A stretch of 64,000 nucleotides of DNA. Origin: Methylacidimicrobium fagopyrum. Its GTDB lineage: Bacteria > Verrucomicrobiota > Verrucomicrobiia > Limisphaerales > UBA11358. Of this stretch, positions 1-64,000 are shown piece after piece (within the stretch, counting starts at the first letter, position 1; the number at the start of each line of letters is the position of its first letter). Both the position numbers and the translations under genes were made by a program. The notes below the pieces were generated by a model. That model was not told where the DNA came from and made no database searches. It worked only from the letters and a program-made list of their open reading frames with translations. The DNA lies in NCBI GenBank assembly GCA_026225255.1, contig JAMFSJ010000018.1:2934-66933 (forward strand), read 5' to 3'.

Positions 1-73
1 GGTGTGTCGCCGTCCCAAATTATGTTGCGTTTGAAAATTAAAAAGGGACGCCGTGTCGGCGTCCCTCCCGAAA
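1..73. repeat. GC-rich hairpin repeat pair: window-truncated arm GGTGTGTCGCCGTCCC (1-16) and a complete hairpin GGGACGCCG-TGT-CGGCGTCCC (45-65) followed by TCCCGAAA
   Basis: Read directly from the sequence. The same motif and the same TCCCGAAA tail recur at 4476-4600. It lies just 3' of the minus-strand gene that ends at 90. Confidence 0.7.
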
Positions 74-89
74 TTAAATTCAGTATTTT

Positions 90-959
90 TTACTTCGCGC
101 CATGGCCGCGCACGAAGCCGACGGCCTGGGCGGCATCCACCACGCTGTTGTCCCAGTTGTATTCGTATTCGATGGAGATGTTGCCGGCGAAATTTTGCCG
201 TTTCAATTCGTCCAGCACACCGGCGATGTCGCACACGCCGGTGCCGCAGGGAATGTCGTGCGCGTCGGCGGCAAACGAATTCATGTCATGCAGATGCACG
301 CTGATGATATGGCCTTCCAAAATTTTCAGGCAATCCACGGGCTTCAAACCGGATTGCGCCCAGTGGCCGAGGTCGGCGCAGGAACCGATGCGCGGGTCGC
401 GATCTTTGAGGACGCTCAAGACATAATTGGGATCCCACATTTTGTAGCCGGGATTTTCGGCTTGGCGTTGATGATCATGAAAACCGACGCGGATGTCGTA
501 TTCCTTCACAAGTTTTTCAATCGTATCAATGGATTCCACGGATTCGGTGGTGATGCCGTAGAGGTTCAATTTTTTGGCGAATTCAAAAACTTTGCGCGCG
601 CCGGCTTCATCCGCCGGGATGCCGACGACGCCATAATTCACGGCGATGATCCCGTCGGCTTTTAATTTTGCCTGCACGGCGGCGATCATTTCGTCGCTGG
701 CGTTGTGGTCGAATTTCCAGTCCGGATGTTCGGCGCTGAATTTTTGGCCGGGATAAAATTCGATCACCTTGCCGCCTGCCGCCGCCGTTTTATCAATGGC
801 CTCCAGAACGGAAAAACGGTTGAAGGTCCACGACTGGCAACCGATGGCGAAGCCGCCGGTTTGAGCATCGGCCGGAATCGGGCTGGCAGATGCCGTAGAG
901 GTATTAAAAGCAATTCCGCAGGTGAGCAGGACGGAAGAAATGAATTGAGCAATTTTCAT
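90..959 (-). CDS. secreted sugar phosphate isomerase/epimerase (xylose isomerase-like TIM barrel)
   Basis: ORF 90..995(-) opens with TTG. The first ATG (959) gives a signal-like N-terminus, MKIAQFISSVLLTCGIAFNTSTASA. The body has blocks typical of the family (GFHDH, SVHLHD, ISIEYE). The family was recognised from memory, not by search. Confidence 0.75.
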   Translation of the reverse strand: MKIAQFISSVLLTCGIAFNTSTASASPIPADAQTGGFAIGCQSWTFNRFSVLEAIDKTAAAGGKVIEFYPGQKFSAEHPDWKFDHNASDEMIAAVQAKLKADGIIAVNYGVVGIPADEAGARKVFEFAKKLNLYGITTESVESIDTIEKLVKEYDIRVGFHDHQRQAENPGYKMWDPNYVLSVLKDRDPRIGSCADLGHWAQSGLKPVDCLKILEGHIISVHLHDMNSFAADAHDIPCGTGVCDIAGVLDELKRQNFAGNISIEYEYNWDNSVVDAAQAVGFVRGHGAK

Positions 960-1109
960 ATGGATGTTCGGTAGAAATTGCGCGAGCCGGTTCAAATGTC
1001 AAAACAAATGTCGGCCGGCGCGGATAATTTTTCCCGCTCTGAATTTTTTTGAAAAAAAATGTATTTTTTCCTTTTTCAATTCCGTCTGGGCTGTTAGCAC
1101 TTTTAACAA

Positions 1110-2612
1110 ATGAAACCGCCCTCCAAAAAATCCTTGTCATTGAACCGTCGTAATTTCATCAAAACCAGTTCGCTGGCCGCCGGCGCGGTCGTGTTTGGCG
1201 TGCCGACTTTGCTGCGCGCGCAAAATTTGAACAGCAAATTGAACATCGCGCAGATTGGCGCGGGCGGCAAAGGTCGCAGTGACGTGCGTTGCAACAGCAG
1301 TGAAAACATCGTGGCGTTGTGCGATGTGGACACGGAAAATGTGGCGGACACGGTGAAAGAACATCCGTCCGCAAAATTCTACCGTGATTTTCGCGTGATG
1401 TTTGACGAGATGGACAGCGGCATTGACGCCGTGGGCGTAGCGACGCCGGATCATTTTCATGCGATCGCAGCTTCGGCGGCGATGGCGCATGGCAAACATG
1501 TTTATTGTCAGAAACCGCTGGTGCAGACGATTTACGAAGCACGCTATTTGAAAAATCTGGCGCATACAAAAAAACTGGTGACGCAAATGGGCAATCAAGG
1601 CAGCGCTGGCGACGGTTTGCGCCGCGCGGTGGAATGTATTCAATCGGGCATCATCGGGCAGATTAGCCAGGTGCATGTTTGGACGAACCGCCCGATTTGG
1701 CCGCAGGGAATTGACCGTCCGGAGGGTTCGGATCCGGTTCCTGACACGCTCAATTGGGACATCTGGCTTGGACCAGCACCCGTGCGCCCTTACAAAAAAG
1801 GAGTTTACAATCCGTTTAATTTGCGCGGCTGGCTGGATTTCGGCACCGGCGCGCTCGGCGACATGGCTTGCCATACAGTCAACATGCCGTTCCGGGCGTT
1901 GAACTTGAATTATCCGACGGAAATCGAAGCCACGCCTTTTGGCGTGATGAACAAGGAAACATATCCGATCGGTTCAAAAATCCGGTTTGAATTTCCCGCG
2001 CGAAAAACCTCCATTCCGGCGGCGCATAAAAGTTTCTTTCATCACCACGACACGCTCGAACAATCGGCAACCACGCTTTGGTGGTATGATGGCGGACAGC
2101 CTTTGCCTGACAATCCCTCCAAACACGACGGCAGCAACAAACCGCCGCAGGAACTCACGGCTGACATCATCGCGTTTCAGGGTGAAATGCCGGGCAGCGG
2201 CTGTTTGTTGGTCGGCGACCATGGCCAGATTTTTTCACCGGACGATTATGGCCAGGAATTTTACATCAAATTGAATGCCGATAAAAAATTCGTGCATTAC
2301 AAAAAGCATCCGGCGGTTGCGGCCATTCCTTTGAGCATTCCGCGCAATCCATTTTTTGCGTTGCACAAAGGGGATGCCGACCTGGCGCATCATTTGGAAT
2401 GGATCAACGCCATCAAAAACAACAAGCCGCAGGATTGTTATTCGCGTTTTGACGTTGCGGCAAAGCTGGTGGAAATCATGTTGCTCGGCTGCGTCTCGTT
2501 GCGCGCCGGCAAAAAAATCGAATGGGATGGTCCGGGCCTGATGGCTACCAACGCGCCGGAAGCCGCGCAGTTCGTCAAACGTCAAAACCGTGATGGCTGG
2601 ACGCTTTCGTGA
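1110..2612 (+). CDS. Gfo/Idh/MocA family oxidoreductase with twin-arginine signal
   Basis: 500-aa ORF with a Tat motif (RRNFIKTSSLAAGAVVFG) and a Rossmann motif (IGAGGKG). It is divergent from the TIM-barrel gene. Confidence 0.85.
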   Translation: MKPPSKKSLSLNRRNFIKTSSLAAGAVVFGVPTLLRAQNLNSKLNIAQIGAGGKGRSDVRCNSSENIVALCDVDTENVADTVKEHPSAKFYRDFRVMFDEMDSGIDAVGVATPDHFHAIAASAAMAHGKHVYCQKPLVQTIYEARYLKNLAHTKKLVTQMGNQGSAGDGLRRAVECIQSGIIGQISQVHVWTNRPIWPQGIDRPEGSDPVPDTLNWDIWLGPAPVRPYKKGVYNPFNLRGWLDFGTGALGDMACHTVNMPFRALNLNYPTEIEATPFGVMNKETYPIGSKIRFEFPARKTSIPAAHKSFFHHHDTLEQSATTLWWYDGGQPLPDNPSKHDGSNKPPQELTADIIAFQGEMPGSGCLLVGDHGQIFSPDDYGQEFYIKLNADKKFVHYKKHPAVAAIPLSIPRNPFFALHKGDADLAHHLEWINAIKNNKPQDCYSRFDVAAKLVEIMLLGCVSLRAGKKIEWDGPGLMATNAPEAAQFVKRQNRDGWTLS

Positions 2613-2634
2613 TCGGCTGAAATCAAATCAAATT

Positions 2635-2666
2635 TCCCGCTGGTTTTTTCCGGCGGGATTTTTTTA
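2635..2666 (+). terminator. intrinsic terminator after the oxidoreductase gene
   Basis: Stem TCCCGCTGG / CCGGCGGGA (one mismatch) followed by a T7 run, 23 nt after the stop at 2612. Confidence 0.6.
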
Positions 2667-3083
2667 TTCGGAAACAATGTTTGGCGTGAAGGTCAGTTGA
2701 AAATCGCCGAGCGTGGCTTCGGTGGCTTCGCCGTTTCTGGCGTCAACCTGGGTGACGATCATGTCGTGAATTTTTCCACCGGCCGTTTTGGATTCAAAAG
2801 TAACGACGATTTCCGCGTTGTCTTTGTCCGTCAGCTTCGGGTTCAAAATGCACTCTTTTCCGTTGCCGAGTTGCACGCAACATTCATTGCGATTGGTCAG
2901 CGTCACTTCGCCGAGATCATGGAGAACGGAGTTGGAATTGTCGGTTGCATTGACATTAGTGCCGGCGCTGACGCTGGTTGCGGCGGCCGCAGTTTTTGCC
3001 GTCGCCGATTTGTGATGGCAACTCGCTGGCAGCAAACCAACGACAAAAACTGAAATTCCGGTGACGATCTGAGAAAATCCCAT
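2664..3083 (-). CDS. hypothetical secreted protein or lipoprotein
   Basis: 139-aa ORF with a hydrophobic N-terminus ending LLPASC (lipobox-like). No family recognised. Confidence 0.5.
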   Translation of the reverse strand: MGFSQIVTGISVFVVGLLPASCHHKSATAKTAAAATSVSAGTNVNATDNSNSVLHDLGEVTLTNRNECCVQLGNGKECILNPKLTDKDNAEIVVTFESKTAGGKIHDMIVTQVDARNGEATEATLGDFQLTFTPNIVSE

Positions 3084-3182
3084 ACCGGAAACCGAGCAGG
3101 AATTACGCCGGACGAAACCGAGCAGAAAACGGCAAATTTACCGTCGGAAGTGTCCTGAAATAATTAAAACCGCGTCTCAAAT

Positions 3183-4406
3183 TCAGTCCGCACGGTCAAA
3201 GATCAGCAGGGTTTTGCCGTCTTTGGCCGACATGCGCAAATCGTCGGCGGTGGCGGACATGAATTTATCCTGGCCATTAAAATTCGCGTGCAATGTATAA
3301 TTTGTGCCGTCGTCCACGCTCCAATCACCTTTCCAATTTTGTTCTTCGACGCTCGGCGCCTGTTTGGGCTGCGCTTTGAAGATGGGGAAATTTTTGATGA
3401 AAAGTTGATGGTCACCCGTCGCGATCACCACCGTCTGCTCGTAAGCCTTCGTCCATAAAGCACGGATGGCCGCCATTTCTTTCGCCTGAACATTGGGTTC
3501 GCCTTGACGCCACCATGCGAGCGTGACGCCAATGTTCGGTTCCCAATGGCCGATGATTTTGTCGTTATATTTCGCCGACTTTCCGGTTTGCAGATACGTC
3601 GTGAGGTCATCCAAGTTCGTCTCGAAGGCGTCCTGAACGACTTTCGTCAAATCTTTGTTCTTCAAAAAATCCTGCACCGGTTGTTCCTTCAAAATATCGC
3701 TGATTGTCGTGCCCGAAGCCAATGCGTTAGTGAGCGTGCCGTCAGTTACCAAGCCTTGCATATCGTCGCGTTCCCACAAGGATGTGAAACCGGGATAATC
3801 CGCGAGCCGCTGCGCCGTCTTCGGATTCTGCATTAGGAAACCGGACAAGTCCGCGAACTTGTAATAATTCGGCGGCAACGTGCCGACCGCCGCCGCGACG
3901 CGCGACATGCCGGTGGTTTGCAAATCGTGCCCGAGCGTGTTCGCGGTGCGGATGGTGAACGGCTGGCCGTCGGCCACCGCAACTTGCGTCGTCAAATAAG
4001 TCAGGTTGAAAATCACGAAGCTGATGAGGATGAAATACGCCGCGCCATTCAACAGCCCGACGCAGATGCCGAGCCGCGTGTTTAGTCGCCGCCACATCGC
4101 ATGGCGCAATTCACCCGCCTTGTGCTTGTAAAAAACCTCCACCTGCCGGTTCACCTTGAAACCGATCGCCGTGAAAATGATCGAGACCAGAATGAAACCG
4201 CACAACGGCGCGATTGCCCAGGCCGTAATCGGATTGCTCGCGCCGACGTGCGGCAAAATCGGATGAAATATTTTTCCGATCAACGTGGCCAGCAGCGCGC
4301 CGAACAAAATGCCGCCAAACGAAAACGAAGCGAGAATTCCGCCTTGCCGCCAACCCGCCAGCGCCAAAATCGCCAGCAACAACACCGCCAAAATCCAGAT
4401 ACTCAT
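3183..4406 (-). CDS. CvpA-family membrane protein with a long C-terminal soluble extension
   Basis: ORF 3183..4511(-). The in-frame ATG at 4406 (MSIWILAVLLLAILALAGWRQG...) starts a 4-TM region resembling the colicin V production protein family. The upstream 35 codons overlap non-coding hairpin repeats. The roughly 270-aa C-terminal part has no family I recognise. Confidence 0.65.
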   Translation of the reverse strand: MSIWILAVLLLAILALAGWRQGGILASFSFGGILFGALLATLIGKIFHPILPHVGASNPITAWAIAPLCGFILVSIIFTAIGFKVNRQVEVFYKHKAGELRHAMWRRLNTRLGICVGLLNGAAYFILISFVIFNLTYLTTQVAVADGQPFTIRTANTLGHDLQTTGMSRVAAAVGTLPPNYYKFADLSGFLMQNPKTAQRLADYPGFTSLWERDDMQGLVTDGTLTNALASGTTISDILKEQPVQDFLKNKDLTKVVQDAFETNLDDLTTYLQTGKSAKYNDKIIGHWEPNIGVTLAWWRQGEPNVQAKEMAAIRALWTKAYEQTVVIATGDHQLFIKNFPIFKAQPKQAPSVEEQNWKGDWSVDDGTNYTLHANFNGQDKFMSATADDLRMSAKDGKTLLIFDRAD

Positions 4407-4475
4407 GTTGCTAATTAAAAAACATCCGCGAGAAAAAGCACGATTAAAATTTTCCAAAAAATAAATCCGGGAAGA

Positions 4476-4600
4476 ACGGCGTGTCGCCGTCCCACAACGG
4501 GATCTCGACATCTTGCCGGCAAAACTTCTTCACATGGAAACGCATGAATGAAATTATGCATTTCAAAAAGGGGGACGGCGACACGCCGTCCCTCCCGAAA
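4476..4600. repeat. inverted pair of GC-rich hairpin repeats: ACGGCG-TGT-CGCCGTCCC (4476-4493) and GGGACGGCG-ACA-CGCCGTCCC + TCCCGAAA (4572-4600)
   Basis: Read directly from the sequence. The arms are reverse complements of each other across a 78-nt spacer, and each arm is itself a hairpin. Same family as 1-73. Confidence 0.75.
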
Positions 4601-4645
4601 AATTGAAAACTATGCCGCTGGCGGTTGCCATGTTAATTTGAGTGC

Positions 4646-5371
4646 GTGAAAATCTCAGTCGTCGTGCCCGCGTTCAACGAGGAAAAACTTCTTGCTGCGT
4701 CGCTCGCGCAAATCAAAACGGCGGCGACGGCATTCACGCAACACGGCTGGGATTTTGAACTCGTCGTTTGCGACAATAATTCCACCGACCGCACTTCGGA
4801 AATCGCCAGTGCCGCTGGTGCGAAAGTTGTCTTTGAGCCGTTCAATCAAATCGGACGCGCGCGCAATTCCGGCGCGGCGGCGGCGACCGGCGACTGGCTG
4901 GTTTTCGTGGACGCCGATTCGCATCCGAGCGCTGGATTGTTTTCCGAAGTCGCAGATCAAATCAGTTCCGGCAAATATCTCGCCGGTGGCGCGACGGTGC
5001 GGTTGGATGAAAAAATGTTTTGGGCGGGACTCGTCACGCAGTTGTGGAATCTGACAAGCCGGTTCAACAAATGGCTGGCCGGTTCGTTCATTTTTGTTGA
5101 AACCGCCGCGTTCCGAAAAATCGGCGGCTTCAATATTGAAATGTTTGCGGCGGAAGAATTGGACTTGAGCCAGCGTTTGAAAAAACTGGCGCGCGGGCAG
5201 CGGAAGAAAATTGTGATCGTTCATCGCCATCCACTCGTAACTTCGGCGCGCAAAATGAGACTCTACACGCCGAAAGAATTGCGACAGTTTTTCTTCCGTT
5301 CAATTTTCCGGCATCGCCGCACCGTGCGCAGCCGCGAGGCGACTTATTTGTGGTATGACGGACGACGCTGA
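4646..5371 (+). CDS. glycosyltransferase family 2
   Basis: 241-aa ORF with a GTG start. Motifs: VVVPAFNEEKLL, VVCDNNSTDRT and a DxD motif (VDADS). Confidence 0.8.
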   Translation: MKISVVVPAFNEEKLLAASLAQIKTAATAFTQHGWDFELVVCDNNSTDRTSEIASAAGAKVVFEPFNQIGRARNSGAAAATGDWLVFVDADSHPSAGLFSEVADQISSGKYLAGGATVRLDEKMFWAGLVTQLWNLTSRFNKWLAGSFIFVETAAFRKIGGFNIEMFAAEELDLSQRLKKLARGQRKKIVIVHRHPLVTSARKMRLYTPKELRQFFFRSIFRHRRTVRSREATYLWYDGRR

Positions 5372-5374
5372 ATT

Positions 5375-6304
5375 TTACGCGTTGTTTTTTCCGCTGGCGA
5401 AGTAGTCCAGATATTTCACGAATTGTTCCTTCATTTCGCGGCGCGGAACGATGGCATCAATGAGGCCGTGATCCACGAGAAATTCGGCAGTTTGAAATCC
5501 CGGCGGAAGTTCGGCGTGCGTCGTGTCTTTGATGACGCGCGGGCCGGCGAAACCAATCATCGCGGCGGGTTCGGCGAGAATCAAATCGCCGAGCGCGGCA
5601 TAACTAGCCATCACGCCGCCGTAACTATTGTTCGTCAAAACGCTCAAGTAGGGCAGGCGACGTTGTGCGTGATAGGCGAGCGCGGCGGAAGTTTTGGCCA
5701 TTTGCATCAAGCTGAACGCGCCCTCTTGCATGCGCGCACCGCCGCTGGTGGAAATGATGATGACCGGCCAATTGCCTTCTGTGCCGCGTTCGATGAGGCG
5801 CGTCAATTTTTCGCCGACGACCGAACCCATCGAGCCGCCCATGAAACTGAAATCCATCACGCCGAGTGCGACCTGATGCTGGCCGATTTTGCAAACGCCG
5901 GTGACGACGGCGTCCATGAGCGTGGTGGCTTTGCGGTCGCGCTCCAGCTTGCTCTTGTAATTCGTGAATTTCAAAATATCCACGCTGGTCATCTCCGCAT
6001 CCATTTCTTCAAATGTGCAAGTCTCGACGAGCGAATGAATCCGTTCACGCGAGCCGATGGGAAAATGGAACTGACATTTCGGGCAGACCTTCAGATTTTC
6101 GTCCAGCTCCTTGTCGTAAATCATCGTTTCGCACGACGGACATTTGGTCCACAAACCTTCGGGGATTTCGCGCTTCTTGGTCTTGGATTTGCCGGAGCCG
6201 AGCTTGGCTTTTTTGGGCAGCACCGGCTTGATCGTCGGCGGTGTCAACGCCGGTTCGACCTGATCCACGCCCATCGCCGATTTTGTCAAAAATGAGGTTG
6301 CCAT
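5375..6304 (-). CDS. accD: acetyl-CoA carboxylase carboxyltransferase subunit beta
   Basis: 309 aa. N-terminal zinc ribbon CPSC...CPKC, followed by a carboxyltransferase domain (GGSMGSVVGEK, GGARMQEG). Confidence 0.9.
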   Translation of the reverse strand: MATSFLTKSAMGVDQVEPALTPPTIKPVLPKKAKLGSGKSKTKKREIPEGLWTKCPSCETMIYDKELDENLKVCPKCQFHFPIGSRERIHSLVETCTFEEMDAEMTSVDILKFTNYKSKLERDRKATTLMDAVVTGVCKIGQHQVALGVMDFSFMGGSMGSVVGEKLTRLIERGTEGNWPVIIISTSGGARMQEGAFSLMQMAKTSAALAYHAQRRLPYLSVLTNNSYGGVMASYAALGDLILAEPAAMIGFAGPRVIKDTTHAELPPGFQTAEFLVDHGLIDAIVPRREMKEQFVKYLDYFASGKNNA

Positions 6305-6317
6305 GACTGAAGATTAT

Positions 6318-7061
6318 TCAAAGTCCGCGGGCAACTGTCCAGACGCAAACATCGGTCGCGCCCGCGTCGCGCAACGCCCGCGCGCAAGCGCTTGTCGTTG
6401 CGCCAGTTGTGAAAACATCGTCCACGACGACAATTTTTTTGCCGGCGAGTTGAACCCGATCGCGCACGGCAAATGCGCCGTGCATGTTCGTCGCGCGTTG
6501 CTCGCGCGAAAGCAGCGTTTGCGTCGCCGTCGGCGCGATGCGGCGGAGAATTTTATTGTTCAACGGAATTGAAGTTTTATCCGCCAGATGTCGCGCGAGA
6601 ATTTCGGCTTGGTTAAATTCACGTTCACGTTGCTTGAGCGGATGCAATGGCACGGGCACGATGAAATCCCAGCTTTCATTTTTCAAAACGGGAACGGCTT
6701 CGCGCAGCAGCAAATCGGCGAGAAAATTTTCAAACCACAGTGCGTGGGAATATTTGAAACGATGTATGGCTTCGAGCACGACAGTTTTGGCGACGACCGC
6801 CGAGCGCGCGGAACTGAAATGCAATTCCATTTCGCGGCAATTCGTGCATTCAAATTTTGTCGTGAGATTACCGTCAAACGGCAAACCGCAACGTTCACAA
6901 AAGGGCGCGCGAATAAAACGGACGTGCGACCAGCATTGCGAGCAAACAAAACCGTCGCGCGCGATGGCGCGTTGTTTGTGGCAAAGCTGGCAGATTTCAG
7001 GATAAAGCAGGCCGAGCCCCGCATTCAGCCAGGATTGACGTTTGCCGTCAGCCAAAGTCAT
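6318..7061 (-). CDS. comF: ComF family protein (phosphoribosyltransferase domain)
   Basis: 247 aa. N-terminal Cys pairs (CQLC, CSQC, CERC, CTNC) and a C-terminal PRTase motif (KKIVVVDDVFTTGAT). Confidence 0.85.
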   Translation of the reverse strand: MTLADGKRQSWLNAGLGLLYPEICQLCHKQRAIARDGFVCSQCWSHVRFIRAPFCERCGLPFDGNLTTKFECTNCREMELHFSSARSAVVAKTVVLEAIHRFKYSHALWFENFLADLLLREAVPVLKNESWDFIVPVPLHPLKQREREFNQAEILARHLADKTSIPLNNKILRRIAPTATQTLLSREQRATNMHGAFAVRDRVQLAGKKIVVVDDVFTTGATTSACARALRDAGATDVCVWTVARGL

Positions 7062-7155
7062 GCGATGAATTTATTTCGTCTGACGATTGCGAAAAGAAAA
7101 TTCGCCGGATTTTTTTCACTTTCTGGTGTTAAAAAATTTCGGCATGATGCGCTGA

Positions 7156-7902
7156 ATGTATTTGGGGAAAAAGATTGTCGTCGTCATGCCGGCTTATAAC
7201 GCGGCCAAAACGGTCACCATGACCGTGGATGAAGTGCTGCAGCAGCACATCGTGGATGAAATCATTTTGGTGGATGATCGTAGCCGCGATGAAACGGTGA
7301 AAGTCGCGTCGCAATTGCTGGGCGTGCGCGTGCATGTGCATGAAAAAAATACCGGCTACGGCGGCAATCAAAAAACGTGCTATCGCCTCGCGCTGGAAGC
7401 GGGCGCGGACATCGTCATCATGGTGCATCCCGATTATCAATACACGCCGAAGCTGATTCCGGCGATGGCTTCGATCATCGCGAATGACTTGCATCCGTGC
7501 GTTTTGGCGAGCCGGATTTTGGGCGGTTATTCGTTGCAGGGCGGAATGCCGGGCTGGAAATATGTGGCGAACCGTTTTCTGACGGCGGCGGAAAACATTC
7601 TGCTCGGCGCGAAACTTTCAGAATATCACACCGGCTACCGCGCGTTCTCAAAAGAGGTTTTGCAAAAGCTCGACTTGTCAAACAACTCCGATGATTTCGT
7701 GTTCGACAATCAAATGCTGGCGCAGATTTTGTGGAACGGCTTCACGATTGGTGAAGTAAGTTGCCCGACGAAATATTTTGAAGAAGCGTCGTCCATCAAT
7801 TTCCGCCGCAGTGTCAAATACGGCTTTGGCTGCTTGAATGTCGGATTGAAATTTCGGCTGGCAAAAATGGGGCTGGCCAAACCGAAATTATTTTTCCCGT
7901 AA
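7156..7902 (+). CDS. glycosyltransferase family 2
   Basis: 248 aa with motifs VVMPAYNAAKTV and ILVDDRSRDET. Resembles the dolichyl-phosphate mannose synthase type. Confidence 0.8.
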   Translation: MYLGKKIVVVMPAYNAAKTVTMTVDEVLQQHIVDEIILVDDRSRDETVKVASQLLGVRVHVHEKNTGYGGNQKTCYRLALEAGADIVIMVHPDYQYTPKLIPAMASIIANDLHPCVLASRILGGYSLQGGMPGWKYVANRFLTAAENILLGAKLSEYHTGYRAFSKEVLQKLDLSNNSDDFVFDNQMLAQILWNGFTIGEVSCPTKYFEEASSINFRRSVKYGFGCLNVGLKFRLAKMGLAKPKLFFP

Positions 7903-7958
7903 AAATTTCGGAGCGCCGGGATTGCCCGACGCTCCGTGGAAAAATCAACTTGCCGCAA

Positions 7959-8234
7959 TTACTTCTTGGCGACTTCTTTGGTCGCAACGGAAAGGGCCAG
8001 GCGGGATTTTTTGCGATTCGCAGTCGGGCGTTTGACGACGCCGAATTTGACGGCCTTGTCGTAAGCGGAATGGACGCCAGGCAAAAGTTTGACGGCATCG
8101 TCTTTTTTACCGGCGGCGACGACGGCGCGGAATTCTTTTTCCACGCGGCGCAAATTGGAGGTGACGCTGCGGTTGTGCAGTTGTTTGCGGGCGCTGTTGC
8201 GCATCCGGCGTTCGGCTGACTTCGTATTCGGCAT
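7959..8234 (-). CDS. rpsT: 30S ribosomal protein S20
   Basis: 91 aa, MPNTKSAERRMRNSARKQLHNRS..., a typical S20 N-terminus with basic composition. Confidence 0.95.
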   Translation of the reverse strand: MPNTKSAERRMRNSARKQLHNRSVTSNLRRVEKEFRAVVAAGKKDDAVKLLPGVHSAYDKAVKFGVVKRPTANRKKSRLALSVATKEVAKK

Positions 8235-8535
8235 AAATTAATTGTTAACTCGCTTAAAAGGTCGAGGAACTTAGCCAATATGGGAAAAATGTCAATGGCT
8301 AAAACGTGCGGTGAACGGACGGTCAAAATTTCCGGCGGCCGGGCGCATTATTTCCGCATAAAATGTGAGGTTATCCTAGGCTGAGTTCAGCCGAAATGGC
8401 TCGGCGGGGAAGCTGCGTTCGTAAAGGTATCGTTTGTCCGAGCTTTACTTTTGGTCGGCTGACTGTTTTTTTATTCCGCACGATATTCAAGGTGATGGGG
8501 AGGAATCCATCATTTGGTATCTGTTTTTTGGTCGA

Positions 8536-11500
8536 ATGAATCAAGCTCTTCGTATTTTGCATTTGGAAGACAATCCGGCCGACGCGCTGCTGGTGCGTGA
8601 TCTTTTTGCGGAAGAAGGTCTGGCGGTGGAGATACAGTTAGTTGATTCCAAAGAAAAATTCCAACACGCGCTGCGTGCGGAAAAATGGGATTTGATCTTG
8701 TCGGATTTTCGCTTGCCGGATTTCAACGGGTTGGATGCGCTTCAAATTGTAAGGGAACAGTTTCCCCAACTACCGTTTATTTTATTATCGGGAAACATTG
8801 GTGAACCGGCGGCAATTGAAAGTCTCAAGGCCGGAGCCACTGATTACGTGCTCAAAACCAATCGTGAACGGCTGATCCCGGCCGTGCACCGGGCGGTGGC
8901 CGAATCGGCCGAACGCACTTTGCGCCAAGCGGTAGAAGATGATTTATTGCGCAGCGAGGAACAGTATCGGGTTTTATTTCAAAGCAATCCGAATCCGATG
9001 CTGATCTTTGACTTGGCGAGCATGAAAATTCTCGAAGTCAATAAAGCTGCCATCCGGCAATACGGTTACGAGCGCGAAGAATTTTTTGGCAAAACGCTGG
9101 CGTGCCTCGGGGCGCCGGAACGCGATGCCACCAACCTGCGGACTTCGTGGGACACGGCTTCAAAAAACCTCAGCTGGTCGCACCGCCGCAAAGATGGCAC
9201 GCCGATTGAGATGGAAGCGAGCTGGTCGCCGTTGGTGTTTGAAGGCCGACAAGCGGCCCTGACGACCGCTACGGATGTGACCGAGCGGCGGCGATCGGAC
9301 CATCGCAACGCGCAGTTCAATAAATTAAGCCATGAGTTGAGCGCGGCCACGACCGCCGATGAGGCGGCGAAATTCATCGGTGAGGCGGCGGACGATTTAT
9401 TTAACTGGGACGACTTCGCGTTGGATTTATATTCGCCGGAAAAAGACGAAGTGGTTTCGTTGCTCGCTTACACCACGGTCGAGGGACGGCGCGTAAAAAT
9501 TGACGCCTCGCCGCAGCCAAAAACGGCGAACACGCTCGTGCAACGCGTGATCGCGCGCGGGGCGGAATTGGTTTCGGCGTCGGAAGCGGGCGGGAAATCC
9601 GGCACGACGATGATCGCGCCGATCCGCAAAGGCACGCAGGTCATCGGCGTTTTATTCGTCCAAAGTTTACAAACCAACCGCTACAACGAGCACGATCTGG
9701 AAACGCTGCGTTCGTTGGCCTACCAATCCGGCGGCGCGTTGCAACGGGTGCGCGCGGAGGATGAATTGCGGAACACGCAGAAGCAGTTCAAGGTGTTTTT
9801 CGAAAATTCGCCGGACGCCATTTTTGTGGAAGACTTGAGCGGCCGGGTATTGGATGTCAATGCCAGCGCGTGCGTGTTGCATGGTTTGACGCGCGACCAA
9901 TTGATTGGCAAAAATGCGGTGGAAGATTTGGTTCCGCTCGGCCAGCGCGCCGCGGCGCGGCAAAAATTTGCCCAACTAAGGTCCGGCGAAATTTCCTGGA
10001 TTGAAGGCGAAAGTTTTCGGGCCGATGGCCAAAGCGTGCCAGTGGAAGCGCGGGTGACGCAGGTGGAATTCAACGGCCAGCCCGCGCTGCTGTTTCACGT
10101 CCGCGACATCAGCGAAAGGCACGCCGCCGAGATCGCGTTGCGCAGTTCCGAAACCTTGTTCCGTTCCGTCTGGGAAAATTCGGTGGACGGCATGCGGTTG
10201 ACCGATGAAAAGGGGAATATCGTGGCGGTGAACAATGCGTTTTGCCGGCTCGTCGGGTTGCCGCCGGAACAGTTGGAAGACAAACCGTTTTGGGTGATTT
10301 ATTCGGTGGAAACGGATTGCGCAAAAATGTTGGCGCAACATCGCCAACATTTTCTCGTCGGCTCGCTGGAGGACCGGCGCGAAGGCGAATTCCGGTTGCA
10401 CGACGGACGGTCCGTATTTTTTGACACCACAAATTTCTACGTTAAATCCGGCGGCAAACCGCGTCTGCTGTTGAGCCTGTTCCGCGACATCACCACCAAT
10501 AAACGGTTGGAAGAACAGTTGCGGCAATCGCAAAAAATGGAAGCCATCGGCCAGCTCGCCGGCGGCGTCGCGCATGATTTTAACAACATTCTCACGATCA
10601 TCCTCGGCCACGCGACGTTGCTCACGTTGACGCCGCTGGACCAAAGATCTTTAGCCTCGGCGACGCAGATCAAATCCGCTTCCGAACGCGCCGCGAGCCT
10701 TACGCGGCAATTGCTCGCGTTCGGCCGCAAACAGATTGTCAATCCGCGGCCCATCGACCTGAACAGCGTGGTGGGCAATTTGACGGAAATGCTCGCGCGC
10801 TTGCTCGGCGAGGACATCATCCTCAAATTAAATTTCAATCCCGAGCCCGCGACGGTGGAAGCTGACGTCAGCATGATGGAGCAGATTTTGATGAATCTCT
10901 CCGTTAATTCCCGCGATGCGATGCCGCGTGGCGGAGTGTTGTCCCTCGGCATCAGCGCTTGCGAAGTGGATGTCGAACACACCAAACAATTTGCCGACGC
11001 GCGCCCGGGAAGTTTTATTTGTCTGGCGCACACCGACACCGGCGCCGGTATTCCGCCGGAAAATGTGGCCCGCATTTTCGAACCGTTTTTTACGACCAAA
11101 GAATTGGGCAAAGGCACCGGCCTCGGCCTTGCGACCGTTTACGGCATCGTTAAGCAACACAAAGGCTGGATCGAAGTGGACAGCGAACTGGAAAAAGGCA
11201 CCACCTTCCGCATCTATCTCCCGACGACCACGGCGACGGCGGCGGCAAATTCGGTTCCTGATAAAGCTCCCGTGCGCGCGCCCGACGGCCACGAAACGAT
11301 TCTCGTCGTTGAGGACGAACGCGATCTCCGCGAAATCATCACCCGCACGCTCATCCGTCACGGTTACCGCGTTTTTCAGGCGATTGACGGCAACAACGCC
11401 TTGCAGATCTGGAGCGAATACAAAGACAATATCGATCTCGTTTTCACCGATGTCATCATGCCCGGCGGCGTCAATGGCCGCGAGCTGGCCGAACGGTTGC

Positions 11501-11661
11501 TCCGGGAAAAGCCGAATCTCAAAGTGATTTATTCCACCGGCTACAGCGCCGACGCCCTCGGTCGAGATTTCCGCCTCGACCCGGAATTGAATTACCTGCA
11601 AAAGCCTTACCAGCCCGATGATTTAGCCCGCATCATCCGCCGTCGCCTCGATAAAAAATAG
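8536..11661 (+). CDS. hybrid sensor histidine kinase (REC-PAS-GAF-PAS-PAS-HisKA-HATPase-REC)
   Basis: ORF 8434..11661. The ATG at 8536 ([17 protein letters not shown]) starts a receiver domain. It also has an H-box ([11 protein letters not shown]), G1/G2 boxes ([14 protein letters not shown]) and a C-terminal receiver (ILVVEDE...FTDVIMPG). Confidence 0.9.
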
Positions 11662-11759
11662 CGTCCTTAGCGCGATTCACCTGATCCGTCCCAGAAGTCG
11701 TGTTCCTTTTTTAGATTTTTAGTTTTCAGTTTTCCGTCCGCCAACCTAAAATCACCAGA

Positions 11760-12455
11760 ATGATTATTGCGCCCTCACTGCTTGCCGCCGACCACGCTGA
11801 ATTTGGTAAAGGCGCCATCCGCGCGACCCAGGCCGGTGCCGATTGGTTGCACCTCGACATCATGGACGGCCATTTTGTCCCCAACATTTCCTTCGGCCCG
11901 CAAGTCGTCAAAGCCATCCGCCCGCTCGTCAAAAATATTTTCTTCGACGTGCATCTGATGTGCAGCAAGCCGGAGATCCTGCTCGAACCGTTTGCCAAGG
12001 CGGGTGCCAACCAGATGATCATCCACGTCGAATTGGGCGAACGCGTCGAGCCGCTCATCTGGAAACTACGCCAGCTTGGGATCAAAGTCGGCCTTGCCGT
12101 CAACCCGCCCACTGCCATCGCCGAAGTCGAACCGTTTCTCGATAAAATTGATATGTTGCTCGTGATGACCGTGAACCCTGGGTTCGGCGGCCAAAGCTTC
12201 ATCCACGAATGTCTCCCGAAAATTCAGCAAGCCGACGAATGGCGTCGGGAAAAGAAATTGAAATATCGCCTCGAAGTCGACGGCGGTATCAACAATGACA
12301 CCGTGGCCGAATGCGCCCGCGCCGGTGCGGATACGTTTGTGGCCGGCACGAGTTTATTCGGTCAACGCAGTCTGAAAACCGCCATCGCGAAGATGCGCAA
12401 AATCGCCCACGCGAACGATCCCGCCTTGGCCGATTTGAAGTTGAATTTGTCTTAA
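11760..12455 (+). CDS. rpe: ribulose-phosphate 3-epimerase
   Basis: 231 aa with motifs IAPSLLAADHAEFG, HLDIMDGHFVPN and MTVNPGFGGQ. Confidence 0.95.
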   Translation: MIIAPSLLAADHAEFGKGAIRATQAGADWLHLDIMDGHFVPNISFGPQVVKAIRPLVKNIFFDVHLMCSKPEILLEPFAKAGANQMIIHVELGERVEPLIWKLRQLGIKVGLAVNPPTAIAEVEPFLDKIDMLLVMTVNPGFGGQSFIHECLPKIQQADEWRREKKLKYRLEVDGGINNDTVAECARAGADTFVAGTSLFGQRSLKTAIAKMRKIAHANDPALADLKLNLS

Positions 12456-12552
12456 GACCGTTCGCAAGCCCCGCCCGGGTTCTCCCCGTGGGCCGATAGT
12501 TAACTGCATTTTCTGACTGACACATTTGTGCTGGCGGGGCTAGCTTGTCGGC

Positions 12553-14040
12553 ATGTCACAGATCAAATTTGGCACGGATGGCTGGCGCGCGGTCATCGCG
12601 GAAGATTTCACCTTCGCCAATGTCGCCCGCGTCGCGCAGGCGACGGCCGATTTCTGGAAGTCGGAAACCTTGGATTCCAAGTCGCCCCTCTTCGGTCGCG
12701 CCTTGAAAGTGGTCATCGGCTACGACCGCCGCTTTTTGTCTGATCGGTTCGCGCAAATCACTGCCGAAGTTTTTGCCGGCAACGATTTCCAAGTCGTCCT
12801 CACCGACACGCCCACGCCCACGCCCTCCGTTTCCTTCGCGGTTAAAAACCTTGGGGCCGTGGGCGGCGTCATGATCACTGCCAGCCACAATCCGCCAATC
12901 TTCAACGGCTTTAAATTGAAGTCGCACTTCGGCGGTTCCAGTGGACCGGAAGATTGTCAGGCGGTGGAAAGCTTTCTGGATCGTAATCCGGTTCGTTCGC
13001 AACCGCTCGACGGAGCGCCGATCTCCCGATCGGCTCGAAATAATTCCGCCGGACCAATCAGGAAATCGGCGCTCCTCCGCCCGGTCACGGTCTCCGACAT
13101 CCGGCCCGCGCATTTCAAAGCCATTAAACGGCTCGTGGATTTCAAGCTCATCGCCCAATCCAAATTGCGCGTCGCGCATGATGCGTTGTTTGGCGTTGGC
13201 GCGGGTGTTTTTGAAACCTTGCTGGCCAATACTTCCTGCCACGTCACGACGCTTAACGGCGCGCACGATGTGATGTTCGGCGGCATTTGTCCGGAACCTG
13301 CGCCCAAAAATTATGCGCTCGGCGGTGCGCAGTTGCGGCGCAATCCCCACGCTATTTGTCTCGTGACCGACGGCGATTCCGACCGCATCGGCGCGATGGA
13401 CGGTCACGGCAACCCGCTGACCAACCAGCAAGTCATCGCGTTGCTGCTGCATCATCTCGTGCGCAATCGTGGCGAACGCGGGGTGGTGACAAAAACTTAC
13501 AACACCACCGCGATGGTGGACAAAATGTGCGCCGCGTGGAACCTGCCGCTGACGGAAGTCGGCATCGGGTTCCGTTTCATCGCGCCGGAATTGATGAAGC
13601 CCGGCGCGTTGTTTGGCGCGGAAGAAAGCGGTTCCGTCGGTTTCGTGAATCACATTCCCGAACGCGATGGATTGGCAGCGGGATTGTTCCTGCTCGAAAT
13701 GTTGGCGACGGAGAAAATTTCCGTCAATAAGATCTGGGCGAAGTTGGAAAAGGAATTTGGTCCGCATCGCTACGCCCGGTTCGATGCGCATTATCCCTTG
13801 GAGAAACGGGCTTCGCTCATGGCGTCGCTCAAAGCGAATCCGCCCAAAAAACTGCTGCGTTCGCCCTTGGTGAAAGTGGATGCCCGTGACGGCGTGAAGT
13901 TTATCGCCGCCGATTCCACGTGGCTCATGCTGCGCGGTTCCGGCACCGAGCCGGTGCTTCGCATTTACGCCGAGGCAAAATCGGATGCCGATGTGCAAAA
14001 GCTTTTGAAGCTTGGCCAATCGCTGCTGCGCACTCTCTGA
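12553..14040 (+). CDS. phosphoglucomutase/phosphomannomutase family protein
   Basis: 495 aa with the active-site loop TASHNP and the Mg loop DGDSDR. Confidence 0.85.
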   Translation: MSQIKFGTDGWRAVIAEDFTFANVARVAQATADFWKSETLDSKSPLFGRALKVVIGYDRRFLSDRFAQITAEVFAGNDFQVVLTDTPTPTPSVSFAVKNLGAVGGVMITASHNPPIFNGFKLKSHFGGSSGPEDCQAVESFLDRNPVRSQPLDGAPISRSARNNSAGPIRKSALLRPVTVSDIRPAHFKAIKRLVDFKLIAQSKLRVAHDALFGVGAGVFETLLANTSCHVTTLNGAHDVMFGGICPEPAPKNYALGGAQLRRNPHAICLVTDGDSDRIGAMDGHGNPLTNQQVIALLLHHLVRNRGERGVVTKTYNTTAMVDKMCAAWNLPLTEVGIGFRFIAPELMKPGALFGAEESGSVGFVNHIPERDGLAAGLFLLEMLATEKISVNKIWAKLEKEFGPHRYARFDAHYPLEKRASLMASLKANPPKKLLRSPLVKVDARDGVKFIAADSTWLMLRGSGTEPVLRIYAEAKSDADVQKLLKLGQSLLRTL

Positions 14041-14375
14041 TCGGCGAAAATGAAGCGGGGCGATGGCAGAATCGCCGCGCGACCCTCCCGCCCAAAAAAT
14101 AGCGGAACGAAATTTGGTCGAGCCGGAACCGGCTAATTTAGCTGTGAAGGCAGTTGCTGGCCTCCGGGCGGTCGTCGCGGTCAATGCTCGCCGGCGCGGG
14201 CGCAAAGTTCAACCAACCACCCAGTCACCCCCCGCCAATTCCAATAAAGCACTGGTTGCGACCGACCTCGAACTGGCGTTTTTTGTCCAGGTTCCGACCT
14301 CTTAAACCGGTCAATTACGTGATTTTGTCGCCTTTTTGGCTAAAAGAGCCGTTTTTCGAGGTTGTTTAACCATTT

Positions 14376-14627
14376 ATCAAGGTCATTAAGTCTCTAATCA
14401 AGGTCATTTAGAGACTTTGTCAGGTCATTTAAGCTCTCATCAAGGACATTAAACGTCTGATCAAGGACATTAAGCGGCTTTGCAGGGACATTTAGTCTCT
14501 GATCAAGGACATTCAGAGACTTTGCAAGGACTTTAAATCTTTGAGCAAGGACATTTAAGCTCTCATCAAGGTCATTAAGTGTCTGATCAAGGTCATTAAA
14601 TGACTTTGCAAGGTCATTAAATGAACC
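14376..14627. repeat. 12 contiguous 21-bp direct repeats (consensus about ATCAAGGWCATTAAGTCTCTG) with a 63-bp super-period
   Basis: Parsed by hand into exactly 12 x 21 bp. Each unit has a conserved 12-nt core and a more variable 9-nt tail. The array lies in the spacer between the phosphohexomutase gene and the lyase gene. Confidence 0.95.
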
Positions 14628-14642
14628 AAAAGGGAGGTAGGT
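14397..14642 (-). other. start-less open frame through the 21-bp array, encoding 11 heptads [KQE]-[STR]-[LF]-N-[DV]-L-[DA]
   Basis: This is the only one of the six frames without stops across the array. It is bounded by TGA (14643-14645, which is also the stop of ORF 14643..14963) and TAG (14394-14396). It contains no in-frame ATG, GTG or TTG. Its coding status is unresolved. Confidence 0.3.
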
Positions 14643-14796
14643 TCAGCGAACCAGCCGGTTGGCTGCCTCGTTTTGGTCGTCGCGCCTGATTTTACCGGCG
14701 CGACACCGGTGCCACTCGTGGCAATTTGAAAAGACGTCTTTAGCCTTCATCCCCAGTTCTGTGGATAGCGGCTGATCGTCGCGTGGATTAGATTCA

Positions 14797-17376
14797 TTGG
14801 ATTCCATGAGCTTTTTCGCACGCCCACTGAGTCGTATTGGTTTTGTTTTGGTTCTCGCCATGGTGCTGTTTTCGCTCCGCCTATGCGCCAACAACGCGGG
14901 CGGTTTTATTCCCGCCGCGACTACGCCGGTGACGACCGGGACGGAAACCTTCGTCACGCACACTGATCATTTTCTCGATAATGGAATTTTGCATGTTGCC
15001 CTTTCGCCCAATGGCAGCGTGGATTCAATGAAGTTTCTCAAACCTGGTTTGGCGGGCACCCCCAAGGTGAATGGCGTGGAAACGGTCAGTCAATCGGGTG
15101 TGAATTTCGGCAATCACACCGCGATTTATTATTATTGGTATCCCGATGGCAATGGCGATTGCGTTTACTCCAACACCATTGTTTCCAGCACGAATATTGA
15201 TATTGGGTATCTGCGTCCGTTCAGTCAAGCGAAGGGCGATCAAGTCATCGCGGACGTGGAATTGCATTACGTGCTGGGCAAGGGCAACACCGGTTTGTAT
15301 GCGTATTTGATCGTGCGACATCCAGCGAGTTATGCGAGTTTCGCGACGAACTTGAGCATCAGTTTCATCCAATGCCTTTGGCCGACGGCGCACGATAATA
15401 CGAATTTCCTCTGTGAAAATTCCTATGTGGACGAGGGCGTGCGTTACGGTTTGACGTTGAATGGCGTTTACCAAAAGCGCAATGGTTTGCAGCCGAATTT
15501 TTATGATAACTGGCATACGATCGCGGTGACGAACATCAATATTCCCAAGGAGGTGTTGCAAACGACGACGGGCGTTTTCAACGGCAGCACGAATGGGAAA
15601 TATTCTTACACGTTCGATTATCCCAAGTTGAGCACCTTTGGTATGGCGAGCGACCTGAACCAGATTGGTTTGTGGTATGTCGCCGGTGGCCATGAATATC
15701 AACAGAATGGTCCGACGGCGTGCGAATATTCCGGCGGCATCGGCGGGATCATCACGTTCGAGCCGCTCATGGCGCATTACGGCAACACGGGATTGAACGT
15801 CAGCAGCAATTCGGCGTTCACTAAAATTTATGGGCCGTGGTTGTTTTACATTAATAGCCAATCCAACGGCGCCGCGTGTTGGGCGGATTCGCAACAACAA
15901 GCCGTGGCCGAACAATTAGCGTGGCCTTACGCGTGGCTGACGAACAGCGCTTATCAATCGAAAGATCAACGCGCGAGCATTTCTGGGAAATTAGTGATCA
16001 ACGATCCCCTGCGGCCGTCGGCGAACGCAGCGGGCGCGTGGATCGGTCTCGCCGCGCCGGATGCGAATCTAGAAGTGGATCCGAACGACTGGCAATGGCA
16101 ATCGGACGGTTACCAATTTTGGACGCAGTGCGCGGCCGATGGTAGTTTCACGCTGCCACCGGTGACGACGTTTTCGCCCTACGGCACGAATGTGGCTTAT
16201 GAATTGTATGCCTATTGCGCGGGCACGAATGGTTCGGTCGGCCAATTTCAAACCGGGCCCCTTACGTTTACGTTTGCGCCCGGCACGGTGACGAATCTCG
16301 GCACCCTCACGTGGAACGTTCCGCATGCCGGTTCGAATGTGTTGTGGGAAATCGGTTATCCCGATCGCACGGCGGCGAAATTTCGGCATGGCGATGATTA
16401 TGCCGTGCCGGGTTTGTGGCTGAATTTTGCGAATGAATTTCCGAACCCGATGACTTACACCGTGGGTAGCAGCCGCCCGACGAACGATTGGAATTACGCG
16501 CAGACGGCTTACTTCACCAACGGCGTCGCGAACAACATGGTTTGGAATATAAACTTTAATATCCCCAAATTGCCCGTCAGCGGCAACGCCACGTTGACCA
16601 TTGCGTGGGCGGGCGCCTACAGGGCGGCCATCGCCTCGTATGTGAATAATCCCGGCCTGACTTCCGAGTTCAAAGATTTTTATCCAAACATTCCTTTTCC
16701 CAGCGGCGTAAATGCGGATTCGCTTATTAGACAAGGCATTCATGATAAATATGGCATTGATCATATTTCCATTCCCGTCAGCAAACTCGTTACGGGAACC
16801 AATATCATTACGCTCGTGCAACGTCGCGCGGTCGCGGCCACGGTCAGTTATGTGATGTATGATTATTTGGATTTCGAACTGCCCACCGCCCGGCCGCCCA
16901 GCGGTCTGACGGCGACCGCGGGCGACGGTAACGTGGCGTTAAGTTGGACGGCTTCGCCGGGTGCGACGGGCTACTATATTGCGCAATCCACCACCAACGG
17001 CGGGCCTTACAAAATCATCGGCGCCAATGTGAATAGCCTGTCGCTCACCAATACCGGTCTGTCCAACGGCACGAATTATTATTACGTCATCAGTGCGACC
17101 AATTCATTTGGGGTGAGTGATATTTCAACCCCGGCCAGCGCGCGGCCAACGTCCTCCGCTGTGCCGCAACTCGGGTTTAGTATTAACGCCAGCCAACTGA
17201 CTTTGAATTGGCCGGCGGATCACCTGGGCTGGAGTTTGCAGCTGCAGACGAATTCAGCCGGGCAGGGGCTGGGCACCCATTGGATCACGTTGTCAGGTTC
17301 AGCTACGAATAATCAGGCGGGCTTTCCGGTCAACGCTACGAACGGCAACGTGTTCTTTCGGCTGATTTATCCGTGA
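14797..17376 (+). CDS. secreted rhamnogalacturonan lyase-like protein (PL4-like) with an FN3 domain and a C-terminal beta-rich module
   Basis: 859 aa with a signal peptide. The blocks IYGPWLFYINS ... WPYAWL ... SGKLVINDP ... GAWIGLAAPD resemble plant and fungal PL4 lyases (from memory). It has an FN3-like segment (LTATAGDGNVALSWTASPGATGYYI) and a C-terminal tail that ends FFRLIYP. Confidence 0.7.
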   Translation: MDSMSFFARPLSRIGFVLVLAMVLFSLRLCANNAGGFIPAATTPVTTGTETFVTHTDHFLDNGILHVALSPNGSVDSMKFLKPGLAGTPKVNGVETVSQSGVNFGNHTAIYYYWYPDGNGDCVYSNTIVSSTNIDIGYLRPFSQAKGDQVIADVELHYVLGKGNTGLYAYLIVRHPASYASFATNLSISFIQCLWPTAHDNTNFLCENSYVDEGVRYGLTLNGVYQKRNGLQPNFYDNWHTIAVTNINIPKEVLQTTTGVFNGSTNGKYSYTFDYPKLSTFGMASDLNQIGLWYVAGGHEYQQNGPTACEYSGGIGGIITFEPLMAHYGNTGLNVSSNSAFTKIYGPWLFYINSQSNGAACWADSQQQAVAEQLAWPYAWLTNSAYQSKDQRASISGKLVINDPLRPSANAAGAWIGLAAPDANLEVDPNDWQWQSDGYQFWTQCAADGSFTLPPVTTFSPYGTNVAYELYAYCAGTNGSVGQFQTGPLTFTFAPGTVTNLGTLTWNVPHAGSNVLWEIGYPDRTAAKFRHGDDYAVPGLWLNFANEFPNPMTYTVGSSRPTNDWNYAQTAYFTNGVANNMVWNINFNIPKLPVSGNATLTIAWAGAYRAAIASYVNNPGLTSEFKDFYPNIPFPSGVNADSLIRQGIHDKYGIDHISIPVSKLVTGTNIITLVQRRAVAATVSYVMYDYLDFELPTARPPSGLTATAGDGNVALSWTASPGATGYYIAQSTTNGGPYKIIGANVNSLSLTNTGLSNGTNYYYVISATNSFGVSDISTPASARPTSSAVPQLGFSINASQLTLNWPADHLGWSLQLQTNSAGQGLGTHWITLSGSATNNQAGFPVNATNGNVFFRLIYP

Positions 17377-17456
17377 CCCAACGGGGCGGACAAATCAAAT
17401 GGCGGCCAACGTGGTTGTTACTTGGCGACGGGACTTTTCCCCGCTAACTTTTCGGC

Positions 17457-17846
17457 ATGATCAATCACGGTATTCTCAATCCGCAACTCCTCTCGCTCCT
17501 CGCCCGCGTGCGGCATACGAACGCGCTCGTGATTTCCGATCGCGGCTTTCCGTTCTGGCCGGGGATCGAAACGGTGGATGTCTCGGTGGTGGACGATTTG
17601 CCGACGGTGTTGCAACTCATCGCCGCCGTGCGCGCCAATCACACCTTTACGCAGGCGTATCAAGCGGAAGAATTTTTGAAAAATAATTCGGCGTCCACCC
17701 GTCAGAAATTTGCCGCCGCCTTGAAAGGCGTGCCGTTGACGTTCGAGCCGCATGTGAATTTCAAGCTGCGCGTGCCGCACGCCATCGGTTTGATCCGCAC
17801 CGGTGACACGACGCAATATGCCAACACGATTTTGATTTCCGGTTGA
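17457..17846 (+). CDS. fucU: RbsD/FucU family mutarotase (L-fucose mutarotase or D-ribose pyranase)
   Basis: 129 aa with MINHGILNPQLLSLLARVRHTNALVISDRGFP, typical of the family. Confidence 0.8.
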   Translation: MINHGILNPQLLSLLARVRHTNALVISDRGFPFWPGIETVDVSVVDDLPTVLQLIAAVRANHTFTQAYQAEEFLKNNSASTRQKFAAALKGVPLTFEPHVNFKLRVPHAIGLIRTGDTTQYANTILISG

Positions 17847-17927
17847 GCGTTAGCCGCGAACGACGTGAAAATGAAACGGCATGCTTCAGCGCATTGCCAA
17901 AAATTTCTCCTCTGGCATGATTCCGGC

Positions 17928-19292
17928 ATGAAATTCTTGCTCGCGATTGTTTTATTTTTATCCGCCCTGATGCCGCTCGCACGGGCGCAATCGGATGGGG
18001 ATGATCGCTACATCACCATTTACACGCAGATCCAGCAAGGCGACACGTTGGTGGACTCTGGCCAGACGCGCGAAGCCTTGCCGGTGTATCAGAATGCGCT
18101 GGCGCAGTTGCAGAAATTCAAAACGGCCTATCCGAACTGGGGCAACGACATCGTCAGTTTCCGGTTGGGTGATCTGGCCGATAAAATTTCAAAGTTACAA
18201 GCGTCGGCGCCGGTGAAAAAAGTTGAACCGGTGGCCGCCAACGCATCGCCGGAGAATCCGGTGAAACCCGATCCGCAAGTGGCGATCTTGCAATCGCAAT
18301 TACAATCGGCGCGGGACGAGAACACGCAGTTGCAGGCTAAATTAAAAGAAGCGCTCGCGACGCAACCGGCCATGGTGGATGCCGGCTCGCTGGTCACCGC
18401 GCAGGCGCAGATCCTTTCGTTGATGAAGGAAAATGATTTGTTGAAGGCTTGCAAAAATACGCCCGTAAACAGTGCCGCCGACCAAACCATCGCGCAGTTG
18501 CGGGCGCAATTGTCCGCCGCGCAGCAAAAACCTTCCGCCCATTTGACCTCGGAGGCGGCGGCGATTGCGGAATTGAACGAGCAAGTAAAAACCTTGCAGG
18601 CCCGCGTGGCGGCGGACGAAATGAAGCCGGCTCCGTTTTCGGAGGAAGAACTGGCGGCGATCCGCACGGGCACGAATGCCGCCCCCATTCGCAAACCGGT
18701 TGAGCAGCTATTGCCGGCGGGCACGGCGGAGTTGGTGGCTTCGGCTTCAGCGCATTTCTCCAAGCAAGAATACTCGGCGGCCGAGGCGGACTATCAGAAG
18801 ATTTTGCAACATGACGAAAACAATGGCCTGACGCTCGCGAACCTCGCGGCGATTGAAATGCAGGAAAATAAATTGGGCGCGGCGGAAAAACATATCCAAG
18901 CCGCCCTCGTGCAAAGTCCCGATGACCCTTACAACCTGGCGATGCTCGGAAAGATTAAATTTTCCCAGAATAAATATGACGACGCCTTGGACGCCTTGAG
19001 CCGTTCGGCAAAAATTGATCCGTCGAATCCGGAGACCCAGAATTATCTGGGCGTGACGTTAAGCCAAAAAGGTCTGCGCGTGCCGGCGGAAGCTGCGTTG
19101 CGCAAAGCGATCGAACTGGACCCGAATTACGCCCCCGCCCACAACAATCTCGCGATGATTTATTTGAGCCAGACGCCGTCGTTGCCGCAACTCGCACGCT
19201 GGCATTACGAAAAAGCGCTGGCCGCCGGCCAGCCGCGCAATGCTGACTTGGAGAAAATGCTGAAGGATAAAGGCGCGTCCGTAGCGCCCTAA
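17928..19292 (+). CDS. secreted TPR-repeat protein with a central coiled-coil region
   Basis: ORF 17865..19292. The ATG at 17928 gives the signal peptide MKFLLAIVLFLSALMPLARA. It has a Q/A-rich coiled-coil middle and C-terminal TPR repeats (NLAMLG..., NYLGVTL..., HNNLAMIY). Confidence 0.7.
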   Translation: MKFLLAIVLFLSALMPLARAQSDGDDRYITIYTQIQQGDTLVDSGQTREALPVYQNALAQLQKFKTAYPNWGNDIVSFRLGDLADKISKLQASAPVKKVEPVAANASPENPVKPDPQVAILQSQLQSARDENTQLQAKLKEALATQPAMVDAGSLVTAQAQILSLMKENDLLKACKNTPVNSAADQTIAQLRAQLSAAQQKPSAHLTSEAAAIAELNEQVKTLQARVAADEMKPAPFSEEELAAIRTGTNAAPIRKPVEQLLPAGTAELVASASAHFSKQEYSAAEADYQKILQHDENNGLTLANLAAIEMQENKLGAAEKHIQAALVQSPDDPYNLAMLGKIKFSQNKYDDALDALSRSAKIDPSNPETQNYLGVTLSQKGLRVPAEAALRKAIELDPNYAPAHNNLAMIYLSQTPSLPQLARWHYEKALAAGQPRNADLEKMLKDKGASVAP

Positions 19293-19408
19293 AATCTTTC
19301 GCGCACCGGGCGGGACGGGGTCGAACCGTAGCAGTTGTTTGGGCGGACACGCTGGCCATGGGAGTTTTTTAATTTAGGGCGCGAAGGAATTTCGCCCCGC
19401 CCAATTTT

Positions 19409-19828
19409 ATGCGTCAGTCATTTCACGAACTTACCCTCGCCACGCGCGGCCGCGGGTTGATTGATTTTACCCGCGACGTTGAAAAGTGGATTGCCGCCCA
19501 TCAATTTCGCGATGGCTTGCTCACGTTGCATTTGCGCCACACGTCGGCGTCGCTCTTGATTCAGGAAAATGCCGATCCCGATGTGCGCCGCGATCTGGAC
19601 GCCTTTTTCGCGCGGCTCGTGCGGGATGGCGATCCCCTGTTCATCCACAACGCCGAGGGCGACGATGACATGCCGGCCCACATCCGCACAGCGCTGACGG
19701 CGGTGAATCTTTCCATTCCGATTCACGGTGGCGAACTGGCGCTCGGCACGTGGCAGGGAATTTATTTGTGGGAACATCGCACGCATCCGCACTCGCGTCA
19801 CATCGCGCTGCATTTCATCGGGGAATAA
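19409..19828 (+). CDS. yjbQ: YjbQ/UPF0047 family protein (secondary thiamine-phosphate synthase-like)
   Basis: 139 aa with blocks LHLRHTSASLLIQENADPDV, DDMPAHIR and LGTWQGIYLWEHR. Confidence 0.9.
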   Translation: MRQSFHELTLATRGRGLIDFTRDVEKWIAAHQFRDGLLTLHLRHTSASLLIQENADPDVRRDLDAFFARLVRDGDPLFIHNAEGDDDMPAHIRTALTAVNLSIPIHGGELALGTWQGIYLWEHRTHPHSRHIALHFIGE

Positions 19829-20268
19829 ATCACCGATGAGGGGAGACTTTTTTGAGACGAGACTGGGGAAATTTAAATAAGGAAGGCAGGAAAGCAGGAA
19901 AATTCCTGAACTCTTGATTTCCTTATTCAAGTTGAAAGCTTGTCCTTGGCATTCTGGTATTTCCTCCGCCAAACCATCTCCGATGAGGGGAGACGGCTTT
20001 GAGACGAGACTGGGGAAAGTTAAATAAGGAAGGCAGGAAAGCAGGAAAATTCCTGAATTCCTGCTTTCTTTATTCAAATCAAAATTTTGTCCCGCGCATT
20101 TTGGTGTTTCCTCCGCCAAACATTCTCCGATGAGACGAGAGGGCTTTGAGCGGTGACTTGGGAAAGTAAAATAAGGAAGGCAGGAAATGAGAAATATTCC
20201 TGCTTTCCTGCCTTCCTTATTCAAATCAAAAGCTTGTCCCTGGCATTCTGGCTGTTCCTCCCCCAAAC
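19829..20268. repeat. three tandem 146-147-bp units (19829-19975, 19976-20121, 20122-20268), each with a long hairpin
   Basis: The units align by eye over their full length. In unit 3, AATAAGGAAGGCAGGAAA (20170-20187) pairs perfectly with TTTCCTGCCTTCCTTATT (20204-20221). Confidence 0.9.
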
Positions 20269-20359
20269 GTATGCCGGAAGAAACTTGCTTTGCACGGGTG
20301 CGAAAAATTATTCTGTTTCCTCACTGACGATCCAAAACAAATTTTAATTTCTGACACGC

Positions 20360-22144
20360 ATGAAACATTCGATCTTCAACGGTTCACTTCCAAAAATCGG
20401 CATTCGCCCGACGATTGACGGGCGCCTCGGTGGCGTTCGCGAATCGCTCGAAAAACAGACGATGGACATGGCCAAGTCCGCTGCAAAATTAATTTCATCC
20501 ACCCTGCGTTATCCCAACGGCGAGCCGGTCGAATGCGTCATTGCTGATACTTGTATCGGTGGCGTGGCCGAAGCGGCGGCGTGTGCGGAAAAATTTGCGC
20601 GCGCGGGCGTCGGCGTTTCGCTCACGGTCACGCCATGCTGGTGTTACGGCAGTGAAACAATGGACATGGATAAAACTTTGCCCAAAGCGGTCTGGGGTTT
20701 TAATGGCACGGAACGTCCGGGCGCCGTTTATCTCGCCGCGGTGCTGGCCGGTCATACGCAAAAAGGCATTCCGGCGTTCGGCATTTACGGTCATGAAGTG
20801 CAGGATGGGGATGACAAATCCATTCCGGCCGATGTGCAGGAAAAACTTCTCCGCTTTGCCCGCGCCGGTCTCGCGGTCGCGTTGATGCGCGGCAAATCTT
20901 ATCTCGGCATGGGCGGTGTTTCGATGGGCATCGCCGGTTCCATTGTGGATCAACCGTTCTTCGAGGAATATCTCGGGATGCGCGTCGAGACGGTGGACAT
21001 GACGGAGTTTCTGCGCCGCATCGACAAAGGTATTTTCGATCAAGCCGAATACAAAAAAGCACTCGTGTGGGTGAAAGAAAATTGTCCCGAAGGCAAAGAT
21101 TATAATTCACCCAAAACCAAACGTTCGCGCAAACAACTCAATAGTGAATGGGAAACGTCTGTCAAGATGGCGCTCATCGCGCGTGACTTGATGGTCGGCA
21201 ATCCGGAGCTGAAAAAAATGGGCTTCGGCGAAGAAGCGCACGGCCACAACGCCATCGCGTCCGGTTTTCAAGGTCAACGTCAATGGACGGACTATCAACC
21301 GAACGGCGATTTTCTTGAAGCGATCCTCACGACGTCGTTCGACTGGAATGGCATCCGCGCACCTTACATGGTCGCCACGGAAAACGATTGCCTCAACGGC
21401 GCGTCGATGTTGTTCGGTCATTTGCTCACGAACACCGCGCAGATTTTTGCCGATGTGCGCACGTATTGGAGTGCCGACGCGGTGAAACGCGTTTCCGGTC
21501 ACACGCTCGAAGGTCACGCGGCGGGTGGCATCTTGCATCTCATCAATTCCGGCCCGGCAACGCTCGACGGCACCGGCCAGCAAGAAAGCGACGGTCAACC
21601 GGCAATGAAACCGTTTTGGGAAATTTCCAAAACGGAAGCCAAAAAATGTCTCGGTGCGACAACATGGCATCCGTCCATCACGGAATATTTCCCGGGCGGC
21701 GGCTGGTCCACCCGTTTCCTCACGCGCGGCGGCATGCCCGTAACGATGTGTCGTTTGAACCTCGTAAAAGGTCTCGGCCCCGCGCTACAAATCGCCGAAG
21801 GTTACACCGTTGACCTGCCGGAAAATGTCCACGACGCGCTGGATCAACGCACGAACCCGACATGGCCGACCACATGGTTCGCGCCGAAGCTTACAGGGCA
21901 GGGTGCCTTCCGCGATGTCTACACGGTGATGAATAATTGGGGCGCGAACCACGGTTCCATCAGCTACGGCCACATTGGTGCGGACTTGATCGCGCTCGCA
22001 TCGTTGCTGCGGATTCCGGTTTACATGCATAACGTCGCGGCGGAAAAGGTGTTTCGTCCGAGCGCGTGGGCGGCGTTCGGCACGGCGGATTTGGAAAGCG
22101 CCGATTACCGGGCCTGCGCTAATTTTGGAGCGCTGTATGCGTGA
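20360..22144 (+). CDS. fucI: L-fucose isomerase
   Basis: 594 aa with [20 protein letters not shown]...[10 protein letters not shown]...[11 protein letters not shown], a typical FucI N-terminus. The length also fits. Confidence 0.93.
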
Positions 22145-22301
22145 GGGGAACGGGATTTTTAAGCCGCTGCTCGGCGTTGATAAAAACTTGGGTGACTGGG
22201 TGACGGCGGTGCGTGCGCGCCCCGTTCACCTTCGCCCGATCCCCTTCGAGGAGCGAGGGGAGCCGCGTTGGGAGTGGGAATGATTGCGGGGGACGTTGGC
22301 G

Positions 22302-22328
22302 GTTTGATGAAGGATTGCTTCATCAAAC
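22302..22328. terminator. perfect 11-bp hairpin between the convergent fucI and galK genes
   Basis: GTTTGATGAAG-gattg-CTTCATCAAAC. There is no U-tract on either side, so a terminator role is only inferred. Confidence 0.4.
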
Positions 22329-22398
22329 CCCGTTAAATCGAAGGTGTTTTGAGGCGCACGGATTGACGCACTTTTGCCGAATCCATCCGCCCGCGCGT

Positions 22399-23574
<1,176 letters not shown>

Positions 23575-23640
23575 AAAATTAAATCAAGCGAGGTTTGAAG
23601 ATAGAAAATTTAAAATTAAAATGCGAGTGCCGAATGGTCG

Positions 23641-23782
23641 GGCGGAACGACCGTTCCGCCGCAATTGCTAAACCCTGCAAATCACCACCATCAGCCCCGC
23701 CGGCCCGGGTGATAAACGGGCAAAGCGGCCGCTTTGCCCGACCCTTGATTGATTCCGCGCGGGGGCGCTCACGGCGAGCGCC
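23641..23782. repeat. cluster of three different GC-rich hairpins (BIME-like)
   Basis: GGCGGAACG-ac-CGTTCCGCC (23641-23660), the 22-nt perfect palindrome GGGCAAAGCGGCCGCTTTGCCC (23718-23739), and GGCGCTC-acggc-GAGCGCC (23764-23782). Confidence 0.8.
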
Positions 23783-23787
23783 GGCGA

Positions 23788-23997
23788 CTATTTTCCATCT
23801 TCCTTCTTGCCGCGACCGTAGAATGCGCCGCCTAACATCGCGAGACCGAAAACGAGGAGCACGATGCCCCAGATGAAGTTGATGTTGATGCCGAGCGAAA
23901 TGGCGTTATCGGATTTGACGATCATGCCGTAAACGGTGAGCAACGCGCCGATGAGCGTGAACATGAGGCCGATTGGCCAGCGAATATCGAGTCCCAT
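23788..23997 (-). CDS. small membrane protein co-transcribed with the symporter
   Basis: 69-aa ORF with two hydrophobic helices. It lies 27 bp downstream of the symporter stop on the same strand. Confidence 0.5.
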   Translation of the reverse strand: MGLDIRWPIGLMFTLIGALLTVYGMIVKSDNAISLGININFIWGIVLLVFGLAMLGGAFYGRGKKEDGK

Positions 23998-24024
23998 AAT
24001 TTTATTTTAGTTACGTTATTTGGT

Positions 24025-25992
24025 TCACCAGAAAATGAAATTCAAGATGACGCAGCAGATCAACAGCACGATGCCAAGAACCGCCGGACGTTGATACCAC
24101 GGTTGATTGTTGTCCACGATTTTAGGCGTGAGCGAATAAACGAGGCCCTTCAATTCCGCGTCCGTTTTGGTGCGTTTCGTGACGAGCGAGATGCCGACCG
24201 TCAACACGAACGCCGCGATGAACGCGAACGCCGCGAGCCAGAAGTTCTGCGCCATTTCACTCGGGAAAGCGGTAACGACGTGGATGTAACCACCTTTCAT
24301 CACATTGACGACATGGCCGGAGGCGTCCAGATTCGATTTGACCGTGGTCAGCGCGTGGAAAATGGCGGAGCTGCCGATGCCGCCGAACAGACCGAGAAAC
24401 GCGCCGGTCGCGGTGGTGCGTTTCCAGAACATGCCGAGCAGGAAGGTGGCGAACAGCGGCGCATTCACGAAGCCGAATACGAGCTGGATGATGTCCATCG
24501 CGTTATTATATTGCGAGGCGAAATAGGCCGCGGCGATGCTCAAAACAATGCCGCCGATGGTCGCGAATTTGCCGACCCAGAAATAATGTTTGTCGCTCTT
24601 GTTCTTCGCGAAATTTGCCTGATACAAATCATAGGTGAAAACCGTGTTGAAGGCCGTCACGTTGCCCGCCATGCCGGACATAAAGGACGCGAGCAGGGCC
24701 GTCAGCGCGAGGCCGAGCAATCCCGGCGGACAATATTTTTTTACGAGCGAAAGGATGACGCCGTCGTAATCGTTCTCGGTGATGCTGTTATAAAGGCCTT
24801 GCTTGATCTGCTCGTCGGACAATTTGTTATCCAAGTTGGCGCGCGCCATGGATAAAATGATCGCGGGATCCACGTTTTTACCCAAGGCCTCGTCGATGGC
24901 TTGGGTCATTTTTTCCGTGTTCGCCGGGTTGGTGGTCTTGAATGCGTCCACGGCCTTCGCATAATTCTCGGAGGAAACGAGCGGCGGTGGGATGCGATAA
25001 TGTTTATCGGGCATGGTCATCAACGCGGCGGCGATCATGCCGGGCACGATGACGAGAAAGGGGAAAACCATTTTCGGGACGGACGCGACGAGCGGTGTAT
25101 TCCGCGCCGCGGCCATATTTTTCGCGGCCATCGCGCGTTGCACCACGAGGAAGTTCGTGCACCAATAACCGAAGCTCAAAACGAAACCGAGACCGAAGAG
25201 CATCGCGAATAAATCGACGCCCATCGGATTGTGCGCCGAACCGGCGATCAAAGGTTTCCACGCACTCGTCCACGCGTCGGCGGCGTAACCATTGTTCGTC
25301 GCGACGGTCTGCAGCGAGTTGTTCATGGAATGCCAGCCGCCCACGTCTTTTAATCCAAGATAAACCACCGGGGCGAAACCGAGGACGATCATGAAGAATT
25401 GCAACACTTCCGTGTAGATGGCCGAGGTCAAACCACCCTTTAAAACATAGAGCAAAACGATGATGGAACTGATCCACAGGTAAATATCGTAGCTGCCGAG
25501 ATGAAAACCGAGGACATTCAAACTCATTTGCCACGGCAACAAATTGGCGAGCAGTTTAGCCAGCGCGTTCATCGAAATGCCGGAAGCGAAAATCGTCATT
25601 ACCGCAAAGGCAAAGGAGTTGAGCAAACGCACCCGTCCGTCAAAACGCATTTTCAGATATTCGGGAACCGAACGCGCTTTCGAGCCGTAATAAAACGGCA
25701 TCATGAAGACAGCGAGAAAGATCATCGCGGGAATCGCGCCGACCCAATAAAAATGCGCGGTTGAGATGCCGTATTTCGCACCGCTGGCGGCCATGCCGAC
25801 AAGTTCCAGCGCCCCGAGATTCGCCGAAATAAACGCGAGACCAGTGACCCAAGTGGGGATGGAACGGGCGGAAGTCAAAAAGTCCGCCGAGGTTTTCATG
25901 TAACGTGCCAGCGTCCAGCCAATGCCTAAAACAAAGGCGACATAAGCAATGAGGATGGCGTAATCGATGTGATGCAGTTGAATCGGTTGCAT
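24025..25992 (-). CDS. sodium:solute symporter family (SSS/SGLT-like) transporter
   Basis: 655 aa with many TM segments. The overall pattern fits the SSS family, with a roughly 90-aa hydrophilic insertion in the middle. Confidence 0.88.
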   Translation of the reverse strand: MQPIQLHHIDYAILIAYVAFVLGIGWTLARYMKTSADFLTSARSIPTWVTGLAFISANLGALELVGMAASGAKYGISTAHFYWVGAIPAMIFLAVFMMPFYYGSKARSVPEYLKMRFDGRVRLLNSFAFAVMTIFASGISMNALAKLLANLLPWQMSLNVLGFHLGSYDIYLWISSIIVLLYVLKGGLTSAIYTEVLQFFMIVLGFAPVVYLGLKDVGGWHSMNNSLQTVATNNGYAADAWTSAWKPLIAGSAHNPMGVDLFAMLFGLGFVLSFGYWCTNFLVVQRAMAAKNMAAARNTPLVASVPKMVFPFLVIVPGMIAAALMTMPDKHYRIPPPLVSSENYAKAVDAFKTTNPANTEKMTQAIDEALGKNVDPAIILSMARANLDNKLSDEQIKQGLYNSITENDYDGVILSLVKKYCPPGLLGLALTALLASFMSGMAGNVTAFNTVFTYDLYQANFAKNKSDKHYFWVGKFATIGGIVLSIAAAYFASQYNNAMDIIQLVFGFVNAPLFATFLLGMFWKRTTATGAFLGLFGGIGSSAIFHALTTVKSNLDASGHVVNVMKGGYIHVVTAFPSEMAQNFWLAAFAFIAAFVLTVGISLVTKRTKTDAELKGLVYSLTPKIVDNNQPWYQRPAVLGIVLLICCVILNFIFW

Positions 25993-26074
25993 AGTGATTT
26001 GGTGTCGCGCGGAATTTTGCGGGTTGCGCGGATAATGTCAAATTTTTAACCGCAAAAAGGAATTAAACGCCACG

Positions 26075-26123
26075 ACGCAAAGAGGCCGCGGCGGACAGCC
26101 TGCCTACGGCGACCTCTTTGCGT
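26075..26123 (-). terminator. hairpin downstream of the response-regulator gene
   Basis: ACGCAAAGAGG / CCTCTTTGCGT forms an 11-bp stem with a 27-nt loop. It sits about 20 nt after the stop at 26143, and a weak T-rich tract follows on the minus strand. Confidence 0.45.
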
Positions 26124-26142
26124 TGAACGGATTTTTAAATGA

Positions 26143-26778
26143 CTAGCGTTGCAGAAATTTTGCCACAGCTTCGGTGCGGGTGCGGACTTGCAGTTTTTCG
26201 TAAATCCGGCGGATGTAGGTGTGCACGGTTTCGTAGCTGATCGACAATTTGTCGGCGATTTCTTTATAGATCAAGCCTTGCGCCAAGAGGTCGAGAACTT
26301 GTTGTTCGCGTTCGGAGAGTTCGGATAATTCGTTGGCGGCTTGTTGTTGGCCGGCGGATTTTTGGAAGGATTGGACGACTTTGCGCGCGATGTGCGTAGT
26401 CATCGGCGAACCGCCGCGTTTCACTTCGTGAATGGCTTCGATCAATTCTTTCGCGGGCGTGCGCTTAAGCATGTAACCGTTCGCACCGGCGGCGAGGGCT
26501 TTGAAAATATTTTCCGTGTCTTCGTAAACAGTGAGCATCATCACCTGCGTCGCGGGCAAAAGCGTTTTCAACTGGCGCACGCATTCCACGCCGTTCATGC
26601 CGGGCAGATTGATGTCCATGAGCACGATGTCCGGTTTCACTTTTGGCAAACCGGCCAGCGCGTCCTCGGCGCTGGCGTAATCGCTCGCAAATTTAAAACC
26701 TTCCGCGCGACCGATCATTTTGGCGAGGGTGCCGCGCAATTTGTCGTTGTCCTCGACGATGGAAATGGAGATGGGCAT
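26143..26778 (-). CDS. NarL/LuxR-family response regulator
   Basis: 211 aa with a receiver domain (IVLMDINLPGMNG) and a LuxR-type HTH (LSEREQQVLDLLAQGLIYKEIADKLSISYETVHTYIRRIY). Confidence 0.92.
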   Translation of the reverse strand: MPISISIVEDNDKLRGTLAKMIGRAEGFKFASDYASAEDALAGLPKVKPDIVLMDINLPGMNGVECVRQLKTLLPATQVMMLTVYEDTENIFKALAAGANGYMLKRTPAKELIEAIHEVKRGGSPMTTHIARKVVQSFQKSAGQQQAANELSELSEREQQVLDLLAQGLIYKEIADKLSISYETVHTYIRRIYEKLQVRTRTEAVAKFLQR

Positions 26779-26789
26779 AAATTAAGTTT

Positions 26790-26865
26790 GAATGACGAAT
26801 GACGAAGGCAGAAATAGAAACCGCCCGCTCTTAAAATTGAATTCGGCAGGCTTCATTCGTCATTT
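26790..26865. repeat. inverted repeat with low-complexity arms, (GAATGAC)n type
   Basis: AATGACGAATGA (26791-26802) pairs with TCATTCGTCATT (26853-26864), leaving a loop of about 50 nt. The right arm overlaps the kinase stop codon (26860-26862). Confidence 0.8.
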
Positions 26866-29793
26866 ATTTTTTAGCGGCACGGTCAGGCGCGCCACGGTTC
26901 CGCCATAAGCACCGGGCTTGATTTCGAATTCGCCCGACACATCGGCGAGGCGTTTGCGCATGTTTTTTAATCCGTTCCGCAATTTTTTAGCGGAGACGTC
27001 GCCGAGACCGCGGCCGTTATCTTCGACGCTCAAAATAAATTGTTCCGGTTCGAGCCGCAAGCGCACGCGCGCCTCGGTCGCTTGCGCGTGTTTGACGACG
27101 TTATTCACGGCTTCTTTGAATGCGAGAAAAACATTGTGCCGCACTTCGGGTAGAATGGGCGTCGCGGGCAGGTCGGCCGGCAGGTCGGCGCGGAAACTTA
27201 TGTTCGCCAGCGCAAAATAATCTTGCGCGTATTTGCACGCGTAGTTCGCCAGCCCTTCGAGCGTGTCGTTGGACGGATTGACGGCCCAAACAATTTCATC
27301 GAGCGAACGGGTCGTTTCCCGGGCGGTTTCGCAGATTTGCTGCGCGTGTTGCTCGACTTCTTCCGGTAAATTTTTATCCATCTCGGCCATCTCACCGAGC
27401 AACGTGACTTGCGTGAGGTTCGCGCCGAGTTGATCGTGCAGATCGCGGGCGATGCGGGCGCGTTCGTGTTCGATCAATTCTTTTTGGTGCAACGCGCGCA
27501 CTTCGCGTTTCAGTTTCGCGGTTGAAATCAGGTAAATAATTCCCGCGAGCACGCCCAGCAGGACGAGCGTGGCCACGATCAAAAATGTTTTCGTGCGCCA
27601 GAACGGCGGTTGCACGATGATCGTCAACCACGCGCCTTCATTGTTCCAAATGCCGTCTTCGTTGCAGGCGATGACGTGAAAACGATACGTGTTGGGTTGC
27701 AGTTTAGAGATATGTGCCACGCGTTCGCCGCCGATGTCGGTGAATTTTTCGTCACGCCCGAGGAGTTGATATTTGAAACTCACGGCGAGCTGCGCGCGTT
27801 GTTTGGGGGCGGAGAAATTCAGCGCGGTAAAATGGATATCCAACTGTTCATTCTCCGGCGCGAGGGTGATCGCGTTCGGCCACGCAGGACTCAGTGGATT
27901 ATCCTTTTGCGGCACATCGTCCACGAGCACGGACTCAATGATGACCGGCGGCGGATTGGTATCCAGCTTCAAATCCGCCGGGTTCACCACGACCAAACCT
28001 TGGATGGTGGGGAACCAAAGTTTACCGTCGCGGGCGCGGATGGCGGCGGGTTGCGCGCCGACGGAACATTCGTGCGCCAGAAAAACGCGGCTGGAGATTT
28101 TTTTAATTTTATCGGCGGCGAAATCGGCGAGCGACTTTTTCTCGACGCGCATCAACCCTTCATAGGAACCGAGCCACAAATTTTCAAAATCGTCTTCGAT
28201 GACATAGCCGATGTCGTCGCTGGCGAGGCCGTCGCGCGAACCGTAAGTCGTCCACTGTCCTTGCGATAAACGCGCGAGACCGTGACCGGAAGTGCCGACC
28301 CACAGCGTATCGTCGCGGTCTACAAGCAGGCAGGAAATATCTTTGACGGGTGCGTTGGCGGGAGAGATTTTTCCGGCGCGCAACGAAAACAATCCGCCGC
28401 CTTCAGTGCCGATCCACAGAGCTCCATTCGTGCTTTCGGCGAGGGCGCGGATGGCATTCGGGGGCAAGCCATTGGCGGCGTTGAAAAAATTCCAGCCTTC
28501 GTGGACGTAACTGGCGAGTCCGTTTTGACCACCGATCCATAATTTTCCGTCGCGGCTTTGCAAGAGAGCGTTGATGGGCGAACCGATGATTTGCGCTTCG
28601 ATGACCGGTTGAAAACTGTCGGTAATAAAGCGGAACAGCCCTTGATCGCGCGAGCCCGCCCAGACTTGTTGTTGCTGGTCTACGAGCACCGCCGAGGCGT
28701 TATTGGCGCGGCCAATAATAAAACTGCGACTGGAATTGGTGCGCGCATAGGTAAGGCTGCCCTTGGTCAAATCGCCGGTGTTGAACGTGCCCCAAAAACC
28801 ACCATCGGCATCTTCGGCCGCGGACATCGCGGTGGTATGATCGGGAAATCCCGCGGGCGCAGTGAAATAATTTTTCTGCACGCGATCCAGGCCGCCCCCA
28901 TCCGTGCCGACCCAGAGATTGCCTTCGCGATCAAAACACAGGGAAAGCACATAGGCGCTGGAGAGACCTTCGTGCGTGGAAATTTGCCGCCAACCGCCCG
29001 CCGCATCGCCCCAATAAACGCCGGAACCGCGCGTGCCGACGATGAGGTTGCCTTCGTGATCCTCACAGGTGGCAGAAATACTGGCGTCAAACGAAGCCGA
29101 GAAGGCGGCCGAGATGGAATTAGCCAGCCAGGGAAACGCACCTAAATCTTTTTCCGGTTGGTCGTCATGCCATATTCCAACATGGCCATTTTCCAAATGC
29201 CAAAATTCGCCCAAATGCCCGTGGGGCAGGATGACATGATAGGCGCGGCGAAAGAGTTGGTTTCGCAAAGCGGGTGAAACGGGCGGGTTCAAATCCAACG
29301 CCCCGCCTTGCCCGTAAAAAAAACGCCCATTTTCCATGCAAAACCAGATGCCTTTCGCTTCATCTTCGTAGGCGTAAATAATTTTTCCGCCGGTGTCGCC
29401 GGGGTTGAGATTTTTCAAGACGCCATTTTGGATGGCGCACAGGCCGGCATTATCCGTGCCCACCCATAAGACATTGCGACTGTCTTCAAACAAGAAAATG
29501 ACCCGGTCACTGGGCAAACCGGGCGTGGTGTTGACATTGAAATGGGTAAAAGTATTGCCGTCGAATCGCACCAAACCGTTGAGCGTGCCAAACCAGAGAT
29601 AGCCTTCGTGGGTTTGCAGAATGGAAAAAACGGAGCTTTGATGCAACCCGTCTTCAGTCGTCCACGCGTCCACGATGAAGGGCGCATCCGCCGCGCGCAA
29701 CGGTGACGCCAACGCCAGGGTTAGCCAGGCCAGAATGATGTGCAGGTGCCGTTTCAAATGTTCGGGCAGCATACTCAGAGATATGCTTAACAT
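26860..29793 (-). CDS. sensor histidine kinase with periplasmic beta-propeller/Y_Y_Y-type sensor and HisKA_3/HATPase core
   Basis: 977 aa with a signal/TM segment and many propeller-like repeats (LWVGT, LWIGT, WFGT). After a TM helix come the H-box RARIARDLHDQLGANL and a C-terminal ATPase domain. Confidence 0.9.
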   Translation of the reverse strand: MLSISLSMLPEHLKRHLHIILAWLTLALASPLRAADAPFIVDAWTTEDGLHQSSVFSILQTHEGYLWFGTLNGLVRFDGNTFTHFNVNTTPGLPSDRVIFLFEDSRNVLWVGTDNAGLCAIQNGVLKNLNPGDTGGKIIYAYEDEAKGIWFCMENGRFFYGQGGALDLNPPVSPALRNQLFRRAYHVILPHGHLGEFWHLENGHVGIWHDDQPEKDLGAFPWLANSISAAFSASFDASISATCEDHEGNLIVGTRGSGVYWGDAAGGWRQISTHEGLSSAYVLSLCFDREGNLWVGTDGGGLDRVQKNYFTAPAGFPDHTTAMSAAEDADGGFWGTFNTGDLTKGSLTYARTNSSRSFIIGRANNASAVLVDQQQQVWAGSRDQGLFRFITDSFQPVIEAQIIGSPINALLQSRDGKLWIGGQNGLASYVHEGWNFFNAANGLPPNAIRALAESTNGALWIGTEGGGLFSLRAGKISPANAPVKDISCLLVDRDDTLWVGTSGHGLARLSQGQWTTYGSRDGLASDDIGYVIEDDFENLWLGSYEGLMRVEKKSLADFAADKIKKISSRVFLAHECSVGAQPAAIRARDGKLWFPTIQGLVVVNPADLKLDTNPPPVIIESVLVDDVPQKDNPLSPAWPNAITLAPENEQLDIHFTALNFSAPKQRAQLAVSFKYQLLGRDEKFTDIGGERVAHISKLQPNTYRFHVIACNEDGIWNNEGAWLTIIVQPPFWRTKTFLIVATLVLLGVLAGIIYLISTAKLKREVRALHQKELIEHERARIARDLHDQLGANLTQVTLLGEMAEMDKNLPEEVEQHAQQICETARETTRSLDEIVWAVNPSNDTLEGLANYACKYAQDYFALANISFRADLPADLPATPILPEVRHNVFLAFKEAVNNVVKHAQATEARVRLRLEPEQFILSVEDNGRGLGDVSAKKLRNGLKNMRKRLADVSGEFEIKPGAYGGTVARLTVPLKNK

Positions 29794-29893
29794 AAATAAT
29801 TTTCAAAAACCACTTGCAGGTGGCATGGGATGAGCTAGGTTTTTTATGCCCCTGAGAACGGGCGCTCCGTTTTTCCTGTCGAAAGACGGTCCG

Positions 29894-29956
29894 ACGGATC
29901 GGCGACAGTTAGAAACAACCTTACTGTGTGCAACGCCGATCCGTTTTTTATTTTTT
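29894..29956 (+). terminator. strong plus-strand intrinsic terminator with no plus-strand gene upstream
   Basis: ACGGATCGGCG (29894-29904) pairs with CGCCGATCCGT (29934-29944). There is an inner ACAGT/ACTGT stem, followed by TTTTTTATTTTTT. Confidence 0.55.
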
Positions 29957-29982
29957 GGTGACACCCGCGCTCCGTCCCAGAC

Positions 29983-31092
29983 TCAACGAAAAAACACCGC
30001 CGTAACAATTTTGGGGCCGAAGAAGACCCAGATCAAGGCGGCGAGCGCGATGTAAGGCCCATAAGGCATGCGCGAGGACCATTCGCGTTTTCGCAGCACG
30101 ATCAAAAGGATGCCGACGGCGGCACCGATCATCGAACTCGCCATCAACGAAAATAGCGCGCCTTGCCAGCCGATGAAGGCGCCGATCGCGCCCATGAATT
30201 TCACATCGCCCAAACCCATCGCCTCGCGCGGCAAAATGATTTCCGAACATTCGACTTCCAAGTGCGGCACATCGTCGGGATTGAGTTTTTCATCACCAAT
30301 CTGCAAAGCCGAAGGTGATAGGCGCACGGACACGTCTTTATAAACGCGATCCACAAGTTCTACAAACTGCGCGTGCAGAATGATCGTATCCGTCTTGCGA
30401 TAAAAGATATCTTCGTAGGGAATTTCCTTATCCGGCAGGCACAACATGGTTTCCGTGAAGACAATTTTGGTCGCCGCTGGCAACGGGATTTTTTGTTGGC
30501 CGAACAATAATTTCCCCAGCCGCAAAATCGCATAGACGATGCCCGCCCCAACGACAATGCCCAGAAAACCTTGCACAAAACCTTCGGGATGCGTGGGCAC
30601 GCCGTGCAAACGCGGCAGCAAAATCGAGATCAGCAAACCGACGGCCATGCCGCCGAAGGTGATTTCGTCTGGGATGATGAAATGTTCAAAATCAATAAAC
30701 GTCGCCACGATGAGTCCGGCGCAAAACAGCGAAAACACGAGCGCCACCCACGGCGAAAGGTGGCCGAACGTCAGCCAACAACTTAGGAACAGCACGCCCG
30801 TCAATAATTCCACGATGAAATAACGCGCGGAAATTGGCGCGGCGCAATTTTTGCAACGTCCGCGCAGCACCAGCCACGTCACCAACGGAATATTCAGGTA
30901 AAATGGAATGGAATACTTGCAATGCGGACAATGCGACGGCGGCATGACAACGCTCAAGTCCAGTGGCATCCGGTAAATACACACGTTTAAAAAACTGCCG
31001 ACGATACAGCCGAAGGCAAAGAAACACAGCGACCAGAAATGAAACGGCACCAGTTCCCAGTTGTGCGCGTTAAAGATTGCGTCAATGCCCAT
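29983..31092 (-). CDS. pilD: prepilin peptidase (A24 family) with a large cytoplasmic-loop insertion
   Basis: 369 aa with the N-terminal Cys motif CPHC...CKNC. First Asp region FIIPDE, second Asp region GLGDVKF. About 93 extra residues separate LGKLLFG from REAMGLGDVKF. Confidence 0.85.
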   Translation of the reverse strand: MGIDAIFNAHNWELVPFHFWSLCFFAFGCIVGSFLNVCIYRMPLDLSVVMPPSHCPHCKYSIPFYLNIPLVTWLVLRGRCKNCAAPISARYFIVELLTGVLFLSCWLTFGHLSPWVALVFSLFCAGLIVATFIDFEHFIIPDEITFGGMAVGLLISILLPRLHGVPTHPEGFVQGFLGIVVGAGIVYAILRLGKLLFGQQKIPLPAATKIVFTETMLCLPDKEIPYEDIFYRKTDTIILHAQFVELVDRVYKDVSVRLSPSALQIGDEKLNPDDVPHLEVECSEIILPREAMGLGDVKFMGAIGAFIGWQGALFSLMASSMIGAAVGILLIVLRKREWSSRMPYGPYIALAALIWVFFGPKIVTAVFFR

Positions 31093-32011
31093 AAATATTT
31101 TGTTCCAATGCGCGGCGCATTATGTCAATCGGCGGAGTTTTGCCCGTCCAAATTTCAAAAGCTTTTGCGCCCTGATGCAGCAACATGCCGAGACCGTTTG
31201 CTGTTTTGCAACCGGCCTTTTTTGCGGCTGCCAGAAATTTAGTTTCCGCCGGACGATAAATAATATCGTAAACGGCATGGGATGGCTTTAACGGAAACAC
31301 CTGTTCGTTCAAAGGTGAAGCGTCATCTTGGTGCAAGCCGAGCGACGTTGCATTCACGATCAGATCGGCTTCCGTCTGCGGATAGTCCAAGCCAACATGC
31401 ACGGAAGGAAAATTCTTACGAATGGCCGCCTGAATTTCTAACGTCTTTGAAAAAGTCCGGTTTACCAAAAAAAGCTGGGCCACATTTTCCGCCGCTAGTT
31501 TTAGTGCGATTGAACGCCCGGCTCCACCAGCACCAAGCAATAAAACTCTTTTGCCGCGTAATTCAAATTTCAAATCTTCACGCAAGGAACAGGCCAGACC
31601 ATCAGCATCGGTATTAAATCCAACCGACCGGATTTCAATGGGTGATTCTTTTTCAAACAAGCGCAATGGCAACCAATCACTATTGGTGGATCGGCCTTCA
31701 AAACGAATGACGTTCACCGCGCCCCAGACTTTGGCGGATTCGTCGAGGACATCCATCATGTCCATCGCGAGCAGCTTGTGCGGCACGGTCAGATTCAAGC
31801 CGGCGAAACCGAAGGCCTTGGCGCCATCAATGGCGGCGCGGAGATTTTCCGGCTGCACTTCAAACGCCAGATAACGCCAGTTCAAACCAAGTGCGGCAAA
31901 CGCGGCGTTGTGCATCGCGGGCGACGCGGAGTGGCGGATGGGCGAACCGAGCACCGCGCAGAGGCGGGTGCTGGCATTGATCGCAGTTGAAACCGTTTGT
32001 GACACGCGCAA
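31082..32011 (-). CDS. aroE: shikimate dehydrogenase
   Basis: 309 aa with motifs SPIRHSASPAMHNAAF, NLTVPHK and GAGGAGRS. Its stop overlaps the pilD start by 11 nt. Confidence 0.9.
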   Translation of the reverse strand: MRVSQTVSTAINASTRLCAVLGSPIRHSASPAMHNAAFAALGLNWRYLAFEVQPENLRAAIDGAKAFGFAGLNLTVPHKLLAMDMMDVLDESAKVWGAVNVIRFEGRSTNSDWLPLRLFEKESPIEIRSVGFNTDADGLACSLREDLKFELRGKRVLLLGAGGAGRSIALKLAAENVAQLFLVNRTFSKTLEIQAAIRKNFPSVHVGLDYPQTEADLIVNATSLGLHQDDASPLNEQVFPLKPSHAVYDIIYRPAETKFLAAAKKAGCKTANGLGMLLHQGAKAFEIWTGKTPPIDIMRRALEQNIYGH

Positions 32012-32082
32012 TTTATACGCGGCAACGGTGCGGGTTCAAAGCGTAAAGTCCAGACCGGCGAAGGAAATGAACAGTCTCATTT

Positions 32083-32292
32083 TCACTTTGTGCCATTGGT
32101 ATAGGGAGTAGCTGAAACGATAATTGGATGATCGATTCGTTTCGGCGATAATTTAATAATCGTTACCCTCTTACTTTTCCACTGATTTGAATCATCATCG
32201 TCCGAACCTGAACCAACCGCTGTGCCGCGCGGTGGACGTGGCGGTGGTGGCATGGCACCTGATGGTTTAGGCTCTGGTTTCGATTCACTCAC
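32083..32292 (-). CDS. hypothetical Pro-rich small protein (doubtful)
   Basis: 69-aa ORF with a GTG start, no clear SD, and a low-complexity PPPPRPPR / DDDD region. It lies in the AT-richer islet. Confidence 0.25.
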   Translation of the reverse strand: MSESKPEPKPSGAMPPPPRPPRGTAVGSGSDDDDSNQWKSKRVTIIKLSPKRIDHPIIVSATPYTNGTK

Positions 32293-32369
32293 AATCTGAA
32301 CCTACGCCCTGGATTTCATAACCACAAATTTAAAAAAATTCAAAACCCAAAGCCCGACGAGTGAGAATA

Positions 32370-32777
32370 TCAACCGGTTGATTTTTGCAGGGCTTTGAGG
32401 ATTGAATCCAATTGCTTTTCTTCAATGTCTGTCGCCGTTCCGGCTGCGATGTGACCGGCGATGCTGCGTAAAACATGAGCTTGGTCAGCCGCCATTTTGG
32501 GAGATAATTCAGTCACAAAATCGCGCGCAATAGCGGCAAAAGTATTCCCGTTATAAAAGCAAAACGGTGCGAGACGATGACACTGCTGGCAAACATTGAA
32601 CGCCGCGGACAACGCCAGATTGGTAAATTGATTTTTCTCCCAAAGAGTTTTGGCAGGCAGATGTCCGTCGGAAGTGGGTTTATGTAACGCATTCTTTTGC
32701 CGGCAAAGGCCGCGATTAATTTCAGTCACCAAGGCCCAGTCGAATGCTTCCAACCATGGCTTGATGAGGTGCGACAT
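32370..32777 (-). CDS. hypothetical all-alpha protein (weak Doc/Fic-like or HEPN-like features)
   Basis: 135-aa ORF with an ATG start preceded by GGAGGT (32781-32786). Contains FCFYNGNTFAAIA and RSIAGH motifs; see the finding for this locus. Confidence 0.55.
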   Translation of the reverse strand: MSHLIKPWLEAFDWALVTEINRGLCRQKNALHKPTSDGHLPAKTLWEKNQFTNLALSAAFNVCQQCHRLAPFCFYNGNTFAAIARDFVTELSPKMAADQAHVLRSIAGHIAAGTATDIEEKQLDSILKALQKSTG

Positions 32778-32786
32778 CGAACCTCC

Positions 32787-32960
32787 TTAACGAGCGGCGG
32801 ATTTTTTCAGACCGGCTTTGATACGCTGCAACGTTTCGACGCCTTCGCTTTTAAGATAACCCTTGCCCGTGCGCGCCAAAACCGGTTCGGCGGCAAAACG
32901 GTCTTGAATGCGGAGCGCATCTTTCATGATCCGTTTTAAGCGTTTCTGCGTTTCATTCAC
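32787..32960 (-). CDS. small ORF (57 aa) immediately upstream of the 135-aa gene; antitoxin-like position
   Basis: Translated by hand: VNETQKRLKRIMKDALRIQDRFAAEPVLARTGKGYLKSEGVETLQRIKAGLKKSAAR. It has a GTG start at 32960 (an internal ATG is also possible). Its stop lies 9 nt before the next start codon. It is below the ORF-track length cutoff. Confidence 0.35.
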   Translation of the reverse strand: MNETQKRLKRIMKDALRIQDRFAAEPVLARTGKGYLKSEGVETLQRIKAGLKKSAAR

Positions 32961-33063
32961 ATATTGAAACTAAGCCCTTCATTCTATAATCGCAAATTCA
33001 AAAATCCGGCGTCATCCGAATCTCATAATTGCCCTGACGCGGTTCCACGCGTAGCATGGGCCT

Positions 33064-34581
33064 GTGAAATCAAAAGGTTCAGTTTATTTAGTCGGCGCCG
33101 GTCCGGGCGATGCGGGGCTGTTGACGTTGCGCGGCGCAGAGTTGCTCCGCAGCGCGGAAGTGGTCATTTATGATCTGCTCGTAAATCCGGCGTTGCTGCG
33201 CTTGGCGTCGCCGACAGCAGAATTAATTTCGCGCGGCAAACGCACGGATTTTTCGCAGGAACAGATCACGGAATTGCTCATCGCCAAGGCGCGCGAAGGC
33301 AAAATGGTCGTGCGGCTCAAGGGAGGCGATCCGTATATTTTCGGACGCGGCGGCGAAGAAGCCGAAGCGCTCGCGGCGGCGAAAATTCATTTCGAAGTCG
33401 TGCCCGGCGTCTCGTCTGTCGTGGCCGCGCCGAATTATGCAGGCATTCCACTGACGCATCGCGATCATTGTTCGAGCTTCACGGTTTTCACCGGCCACGA
33501 TAATCCGGACGATGACAAAATCCATTTGCGTTACGAGGAGATCGCGAAAATTCCCGGCACGAAAGTCGTTTTGATGGGCATGGAAAAATTGGCGGAGTGG
33601 ACGAAGTCGCTCATCGCGCACGGCATGCCGCCGGAAACGCCGATAGCTGTCATCCAATCCGGCACGCTGGGTAAACAAAAATCCGTGGCCGGCACGCTGG
33701 CAACCATCGCTAAATTAGCGGCGGAGAAAAAAATTGTTCCGCCAGCGTTGACGATAATCGGTGACGTGGTGACTTTGCGCGAAAAATTAAATTGGGCGGA
33801 GCGCCGTCCGTTGTTCGGTCAGCGAATTGTCGTCACACGCCGCGCGGAACAGGCCAGCCAGTTTGCGCAACGACTGAGCCAACTCGGCGCGGACGTCCTG
33901 GAATTGCCGACGATCAAGCTCACCACGCCGACGCAAAAAGATGCGATCATCGATTGCCTGATGGAATTAAATTCCTACGATTGGCTGGTTTTCACGAGCG
34001 CGAATGGCGTGACGGCGTTCTTCGATATTTTCTTTCGTCGTTTTCAAGATTTGCGCGATATCGGCGGCGCGCACATCGCGGCGGTCGGTCCCGCGACGGC
34101 GGCGAAGTTGCGCGAATTGCATTTGCAGGTGGATTTGGCGCCGGAAGAATTTACCGCGCGCAAAGTCGCCGAGGCGTTCAAAAAATATCAGAACATTGAT
34201 AATGTGAAGATGTGCCTGCTGCGCGCCGAAGTCGCGAACCGGGAATTGCCCGAGGCGCTCACGGAAATGGGCGCCATCGTGGATGACATCGCCATCTACA
34301 AAACCGTGGTGGAAACAGAAGACCCGACGGGTGCAAACGAACGCCTGCTCGAAACGGGCGCGGATTGGGTGACGTTCACGAGCAGTTCGACGGTGGAACA
34401 TTTTCACGCTCGTTTCGATCTGCCGAAGTTGGTAAAAAAATTTCCCAGACTAAAGCTTGCCTCCATCGGCCCGGAGACGACCAAAGCCATTGCCAAGCTG
34501 AATTTGAAACCGACGCTGGAAGCGAAAGAACACACGACGGAAGGTTTGATCGCGGCACTTTTGAAGGCGAACAAGGGCTGA
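33064..34581 (+). CDS. cobA: uroporphyrinogen-III C-methyltransferase / uroporphyrinogen-III synthase fusion
   Basis: 505 aa with a GTG start. The N-terminal half is SUMT-like (VYLVGAGPGDAGLLTLRG) and the C-terminal half is HemD-like. Confidence 0.9.
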   Translation: MKSKGSVYLVGAGPGDAGLLTLRGAELLRSAEVVIYDLLVNPALLRLASPTAELISRGKRTDFSQEQITELLIAKAREGKMVVRLKGGDPYIFGRGGEEAEALAAAKIHFEVVPGVSSVVAAPNYAGIPLTHRDHCSSFTVFTGHDNPDDDKIHLRYEEIAKIPGTKVVLMGMEKLAEWTKSLIAHGMPPETPIAVIQSGTLGKQKSVAGTLATIAKLAAEKKIVPPALTIIGDVVTLREKLNWAERRPLFGQRIVVTRRAEQASQFAQRLSQLGADVLELPTIKLTTPTQKDAIIDCLMELNSYDWLVFTSANGVTAFFDIFFRRFQDLRDIGGAHIAAVGPATAAKLRELHLQVDLAPEEFTARKVAEAFKKYQNIDNVKMCLLRAEVANRELPEALTEMGAIVDDIAIYKTVVETEDPTGANERLLETGADWVTFTSSSTVEHFHARFDLPKLVKKFPRLKLASIGPETTKAIAKLNLKPTLEAKEHTTEGLIAALLKANKG

Positions 34582-34591
34582 TCTCTTATCA

Positions 34592-34644
34592 ATAAAGAAG
34601 GCAGGAAATGAGGAATTCAATTCCTGATTTCCTGCTTTCTTTAT
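34592..34644. repeat. solitary 26-bp-arm hairpin of the AATAAGGAAGGCAGGAAA family
   Basis: ATAAAGAAGGCAGGAAATGAGGAATT-c-AATTCCTGATTTCCTGCTTTCTTTAT, with 24 of 26 positions paired. It starts 11 nt after the cobA-hemD stop. Confidence 0.85.
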
Positions 34645-34768
34645 ACAGCGCTGCGCCATCTCAACCATCACCGCTCCTCCCGGCGACTGAGAAAATCACC
34701 TAACCACTTTTGGCGATTTAAGCAGGAACACTTTCCGGTTAACTTTTGGCATCGCCTAAAGTTTCTGA

Positions 34769-37700
34769 ATGAATCGCCAACACATATTAATTTTTACGGG
34801 CTGGGTTTTATTTTGCCTCACAGCAAATTCAATCTTTGCCAGCCAACCTATTTTCTTGGCGGGCGGATGGCGGTTTGCGCTCGACCGCGCGGACGTGGGC
34901 ACGAACGAAAATTGGTTCGTCAAAAACCTGCCGGATAAAATCCAGTTGCCGGGAATTTTAGAAGCGCAAGGCTATGGCGATGCGATCAGCACGACCACGC
35001 CGTGGGTGCTGTCACTCTACGATCATTTTTGGTTTTTGCGCGCCGACTACGCGGCTTACACGAATGCGGGCAGCGTGAAGATTCCGTTTCTGTGCCAACC
35101 GGCGCGACATTATCTCGGCGCGGCGTGGTATCAGCGCGAGATTGAAATCCCAACGAATTGGAATGGCCAACGTATCGTGTTGTTTCTCGAACGGCCGCAT
35201 TGGCAATCTACGGTCTGGCTTGATGACAAAGAAATCGGTTCGGACCTCAGCCTGTGCACGCCGCACGAATATGATTTTGGTCTCGTGCCGCCGGGCAAAC
35301 ATCGTCTCACCGTGCGCGTGGATAACCGGATGATTCTGCCGTATCGCCCAGATTCGCACAGTATTTCCGATTCGCTGGATAATGCGTGGAATGGAATTAT
35401 CGGGAAAATTGAATTGCGCGCGACGAGTCCGGTTTGGATTGATGAGGTGCAGGTGTTTACTAATCCAACAAATAAAATTGCTCACGCAAAAATCACGATT
35501 AGAAACATAACCGGCAAACCAGGATTAGGAGAAATTAGCTTTGGATGTGGCACCGCATTTTCCGCAGAAACACCAAATGGAATTCAAGAGTTAACCAAGA
35601 TGTCGTCTAAAGAGGTGAGCTGGAACACCACTGGAACTACATTTGATTTACAGTTCTCACTAGGCAATACGCCACCCAAGTGGGACGAATTTCACCCTCA
35701 TTTGCGAAACCTGATGCTTGAATTGAAAGGCACATCGGCGGATGATTTTTGCGAGACAACTTTCGGCCTCCGCGATCTGCATACCGACGGCCATCAATTC
35801 ATCCTGAACGGTCACCCAATCTATATTCGCGGCACCCATTTTGGCGGCGATTTTCCGCTGACGGGTTATCCGCCGACGGATGTTGCGGCGTGGAAGAAAA
35901 TTTTCCAGACGTGCAAAGATTATGGTTTGAATTCCATGCGTTTTCATTCGTGGTGTCCGCCGGAAGCCGCGTTTGCAGCAGCGGATGAACTCGGCTTCTA
36001 TCTCTACGTCGAACCCGGCATGTGGAACACGTTCAATCCCGGCTCGCCGATGGAGGCGATGCTCTATTCCGAAACTGAACGCATCGTCAAAATTTACGGC
36101 AATCATCCGTCGTTTCTAATGCTCTCGCCGAGCAACGAGCCCAAAGGCCACTGGCAAGAAGTGTTGCCAAAATGGGCCGCCCATTTTCGCGCGGACGATC
36201 CGCGTCGGCTTTATACCAGCGGCACGGGTTTCACCGAAGCGAACGCACCCGGCCCGCTCGACCAAGTGGATTTCACGACGACCGGACGTTTTGGTGGCCA
36301 ACGTGTGCGGGGTGAAAGCGGCTGGTTCGGGCGCGATTACCGCGATGCCACCGCGGACGTGAACGTGCCGGTAATCGCGCACGAATTGGGTCAATGGTGC
36401 GCGTATCCCGATTTTGACGTGATCAAAAAATTCACCGGTTTCATGCAGTCGGGAAATTTTGAAATCTTTCGCGATTCGCTCGCCGCGCACGGACTTTTGG
36501 ACAAGGATAAGGACTTCGCATCCGCTTCGGGTAAATTTCAGCTCGCCTGTTACCAGGAAGAAATCGAAGCGAATCTACGCACGCCCGGCGTTGCCGGATT
36601 TCAACTGCTCGACCTGCACGATTACACCGGCCAAGGCACCGCGCTCGTCGGCTTGCTCGATCCGTTTTGGGAAAGCAAAGGCTATGTGACGCCGGATGAA
36701 TTTAGACAATTTTGCGCCCCGGTCGTTCCACTGGCACGCTTAAACCAACGAGTTTTCACAACGGCGGATAAATTTGAAGTGCCGTTGGAAATCGCGAATT
36801 GTGGGCCGGCCCCGTTGACCAATGCTGCGGTCATCTGGCGAATTCTCGACCACACCGGCGGCGGCAAAGTCCTCGGCATGTCGTCGGGCCGCACCATTCC
36901 AATGGGAAAAAATATCGCATTGGAAACCATTTCGACTTCGCTCGCTGATTTAGCCGCGCCGGCGCAATATCAACTGGTCGCTTACATTCAAAACACGACC
37001 GTCTCCAACAGTTGGAATTTCTGGCTCTATCCCACGAACATTTCCGACGTTGTTCCCGACGCGGTTTTAGTCACGAGTTCTTGGAACGAGGCCGAGAAAA
37101 AATTATTAACCGGTGGAAAAGTTTTATTCCTGCCGCACAACGCCGATTTAGATTGGAGCAGTCCGCCGCTCGCGCGGGTGCCGATTTTTTGGAACGCGTT
37201 GATGGGGCCGACGTGGAGCCGCATGCTTGGGCTCTGGTGCGATACGAATTCCCCCGCGCTCGCGGAATTTCCGACCGAAGCCAATTGCGATTGGCAATGG
37301 ACGGAGTTGTTGCACAACACGCGCGCTGTGAATCTTGATCATCTGCCGCGCGGATTGCAGCCGATCGTTTCTGCGATTGATGATTGGAATCGCAATTACA
37401 AGCTCAGCTTGATTTTTGAAGCGCGCGTGGGCCCGGGAAAATTATTGGTTTGCTCGATTGATTTAAACCACAACCTGAGTCCGGTCGCGCAGCAATTGCG
37501 TCGCTCGTTGTTGGATTATATGGCGGGAGAAAATTTTCTGCCGCCCACGAAAATTTCTCTGGCTGATTTTGAAAACTTACATTTCGATACGCGCATCATG
37601 CACCAACTGGGTGCCACCGCGAAGGCGGATGGACAGAATGCCAATGACCTTGTGGACGGCGATTCGAATACATTTTGGGCCAGCGCCGATGCGCGCGGCC

Positions 37701-38125
37701 GCAGTTCAAAGCTGCCGCATGTCCTGGAAATCACTTTTCCCAAAGCAATCGCGCTGAACGGATTGGTTTTGATGCCGCGCCAAAATCAACGCGAACACCA
37801 AGGCGACATTCGCGATTACCGAATTGAAACCAGCACTGACGGCCCGAATTGGTCGGCAATTTCGCGCGGGCAATTGGCTTCGACTTGGTCACCGCAGTCC
37901 ATTTTATTTTGCCGCACGATCAAGGCTAAAACAGTGCGACTGACTGCGCTGACGGGTTTTGGGAATGACGATTCAACGGCGCTTGCGGAATTGGCGGTGA
38001 TTTACGCCGGACCGAAACTTCCCGAAAATGGCGACGACGAAATCGATTATAAAAATGTGCAGACAGCTTCGCCGGACATTGATGCGGGCGGCACGCTGAT
38101 CAAATCCAAACGCCAGCCGCAGTGA
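34769..38125 (+). CDS. secreted glycoside hydrolase (GH2-like) with a C-terminal F5/8 type C (discoidin) domain
   Basis: 1118 aa with a signal peptide. It has an N-terminal sugar-binding region followed by a TIM-barrel-like region, and a C-terminal discoidin-like segment (DGDSNTFWAS...YRIETSTDGPNW). The family call is only moderately confident. Confidence 0.7.
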   Translation: MNRQHILIFTGWVLFCLTANSIFASQPIFLAGGWRFALDRADVGTNENWFVKNLPDKIQLPGILEAQGYGDAISTTTPWVLSLYDHFWFLRADYAAYTNAGSVKIPFLCQPARHYLGAAWYQREIEIPTNWNGQRIVLFLERPHWQSTVWLDDKEIGSDLSLCTPHEYDFGLVPPGKHRLTVRVDNRMILPYRPDSHSISDSLDNAWNGIIGKIELRATSPVWIDEVQVFTNPTNKIAHAKITIRNITGKPGLGEISFGCGTAFSAETPNGIQELTKMSSKEVSWNTTGTTFDLQFSLGNTPPKWDEFHPHLRNLMLELKGTSADDFCETTFGLRDLHTDGHQFILNGHPIYIRGTHFGGDFPLTGYPPTDVAAWKKIFQTCKDYGLNSMRFHSWCPPEAAFAAADELGFYLYVEPGMWNTFNPGSPMEAMLYSETERIVKIYGNHPSFLMLSPSNEPKGHWQEVLPKWAAHFRADDPRRLYTSGTGFTEANAPGPLDQVDFTTTGRFGGQRVRGESGWFGRDYRDATADVNVPVIAHELGQWCAYPDFDVIKKFTGFMQSGNFEIFRDSLAAHGLLDKDKDFASASGKFQLACYQEEIEANLRTPGVAGFQLLDLHDYTGQGTALVGLLDPFWESKGYVTPDEFRQFCAPVVPLARLNQRVFTTADKFEVPLEIANCGPAPLTNAAVIWRILDHTGGGKVLGMSSGRTIPMGKNIALETISTSLADLAAPAQYQLVAYIQNTTVSNSWNFWLYPTNISDVVPDAVLVTSSWNEAEKKLLTGGKVLFLPHNADLDWSSPPLARVPIFWNALMGPTWSRMLGLWCDTNSPALAEFPTEANCDWQWTELLHNTRAVNLDHLPRGLQPIVSAIDDWNRNYKLSLIFEARVGPGKLLVCSIDLNHNLSPVAQQLRRSLLDYMAGENFLPPTKISLADFENLHFDTRIMHQLGATAKADGQNANDLVDGDSNTFWASADARGRSSKLPHVLEITFPKAIALNGLVLMPRQNQREHQGDIRDYRIETSTDGPNWSAISRGQLASTWSPQSILFCRTIKAKTVRLTALTGFGNDDSTALAELAVIYAGPKLPENGDDEIDYKNVQTASPDIDAGGTLIKSKRQPQ

Positions 38126-38127
38126 AA

Positions 38128-38493
38128 TCACGCTTCCGTGATCACCGTATCGCTGTGTTCGTAAGCGGGCGCACAGCAGCAGAGCAGGCGTAGCACTTCG
38201 TTGCCGGTATTCCAAAGCTTGTGTTTTTGGCCGGGCGGAATGGCGATGGCATCGCCGACTTTGACGTCGCACGTTTCATTTTCGATACGGATTTTTCCCG
38301 TGCCGTGCGTGATGTAATAAATTTCTTCAGTGAGCGGATGAAAATGTTCCTGCGTCGCGCCGCCAACGGGTAAGCGCGCTTCGGCCAGGCTTTGATTACG
38401 AATGACGGAGTTGCGATACGCCAGCAGTTCGCGGATTTCTGATCCGTCTTTGGTGGTGAACGACGGAACTTCGCTTAGTTTTTTGATATCCAT
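38128..38493 (-). CDS. cupin domain protein
   Basis: 121 aa with the two cupin motifs GGATQEHFHPLTEEIYYITHGTG and GDAIAIPPGQKHKLWN. Confidence 0.8.
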   Translation of the reverse strand: MDIKKLSEVPSFTTKDGSEIRELLAYRNSVIRNQSLAEARLPVGGATQEHFHPLTEEIYYITHGTGKIRIENETCDVKVGDAIAIPPGQKHKLWNTGNEVLRLLCCCAPAYEHSDTVITEA

Positions 38494-38506
38494 ATATTTT
38501 TCAATT

Positions 38507-38590
38507 CCTCCTCATCGTCCTCCTCATCGTCATCGTCATCCTCGACCAAAGATTCTGAGGATGACGATGAGGATGAGCAGGAGGAGGAGG
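38507..38590. repeat. long imperfect hairpin with low-complexity arms, (CCTCATCGT)n / (GAGGATGAC)n
   Basis: Left arm 38507-38543, loop GACCAAAGATTCT, right arm 38557-38590. The inner 13 bp (CATCGTCATCCTC / GAGGATGACGATG) pair perfectly. Confidence 0.85.
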
Positions 38591-38598
38591 ATTTTACA

Positions 38599-39519
38599 TT
38601 AGAAATTTTCGGGTAGCCGAAAAACTTTTGCCAGATCAATCTGCCCTAACAGCACGCCGAAAATGATCAAGGCCATCGCCAGATAAAACGTGGTCGTGAT
38701 CGGTTCGCCCAAAGTGAAATGCACCCAGATACACGTCGTCACGGGAATCAGATTATTGAAGAGCAACACCTTGCTCGCGGGCCACACGCGCAGCGCATTA
38801 TTCCAAAACGCATACGGAATCACGCCGCCAAAAATAATACAGAAGGCCATGATACCAAGGTGCTGCGGTGTAACGGGGAGGCCATGGATTGCCACTTCGA
38901 CTAATCCAATGGGCAGCAGGATGACGCCGGACATCCACATGGAATTGGCGGCGACTTCGAGGCCGTTGATGCGCGCACCGAGCCAGCGGCTTTGACGGCT
39001 GTAATACGCCCAGAAAAAGCTGGCGACCAACGCAAATAATTCGCCCGCGAGATTTGTTTGCTTGCCCGCCTTCAACGCTGGCCAAAATAAAACCAGCACG
39101 CCAACGACCGCCAGCAGCGCGGCCGAATAACGTCGCACGCTTGCCCACGTGCGGCGCGGTCGTTCCTCCGCGAGCAAGGCCCACACCGGGGACGCGCCCA
39201 GATACAACGCAACGTGCGAGGCGGAAGTTAGTTTGAGTGCCCAATTGAAAGTGATCGTATAAAACGCGAGGCTTAAGCCGCCACGCAGCCATAACTGTTT
39301 TTGCAATTCCGGCGTGAGTTTTTCAAATTCGCCGAGCCAGTGGGTGAAACGTAAAATCGCCAGCAGAATTAATCCGCCAAAAACAAACCGCATGCTGCCG
39401 GTGAAAACCGGCGGCCAACTGCCAAGGAGCCACTTGGTTCCGGCATTGTTGCCACCCCAAAAGGTGACGACCATGAGCAGGCTCAAGCCGACTGCGGTAT
39501 TGTTTTTCTTTTCCGACAC
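38599..39519 (-). CDS. EamA/DMT family transporter
   Basis: 306 aa with about 10 TM segments and the two-repeat EamA architecture. Confidence 0.85.
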   Translation of the reverse strand: MSEKKNNTAVGLSLLMVVTFWGGNNAGTKWLLGSWPPVFTGSMRFVFGGLILLAILRFTHWLGEFEKLTPELQKQLWLRGGLSLAFYTITFNWALKLTSASHVALYLGASPVWALLAEERPRRTWASVRRYSAALLAVVGVLVLFWPALKAGKQTNLAGELFALVASFFWAYYSRQSRWLGARINGLEVAANSMWMSGVILLPIGLVEVAIHGLPVTPQHLGIMAFCIIFGGVIPYAFWNNALRVWPASKVLLFNNLIPVTTCIWVHFTLGEPITTTFYLAMALIIFGVLLGQIDLAKVFRLPENF

Positions 39520-39689
39520 GCGGGGAGATTACGGCAAGGAGTTGTTGGGTTCAATCAAACCACTAGCGAATATCAAGAAGCGTTGCCAAGCACGCTTGTG
39601 CACCCTGACAACAAATTTAATCCTTTTTTGCGAATCTCTAATCCGCAAATTAATTTGACCCGGCGCGGAAGTAAATTAAATTTCAAGAC

Positions 39690-40073
39690 ATGGATCATTC
39701 ACCCGGCTTTCTTAAAATCGTGACGGACGCCCAGACGCGCGTTCGCGAAATTTCCGTGGATCAAACCCGCGCGTGGCTCACGCAAAATCCCAAGGTCGTG
39801 CTTGTGGATGTGCGCGAAGATTCGGAGTGGAACGCCGGTCACGCGGTTGAGGCGGTGCACCTTGGCAAAGGTGTTTTGGAACGTGACATCGAAAAGATGT
39901 TCCCCGATCCGCAGACGGAATTAATCATGTATTGCGGCGGCGGTTACCGTTCCGTGCTGACGTGTGATGTGGCGCAGAAGATGGGGTATCGCAGCGTGCA
40001 TTCGCTCATCGGCGGTTTCAAGGCGTTGAAACAGGCGGACTGGCCGATGGCGCAAAAGACGGTTGCAGGTTGA
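39690..40073 (+). CDS. rhodanese-like domain protein (sulfurtransferase)
   Basis: 127 aa with VDVREDSEWNAGH and the active-site loop YCGGGYRS. Confidence 0.85.
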   Translation: MDHSPGFLKIVTDAQTRVREISVDQTRAWLTQNPKVVLVDVREDSEWNAGHAVEAVHLGKGVLERDIEKMFPDPQTELIMYCGGGYRSVLTCDVAQKMGYRSVHSLIGGFKALKQADWPMAQKTVAG

Positions 40074-40163
40074 GGTTATTCCCCTCTGCGCCAAGGCGTT
40101 GAGTTCTCCATTTTTGCAACCGGTTGAAACCTGTGTCGCGCTGGTTACGTCTGATGTTTTGAT

Positions 40164-41651
40164 ATGTTGAAGCCGTTGGACAAGGATAAATGGAATTACG
40201 CGCTGGCCGCGCATCTGTTGAATCGCGCCGGGTTTGGCGGTCCGCCGCAGCAAATTGACAAGCTTACCGAGCTTGGCATGGACGGCGCAATTTCGTCGCT
40301 GCTCGATTACGAAAAAATTCCCGACGCAACGCACAATCCCGATTGGGCGCATCCAAATCCCGACGAATTGAAGCAGTATCGTGACGCGATCAAAAACGCG
40401 GCGACGCCGGAAGCGAAACGGCTGGCGCAACAAGAGGAGAATAAAGTCCGCCAGAAACGGTTTTTGGAATTGCGCGGCTGGTGGTTGCAACGCATGGCCT
40501 CGGGGCCGCGGCCGCTTCAGGAAAAGATGGTTTTGTTCTGGCATGGGCATTTCGCCACGAGCGCCGAGAAGGTGCAAAATCCTTATTACATGTGGCGGCA
40601 GAACGAATTGTTTCGTCGGCTGGCCACGGCGAATTGGCAGTTATTACTGCTCGAAGCGGGCAAAGATCCGGCCATGTTGGTCTGGCTCGATCAGGCGCAG
40701 AGCCGCAAGGAACATCCGAACGAAAATTTTGCGCGCGAGGTCATGGAATTGTTCGCGCTCGGCGAGGGGCATTACACTGAACACGACATCACCGAAGGCG
40801 CGCGGGCGCTGACGGGTTGGTCCTTGGATGGCGAGAACCAGCAGTTTGTTTATCGTCCGCGCATTCACGATGACGGGATGAAAACGTATTTGGGTCGCAC
40901 GGGCGATTTGAATGGCGACGATGTGATCGCCACGATTGTCGCGCAACCGCAGGCGGCGAAGTTCATCACGGCGAAATTGTGGAATTATTTCGGCGGCTCG
41001 GTGCCGAACGATGCTTTGAACAATGCGCTGGCCGAGGTTTTGCGCGCGAACGGAAATAATTTAAAACCGTTTCTGCGCATCCTGTTTAGCAGCCAGGAAT
41101 TTTACAGCGATGAGGTCGTGCGCAATCAGGTGAAGAGCCCGGTGCAATGGCTGATTGGCAGCGTGCGGATGTTGGAATGCGAATTGCCGCCGACGCTCGT
41201 GAGCTGGGGTATGTTGCGTCAATTGGGGCAGGATATTTTTGCGCCGCCGAATGTGAAAGGCTGGGATGGTGGGGTGACGTGGATCACGACGAACACCTTG
41301 TTGACGCGCTACAACGACGCGCAATCGTTGGTGGAAGGCACGTTGCCGCCGCTCAAGGCGGGCGATTTTTCCAAGAAAGCAGGTGGGCAGGGCGGCGGGA
41401 AAGTTGAAAAGCTTTATCAACGCTTGCACATGGGCGGGGTGAATCTGGACAAGATTTTATTGCCGGAAGAACGCACGGATAAAACCGCGATTGTCGTGGC
41501 GTTGCAACAACGGCTGTTCCAAACGACGTTGAGCATGAATCAGCAGCAAACCTTGCAAGAATTTCTCGATTCCAAAACCAAAATGAACGACGGCGACATC
41601 ATTCAAACCATTCGGTTGATGATGTCCACGCCGGAATATCAAGTGACGTGA
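40164..41651 (+). CDS. DUF1800 family protein
   Basis: 495 aa with LFWHGHFATS and NENFAREVMELFALG blocks typical of DUF1800. It is paired with the DUF1501 gene. Confidence 0.85.
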   Translation: MLKPLDKDKWNYALAAHLLNRAGFGGPPQQIDKLTELGMDGAISSLLDYEKIPDATHNPDWAHPNPDELKQYRDAIKNAATPEAKRLAQQEENKVRQKRFLELRGWWLQRMASGPRPLQEKMVLFWHGHFATSAEKVQNPYYMWRQNELFRRLATANWQLLLLEAGKDPAMLVWLDQAQSRKEHPNENFAREVMELFALGEGHYTEHDITEGARALTGWSLDGENQQFVYRPRIHDDGMKTYLGRTGDLNGDDVIATIVAQPQAAKFITAKLWNYFGGSVPNDALNNALAEVLRANGNNLKPFLRILFSSQEFYSDEVVRNQVKSPVQWLIGSVRMLECELPPTLVSWGMLRQLGQDIFAPPNVKGWDGGVTWITTNTLLTRYNDAQSLVEGTLPPLKAGDFSKKAGGQGGGKVEKLYQRLHMGGVNLDKILLPEERTDKTAIVVALQQRLFQTTLSMNQQQTLQEFLDSKTKMNDGDIIQTIRLMMSTPEYQVT

Positions 41652-41658
41652 GGCTATT

Positions 41659-43014
41659 ATGAAAAACGAAATCTCTCTCAAAACGCGCCGGGAATTTTTA
41701 CGGACAACCGTGCTTGGCAGCGCGTTGTCGTGGACGGTGCCGGCGTTTCTCATGGATACGTTTGCTGCGTTGCAATCCCAGGCGGCGGATTCCGCCACGC
41801 AGATTGCCACGGGCAAAGATTCGACGATTCTCGTCGTGCTACAAATGGCGGGCGGCAACGACGGCATCAATACGGTCGTGCCTTACAGTAGCGATTTTTA
41901 TCACAAGGCGCGTCCGAAAATCGGCTTGAACGCGCAGCAGATTTTGAAGGTGAACGACGATATTGGTTTTCATGGCTCGCTGGGCGGGTTCAAAAATCTT
42001 TATGATTCCGGCAACCTCGCGGTGGTGCAGGGCGTGGGTTATCCGAATCCGAACCGTTCGCATTTTCGTTCTACGGAGATCTGGCAGACGGCGAGCGATT
42101 CTGAGCGGATAGAAAAATACGGCTGGATCGGGCGCTACTTCGACAACGCTTGCGGCGGCGCGGATCCGTCGGTCGGCGTGACGATTGGTAATCAGTTGCC
42201 GGAAGCTTTTTTTGCGAAACATCCCAAAGGAATTTGTTTCAATAATCCGCAAGATTATCGCTTTCGCCCCGATGGCGGTGGCACGGAAGAATCTTACAAA
42301 AAATTAAATGCGTTGGAGATGTCGGCCCCCCAGCCGGACGGCGGGATGAACGACGAGCACTCTGGCGACATGCTCAATTCCGGCGGCAGCATCGCGTCGC
42401 TCCCGGCGGGAATGCCGATGACCGGCGGTCGCGCGGTGGATTTCATCACGCGCACCGCGATGGACGCCCAGATGAGTTCAGACGAAGTTCGCAACATCGC
42501 CGCCCGCGTGCAAAATCACGCGAATTATCCCAACTCGGGTCTCGCCAATTCGCTCAAGCTGGTCGCGAAGTTGATCGGCGGCGGCTTGCCGACGCGGATC
42601 TATTACGTTTCGCAAGGCGGCTACGACACCCACACGAACCAAGTCAATTCGCAGCAACGTTTGTTGCAAGACCTCGGCGATTCGACCAAGGCTTTCGTGG
42701 ACGACCTGAAGGCGCAGGGCAACCTGCAACGCGTGGTCGTGATGACGTTCAGCGAGTTCGGTCGGCGCGTGAACGAAAACGCCAACGGCGGCACGGATCA
42801 CGGCGCGGCGGCACCGATGTTCATCGTGGGCAATAAAGTGAAAGGTGGTTTGCTCGGACAATATCCGAGCCTCGCGCCGCAGGACTTATATCAAGGCGAC
42901 ATCAAATACAACGTGGACTTCCGCAGCGTTTACGCCGGTTTGTTGGAAAATTGGTTGAAGACCAAGAGCGCACCGATTTTAGGGAAACAATTTGCGCCAC
43001 TGGCCGTGGCGTAA
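41659..43014 (+). CDS. DUF1501 family protein (sulfatase/alkaline-phosphatase-like, Tat signal)
   Basis: 451 aa with the Tat motif RREFLRTTVLGSALSW, plus GGNDGINTVVPY and GGTDHG blocks. Confidence 0.85.
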   Translation: MKNEISLKTRREFLRTTVLGSALSWTVPAFLMDTFAALQSQAADSATQIATGKDSTILVVLQMAGGNDGINTVVPYSSDFYHKARPKIGLNAQQILKVNDDIGFHGSLGGFKNLYDSGNLAVVQGVGYPNPNRSHFRSTEIWQTASDSERIEKYGWIGRYFDNACGGADPSVGVTIGNQLPEAFFAKHPKGICFNNPQDYRFRPDGGGTEESYKKLNALEMSAPQPDGGMNDEHSGDMLNSGGSIASLPAGMPMTGGRAVDFITRTAMDAQMSSDEVRNIAARVQNHANYPNSGLANSLKLVAKLIGGGLPTRIYYVSQGGYDTHTNQVNSQQRLLQDLGDSTKAFVDDLKAQGNLQRVVVMTFSEFGRRVNENANGGTDHGAAAPMFIVGNKVKGGLLGQYPSLAPQDLYQGDIKYNVDFRSVYAGLLENWLKTKSAPILGKQFAPLAVA

Positions 43015-43036
43015 AAGTATTTCGCAAATAGAATTG

Positions 43037-43066
43037 GGCGGAACTGCGGTTCCGCCTTATTTTTTA
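43037..43066 (+). terminator. intrinsic terminator after the DUF1501 gene
   Basis: GGCGGAAC-tgc-GGTTCCGCC followed by TTATTTTTT. Confidence 0.75.
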
Positions 43067-43085
43067 AGTTAGGCCGGCGAAGCGT

Positions 43086-43469
43086 ATGGAAAATCTCCCA
43101 CCCAGTTTTATTTTTCGAGGTTATGCTGAAGTGTGGGCGAGGGCTTATTTTGCCAGTGCGTGGTGGTTTGGTAGTCGTTGCACGATTACGGATGAGGCCA
43201 TTACGGTGCGTGCGCTTGGTCGTGAGCATATCCACACCAAAGCGGAGTTGGTGGAATTACGATGGGTTTGGCTGCCTTGGCCCTATCTGATGGTAATCAG
43301 TCGCAGCCACGGTTCAGTGGGCTATTCGACATTTCAGATGCTGCGCTGGTCGCGGTTGCGTGCTGCCTTAAAGTCAGCCGGTTTTAGTTTTACTGAAGAG
43401 TTGCGATATTATTCATATCGTCGAGTTGCCGATGATAAAAAGCGTTATGGCTTACAAGATGGCGTTTGA
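43086..43469 (+). CDS. hypothetical protein
   Basis: 127-aa ORF. It looks AT-richer than its neighbours by eye. No family recognised. Confidence 0.45.
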   Translation: MENLPPSFIFRGYAEVWARAYFASAWWFGSRCTITDEAITVRALGREHIHTKAELVELRWVWLPWPYLMVISRSHGSVGYSTFQMLRWSRLRAALKSAGFSFTEELRYYSYRRVADDKKRYGLQDGV

Positions 43470-43620
43470 CCATCGGTCTTAAAGGCATCGCGCCAACCAC
43501 CGTTGAAGCGCTCGCATCGGAAGTGCGGGTTGAGTTTCTGGAGTATTATTGAATTTTGAGTTATGTGCCTCGATCGGTGGCCTGATCTAAAACTTGGCAA
43601 AGTTTTCCACGCCCAATCCT

Positions 43621-45588
43621 TCAGGATTTCACCGTCGTGATTTGCGTTTTGGCTTGGGTGATATCGGCTTGGAATTTTTCGGCGCACTTAGGGCACATAC
43701 CGTGGGAGAAATTGGCGTCGGTATGGTCGCGGACAAATTGTTCGACCGTTTGCCAGTAGCCTTCGTCCGAGCGGACATTTTTGCACCAGCCACAAATGGG
43801 GATCATGCCGGACAAGCTTTTCACCTGCGCGAGCGCGTGTTGTAGTTCGCCGATGAGTTTTTCGCGTTCCGCTTCGATCCGTTTGCGTTCGGAAATATTT
43901 TCCATTTGCGAGACGAAATAGAGCGGCTGGTGGTTTTGGCTGCGCACCAAGGCGACGCGCAATAGCGCAAAGACGGTCGTGCCGTCCTTATGGAAATAAC
44001 GCTTTTCCATCTGATAAGTCGGAATCTCGCCCGCGAGGATTTGGCGGACGAATTCCAGATTTTGCGGCAGGTCGCCAGGATGGGTGAGGCGTTGGAAATC
44101 GGCTGCTAATAATTCAATTTCGGAATAGCCGAGCATGTCGCACACGGCGCGGTTGACCTTGATCCAACGGCCTTGCGGACTGACGATGGCCATGCCGATG
44201 GGCGCGTTATCGAGCGCGAGGCGAAAACGTTCTTCACTCTCGCGCAGGTGTTCTTCTGTCTGCCGCCGTTGCCGCAGCTCGCGGCTGGTCATCTGGTTGG
44301 CAAATAATAATAACAGCGCAGCGGTCACGCTGCTGAGTCCGAGCAGTTGCGCGGCGCTGTCGGAATTCTTTTTTTCGAGCACGGCGTGGGCGTCCAATAT
44401 TTTTTGTTGTTCGCCGATGAATATTTTTAAAATATCCCGCGCTTGGCCGAAAACGCGCCAATTTTCACCGGTAGCATCCATTTTGGCGACCGCAGGCGCG
44501 CCCTGTTCTCGGTAGCCGGCAATAACCTGTTGGTCATAGGAAAAAACGGCGGCCAGCGCCGCGGTGAGTTTTTTTAAGTGCTGCTGTTGCTGGGGATTAT
44601 TTTCGGTGGATTGAAAAAGTTCCGCCAATAATCGCGGTTCGCTGGCCGTGCTGGCTTGGGATAAGGCCAGACTCTTCGGATCGCCGGACGTGACATAGAC
44701 GCGCACGGTGTGTTGCAAATCAATGAGCTGATCTTCAAACGCCTGCGCCTTCAGCAACGCTTGCAACGTGTGCCCGCGCCAGTAAGTGGTGCGTTTCAAC
44801 TGCAGCAGATTCACCGCCGAAATAAAAGCGATGATGAGCATCAACGTCAGGGCACTGGTGATCGGCAACCAGCGGAGAAAATTAAAATTTTCGGGTCGCG
44901 TCGCCAGCCACGCCCAAGCCAGCAAACCGCCGCCCAATAAAAGGAGCGCGAGGGAACTATTCAGCGTCATCTGGGAAGCACCCCAACTGTAAGCCACTTC
45001 GATGTCGAACAAATAGCCAACCAAGGCGAGACCCGCAATCACGGTGACGATACACGCCAGCAAGCCCGCCGCCGCCAACCGGTAAGACCACGTTTGCCGG
45101 GCGCCCGCCACGCTGAGGCCCAAGCCGATTAAAATAAAGCAGGCCGATGTGAGCAAAGACATCCGACTCAGATTCGCCGGAATCAATTCTAAATTTGCAA
45201 CGTGAAAAGGCTGGTCAATGTGCAACTCGTAACTGATGGCATATTGCACGCCGACTAAGCCCGCAAACGCCACCACGCCGAGGCCCAGCCACGAAGCCAT
45301 TTTCACCTGTCGCGTCGTTAACAACAACAAGCCCACACTGGCAATGATGAAGCAAAGCGTGGTGTTGTAATGCATCGGTGAATTGTTCGGCAGCAGTGGC
45401 AACACAGCTCGCCCGTGCCCATTAAGCAGCGCCAAGCTGCCAGAGAGAATGAGGAGGATGCTGACAATTCGAGGAAAGTGACGAACCGGTGGTAAGTCAG
45501 CGCAGCGTTTTAAAAAAGAATGCTCCGGCATGGTTACAACAAGCAACTTTGCTTGCGCCCAACCTACAACAGCCGCCACCATCGGCAA
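43621..45588 (-). CDS. membrane sensor protein: multi-TM region, CHASE3-like segment, PAS domain, coiled coil and a C-terminal four-Cys tail (no kinase domain)
   Basis: 655 aa (an alternative start MPEHSF is at 45531). It has a PAS block (FRLALDNAPIGMAIVSPQGRWIKVN...) and ends IPICGWCKNVRSDEGYWQTVEQFVRDHTDANFSHGMCPKCAEKF. Confidence 0.75.
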   Translation of the reverse strand: MPMVAAVVGWAQAKLLVVTMPEHSFLKRCADLPPVRHFPRIVSILLILSGSLALLNGHGRAVLPLLPNNSPMHYNTTLCFIIASVGLLLLTTRQVKMASWLGLGVVAFAGLVGVQYAISYELHIDQPFHVANLELIPANLSRMSLLTSACFILIGLGLSVAGARQTWSYRLAAAGLLACIVTVIAGLALVGYLFDIEVAYSWGASQMTLNSSLALLLLGGGLLAWAWLATRPENFNFLRWLPITSALTLMLIIAFISAVNLLQLKRTTYWRGHTLQALLKAQAFEDQLIDLQHTVRVYVTSGDPKSLALSQASTASEPRLLAELFQSTENNPQQQQHLKKLTAALAAVFSYDQQVIAGYREQGAPAVAKMDATGENWRVFGQARDILKIFIGEQQKILDAHAVLEKKNSDSAAQLLGLSSVTAALLLLFANQMTSRELRQRRQTEEHLRESEERFRLALDNAPIGMAIVSPQGRWIKVNRAVCDMLGYSEIELLAADFQRLTHPGDLPQNLEFVRQILAGEIPTYQMEKRYFHKDGTTVFALLRVALVRSQNHQPLYFVSQMENISERKRIEAEREKLIGELQHALAQVKSLSGMIPICGWCKNVRSDEGYWQTVEQFVRDHTDANFSHGMCPKCAEKFQADITQAKTQITTVKS

Positions 45589-45656
45589 GAAGGAACATCA
45601 GTAAAAATTATTCAAAGAATCAGATATTCGTTGTAAGTTAATAATAATCAACTACT

Positions 45657-47129
45657 TCAACGCCATAAATGTTTTGGATATTTTCGCGCTAATTCGGGTT
45701 TTATTTTCGGATATTGGTCGCGCCAAAAGCTCGCCAAATCCTGCGTCACCTGGATCGGCTTCATGCCTGGCGTCAAAATATGCACCGTCACCGGCACGCG
45801 ACCGAGCGCGATTTTGGGCGTTTGGTTCACATCGTAAAGTTCCTGGATGCGCAATGAAATGAACGGCGAACGGCCATTCTCATAATTCACTTTTGGCGTG
45901 CGGCCGTTCGGCAGCGTCAATCGTTCCGGCGCATGTTTGTCGAGCAACTCGCGTTGCGCGTGCGAAAGCCACGACATGACGACGGGTTTTACTTCGCGTT
46001 CCTTGATGTCTTTGTAACTCACCGCGCCGTGGCACAATTCTTCGATGATGGACTTCTTGTCGTCCTCGCCGATAGCGGGCAGTTGCAAATCTGCGCATTC
46101 CTTGCACAATAAATTTAAGCGCGCGAGCCACTGCTCCACATGATGATCCCAATTTGGCAACAGCAAACGTCCGGCTAAAATTTCATGCGCCAGCAGTTGC
46201 GCGGCGGCATCAGCCGGCGGCGGATCAATCCGTTTTGCGGCGAGTGCAAGGTCGCGAAACCGCAACATTTCCGCAGCCAGCACGCGTTTTTGTTGCGCGT
46301 CAAATTCAACGTGCAATTGAGATTTAACATCGTCCGGAAACAATTCGCGCAGCCAGTCGGCCTCGATTGCCGTGGCCAGCGAGAGAATGGTATTCACTTC
46401 GCGGTCGCGACCTTCGACCTCGCGGATTTCCGCCACGACGAACAACGGGCTTTGCTGAACCTTGCTTTCACGCGCGAGCACGCCGCGTCTCCCGTGCACG
46501 AGTTCGCAGCGCAACGTGCCTTGATCCAGCCGTCGCGCCACACGATCACTAAAGCCGATGAGGATGCATTTCTGCAATGCCTCGTCCTTCACTTCGCGTG
46601 GCTGCGTGTCGAGCCCTTCCTGTTTCGCGATGCGCAGAAATTGATCGAACAACGGCCCAACTTGCTTGGCCGTGACGGCGTGGATGCCCAGTTGACGGCA
46701 AACATCCATGCGAAATTGATTTTTCGCCGCATAATTCCACGCCCGCATCAGCGTCCAGAAATCGGAGTTCGCTTTTTCGCCGAACAGATCATCGCGTGCG
46801 GAATCAACATCCTTGCCGCAGTTGCGCAACAACAGATCGCGTCCTTGCGTGAGCGCGGCGACAAGGCACGCCTGATGCACGCAGCCGTATTCCTGCGCGG
46901 CGAGCAGCATGCGCGCGTAACGCGGGTGCAACGGAAACGCGAGCATCTTGCGCCCGATCGGCGTGATGTGCAGCATTTGTAGCGGCGCTCTGTGAGCGCC
47001 GTCACCCGAGCGGTCATAGACCGCCGCTACAGTTTTCAACGCACCTAAATCCGTGAGCAATTCTTCCGCGTGCGTGAGCGAAATTTCATCCGGCTTTTCG
47101 AGCCAGCGAAATTTTCGCAAATCTTCCAC
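45657..47129 (-). CDS. hrpB: ATP-dependent helicase HrpB, C-terminal fragment (HA2 + HrpB C-terminal region); frame-shifted relative to the N-terminal fragment
   Basis: 490 aa. Starts ...EDLRKFRWLEKPDEISLTHAEELLTDLGAL and ends ...YPKHLWR, as in E. coli HrpB (YPKHVWP). It overlaps the upstream ORF by 85 nt in a different frame. Confidence 0.8.
   Translation of the reverse strand: MEDLRKFRWLEKPDEISLTHAEELLTDLGALKTVAAVYDRSGDGAHRAPLQMLHITPIGRKMLAFPLHPRYARMLLAAQEYGCVHQACLVAALTQGRDLLLRNCGKDVDSARDDLFGEKANSDFWTLMRAWNYAAKNQFRMDVCRQLGIHAVTAKQVGPLFDQFLRIAKQEGLDTQPREVKDEALQKCILIGFSDRVARRLDQGTLRCELVHGRRGVLARESKVQQSPLFVVAEIREVEGRDREVNTILSLATAIEADWLRELFPDDVKSQLHVEFDAQQKRVLAAEMLRFRDLALAAKRIDPPPADAAAQLLAHEILAGRLLLPNWDHHVEQWLARLNLLCKECADLQLPAIGEDDKKSIIEELCHGAVSYKDIKEREVKPVVMSWLSHAQRELLDKHAPERLTLPNGRTPKVNYENGRSPFISLRIQELYDVNQTPKIALGRVPVTVHILTPGMKPIQVTQDLASFWRDQYPKIKPELARKYPKHLWR
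46978..47031. repeat. 54-nt palindromic segment inside hrpB
   Basis: TGTAGCGGCG (46978-46987) pairs with CGCCGCTACA (47022-47031). Inner hairpins: CGGCGCTC-tgt-GAGCGCCG (46983-47001) and GCGGTC-ata-GACCGC (47010-47024). Confidence 0.8.
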
Positions 47130-48313
47130 GTCGCCGCTTTCAAGGTCAGCACGACTTCTGACAAATCGAGTCGGCGGATTTCCGGCATCTCGTGCGGCAC
47201 GCGTTCATCATGTTCCGAACGCGACCACAACCGGATACATTTTCCCGGCGCAGTGCGGCCGGCGCGCCCCGTTCGTTGATCCGCATTCGCCTGCGAAATC
47301 TTTTCAATGAGCAACGTGTTAAGGCCGCGATTCGCATCGTAACGCGCAATGCGGGCGAGGCCGGAATCAATCACCAACCGCACGCCATCAATCGTGATGG
47401 AGGTTTCCGCCACGTTCGTGGCCACGACCACTTTCCGCTGTTCGTAGCGCGCCACTGCCGCGTCCTGATCGCGCGGCGTCAATTCGCCATGCAACGGCAA
47501 AACAATAAAACCTTTCGCCTCGGACGTGTGCCGAATGGCTTCGATGGTTTGCGAAATCTCAAATCCGCCCGGCATGAAAACAAGCACGTCGCCGGTGCCG
47601 CCATCATTGATGAAGCGTGAAAATTCCTGCGCCGCCAATTCCCAAACCGGTGGGCCGTTCAGGCCGACACGATGCGGTAAATATTCCACTTCCACCGGAA
47701 ACGTGCGGCCTTCGGAGGCGAGCGTGGCGCAACGGGGAGCGCTGATCGACTGATCGCCTAGCGGGTCGTTTTTTGCGAGCCGATCCGGAGATCGGCGCTC
47801 TGACAAATACCGTTCCAGTTCGCCTGCGTTCAACGTTGCCGACATCACCGCCAGCATCAGATCAGGCCGATGTTGCTCCTGCTGATCCAACGCCTGCGCC
47901 AACGTGATGTCGCCGTAAAGATGACGCTCATGAAATTCGTCGAAGAGAATCGCCGAGACACCGCGTAATTGCGGATCATCGATCATCTGCCGCAACAAAA
48001 CACCTTCTGTGACGAAACGAATTTTCGTTCTCGCCGACGTGACATTTTCAAACCGAATTTGATAACCGACTTCTTCGCCCAGTTTCACGCCCAGTTCCGA
48101 CGCCACGCGCGCCGCCAATAATCGCGCCGCCAGCCGACGCGGTTGCAACACGACGACCTGGCCGTTGCCGAGTAAACCATGTTTCAAAAGCATCTGTGGC
48201 ACTTGCGTGGATTTTCCGGAGCCAGTCGGCGCGGACAAAATCAAACGACGATCCGTCTTCAAACGCGCGATGAGTTCGCGTTCGATTTCGTAAATAGGCA
48301 AACGTTCAGACAT
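47045..48313 (-). CDS. hrpB: ATP-dependent helicase HrpB, N-terminal fragment (DEAH helicase core)
   Basis: ORF 47045..48322; the ATG at 48313 gives MSERLPIY. Motifs: Walker A (APTGSGKST), DEFHER, SATL and QRTGRAGR. The frame leaves the HrpB sequence after ...LSEVVLTLKAA. Confidence 0.85.
   Translation of the reverse strand: MSERLPIYEIERELIARLKTDRRLILSAPTGSGKSTQVPQMLLKHGLLGNGQVVVLQPRRLAARLLAARVASELGVKLGEEVGYQIRFENVTSARTKIRFVTEGVLLRQMIDDPQLRGVSAILFDEFHERHLYGDITLAQALDQQEQHRPDLMLAVMSATLNAGELERYLSERRSPDRLAKNDPLGDQSISAPRCATLASEGRTFPVEVEYLPHRVGLNGPPVWELAAQEFSRFINDGGTGDVLVFMPGGFEISQTIEAIRHTSEAKGFIVLPLHGELTPRDQDAAVARYEQRKVVVATNVAETSITIDGVRLVIDSGLARIARYDANRGLNTLLIEKISQANADQRTGRAGRTAPGKCIRLWSRSEHDERVPHEMPEIRRLDLSEVVLTLKAATWKICENFAGSKSRMKFRSRTRKNCSRI
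47737..47800. repeat. 64-nt palindromic segment inside hrpB
   Basis: GAGCGCTGATC (47737-47747) pairs with GATCGGCGCTC (47790-47800) at 10 of 11 positions. Inner hairpin: GCCGATC-cgga-GATCGGC (47779-47796). Confidence 0.7.
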
Positions 48314-48450
48314 GGAGCGCAAAGATTAACCATTCAGAAAGCGTTGGAAAAACAATTTGATGCGGCGTGCGCGGACGTGTCCGCGCGCTCCCAAGGTTGA
48401 CCCGCAAATCGCCGTTGGCTTTTGGCGGCGTGCCTGTTAATTTTCGCGCC

Positions 48451-49365
48451 ATGTCCGCGTCTGCCAGTCCAACCCCATCGAAGGTGCAGGTTTTTCTGCG
48501 CCGCTCGGTTTCCACCCTCGTGCTTTGGGCCGTCATTCTGTGCGCGATGTTTTCCCCTAATCACCTTATTTCCAACGGCGTGTTTGTGTTGCTCATCGCG
48601 ACGCTGGCACTGGCGGGATTGGTGGAGTTTTACGGCATGGTAGAAAAGCGCGGGCTGGCGTGCTTTAAATATTCCGGGCTCGTCGGCGGTGGCTTATTAA
48701 TGGTCGGAACATTTTTGAATGTCACCGGTCATCTCGGCACGTCGGGTTCGCCCGCGCGCGTGAATGATTTTGAAACGAGCTTTCTGATTTTATTTGTGCT
48801 GGGACTTTGCGTGCGTCAGTTTCTCGCCAAAGATAATTCCGCTGGCATCACCGCCATCGCGGTGACCTTGCTCGGGCTGATGTATGTGCCGTGGTTGTTG
48901 AATTTCATTCAGAAGATCAATTTCTTTCCCGGCCTCGGTGGAGATGGGAAATTCTACGTTTTCTATTTTATCCTGCTGACAAAATTCAGCGACATGGGCG
49001 CCTATCTCGTGGGCTCGCTCATCGGCAAACACAAGATGATTCCACGGATCAGTCCGGCTAAAACGTGGGAAGGTTTTGGGGGCGCCATTGTGGTTTCGAC
49101 CGGCGCAAGTCTGGCGTTCGTGCATTTTTTTGGCAGCCACATGCTCGGTATGAACACGCTCCACGCGGTCATTCTCGGCGTGGTTTTAAGTTCGACGGCG
49201 GTGATCGGCGACTTGATTGAATCGCTCTTCAAGCGCGAGGCGGGCGTAAAAGATTCTGGTAAATTTTTCCCCGGTATCGGTGGCATCTTGGATTTGCTCG
49301 ACAGCCTTTTATTCAATGCGCCGATTATGTATTTGTATCTGCGCCATATCCTAACGCATCCTTAA
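48451..49365 (+). CDS. cdsA: phosphatidate cytidylyltransferase
   Basis: ORF 48367..49365; the ATG at 48451 gives MSASASP. It is multi-TM with the signature SDMGAYLVGSLIGKHKM...ISPAKTWEG. Confidence 0.85.
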   Translation: MSASASPTPSKVQVFLRRSVSTLVLWAVILCAMFSPNHLISNGVFVLLIATLALAGLVEFYGMVEKRGLACFKYSGLVGGGLLMVGTFLNVTGHLGTSGSPARVNDFETSFLILFVLGLCVRQFLAKDNSAGITAIAVTLLGLMYVPWLLNFIQKINFFPGLGGDGKFYVFYFILLTKFSDMGAYLVGSLIGKHKMIPRISPAKTWEGFGGAIVVSTGASLAFVHFFGSHMLGMNTLHAVILGVVLSSTAVIGDLIESLFKREAGVKDSGKFFPGIGGILDLLDSLLFNAPIMYLYLRHILTHP

Positions 49366-49484
49366 AAGGGATTTTAGCGACCGTGGAATAAGGGCAATCA
49401 AGTAAACAACGACTTCGGCCCGCGTTTCACAAATTAACGGGCGGCAAACCGTTTTCCCCTCCGTATTTCTACGTCTATCCGCCA

Positions 49485-50243
49485 TTAAATTAATTTTCGT
49501 AACGCACCGTCGGCGCCCATTTCAGCGACCACCTCGCAAATGTCACGTTGCAGACAAAATGCGACGTCCGCGTGCAGTTCAGGAATTGCCAGTAAACGCC
49601 GCGCGTTTTGTGAGGAGCAAAAAGTCGTTGATAAATCGGTCTGGGCCGATCGAAAAGTTCGCCGCGCGATCTCCGTCGAATCGGACAAGGCGGGTTGAGC
49701 ATTCACGTTCATGGTTAACAATTCCGCCAAAGCACCGGCCGCCAAAACATCTTCCAATGCCACGCCTTCGCCGGTTCCGGCGCAAACCAGTAAGACTTCT
49801 GTAAAATTATTTTGCCGTAGAAAATCCGCGGTCGCGGCCAGATTCAAAAACGACGACGCCAAAACCGATTTCGCACCGATACAAGCCCGCAACGCGCGCG
49901 TGCCGTTGGTCGTGGTGCTGGCGATTGTCTGGCTGCGAATTTTTTCCGGCGTGAACTCACGCGGCGAATTGCCGAAATCAAAATCTGTGCCGCCAGATTG
50001 CGCGGCGCTAATTTTTACGCCGTCACGTTCGCCCGCGAGCAAAAGGTTCGGCTGTTGTTGACGCAAGGCGACGGCCTCTGAAATTTCACTGACGGGAATG
50101 ATCGCCGTTGCGCCATGGTGCAGCGCGGTGACAAATGTGCTCGTCGCCCGCAAAACGTCGAACACAACACAAGCCGTCGCGCGCAGATCGCGTTGCGCGA
50201 GCGCGGGTAATTCCGCTGGCGTTAGGAGGGTTTCAATTTTCAT
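49485..50243 (-). CDS. comB: 2-phosphosulfolactate phosphatase family protein
   Basis: 252 aa with a VVFDVLRATSTFVTAL block typical of the ComB family. Confidence 0.8.
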   Translation of the reverse strand: MKIETLLTPAELPALAQRDLRATACVVFDVLRATSTFVTALHHGATAIIPVSEISEAVALRQQQPNLLLAGERDGVKISAAQSGGTDFDFGNSPREFTPEKIRSQTIASTTTNGTRALRACIGAKSVLASSFLNLAATADFLRQNNFTEVLLVCAGTGEGVALEDVLAAGALAELLTMNVNAQPALSDSTEIARRTFRSAQTDLSTTFCSSQNARRLLAIPELHADVAFCLQRDICEVVAEMGADGALRKLI

Positions 50244-51379
50244 GGGGTGTGCGCGCGACTGTCAAAAGCAATGGATTGATCATAAATATACCAATGATAT
50301 TCCTGGGCGATGACTTTGAGAATGTCTTTGATCGTGCTCGAATTATCATTGGCATTTATCAAGATCACTGCGCCGTTTCCCGCCGTGGCGGAAGCCATCA
50401 TAAACGCATCAAAACCGGCATTGCGTCCATCGTGCCAGAACCGCAACGTTTTTTCATGGCCACTGAGAAATAATCCCAACCCGTCGTTATTTTTCTGACT
50501 GGTTAGCATCGTGCGCGTCATGGCTGTTGACAGAACCGGATTAGAATCACCGGCGAAGGACTGTTGGATGTGGATGGCAAAACGAGCCAGATCGGAAGCC
50601 GTCGTCCATAAGCCCGCCGCGGCCATTTCGGGATAAACGTGCCAGCGTCCGTCGACGGCTTTTCCGTTCGCATAATAACCCGTCGCCGCGAGCGCCCGCA
50701 AATTCTGCGGCAATGGTTGCTCGTAGGTGCTGTTCGTCAGGCCCAACGGTTTTAAAACCGTCTCTTGCATGAATTCTGGAAATGGCTTTCCCGTCACATC
50801 GATGACCATTTGTTGCATCACAGTGTAGCCGCCGCCGGAATATCTCCATTCGCTGCCGGGAATAATATTTACCTGAACGGCGGAGGTATTTGCCGGCTTA
50901 ACGCCATCCAGCACATTGGTAAGCGCGGGCAGGGGATCCGTGATTGCATAGCCCGGAAAGCCGTGAATCGTCAAACCGGCGCTATGACTTAAAATGCCAC
51001 GCAAAGTGACTTTTTTGTCTTTCGTAAAATCATTTTCCGGAACTTTCCAACTACGTAATTCTGTGTTCACATCGGCATCCAGGGACAAGCGGCCGGCTTC
51101 AACTAAATGAAGGGCACCGAACGCCGCCAAAGATTTGCTGATGGATCCGGCTTGAAATAGCGTGGTCGGCAGGACGGGCGTTTTATGGTTTTTATCGGTG
51201 AAGCCATAGCTCTCAACTTTGACGATCTTACCATTCTGAATGATCGCGAGCGATAGGCCGGCAATGTCACGTTCCTGCATCCGATGAGTGATGAAATTAT
51301 CCAATTCATCCGCGTGGGCAGTCATAAAAAGTGTGCCGGCCATATAGATTGCGAGCCAATAAATAGTTTTTCCAGCCAT
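50240..51379 (-). CDS. serine hydrolase (beta-lactamase / class C-like family)
   Basis: ORF 50240..51439 opens with TTG. The ATG at 51379 gives the signal-like MAGKTIYWLAIYMAGTLFMTAHA. It has an SxxK motif (GSISKS). Confidence 0.8.
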   Translation of the reverse strand: MAGKTIYWLAIYMAGTLFMTAHADELDNFITHRMQERDIAGLSLAIIQNGKIVKVESYGFTDKNHKTPVLPTTLFQAGSISKSLAAFGALHLVEAGRLSLDADVNTELRSWKVPENDFTKDKKVTLRGILSHSAGLTIHGFPGYAITDPLPALTNVLDGVKPANTSAVQVNIIPGSEWRYSGGGYTVMQQMVIDVTGKPFPEFMQETVLKPLGLTNSTYEQPLPQNLRALAATGYYANGKAVDGRWHVYPEMAAAGLWTTASDLARFAIHIQQSFAGDSNPVLSTAMTRTMLTSQKNNDGLGLFLSGHEKTLRFWHDGRNAGFDAFMMASATAGNGAVILINANDNSSTIKDILKVIAQEYHWYIYDQSIAFDSRAHTP

Positions 51380-51435
51380 CCCCAGACAAAGTTGGGAGGT
51401 CGCATTACAAAACTCCGAGCTGACGAGCGGTATTT

Positions 51436-51951
51436 TCAAAGCAATAGCCGGGCAATTTCATCCCATGAATGCACGCGTTGATGATGTTTGGGATTCGCGC
51501 TGTGATTATGCGGCTGGGTGAAGAGCAACGTGCGACCTTCAAAGTAATCAAGATTTTTGAAATGGTCGTCGATCATGATGTCGCCGCGAACGATTTTTTT
51601 GGAGCCGCAGAAAACGATCTGATGCCAGGTGATGAAGGGGAAATGTTCCGCCAACCACGCGATTTTTTCGACGAGGCTGGTCGGATATTCCGTCGCGGCG
51701 GAGACAATGTATAAATCGTATTGGCGATTCAAGCGTTCCAAAACTTCCGGGCTGTTGCCGATGACCGGCGCATCGCGGAAAAAACCGGGCAGCAAAATAT
51801 GTTCGTTCGAGCGCGGCGAAATTTCCAACTCTGACTTGTCCAAAGTTTCCGCCAACGTTTTCCGCCGTTTCGTATCGCGTTCGTCAAACGCCAAAAACTG
51901 GGCGTGCGCATCCGCCAAAACTCCATCCATATCGACAATCAATCGTTGCAT
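51436..51951 (-). CDS. 5'(3')-deoxyribonucleotidase-like HAD phosphatase
   Basis: The long ORF 51436..52263 overlaps the next gene. The ATG at 51951 gives MQRLIVDMDGVLAD (HAD motif I), a 171-aa product. Confidence 0.75.
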   Translation of the reverse strand: MQRLIVDMDGVLADAHAQFLAFDERDTKRRKTLAETLDKSELEISPRSNEHILLPGFFRDAPVIGNSPEVLERLNRQYDLYIVSAATEYPTSLVEKIAWLAEHFPFITWHQIVFCGSKKIVRGDIMIDDHFKNLDYFEGRTLLFTQPHNHSANPKHHQRVHSWDEIARLLL

Positions 51952-52054
51952 CGCAGCATGAAAGCCGAAGGGGAAATTTCTGTCCAGCGTGAAGGCGCTG
52001 GGATGGTTTCTTGGCCCACGCCGGGCAAGGCCTGTCACTCGGACAGCTTGCGCT

Positions 52055-52897
52055 TTATTTAACCTTCGTCCGCATGTAGTGGAAAAGATATTGCTGTGCG
52101 TAACCCGCGTGCGGGCCGAAATGCGTGGCGGCGAATTTGCGAAGTCGCTGGTCGCTCGCGCGGCGGCGCGAGAAATACAATTCTTGCAACGCGCGTTCGA
52201 TCCACACATCCACCGGAAACGCGGAATCAAAACCGTAGGCGAACAACAACACGCAGTCGGCAATCTTTTCGCCGACGCCGCGTAAGGTCATTAGTTGATG
52301 CTGCGCTTCGGCGTAAGCCAAGGTGCGGATTTTTTCCAAATCGAATTTGCCACTGTCAATCTGGCGCGCGGCGGCGAGCAGGCTCGGCGCGCGGAAACCC
52401 ATTTTGCATTCGCGTAAATCGGCTTCGCAGGCGGCGGCGATGCGTTGCGGCAGCGGAAAGCAAGCGGGGCCGGCGCCCAGGGAAGGTTCGCCAAAACGTT
52501 CACAGAGGAGCGCGACGATCTGCCGGATTTGCACGATTTGTTTGGTGGACGATAAGATAAATGACGCGAGACATTCCCACGGATCTTGCCGCAGCAAACG
52601 CAAGCCGGAACAACTGGTGACGGCGGCGTTCATCGGCGCGTCGTCGGGAAACGTTTTCAGCACCGCAGGGAGATCAATCTGGGTCTGCAAAAATTCACGG
52701 AGAAAACTCCAATCGGCGACGGGCGAAAAGGTTTGCGCGCAAATGCCACTTTCGATTTGCGTGAGGCGAACGGAATGTTGGCCGACGACGCCATGCCAAG
52801 AACCTTCGATTTGTCGCCAGCGAAAAACCTGGCCGGAATCCAGCGTCGCGGCGAGATCGTAATGAGCAACGGGCAGGATGATTTCAGTGGCCGGCAT
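52055..52897 (-). CDS. ogg: 8-oxoguanine DNA glycosylase / HhH-GPD family glycosylase
   Basis: ORF 52055..52945; the ATG at 52897 gives MPATEIILP. It has the HhH-GPD motif LMTLRGVGEKIADCVLLFAYG followed by FPVDVWI. Confidence 0.8.
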   Translation of the reverse strand: MPATEIILPVAHYDLAATLDSGQVFRWRQIEGSWHGVVGQHSVRLTQIESGICAQTFSPVADWSFLREFLQTQIDLPAVLKTFPDDAPMNAAVTSCSGLRLLRQDPWECLASFILSSTKQIVQIRQIVALLCERFGEPSLGAGPACFPLPQRIAAACEADLRECKMGFRAPSLLAAARQIDSGKFDLEKIRTLAYAEAQHQLMTLRGVGEKIADCVLLFAYGFDSAFPVDVWIERALQELYFSRRRASDQRLRKFAATHFGPHAGYAQQYLFHYMRTKVK

Positions 52898-52907
52898 TTT
52901 TGTTAAC

Positions 52908-52934
52908 CACGAAATACACGAAAGGCACGAAACA
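52908..52934. repeat. three tandem 9-bp units CACGAAANN (minus strand: NNTTTCGTG x3) just upstream of the glycosylase start codon
   Basis: Read directly: CACGAAATA CACGAAAGG CACGAAACA, lying 11 to 37 nt upstream of the ATG at 52897. Confidence 0.8.
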
Positions 52935-53141
52935 GACAAAAACATTTAACTGCGGAGGACACCGATGAAAGCTGCCATCGCGATCCAGCGAGCCGGCAAT
53001 TTTTTCGAATGAGCGCCCGCTGTATTCTTAGTGCTTCGGTGGCGAAACCCCATCTGCTCAATGAGGAAAGTTTTTTGCATAATTCCACATCCAGAGTTGC
53101 CAACTTACGCTAACTAGCAGACAGTTCCGCGCGGGAGAAAA

Positions 53142-54278
53142 ATGAACAGCATCGAAACCATCATCTGCCTGATTTTATTGCTCATGGGCGTGCCGGACTT
53201 GTGTCGCAAGTTCGGGCGTCCGGCGTTGGCCAATGCCTTCTTCGTCATCTTCGGCCTGTTGCTCGAACCGTTGGTTCAAACCGATGTCCGCACCATGGTC
53301 GAACAGATTGGCGAAGTGGGTTTCCTGCTCGTGCTGTTTGAGGTGGGGCTGGAAATCGATCTGCCGAAACTCCGCGATTTTCTAGTGCCGTTGCGCTTCG
53401 CATTCATCTGGTCGCTGGTGAATTACGTGCTCGTGCTCGCGCTCGCACATGCGGCGGGATTAAACCTGGCGCAGGGGATTTTGGCGGCGGCGGCGTTGAG
53501 CAGTTGCTCGTTGAGCATGGCGTATTTTGGCTGGAAACATTATCCCGGGCTGACGGGAGCGCCGCGCGATTTTGTTTTGCAAACCATGATTGCTCTGGAA
53601 GTGCTGGCGATTGTCATTTTGAGCGTCGGTGGCATCGCGGTGTCCCACGGCTTCGGTTGGCTGGTTTTATTGAAACTGGTGGGCATGGCGGTCACCGTTT
53701 ATCTGATCGGCCGGTTCGCTACGCACGTGGTGAAATTATTTCAATGGATCATCCAGAAAACCACCCACTGGCGCGTGCATTTTCTGGTGTTGCTCGTGCT
53801 GATCATCTGCGCGGTCGGCGAACATCTCGGGCTCTCGGCCGCGAAAACGGCATTTTTTTTGGGCCTCTTCATGAGTCGCGCCGAATTCCAAGGCCAAAGT
53901 GTCGAAGAATACATCGCGCCGATCAGCCGCCGTTTTTTGATCCCGATCTTTTTCGTGTCGCTCGGCCTGCTGATTGATGTGCAAATGCTTATTTCCTACA
54001 TTGCCTTGCTCGCGTTGCTAGGTGCGTTTTTATTGATCGGTTTCCGCGAAGTGATTCATCGTCGCTGGCTAAAAACCGGCGGCGACGGGCAAACCTATTT
54101 GTTACTGTGTCCTAATCTCACGATGGCCGCGCTCGCCGCGAAAACATTATTGGAAACCAAAAGCCAAACCGCCGCGTCGTGGGTCGTTTTGAGCGGATTA
54201 TTTTTATCGGTGATTTCGTTATTATTGTTGCCACGTGCCGTTGATGAAAATACAAAAACTGCCGTGCCGCAGAGTTAA
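53142..54278 (+). CDS. cation:proton antiporter (CPA family)
   Basis: 378 aa with about 11 TM segments. Resembles the Na+/H+ exchanger family (VLFEVGLEIDL block). Confidence 0.75.
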   Translation: MNSIETIICLILLLMGVPDLCRKFGRPALANAFFVIFGLLLEPLVQTDVRTMVEQIGEVGFLLVLFEVGLEIDLPKLRDFLVPLRFAFIWSLVNYVLVLALAHAAGLNLAQGILAAAALSSCSLSMAYFGWKHYPGLTGAPRDFVLQTMIALEVLAIVILSVGGIAVSHGFGWLVLLKLVGMAVTVYLIGRFATHVVKLFQWIIQKTTHWRVHFLVLLVLIICAVGEHLGLSAAKTAFFLGLFMSRAEFQGQSVEEYIAPISRRFLIPIFFVSLGLLIDVQMLISYIALLALLGAFLLIGFREVIHRRWLKTGGDGQTYLLLCPNLTMAALAAKTLLETKSQTAASWVVLSGLFLSVISLLLLPRAVDENTKTAVPQS

Positions 54279-54321
54279 AACAAAACGATGGGTGAGATTT
54301 TATCGGGCTCGCCTTAATGAA

Positions 54322-54963
54322 TCACTCCGCCTTTTCTTCCAGCGAGGAAAACTGATTCGTGTCCGGGTCGTAGGCAAATAATTCCGCCGTGGCGATTTTG
54401 AAAAACCAGCCATGCAAACGCAACGTTCCGTCCGCGAGCCGCTCTTGCACGCAGGGATAACTGTGTAAATTATCCAGACCGAACAGCACGTTTTCTTCCG
54501 CTGCCGCAGTTTCTTGTTCCACACTTTCGCGCAGGTGCGTGTAACTTTTCTTGATCGTTTCCAGTGCGGGCGCGGCAAGATTTAACCAGTCGCGCAAATG
54601 CGGCGTGGAATCGCTGACCGGTTTCTTCGCGAGCAAGGCGGCAATGGCACCGCATTGCGAATGGCCGCAGATGACGATGTCATTCACGCGCAACGTTTCC
54701 ACCGCAAATTCAATGGCGGCGGCGGTGGAGTTCGTGTCGCCCATCGCGCTGGCGGGCGGGACGATGTTGCCGACGTTTTTGACGACGAACAGATCGCCCG
54801 GTTTGCTCTGTGTGATGAGTTCGGCAAGGACACGCGAATCCGAACACGTGATGAACAGCGTGTGCGGATTCTGCCCTTCCTGCGACAGCTTGCGAAAAAG
54901 CTTCCGGTAATTCCCGAACTCGTCGTTCCGGAATTTGTGGACGCCTTCGATGAGCCGTTCCAT
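54322..54963 (-). CDS. beta-class carbonic anhydrase
   Basis: 213 aa with the zinc-ligand motifs CSDSRV and HSQCGA. Confidence 0.9.
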   Translation of the reverse strand: MERLIEGVHKFRNDEFGNYRKLFRKLSQEGQNPHTLFITCSDSRVLAELITQSKPGDLFVVKNVGNIVPPASAMGDTNSTAAAIEFAVETLRVNDIVICGHSQCGAIAALLAKKPVSDSTPHLRDWLNLAAPALETIKKSYTHLRESVEQETAAAEENVLFGLDNLHSYPCVQERLADGTLRLHGWFFKIATAELFAYDPDTNQFSSLEEKAE

Positions 54964-54972
54964 GGTGAAATT

Positions 54973-55470
54973 TTATTGCGCGAGCGTTTTATTTTTGGCG
55001 CGCGATTCTTCCATGAGGCGCACTTTGAATTTCTTCAATTCTTCCTGCAAGTGCGCATCGCCAACGGCGAGAATTTGCACGGCGAGAATACCGGCATTGC
55101 GTCCCCCGCCCACGGCGACCGTCGCGACCGGCACACCCGGCGGCATTTGCACAATGGCCAGTAAAGAATCAAAGCCATCAAACGCTTTGCCTAAGATCGG
55201 CACGCCGATGACGGGCAATATGGTGAACGCGGCCGTGACGCCCGGCAGATGCGCCGCGCCGCCGGCACCGGCGATGATGACGCGGATGCCGCGTTGCGGG
55301 GCCGTCGAAACATATTCTTCGAGGCCGCGCGGATCGCGATGCGCCGAGATGACTTTGGCTTCGCTGACGATGCCGAATTCCGTCAAGGCATCGGCGGCGG
55401 CTTTCATGGTCGGCCAATCCGAATCGCTGCCCATTAAAATCCCAACTTGCGGTAAATTTGTTTTGCTCAT
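54973..55470 (-). CDS. purE: 5-(carboxyamino)imidazole ribonucleotide mutase
   Basis: 165 aa with blocks VGILMGSDSDWPTM, SAHR and IAGAGGAAHLPG. Confidence 0.95.
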   Translation of the reverse strand: MSKTNLPQVGILMGSDSDWPTMKAAADALTEFGIVSEAKVISAHRDPRGLEEYVSTAPQRGIRVIIAGAGGAAHLPGVTAAFTILPVIGVPILGKAFDGFDSLLAIVQMPPGVPVATVAVGGGRNAGILAVQILAVGDAHLQEELKKFKVRLMEESRAKNKTLAQ

Positions 55471-55675
55471 GAATTTTTAAATTTTTTGATCCGCTATTCA
55501 ATTGCGGTTTCGGCAAGAAGTTAGCAATGTGTGCCGCCGGACGCAACGTCATCATTTAACCGTTTAAAAATTAACGCGCTTTAACGATGCGTGGGTATTC
55601 CGAATACGTGCCGATCCAAAACCAGTAGTAATATTATCGCGGAACAACGCAAGCGAATCATAATCTTCGGGCAGC

Positions 55676-56632
55676 TTATCCCATCGGACTTCCCGCCAAG
55701 TCCACGACGCTTTGCCATTCTGTCATGCCTTCGCTCCAATACTGCGCATCGCGGCTGATTTCGCCGTGCCGCAGTTTAATCTGCACCTGCGTGAGCGTGA
55801 AAGGGCCCGTTTGCGCGGTGCCATCAAACAAGAAAATGGTTGGCGTTTCCAGCGTGTTCATCGGCGCATTAATCGGCGCATAGGCAACGGCAATTATTTT
55901 GGTCGGATCGATGATGAGACCGGACGAGATTGTTTCCACTGCGTCATTTTCTTTTCGGCGAACGAGCCATTTATAAATCATGATCAAGGTCACGCCGCCG
56001 AGCAAGCCGCCGACATGCGCGCCAAAAGCCACGCCGCCGCCGCGTTGTTCGGACAGCATGCCAATGACCGCCCACAAGAGATCTTTCGCGAACCAGAACG
56101 TGATCGCGATCCACGCGGGAATTTCAAATTCGCCCGCCTTAATGACGATGAACCAGAAAAAATATTTGAATTCGATATCCGCATCGGCGCGCAGTAACAA
56201 ATACATGCCCATGCACGCGCTGATCGCGCCCGACGCGCCACCCATTGGAATTTCCGAGGTGAAATGTCCCGGCAACATCGCGATATAAACCAGTTCCGCC
56301 GCCAGCCCGCCGAGCAGGTAAAAAATTAAAAATTTCACGCGCCCGATCAGGTCTTCCACGCACGCGCCGAACAGGAAAAGAAAAATCATGTTGCCCGCCA
56401 GATGAAAAATTCCGGCGTGAACGAACATGGAGGTCAGAAATGTCCAGAAAAAGGATTGGGCCGGGATCAGCCAGAGGTATTGCATGATCCAGATTTCTGA
56501 ATCACTGCCTTGCGAAAAGTAACAGATCAGCGAAACCAGATAGACCAACGTGTTGACACCGATGAGGGAAAGCGTGACCAACGGGAGCCGTTCGGTCCGG
56601 TAATTCATTCCGACTGGTATCGCGATGAACAT
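55676..56632 (-). CDS. rhomboid family intramembrane serine protease with a C-terminal GYF_2-like domain
   Basis: 318 aa with the GASGA catalytic Ser region (GGASGAISA) and His in AHVGG. The C-terminal tail reads FLFDGTAQTGPFTLTQVQIKLRHGEISRDAQYWSEGMTEWQSV. Confidence 0.85.
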   Translation of the reverse strand: MFIAIPVGMNYRTERLPLVTLSLIGVNTLVYLVSLICYFSQGSDSEIWIMQYLWLIPAQSFFWTFLTSMFVHAGIFHLAGNMIFLFLFGACVEDLIGRVKFLIFYLLGGLAAELVYIAMLPGHFTSEIPMGGASGAISACMGMYLLLRADADIEFKYFFWFIVIKAGEFEIPAWIAITFWFAKDLLWAVIGMLSEQRGGGVAFGAHVGGLLGGVTLIMIYKWLVRRKENDAVETISSGLIIDPTKIIAVAYAPINAPMNTLETPTIFLFDGTAQTGPFTLTQVQIKLRHGEISRDAQYWSEGMTEWQSVVDLAGSPMG

Positions 56633-56739
56633 GACGCTTCTGAGTGCGGCCAGTCAAAGCCATCAGGTCCGGCGAGTCAAGCGCTGGCCGTTAAAAAAGG
56701 CGCTCGCACGGGGGCGTTGCTGCCTTGTAACATCCACGC

Positions 56740-58129
<1,390 letters not shown>

Positions 58130-58146
<17 letters not shown>

Positions 58147-58738
58147 CCGCCGCCCGCGTTTTCTCCGGCGTCTCGTGCAAGATTGCCCGCCAGCCGCGCG
58201 CTTTCCCGGCCTCGAAATTTTCTAGGCGATCATCAATATAGATTAAATCCGCGCCGCGTTTGCCGGTCATGGTTTCCATCGCTTCATAGATTTTCGGCTG
58301 CGGCTTCATGCCGCCGACTTCATAGGAAAAAATATAGCCGTCGAAATTTTTGAAAAATGGAAAATCACGGCGCACATGTTCGATGGCCAGATCGTTCGTA
58401 TTGGAAAAAATGTAAGTCTTAAAACCACGTTGCCGCAGTTCGGCGTGCAGCGCGATCATCGGCGAAATCTCGGTGAAAATCTCGGCAAAATAAGCGTTGA
58501 ACTCGGCGACCGTTCCTTGAAAACCGGTGGCGGTATTGATGGCGGCAAAAAATTCAGCGCGCATAATCTGGCCGCATTCGTATTGCCACAACAATGGTGA
58601 CGTCGCGAGATATTCGTGAAACTGTTCCGGCGGCGTGGTGCTGCGCGCGGCAATTTTCTTCGCGGCAATCGACCAGTCAAAATCCACCAGCACTTTGCCG
58701 AGGTCGAAGATAAAAACGGGAGAAGTCATAAAGGTCAA
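58130..58738 (-). CDS. HAD-superfamily hydrolase
   Basis: 202 aa with motif I-like IFDLGKVLVDFD and a C-terminal YIDD motif. It overlaps the convergent photolyase 3' end by 17 nt. Confidence 0.7.
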
Positions 58739-58740
58739 TC

Positions 58741-58804
58741 AATGACGAATGACGGATGACGAATTGTCCATGGCGAACGTGTTTTCCATTCGTTATTCGT
58801 CATT
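58741..58804. repeat. inverted repeat with (AATGACG)n arms in the recR-HAD spacer
   Basis: AATGACGAAT (58741-58750) pairs with ATTCGTCATT (58795-58804). Inner partial pairing: ATGACGAAT / ATTCGTTAT. Confidence 0.85.
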
Positions 58805-58810
58805 TGAAAT

Positions 58811-59410
58811 TCAATGCATCTCCCGCCGGCCCTCGAGCGCGCGGTTGAGCGTCAATTCGTCGGCGAACTCCAAGCCGCTGCCCGCCGGCAAACCGTAGGC
58901 GATGCGAGAAATTTTCAAGCCGCCGCGCGCCAGCCGTTTCGCGAGATAATTGCTCGTCGCGTCGCCTTCTACATCCGTGCCGAGCGCGATGACGATTTCA
59001 CGAATCGGCTCGGTAGTCAGGCGACTTTCCAATTCCGCGATGCGTAAATCGTCCGGGCCGACGCCGTCGAGCGGTGAAATTTTTCCACCGAGCACATGAA
59101 ATTTACCGCGATACGAACCGGATTTTTCCACGCTCAAAATATCCACCGGGCGTTCCACCACGCAAACGAGCGATGCATCGCGCCGCGGATCTTCGCAAAG
59201 AGAGCAGGGGGATTTTTCGGTTAGCGAACCGCAGACGTCGCAAAATTTAATTTTTTCGCGCGCATGCAACACGCTGCCAGCGAGATGTTGCGCCGCCGCG
59301 ACATCCGCCTGCACGATGTGCAACGCGATGCGTTCCGCCGAGCGCGGTCCGACGCCGGGCAGTTTGGCGAGCGCGGCGATCAGCGCGGTGATGGAATCGG
59401 GTAAAGCCAT
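58811..59410 (-). CDS. recR: recombination protein RecR
   Basis: 199 aa with an HhH N-terminus (LPGVGPRSAERIA), the zinc finger CDVCGSLTEKSPCSLC, and a Toprim domain. Confidence 0.95.
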   Translation of the reverse strand: MALPDSITALIAALAKLPGVGPRSAERIALHIVQADVAAAQHLAGSVLHAREKIKFCDVCGSLTEKSPCSLCEDPRRDASLVCVVERPVDILSVEKSGSYRGKFHVLGGKISPLDGVGPDDLRIAELESRLTTEPIREIVIALGTDVEGDATSNYLAKRLARGGLKISRIAYGLPAGSGLEFADELTLNRALEGRREMH

Positions 59411-59413
59411 TTC

Positions 59414-59478
59414 TCATCCTCATCCTCGTCCTCGTCCTTCATCCTCGATTAGGAGAACGACGGCGACGACGAGGATGA
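59414..59478. repeat. inverted repeat with (CATCCTCGTC)n / (GACGAGGATG)n arms in the ybaB-recR spacer
   Basis: TCATCCTCGTC (59420-59430) pairs with GACGAGGATGA (59468-59478). The flanking arm sequence is low-complexity. Confidence 0.8.
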
Positions 59479-59485
59479 CAAAAAA

Positions 59486-59797
59486 TCACATCATTCCCGG
59501 CAGATTCATGCCCGCCGTGACTTTGCCCATTTCCGCGTTGGAAATATCTTTGGCCTGGCCGAGCGCTTGATTGGCGGCGGTGAGAATCATGTCTTCGAGC
59601 AACTGCGCGTCGGACGGATTCAACGCCTGCGGATCAATTTTGATCGCGGCAATCGAGCCGTCGCATTTGGCAGTGATTTTCACCGCGCCGCCGCCGCTGG
59701 TGGCTTCGACCGTGCGCACGGCGAGCTCCGCCTGCACTTGTTCCATTTGCTGCTGCATGCGTGCAGCCTGTTTCATGAGTTTTCCGATGCTGGACAT
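59486..59797 (-). CDS. ybaB: YbaB/EbfC family nucleoid-associated protein
   Basis: 103 aa with typical family blocks: MKQAARMQQQMEQVQAEL...GGGAVKITAKCDG... Confidence 0.9.
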   Translation of the reverse strand: MSSIGKLMKQAARMQQQMEQVQAELAVRTVEATSGGGAVKITAKCDGSIAAIKIDPQALNPSDAQLLEDMILTAANQALGQAKDISNAEMGKVTAGMNLPGMM

Positions 59798-59840
59798 ATT
59801 AGATGACAGTTAAAAGTTGATGGTTGATAGAAAATGAAAA

Positions 59841-61676
59841 TTACGCGCGCACTTCGACGATCGTGCCTTTGAAAATTTCCAGCGCTTTTTGGATGAGCGG
59901 ATCGTTTTTAAATTCTTCTTTGTTGAAGACAACGGCCGTCGTTTTTTTCTCAGCCACGGGCGCAGTGGCTTCAGCAGGTTTTCCACCAACGCTGGAAGGC
60001 GGGGCAGTTTTGGCGGCAGCGGGCGCCGGTGTTGGCGGCGTCAAAACCGAAACAGTTTTGCGTTCCCAATTGGCCGGCGCTTCGGATTTGATGAATTTAA
60101 TCATCGCATTCGGATGGCCCATTTCGGCGAGTTTCGTGGTGATCAACGTATGATTGCGCGAATTGTCCACGAGCGCGAGATGATCAATGAATTCAGGATC
60201 AAAACCGATGATGAAAATATTTTTCTCGAACGAAACCGGATGCGCGTCAATCAGGTAACCGCGCGTGAACATGCTGACGCGACCGACGGCGTCCACGAGT
60301 TGATGCCACAGTTCGGTCAGATTAAAATTACCCGAAGTTGGCGCGACGGCGGCGGCGGCAGGTTGAACCACGGGCGGTGGTGTCGGCGTGGCTGCGGTAG
60401 TTTTTGGAGTTGTAGCTGGTGTAGGGGCAACCGCTTCACGCAATGAAAAGGCTGGGGCGGGCGCTGGGGAAATTGGTTTGGCTGGAGCTGCAATCGGAGC
60501 CGACTGGACAGGCGAGACGCCTGTCCCACTACTGGTTTGTCCACGCAACTGGTTTAGTTGTTTCAACACGACGTCGAGGCTCATCGCGCTGCGGGCTTCG
60601 ATGGCGCGGAGCAGCGAGACTTCGAGGAGAATTTTTTTGGACGCGGCATCGCGCAAGCGCAATTCTGCATCGGCCAGCACTTCAAGAATGCGCGTCAGTG
60701 AATCCGTATTCGCGAGCGAAAGTTGTTCTTTCAGCGCGGCAATTTCCGCTTCCGAGGCTTCGAGCAGATTTAGATCACCTTTGGAAACTTGAAAGATCAG
60801 CAAATTGCGAAAATGATTCAGCAGATCGCCGAGCAAACGGCCGAGGTCTTTGCCGCCGCGTGCGAGTTCATCCAATTGCGTGAGCGCCATGGAAACGTCG
60901 CCGGCGAGCACGGCGTGGCTTAATTTGAGAATTTGATTTTGCGCGGCCAGACCGAACATTGAGAGCACGTCAGCCTCTTCGATTTTATCGCCGCAAAAGC
61001 TGATGAGCTGGTCGAGCGTGGACTCCGCATCGCGCATCCCGCCGTCGGCACCGCGCGCGATGGCGTGCAAGGCCGCAGCATCAATCGTGACGTTTTCTTT
61101 ACCGGCAATTTCTGCGAGATGTTTGGTGATGAGCGCACTGGGAATCCGACGGAGATCAAAGCGTTGGCAACGCGAGAGAATCGTCGGCAACACCTTTTCC
61201 GGATCGGTCGTCGCGAACATGAATTTCACATGCGCCGGCGGTTCTTCGAGCGTTTTCAGCAACGCGTTGAACGCCGCCGTGGAAAGCATGTGAACTTCGT
61301 CAATAATGTAGATTTTGAACGACGAATTCGCGGGGGCATATTTGCAGGTCTCGCGCAATTCGCGGACTTGTTCGACGCCGTTATTGCTTGCCCCGTCGAT
61401 TTCCAGCACGTCGAGCGAACGGCCTTCGGTGATTTCTTGAACGCGCGAATCGCTATCGTCGAAATCAATTTTCGGTCCGCCGGTGCAGTTGAGGGCTTTG
61501 GCAAAAATACGGGCGATGGTGGTCTTGCCGGTGCCGCGCGGGCCGCAAAAAAGATACGCGTGCGCGATGCGTTTCTGCGCGATGGCGTTGGCGAGCGTCT
61601 GCGTGACGTGTTCTTGTCCAACGACATCCGCGAACTTCTGCGGACGATATTTGCGGGCGATTACTTGATAGGCCAT
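59841..61676 (-). CDS. dnaX: DNA polymerase III subunit gamma/tau
   Basis: 611 aa with Walker A (GPRGTGKTT), the YKIYIIDEVHML box, and SRCQRFDL. It has a P/A-rich linker and a C-terminal tau domain. Confidence 0.95.
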   Translation of the reverse strand: MAYQVIARKYRPQKFADVVGQEHVTQTLANAIAQKRIAHAYLFCGPRGTGKTTIARIFAKALNCTGGPKIDFDDSDSRVQEITEGRSLDVLEIDGASNNGVEQVRELRETCKYAPANSSFKIYIIDEVHMLSTAAFNALLKTLEEPPAHVKFMFATTDPEKVLPTILSRCQRFDLRRIPSALITKHLAEIAGKENVTIDAAALHAIARGADGGMRDAESTLDQLISFCGDKIEEADVLSMFGLAAQNQILKLSHAVLAGDVSMALTQLDELARGGKDLGRLLGDLLNHFRNLLIFQVSKGDLNLLEASEAEIAALKEQLSLANTDSLTRILEVLADAELRLRDAASKKILLEVSLLRAIEARSAMSLDVVLKQLNQLRGQTSSGTGVSPVQSAPIAAPAKPISPAPAPAFSLREAVAPTPATTPKTTAATPTPPPVVQPAAAAVAPTSGNFNLTELWHQLVDAVGRVSMFTRGYLIDAHPVSFEKNIFIIGFDPEFIDHLALVDNSRNHTLITTKLAEMGHPNAMIKFIKSEAPANWERKTVSVLTPPTPAPAAAKTAPPSSVGGKPAEATAPVAEKKTTAVVFNKEEFKNDPLIQKALEIFKGTIVEVRA

Positions 61677-61685
61677 ATAACGAAG

Positions 61686-61766
61686 GTTGAAGTATGAAGT
61701 ATGAACGATGAAAAGAAAACAAATCGTGAAAGTGCGGCGAAATTATTTCAACCTTCATCCTTCAAC
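61686..61766. repeat. inverted repeat with (GTTGAAGKATGAAG) arms between the SRP RNA and dnaX
   Basis: GTTGAAGTATGAAG (61686-61699) pairs with CTTCATCCTTCAAC (61753-61766) at 13 of 14 positions, leaving a 53-nt loop. Confidence 0.8.
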
Positions 61767-61786
61767 TTTTAACCTTTTAAAAAAGT

Positions 61787-61879
61787 GTCAGGGTGACCAC
61801 GGCAGACGCAGAGCAAAGTGCCGTTGCTGCCTTCCGGCCCTGGCGGGGTTCGTAAGTCCACATTCCATGGGCCCTGACG
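61787..61879 (-). ncRNA. ffs: signal recognition particle RNA (small/4.5S type)
   Basis: The minus strand reads GUCAGGGCCCAUGG...CCGCCAGGGCCGGAAGGCAGCAACGG...CCGUGGUCACCCUGAC. It has the conserved domain IV (CAGG / GGAA tetraloop / AGCA) and a closing terminal helix. It sits in the conserved position upstream of dnaX-ybaB-recR. Confidence 0.75.
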
Positions 61880-61926
61880 CGATCAAATTGCCGGAAAATT
61901 GACCGGCTGTCGAGGGAAAGAAAACC

Positions 61927-62511
61927 TCAAAACGGATTCACCCCGTAGCGAATCCAATAGCCGGGCAGTTTCAGAAATTCCAGTCGCATCCGTTTTTTGG
62001 TGCCGAGTTTATTCCAATCCTCGGCGGCAAAGGCGTAATACGCCGGGCGCGAGTAAAATTGAATTTCCGGCGCGTAATGTTCGAAGGTCTTCAGCGCGCG
62101 CCGCGAGTGATACCACGACGTGACGAGAATTACGCGATGCATGTTTTCGGCGTGCAATAATTTGATGGTAAATTCCGCATTCTGCTGCGTCGTCTTAGAT
62201 TTGTTTTCAACCTCAATGGCGTTGGCGGGCACGCCTTCTTTCAGCAAAATCTGGCGATTAATTTCATCATCGCCTTCGCCGGTAAGGAGGATGCGGGGCG
62301 CGACATGTTGCTTGAATAATTCCGCCGCGCGCACCGGACGTTCGTGCAAGCCGCCGCCGAGCACGACGATCACATCGCTGGAAACATTGGGGCCGCTGTC
62401 CACGCAGATGAATTTTTCCGGATTGTAATAAGCGAGCAACCCCAGCACCGTCACCAAAACGGTGACGAGAATGAAGGTTCGGAAAATCAATTTGCTGATC
62501 ACGCGGGACAA
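61927..62511 (-). CDS. YdcF/ElyC (DUF218) family protein
   Basis: 194 aa with an N-terminal TM segment and the blocks VIVVLGGGL...ILLTGEG...ENKSKTTQQNA...ILVTSWYHSRRA. Confidence 0.8.
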   Translation of the reverse strand: MSRVISKLIFRTFILVTVLVTVLGLLAYYNPEKFICVDSGPNVSSDVIVVLGGGLHERPVRAAELFKQHVAPRILLTGEGDDEINRQILLKEGVPANAIEVENKSKTTQQNAEFTIKLLHAENMHRVILVTSWYHSRRALKTFEHYAPEIQFYSRPAYYAFAAEDWNKLGTKKRMRLEFLKLPGYWIRYGVNPF

Positions 62512-62645
62512 TTAAGCAGGTCGCACGACATTTTCAAAATTCAAAAACAGCAAAAAATTTTCACCACGAAATACCTGATGCCTGCGAAAATTAAACTTCG
62601 GCCGGTGCGCAGCGTCACTTTCACGCCGCCCAACTTCTCGCCGGA

Positions 62646-63758
62646 CTACAAAGTCCTTCTAAACAGCACCGTGGCCAGACTCATCGCGATGATTGTAAAC
62701 ACTGACAGAAAGATTAAATCCGTGCTGATCGCCATCAAGCCGGTGTTTTTCAAAATCAATTGTTTGAACCCGTGCACGGCGTAAGTGAAGGGATCCACGA
62801 CCGCGATGGCTTTCATCCACGCGGGAAAAGATTGGCTCGGATACACCGCGCCGCTGGGAAAATACAGCACCGTGTTCAACATCCCGAAAATCGCGCGCGG
62901 CACGAGGGGATCGTTCACGCGCACCATGATCAGGAACATCATGCTGATGAGCGATAGCGACGTCAGCACGACCAAGACAAACATTCGTGCCATGCGCAAT
63001 GGATTCAGCGGATCGGGAATGCCCGCGATGATGGAACCGAGCGTGATCAAAACCAGTCCCGCGATGATCGCCTTCGCCGCGCCCGCGAGATTGAAGCCGA
63101 GGATCAATTCAAATTTGCGAATGGGCGTGACGAGATAGCCTTCATGCAAACCGCGCGCTTTGTCATCAATGAAAATGATACCGCCACCGATCATCGCGGA
63201 AACAAAGATCGCCAGCACGATCGTTCCGGGCAGCAGATATTGGATGTAGGGCACGTAAGGATAAACTTCGACGACGGCCAGACTCACGCTCGCGGTCGTG
63301 CGCGGCAAAACGGCGGGCGCATTGTAAGCGGGCATCATTCCGTTCAAAACGCCTTCGAGCGCGGACGACGAAAATTGATCGGTATTATCTTCCGCCAACG
63401 CGATGCGCGGATTCGCGCCGGCAAAAACTTTTCGCGAAAATTCCGGCGGGATTTCCAGCACGCCATTGATTTTACCGTTGCGCAGGTCACGCATGGCGGC
63501 CGCTTTGTCGTGGTAATCGATGGTGTTGAACGTCTTCGCGTTGGCGCCGACGGCTTGAAACATTTCTTCCAATTTGACCGACGGCACACCGTGATCTTCG
63601 TTCACGACGCCGATCTCGAGATTTTTTATCTGTCCACCGAACGCGTAGCCGAGCACGACGAGTTGGACGAGCGGCATGACGATGGAAACAATAACCAAAA
63701 CCGGACTGCGCCGGAAGCGGCGCAAATCGCGTTCAATGATGGCCCAAACTCGATGCAT
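62646..63758 (-). CDS. ABC-2 type transporter permease
   Basis: 370 aa with an N-terminal TM segment, a large extracytoplasmic loop and 5 C-terminal TM segments. It lies immediately downstream of an ABC ATPase gene. Confidence 0.8.
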   Translation of the reverse strand: MHRVWAIIERDLRRFRRSPVLVIVSIVMPLVQLVVLGYAFGGQIKNLEIGVVNEDHGVPSVKLEEMFQAVGANAKTFNTIDYHDKAAAMRDLRNGKINGVLEIPPEFSRKVFAGANPRIALAEDNTDQFSSSALEGVLNGMMPAYNAPAVLPRTTASVSLAVVEVYPYVPYIQYLLPGTIVLAIFVSAMIGGGIIFIDDKARGLHEGYLVTPIRKFELILGFNLAGAAKAIIAGLVLITLGSIIAGIPDPLNPLRMARMFVLVVLTSLSLISMMFLIMVRVNDPLVPRAIFGMLNTVLYFPSGAVYPSQSFPAWMKAIAVVDPFTYAVHGFKQLILKNTGLMAISTDLIFLSVFTIIAMSLATVLFRRTL

Positions 63759-63764
63759 AAATTT

Positions 63765-64000
63765 TTACAATCCCCCGCCGCGTTTGATCAGGAACGGGCT
63801 TTCCGCCGCGCTCGCACCTTGCAGCGAATCGCGCATTTGCCGTCCGGTGTAATGCACAAAAACATCGTCGAGCGTGGTGCTTTGCACCGACAACGACGTG
63901 ACGGCGGCGTTCGCTACGCGCGCCGCTTCCATCAGTGCGACCGTGGTGCGCGGGCCGTTTTCGGACGAGATGCGGAAAATGTTGTCTTCCGATTTCACCT
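63765..64000 (-). CDS. ABC transporter ATP-binding protein (3' end only; continues beyond the window)
   Basis: Only the C-terminal 77 aa are visible (...TTLDDVFVHYTGR...). It is adjacent to the ABC-2 permease gene. Confidence 0.6.
   Translation of the reverse strand, partial: VKSEDNIFRISSENGPRTTVALMEAARVANAAVTSLSVQSTTLDDVFVHYTGRQMRDSLQGASAAESPFLIKRGGGL

Follow-up and report, generated by a model that had tools for sequence, protein, structure and literature searches.

What is a tandem array of 21-bp direct repeats doing between two chromosomal genes of Methylacidimicrobium fagopyrum? The question is raised by positions 14376..14627 of the 64,000-nucleotide stretch of DNA that was analysed as a whole and is called the window below. 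The array is preceded by a phosphoglucomutase/phosphomannomutase gene (pgm, 12553..14040, plus strand, assigned by Pfam) and followed by the gene of a secreted PL4-type rhamnogalacturonan lyase (14806..17376, plus strand, assigned by Pfam and by the source names of homologues). The initial annotation, made from the letters of the sequence, left three readings in competition: (a) an iteron- or centromere-like protein-binding array, (b) a disrupted or recoded heptad-repeat gene and (c) a minisatellite. We tentatively prefer the last of them, in the form of a lineage-specific non-coding 21-bp minisatellite, as a reading that may well be right but falls somewhat short of being probable.

The array and its enlarged spacer

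Our own unit parse, a pairwise matrix and TRF all divide the array into the same 12 contiguous units that had been described before, with the consensus ATCAAGGWCATTAAGNNTCTN. TRF registered period 21, 11.8 copies, 69% matches and 0% indels over 14376-14624/14627, and the matrix gave a mean pairwise identity of 69%, also with zero indels. The GC content is 38% in the array versus 54% in the window. Periodicity at lag 21 reaches leftward beyond the 12 units, to about 14320-14340, and 2-3 decayed units can be recognized by it at the left edge (14313..14375), the nearest of which, unit 0 (14355-14375), agrees with the consensus at 12/21 positions. Finer regularities proposed for the array fared worse. 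The 63-bp super-period disappeared, since identity at lag 63 (0.70) hardly differs from that at lags 21 and 42 (0.68), and the similarity of half-units with a 10.5-bp phase was lost as well (0.34/0.32 at lags 10/11, not clearly above composition). The complementary tails do exist, units 1/2 forming a perfect 10-nt inverted repeat, but a special arrangement of them was not confirmed: dyad symmetry is the same as in column-shuffled or unit-permuted arrays (p 0.26-0.30), and the p-value of self-complementarity against column-permuted arrays is 0.13.

The length of the array and two stop codons discussed below, TGA and TAG, had been singled out for verification in the initial annotation. A Logan contig of run SRR18933205, which is an independent public assembly, is 100% identical to window positions 13485-17485, and copy number, TGA and TAG are therefore reproducible. 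This identical contig is the sole second sequence of the locus, so the array is known from one genotype, and the case for a minisatellite is built on that genotype and on the 64 kb searched for copies.

The spacer between pgm and the lyase gene (14041..14805) is enlarged to 765 bp and, according to locus comparison and ORF scores, contains no credible gene. The search for mobile-element ends or target duplications around it gave just 10-15-nt chance repeats, and outside the array it has no similarity to any of the fetched loci or to the remaining window. At least 13 relatives have the conserved arrangement rpe-pgm-RbsD/FucU, the gap being about 15-20 bp, so that the RbsD/FucU-family gene, located here at 17457..17846 (plus strand), directly follows pgm. 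Only one relative (L090) shares the order pgm-lyase-RbsD/FucU, and its spacer is about 96 bp long and has no array. The presence of the array in orthologous spacers, which had been proposed as a check, was not observed at any locus compared: regex, TRF, blastn and tblastn revealed neither an orthologous array nor 21-bp periodicity at 80 pgm loci or upstream of the approximately 30 lyase orthologues that are full-length (79 lyase loci had been fetched), and both are absent from the fetched contigs of the three nearest lyases (79–82% identical). The lyase itself forms a singleton protein cluster, with the nearest relative 82% identical; the exact-protein look-up returned one identical contig for the lyase and no record for RbsD/FucU and pgm. 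One can assume that the array originated by tandem duplication within a spacer which had expanded between pgm and the lyase gene, at a chromosomal position of Limisphaerales that appears to gain cargo repeatedly.

Local DNA structure was predicted by the Bolshoy-Trifonov wedge model, which we implemented ourselves. Of all 252-bp segments in the window, 14201-14452 came out with the strongest predicted curvature, its end-to-end/contour ratio being 0.34 versus the window mean of 0.93 and 0.85 for the array alone. Curvature, which had been suggested as a property of the array to be checked, is thus predicted beside it, in the T-tracts of the left flank, where phased T/A-tract DNA (14280..14375) adjoins the repeats. 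On the other side lies the element CCTTCATCCCCAGTTCTGTGGATAGCGGC (14745..14773, plus strand). Orthologues of the PL4 lyase have it conserved upstream, at a distance of approximately 30-60 nt, and it is therefore probably a component of the promoter, operator or leader of the lyase gene itself. The element is situated downstream of the array, which occupies the region 120-430 bp upstream of it, and the lyase ATG (14806) is 178 bp from the array end, in agreement with the roughly 170 bp given earlier. Motifs of sigma-54, ECF and IHF-like type, inspected by eye, gave no convincing match. As a minisatellite, the array would amount to some 250 bp of AT-rich sequence placed, along with the curved T-tracts, between the end of pgm and the conserved promoter-proximal element of the lyase gene; it would have no dedicated sequence-specific partner, and any effect would be passive.

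The minus-strand heptad frame

Reading (b) stems from a minus-strand frame of 100 codons (14642..14343), translated as TYLPFGSFNDLAKSFNDLD...KSLNDLD*RLNDLDKWLNNLEKRLF* with the pattern x-x-[L/F]-N-[D/V]-L-x. At its 5' side the frame is closed by an in-frame TGA (14643-14645), which is also the stop of ORF 14643..14963; it is interrupted by a TAG at 14394-14396 and ends with a TAG at 14343-14345. ATG, GTG and TTG are not represented among its codons (two CTG are the only near-cognates), while the other five frames over the array contain from 5 to 22 stops each. The earlier description of this frame, as open, startless, entered through TGA and broken by one TAG amid five frames littered with stops, is therefore accurate. 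Its openness, in turn, is expected from the base composition of the unit: 77% of column-permuted arrays retain a frame with no more than one stop, and the single stop observed compares with 1.69 expected on column shuffling.

Codon usage is foreign. The frame scores −0.39, against a mean of +0.44 (sd 0.13) for the real genes of the window, none of whose 81-codon in-frame pieces scores as low, and CTT makes up 13 of its 19 Leu codons compared with 6% of Leu codons genome-wide. The heptad peptide gave zero matches in a word-indexed protein search and nothing above gathering score in Pfam, and exhaustive HMMER comparison with 1.8 billion representatives returned nothing but generic coiled coils and ORFs made of perfect 7-residue repeats, several of these matches probably being repeat-derived ORFs. 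Two properties of a coiled-coil gene are nevertheless present in the frame, which lacks a start codon, continuity, host codon usage and specific homologues. Hydrophobic residues occupy 92% of heptad positions 3 and 6 and 10% of the others, as in an a/d pattern, and AF2 predicts helices at residues 5-50 and 55-81 with pLDDT 78. An open frame combined with so clean a pattern of hydrophobics appeared in 4.6% of column-permuted arrays.

Even if translation started at a non-canonical codon, or at the ATG 14750-14748, which lies in the spacer in frame upstream of TGA, a present-day coiled-coil protein of about 90-120 aa seems extremely improbable to us. Heptad pattern, helical prediction and the fact that neither TGA nor TAG is an artefact of assembly speak for it. 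Its codons, on the other hand, are far from those of host genes, homologues are absent and two stops have to be read through, while the 35 codons upstream, with a score of −0.23, look non-coding and coincide in part with the conserved lyase element. Other genes of the window have ordinary stops and full-length Pfam matches, which gives no hint of recoding across the genome. A working or recoded current gene is consequently disfavoured by start, TAG, codons, homologues and expected openness, and the array is probably non-coding; what may survive of reading (b) is a fossil.

Such a fossil would be a heptad coiled-coil gene from a donor with lower GC content, which has lost its start and 5' part and is decaying, the TAG being one sign of this. 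We regard it as unlikely, although worth serious consideration. It would account for the single stop, which sets this frame apart from the other five, and for the hydrophobic residues at positions 3 and 6 (p about 0.05), for the lack of indels, owing to which the frame is preserved, and for the helices predicted by AF2. Most changes in unit 0 (6/9) fall on third codon positions, so that it still reads KWLNNLE (our own count, roughly p 0.05), and real genes with very similar heptads do exist: RVNDLAKRVNDLAKRLNDLTE in a 311-aa coiled-coil ORF (L250) and LEQRINVLEQSANVPEQSINDLE in a 377-aa protein (L194). Against this stand the absence of an N-terminal remnant, as the frame upstream looks non-coding (ORF 14643..14963 has a codon score of −0.17 and no Pfam matches), the absence of a specific homologue among the 1.8 billion representatives and of such a gene at this site in any relative, and a number of stops that is not below chance. 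For the minisatellite, the coiled-coil-like frame would be a by-product of unit base composition, or at most a fossil.

A more general caution follows from these permutations: a 21-bp repeat usually leaves one frame open, and in approximately one case out of 20 this frame also resembles a coiled coil. Since coiled-coil-like frames open by chance, repeat-derived “heptad proteins” in metagenome catalogues deserve suspicion.

Conserved columns and the search for a partner

The columns of the unit are strongly bimodal. Twelve of them show 0-2 deviations each and the other nine 4-8, which gives a variance of 6.78 versus 2.0 expected (p < 5e-5). Neutral decay should spread changes evenly, and some constraint, present or past, is therefore implied; accordingly, constraint or a coding past of the array is possible. 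Conservation is concentrated in a core of 12-14 nt, (A/T)(T/G)CAAGG(T/A)CATT-A...CT, which is kept at all codon positions, while the 9-nt spacer is saturated. Among synonymous third positions 2/36 were changed in conserved codons versus 11/24 in variable ones (Fisher p 3e-4). Bimodal columns are also seen in repeat proteins with variable surface positions, as a fossil gene would have it, but third positions that are nearly invariant in conserved codons are not predicted by protein selection alone.

Several observations fit poorly with a minisatellite. Its units have diverged to 69% identity, yet the 21-bp register is perfect across 252 bp; the columns are bimodal, and an open frame with the a/d pattern is found in just 4.6% of permutations.

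Reading (a) would make these columns a set of 12 putative sites two helical turns apart, the cooperative binding of a protein to which modulates lyase transcription or local DNA structure. The repeats are contiguous and direct, fall in the range of approximately 17-22 bp and have a conserved core, as binding arrays do. Their period is intact without indels despite 31% divergence, the core is kept irrespective of codon position next to a saturated spacer, and the array adjoins strongly curved DNA at 120-430 bp upstream of the lyase element. However, this reading looks doubtful to us, and we give it a minor chance. No curvature is predicted for the array itself, which also has no 10-11-bp half-site repeat; 12 sites per promoter would be unusual; neighbouring genes (pgm, lyase, RbsD/FucU and a TPR protein) include no regulator, rep or par gene. 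Lyase orthologues have no array, and it is therefore not a part of the lyase's conserved control. Not one single-copy site exists elsewhere in the 64 kb: with up to 2 mismatches the core gave 16 matches versus 2.6 expected (0/100 shuffles reach 16), of which 12 are the units themselves, all on the plus strand, and the 4 outside are at chance level; no further copy of the array motif was found in the rest of the window. What stands of reading (a) is thus the two-helical-turn period and the bimodal conservation, while the curvature beside the array, the confinement of the motif to it and the orthologues lacking it speak against. A bolder version, in which a putative Verrucomicrobial protein cooperatively binds the 12 phased sites of an iteron-like chromosomal array and, together with the curved DNA, silences or insulates a recently acquired lyase gene, appears quite improbable.

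The plus strand may alternatively produce a structured or protein-titrating RNA with 12 CA(A/G)GG(A/U)CAUU motifs, like the CsrB/RsmZ sponges, or form an insulator or terminator hairpin between pgm and the lyase gene; we consider this very unlikely. It is known that the SELEX consensus core of CsrA is CARGGA, to which CAAGGA of six units conforms. Unit pairs 1/2 and 6/7 are able to put the core into a hairpin loop, weak terminator-like hairpins flank the array (14337-14361 and 14652-14675), and the MFE of its RNA is −103.7 kcal/mol (z = −5.75). The z-score is, however, equal on both strands and for the most part reflects what tandem arrays have in common: with column-permuted arrays as the reference, p is 0.02 for MFE, and self-complementarity, as noted, does not stand out. 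The other half of the units has GGU instead of GGA, most motifs are paired in the MFE structure, where one apical loop exposes GGA, and no promoter-like site for such RNA was found. In Rfam the array gave chance matches only at E up to 10, and the sole match at gathering threshold was SRP RNA elsewhere in the window. A giant hairpin, or dyad symmetry as a special feature, was likewise rejected, being mostly generic to the unit and to the background of tandem arrays.

Relatives of the array were also sought by scanning for the core at 21-bp intervals. The scans picked up numerous 21-bp arrays in genomes and metagenomes, as well as 5 viral contigs, but a common family was rejected: the core gave 49 genome loci and the reversed-core control 54, and with a PWM of tails only the scanned loci reached at most +4.6 with a median of −8.3 for other loci, whereas the window's own units scored +7.5 in leave-one-out mode. 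Comparison of the array with plasmids (BLAST) and viral contigs yielded nothing beyond chance, and no description of such arrays was found in the literature. The statement of the initial annotation that no described element matches thus agrees with the Rfam and protein profile searches, and on sequence comparison the array is an orphan without ties to any known element.

As it stands, this orphan tandem repeat of one uncultured Verrucomicrobium genome is of little importance. If bimodal conservation did reflect protein binding, it would be a rare chromosomal iteron-like array, and one from a phylum in which gene regulation has hardly been studied.

Comparison with known systems

Plasmid iterons and centromere arrays, such as the 22-bp iterons of R6K, sopC of F (12 x 43 bp) and parC of R1 (10 x 11 bp), resemble the array in being AT-rich and in having about a dozen contiguous direct repeats of approximately two helical turns, each made up of a conserved core and a spacer that varies. 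The array differs from them by its location among chromosomal housekeeping and CAZyme genes in conserved gene order, with no adjacent rep, par or ori-type genes and no replication-origin context, no similarity to plasmids and no noticed cluster of DnaA boxes. The heptad genes mentioned above (RVNDLAK in the L250 ORF, LEQRINVLEQS in the GYF-like protein of L194) share with it the pattern x-x-[LIV]-N-[DV]-L-x, the 21-bp period and predicted helicity, but they are long ORFs with starts and non-repeat domains, while the frame of the array is startless, has a stop inside and foreign codons, and is flanked by no domain. CsrB/RsmZ sponge sRNAs similarly contain many CA-GGA-type motifs, some of which are able to sit in loops; the strict 21-nt spacing of the array, GGU in half of its units, the lack of an Rfam match or evident promoter and a structure hardly above tandem-repeat background set it apart.

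Closer in appearance are intergenic 21-bp arrays of Verrucomicrobiota MAGs, ELA148 (L171, L180, L197) and bins.134 (L165, L174, L199, L201), which contain CAAGGTCATT and in ELA148 share the AT-richness of our array (GC 0.35-0.39, compared with 0.58 for the genome). They were, however, found via the core itself, their tails are unconvincing against the PWM of the window, and each genome has them on several contigs, in contrast to the single copy seen in our 64-kb window.

Bacterial intergenic VNTR loci, which are the basis of MLVA typing, usually have units more than 90% identical and strain-variable copy number, and here the array departs from them, as its 69% identity does not suggest recent slippage and its columns are bimodal. 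As a description, reading (c) fits it best. Like VNTR minisatellites, it consists of head-to-tail units within the 10-100-bp range in non-coding intergenic DNA, is confined to one lineage without a partner gene and carries decayed units at its edge.

Extent of the array and its position between pgm and the lyase gene

The array is real, unusual-looking and an orphan. Tandem Repeats Finder delimited a period-21 tract at 14376–14624 (11.8 copies, 69% matches, no indels), and cutting 14376–14627 into consecutive 21-mers reproduced exactly the twelve units listed in the initial annotation. With at most 2 mismatches their core TCAAGGWCATTWA was registered 12 times on the plus strand within the array and at chance level in the rest of the 64 kb (in total 16 occurrences versus 2.6 expected). 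GC content is 38% in the array versus 54% in the window. Identity at lag 21 climbs from ~14320 and drops off beyond ~14610, so the array has two or three decayed units at its left and a fairly sharp right edge. An independently assembled contig (Logan, run SRR18933205) coincides with window 13485–17485 at all 4001 bases; thus, neither the copy number nor the two in-frame stops discussed below are artefacts of one assembly. Finer regularities ascribed to the array earlier were not reproduced: identity at lag 63 (0.70) hardly differs from that at lags 21 and 42 (0.68), which leaves no 63-bp super-period, and the supposed similarity of unit halves gave an identity of only 0.34 at lag 10 and 0.32 at lag 11. 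The tails of units 1 and 2 do form a perfect inverted repeat of 10 nt, but a special arrangement of complementary tails was not confirmed, since self-complementarity was equal in column-shuffled and unit-permuted arrays (p 0.26–0.30).

The host, a Verrucomicrobium not yet cultured, belongs to subdivision 3 (Limisphaerales); its phosphoglucomutase gene (pgm) has a full-length best identity of 84% among species representatives and 91% to one partial sequence. The array is neighboured by pgm (12553–14040), the gene of a secreted PL4 rhamnogalacturonan lyase (14806–17376) and the RbsD/FucU gene (17457–17846). Comparison of the pgm–RbsD/FucU junction (14041–17456) with fetched loci L003, L006, L024, L026, L028, L029 and L090 characterized it as a cargo site whose content varies within Limisphaerales. 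Nothing is inserted there in at least 13 relatives, in which RbsD/FucU follows pgm after ~15–20 bp; other lineages have at this site a PL4 lyase, a protein of 325 aa, or 4.6 kb of inserted DNA encoding a secreted protein of 1054 aa. In L090, a more distant relative, the order pgm–lyase–RbsD/FucU is the same, but the pgm–lyase spacer is ~96 bp long and free of repeats, versus 765 bp in the window. The extra DNA resembles neither the fetched loci nor the rest of the window, and gene-like codon usage was found in none of the spacer's ORFs.

The lyase orthologues all have a common upstream element with consensus CCAnTTCTGTGGATGGCnGC, which begins ~45–60 nt before the start codon and lies downstream of the array in the window (14745–14773). 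It was found upstream of lyase genes in L086, L088, L089, L092, L097, L026, L028, L335, L336 and L337, is kept even before lyases only 31% identical, and may be a promoter, operator or leader element. Neither a tandem repeat nor an AT-rich island was present upstream of the lyase orthologues examined, including the nearest ones (79–82% identity); therefore the array is young or lineage-specific and lies outside the conserved control region of the lyase.

A second intergenic tandem repeat that precedes a sugar-catabolism gene is located at 19813–20268, directly upstream of the L-fucose isomerase gene (20360–22144). Here a unit of 147 bp is repeated in tandem three times; the copies are 77–84% identical to the reference copy, and each has a ~55-nt palindrome (AATAAGGAAGGCAGGAAA...TTTCCTGCCTTCCTTATT). 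The 282-aa ORF spanning these copies is without a Pfam match and probably not a real gene.

Coding potential of the heptad frame

The coiled-coil-like minus-strand frame (14642..14343, 100 codons) reads as initially described, with TGA at 14643–14645 and TAG at 14394–14396, after which it continues through RLNDLDKWLNNLEKRLF to a further stop. ATG, GTG and TTG are all absent from its 100 codons, and the remaining five frames contain 5–22 stops. That a recoded gene is still alive here is extremely unlikely: the start codon is missing, the frame is broken by a stop, and scoring of its codons against the genes of the window itself gave −0.39, far below that of in-frame 81-codon pieces of real genes (mean +0.44, sd 0.13, none as low), the mean for wrong frames being −0.26. 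CTT accounts for 13 of 19 Leu codons versus 6% in the genome; AGA, GCA, TCA, TCT and CTA, found in this frame, are likewise genomically rare. Specific relatives of the peptide were not found either: a word-indexed search gave no match among 5.8 billion clusters, an exhaustive search with HMMER through 1.8 billion representatives gave 80 matches, which were generic coiled coils or perfect 7-residue-repeat ORFs (e.g. QSLNKLA, ERLNSLD), and Pfam yielded coiled-coil families only, all sub-threshold.

Openness of the frame is not in itself evidence for coding, since one stop was observed versus a mean of 1.69 after within-column base shuffling (p 0.42) and 77% of column-permuted arrays retained a frame containing no more than one stop. 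An open frame combined with a clean a/d hydrophobic pattern appeared, however, in just 4.6% of permuted arrays, which favors a coding past, as do the 21-bp register free of indels and the decayed unit 0 (14355–14375), whose changes relative to the consensus are concentrated at third codon positions, its translation still being KWLNNLE. Nearly identical heptads are carried by real genes in L250 and L194, and the two helices predicted by AlphaFold2 are compatible with coding, though non-discriminating. The array is rather unlikely to be a fossil heptad-repeat gene.

Possible nucleotide-level constraint, folding and curvature

Conservation of columns is strongly bimodal, the 21 successive columns having 4, 5, 1, 1, 1, 0, 0, 6, 0, 1, 0, 0, 5, 0, 6, 6, 5, 5, 2, 1 and 8 deviations from the consensus. 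Their variance is 6.78 versus 2.0 under even spread (p < 5e-5), and third positions of the minus frame are changed in 2/36 cases for conserved codons (AAT, GWC, CTT) versus 11/24 for variable ones (Fisher p 3e-4), both p-values being optimistic because the units are related by descent. This contrast is not predicted by protein-level selection alone and fits a nucleic-acid motif (A/T)(T/G)CAAGG(T/A)CATT-A plus a free spacer; a concertedly evolving repeat protein with variable positions would also fit. That the units serve as protein-binding sites is unlikely.

For either strand the predicted fold is a long, imperfect hairpin with units 6/7 at its centre (z ~ −5.8 versus dinucleotide shuffles), which is only marginally unusual against column-permuted arrays (MFE p 0.02, self-complementarity p 0.13). 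CAAGGA, which resembles a CsrA site, occurs in 6/12 units, but the other six have GGU, the fold leaves the majority of motifs base-paired, and the Rfam search gave no match for the array, so that an RNA element is very unlikely. Elsewhere in the window a bacterial small SRP RNA is encoded on the minus strand at 61783–61879 (RF00169, 64.7 bits).

Curvature of the array was not supported by wedge-model calculations (in an implementation of our own, with phased A-tracts as a sanity check), which predict it to be near-straight. Among 252-bp segments of the window, the strongest curvature is predicted at 14201–14452 (core ~14280–14375), where phased T/A tracts give an end-to-end/contour ratio of 0.34 versus a mean of 0.93 over 64 kb. 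It adjoins the array at left, overlapping its decayed edge. Directly after the pgm stop a GC-rich hairpin was noticed by eye at 14055–14080 (9/10 pairs); its plus strand lacks a T-run and its minus strand continues with TTCATTTT. It could terminate transcription arriving from the array side.

Comparison with other 21-bp repeats

Two cores 21 bp apart were found at 49 loci in genomes, at least 120 in metagenomes and in 5 viral contigs; many of those in genomes and metagenomes are 21-bp arrays. Some lie within real genes and are read in differing frames (NDL, MTL or QGH); others are intergenic, on several contigs per MAG (Verrucomicrobiota MAGs ELA148 and bins.134). A wider family was rejected, since the reversed-core control scan gave 54 loci, which makes this result a general 21-bp-repeat background, and since tail scores over the 11 positions not set by the search reached at most +4.6 (median −8.3) versus +7.5, leave-one-out, for the window's own units. 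From these comparisons we conclude that the array lacks demonstrable relatives.

A dispersed structured element in ELA148 (L171, L180, L197) and in related metagenome contigs L240, L261, L284, L285, L293 and L323 has 2–4 units (A/G)A(T/A)CAAGGTCATT(C/G)C-TCA followed by 5–11 units AATTAGTTAATTCCGTCAC; its copy number varies among contigs, several of the arrays have no open frame, and the arrays checked (L171, L197, L240, L261, L284) have GC of 35–39% versus 50–59% in their contigs. In bins.134 the 21-mer CCGCCAAGGTCATTTCCGCAA forms four intergenic arrays of 4.5–23 copies (L165, L174, L199, L201) with the GC of the genome, i.e. a dispersed minisatellite family. Another AT-rich 21-bp array, common to two metagenomes, has 16.2 copies in one and 17.2 in the other (L253, 417–797; L278, 273–674); it is open from an ATG, with translation AEQLTLIVERLTLI, and the one-unit difference is an in-frame variation of copy number. 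In another subdivision-3 MAG a PL4 lyase orthologue of 1603 aa is directly followed by a decayed 21-bp-periodic tract (L097, 8880–9290) with AATGACTTTGCGA and GCAAAGTCATTTTGCAAG among its units; several frames of this tract are open, none convincingly coding.

It is best supported that the array of the window is neither a functioning gene nor a member of any described element. The leading explanation, which copes least well with the bimodal pattern of conservation and the unbroken register, is tentative and somewhat short of probable: it regards the array as a non-coding minisatellite that is specific to the lineage and acts at most as a passive spacer.
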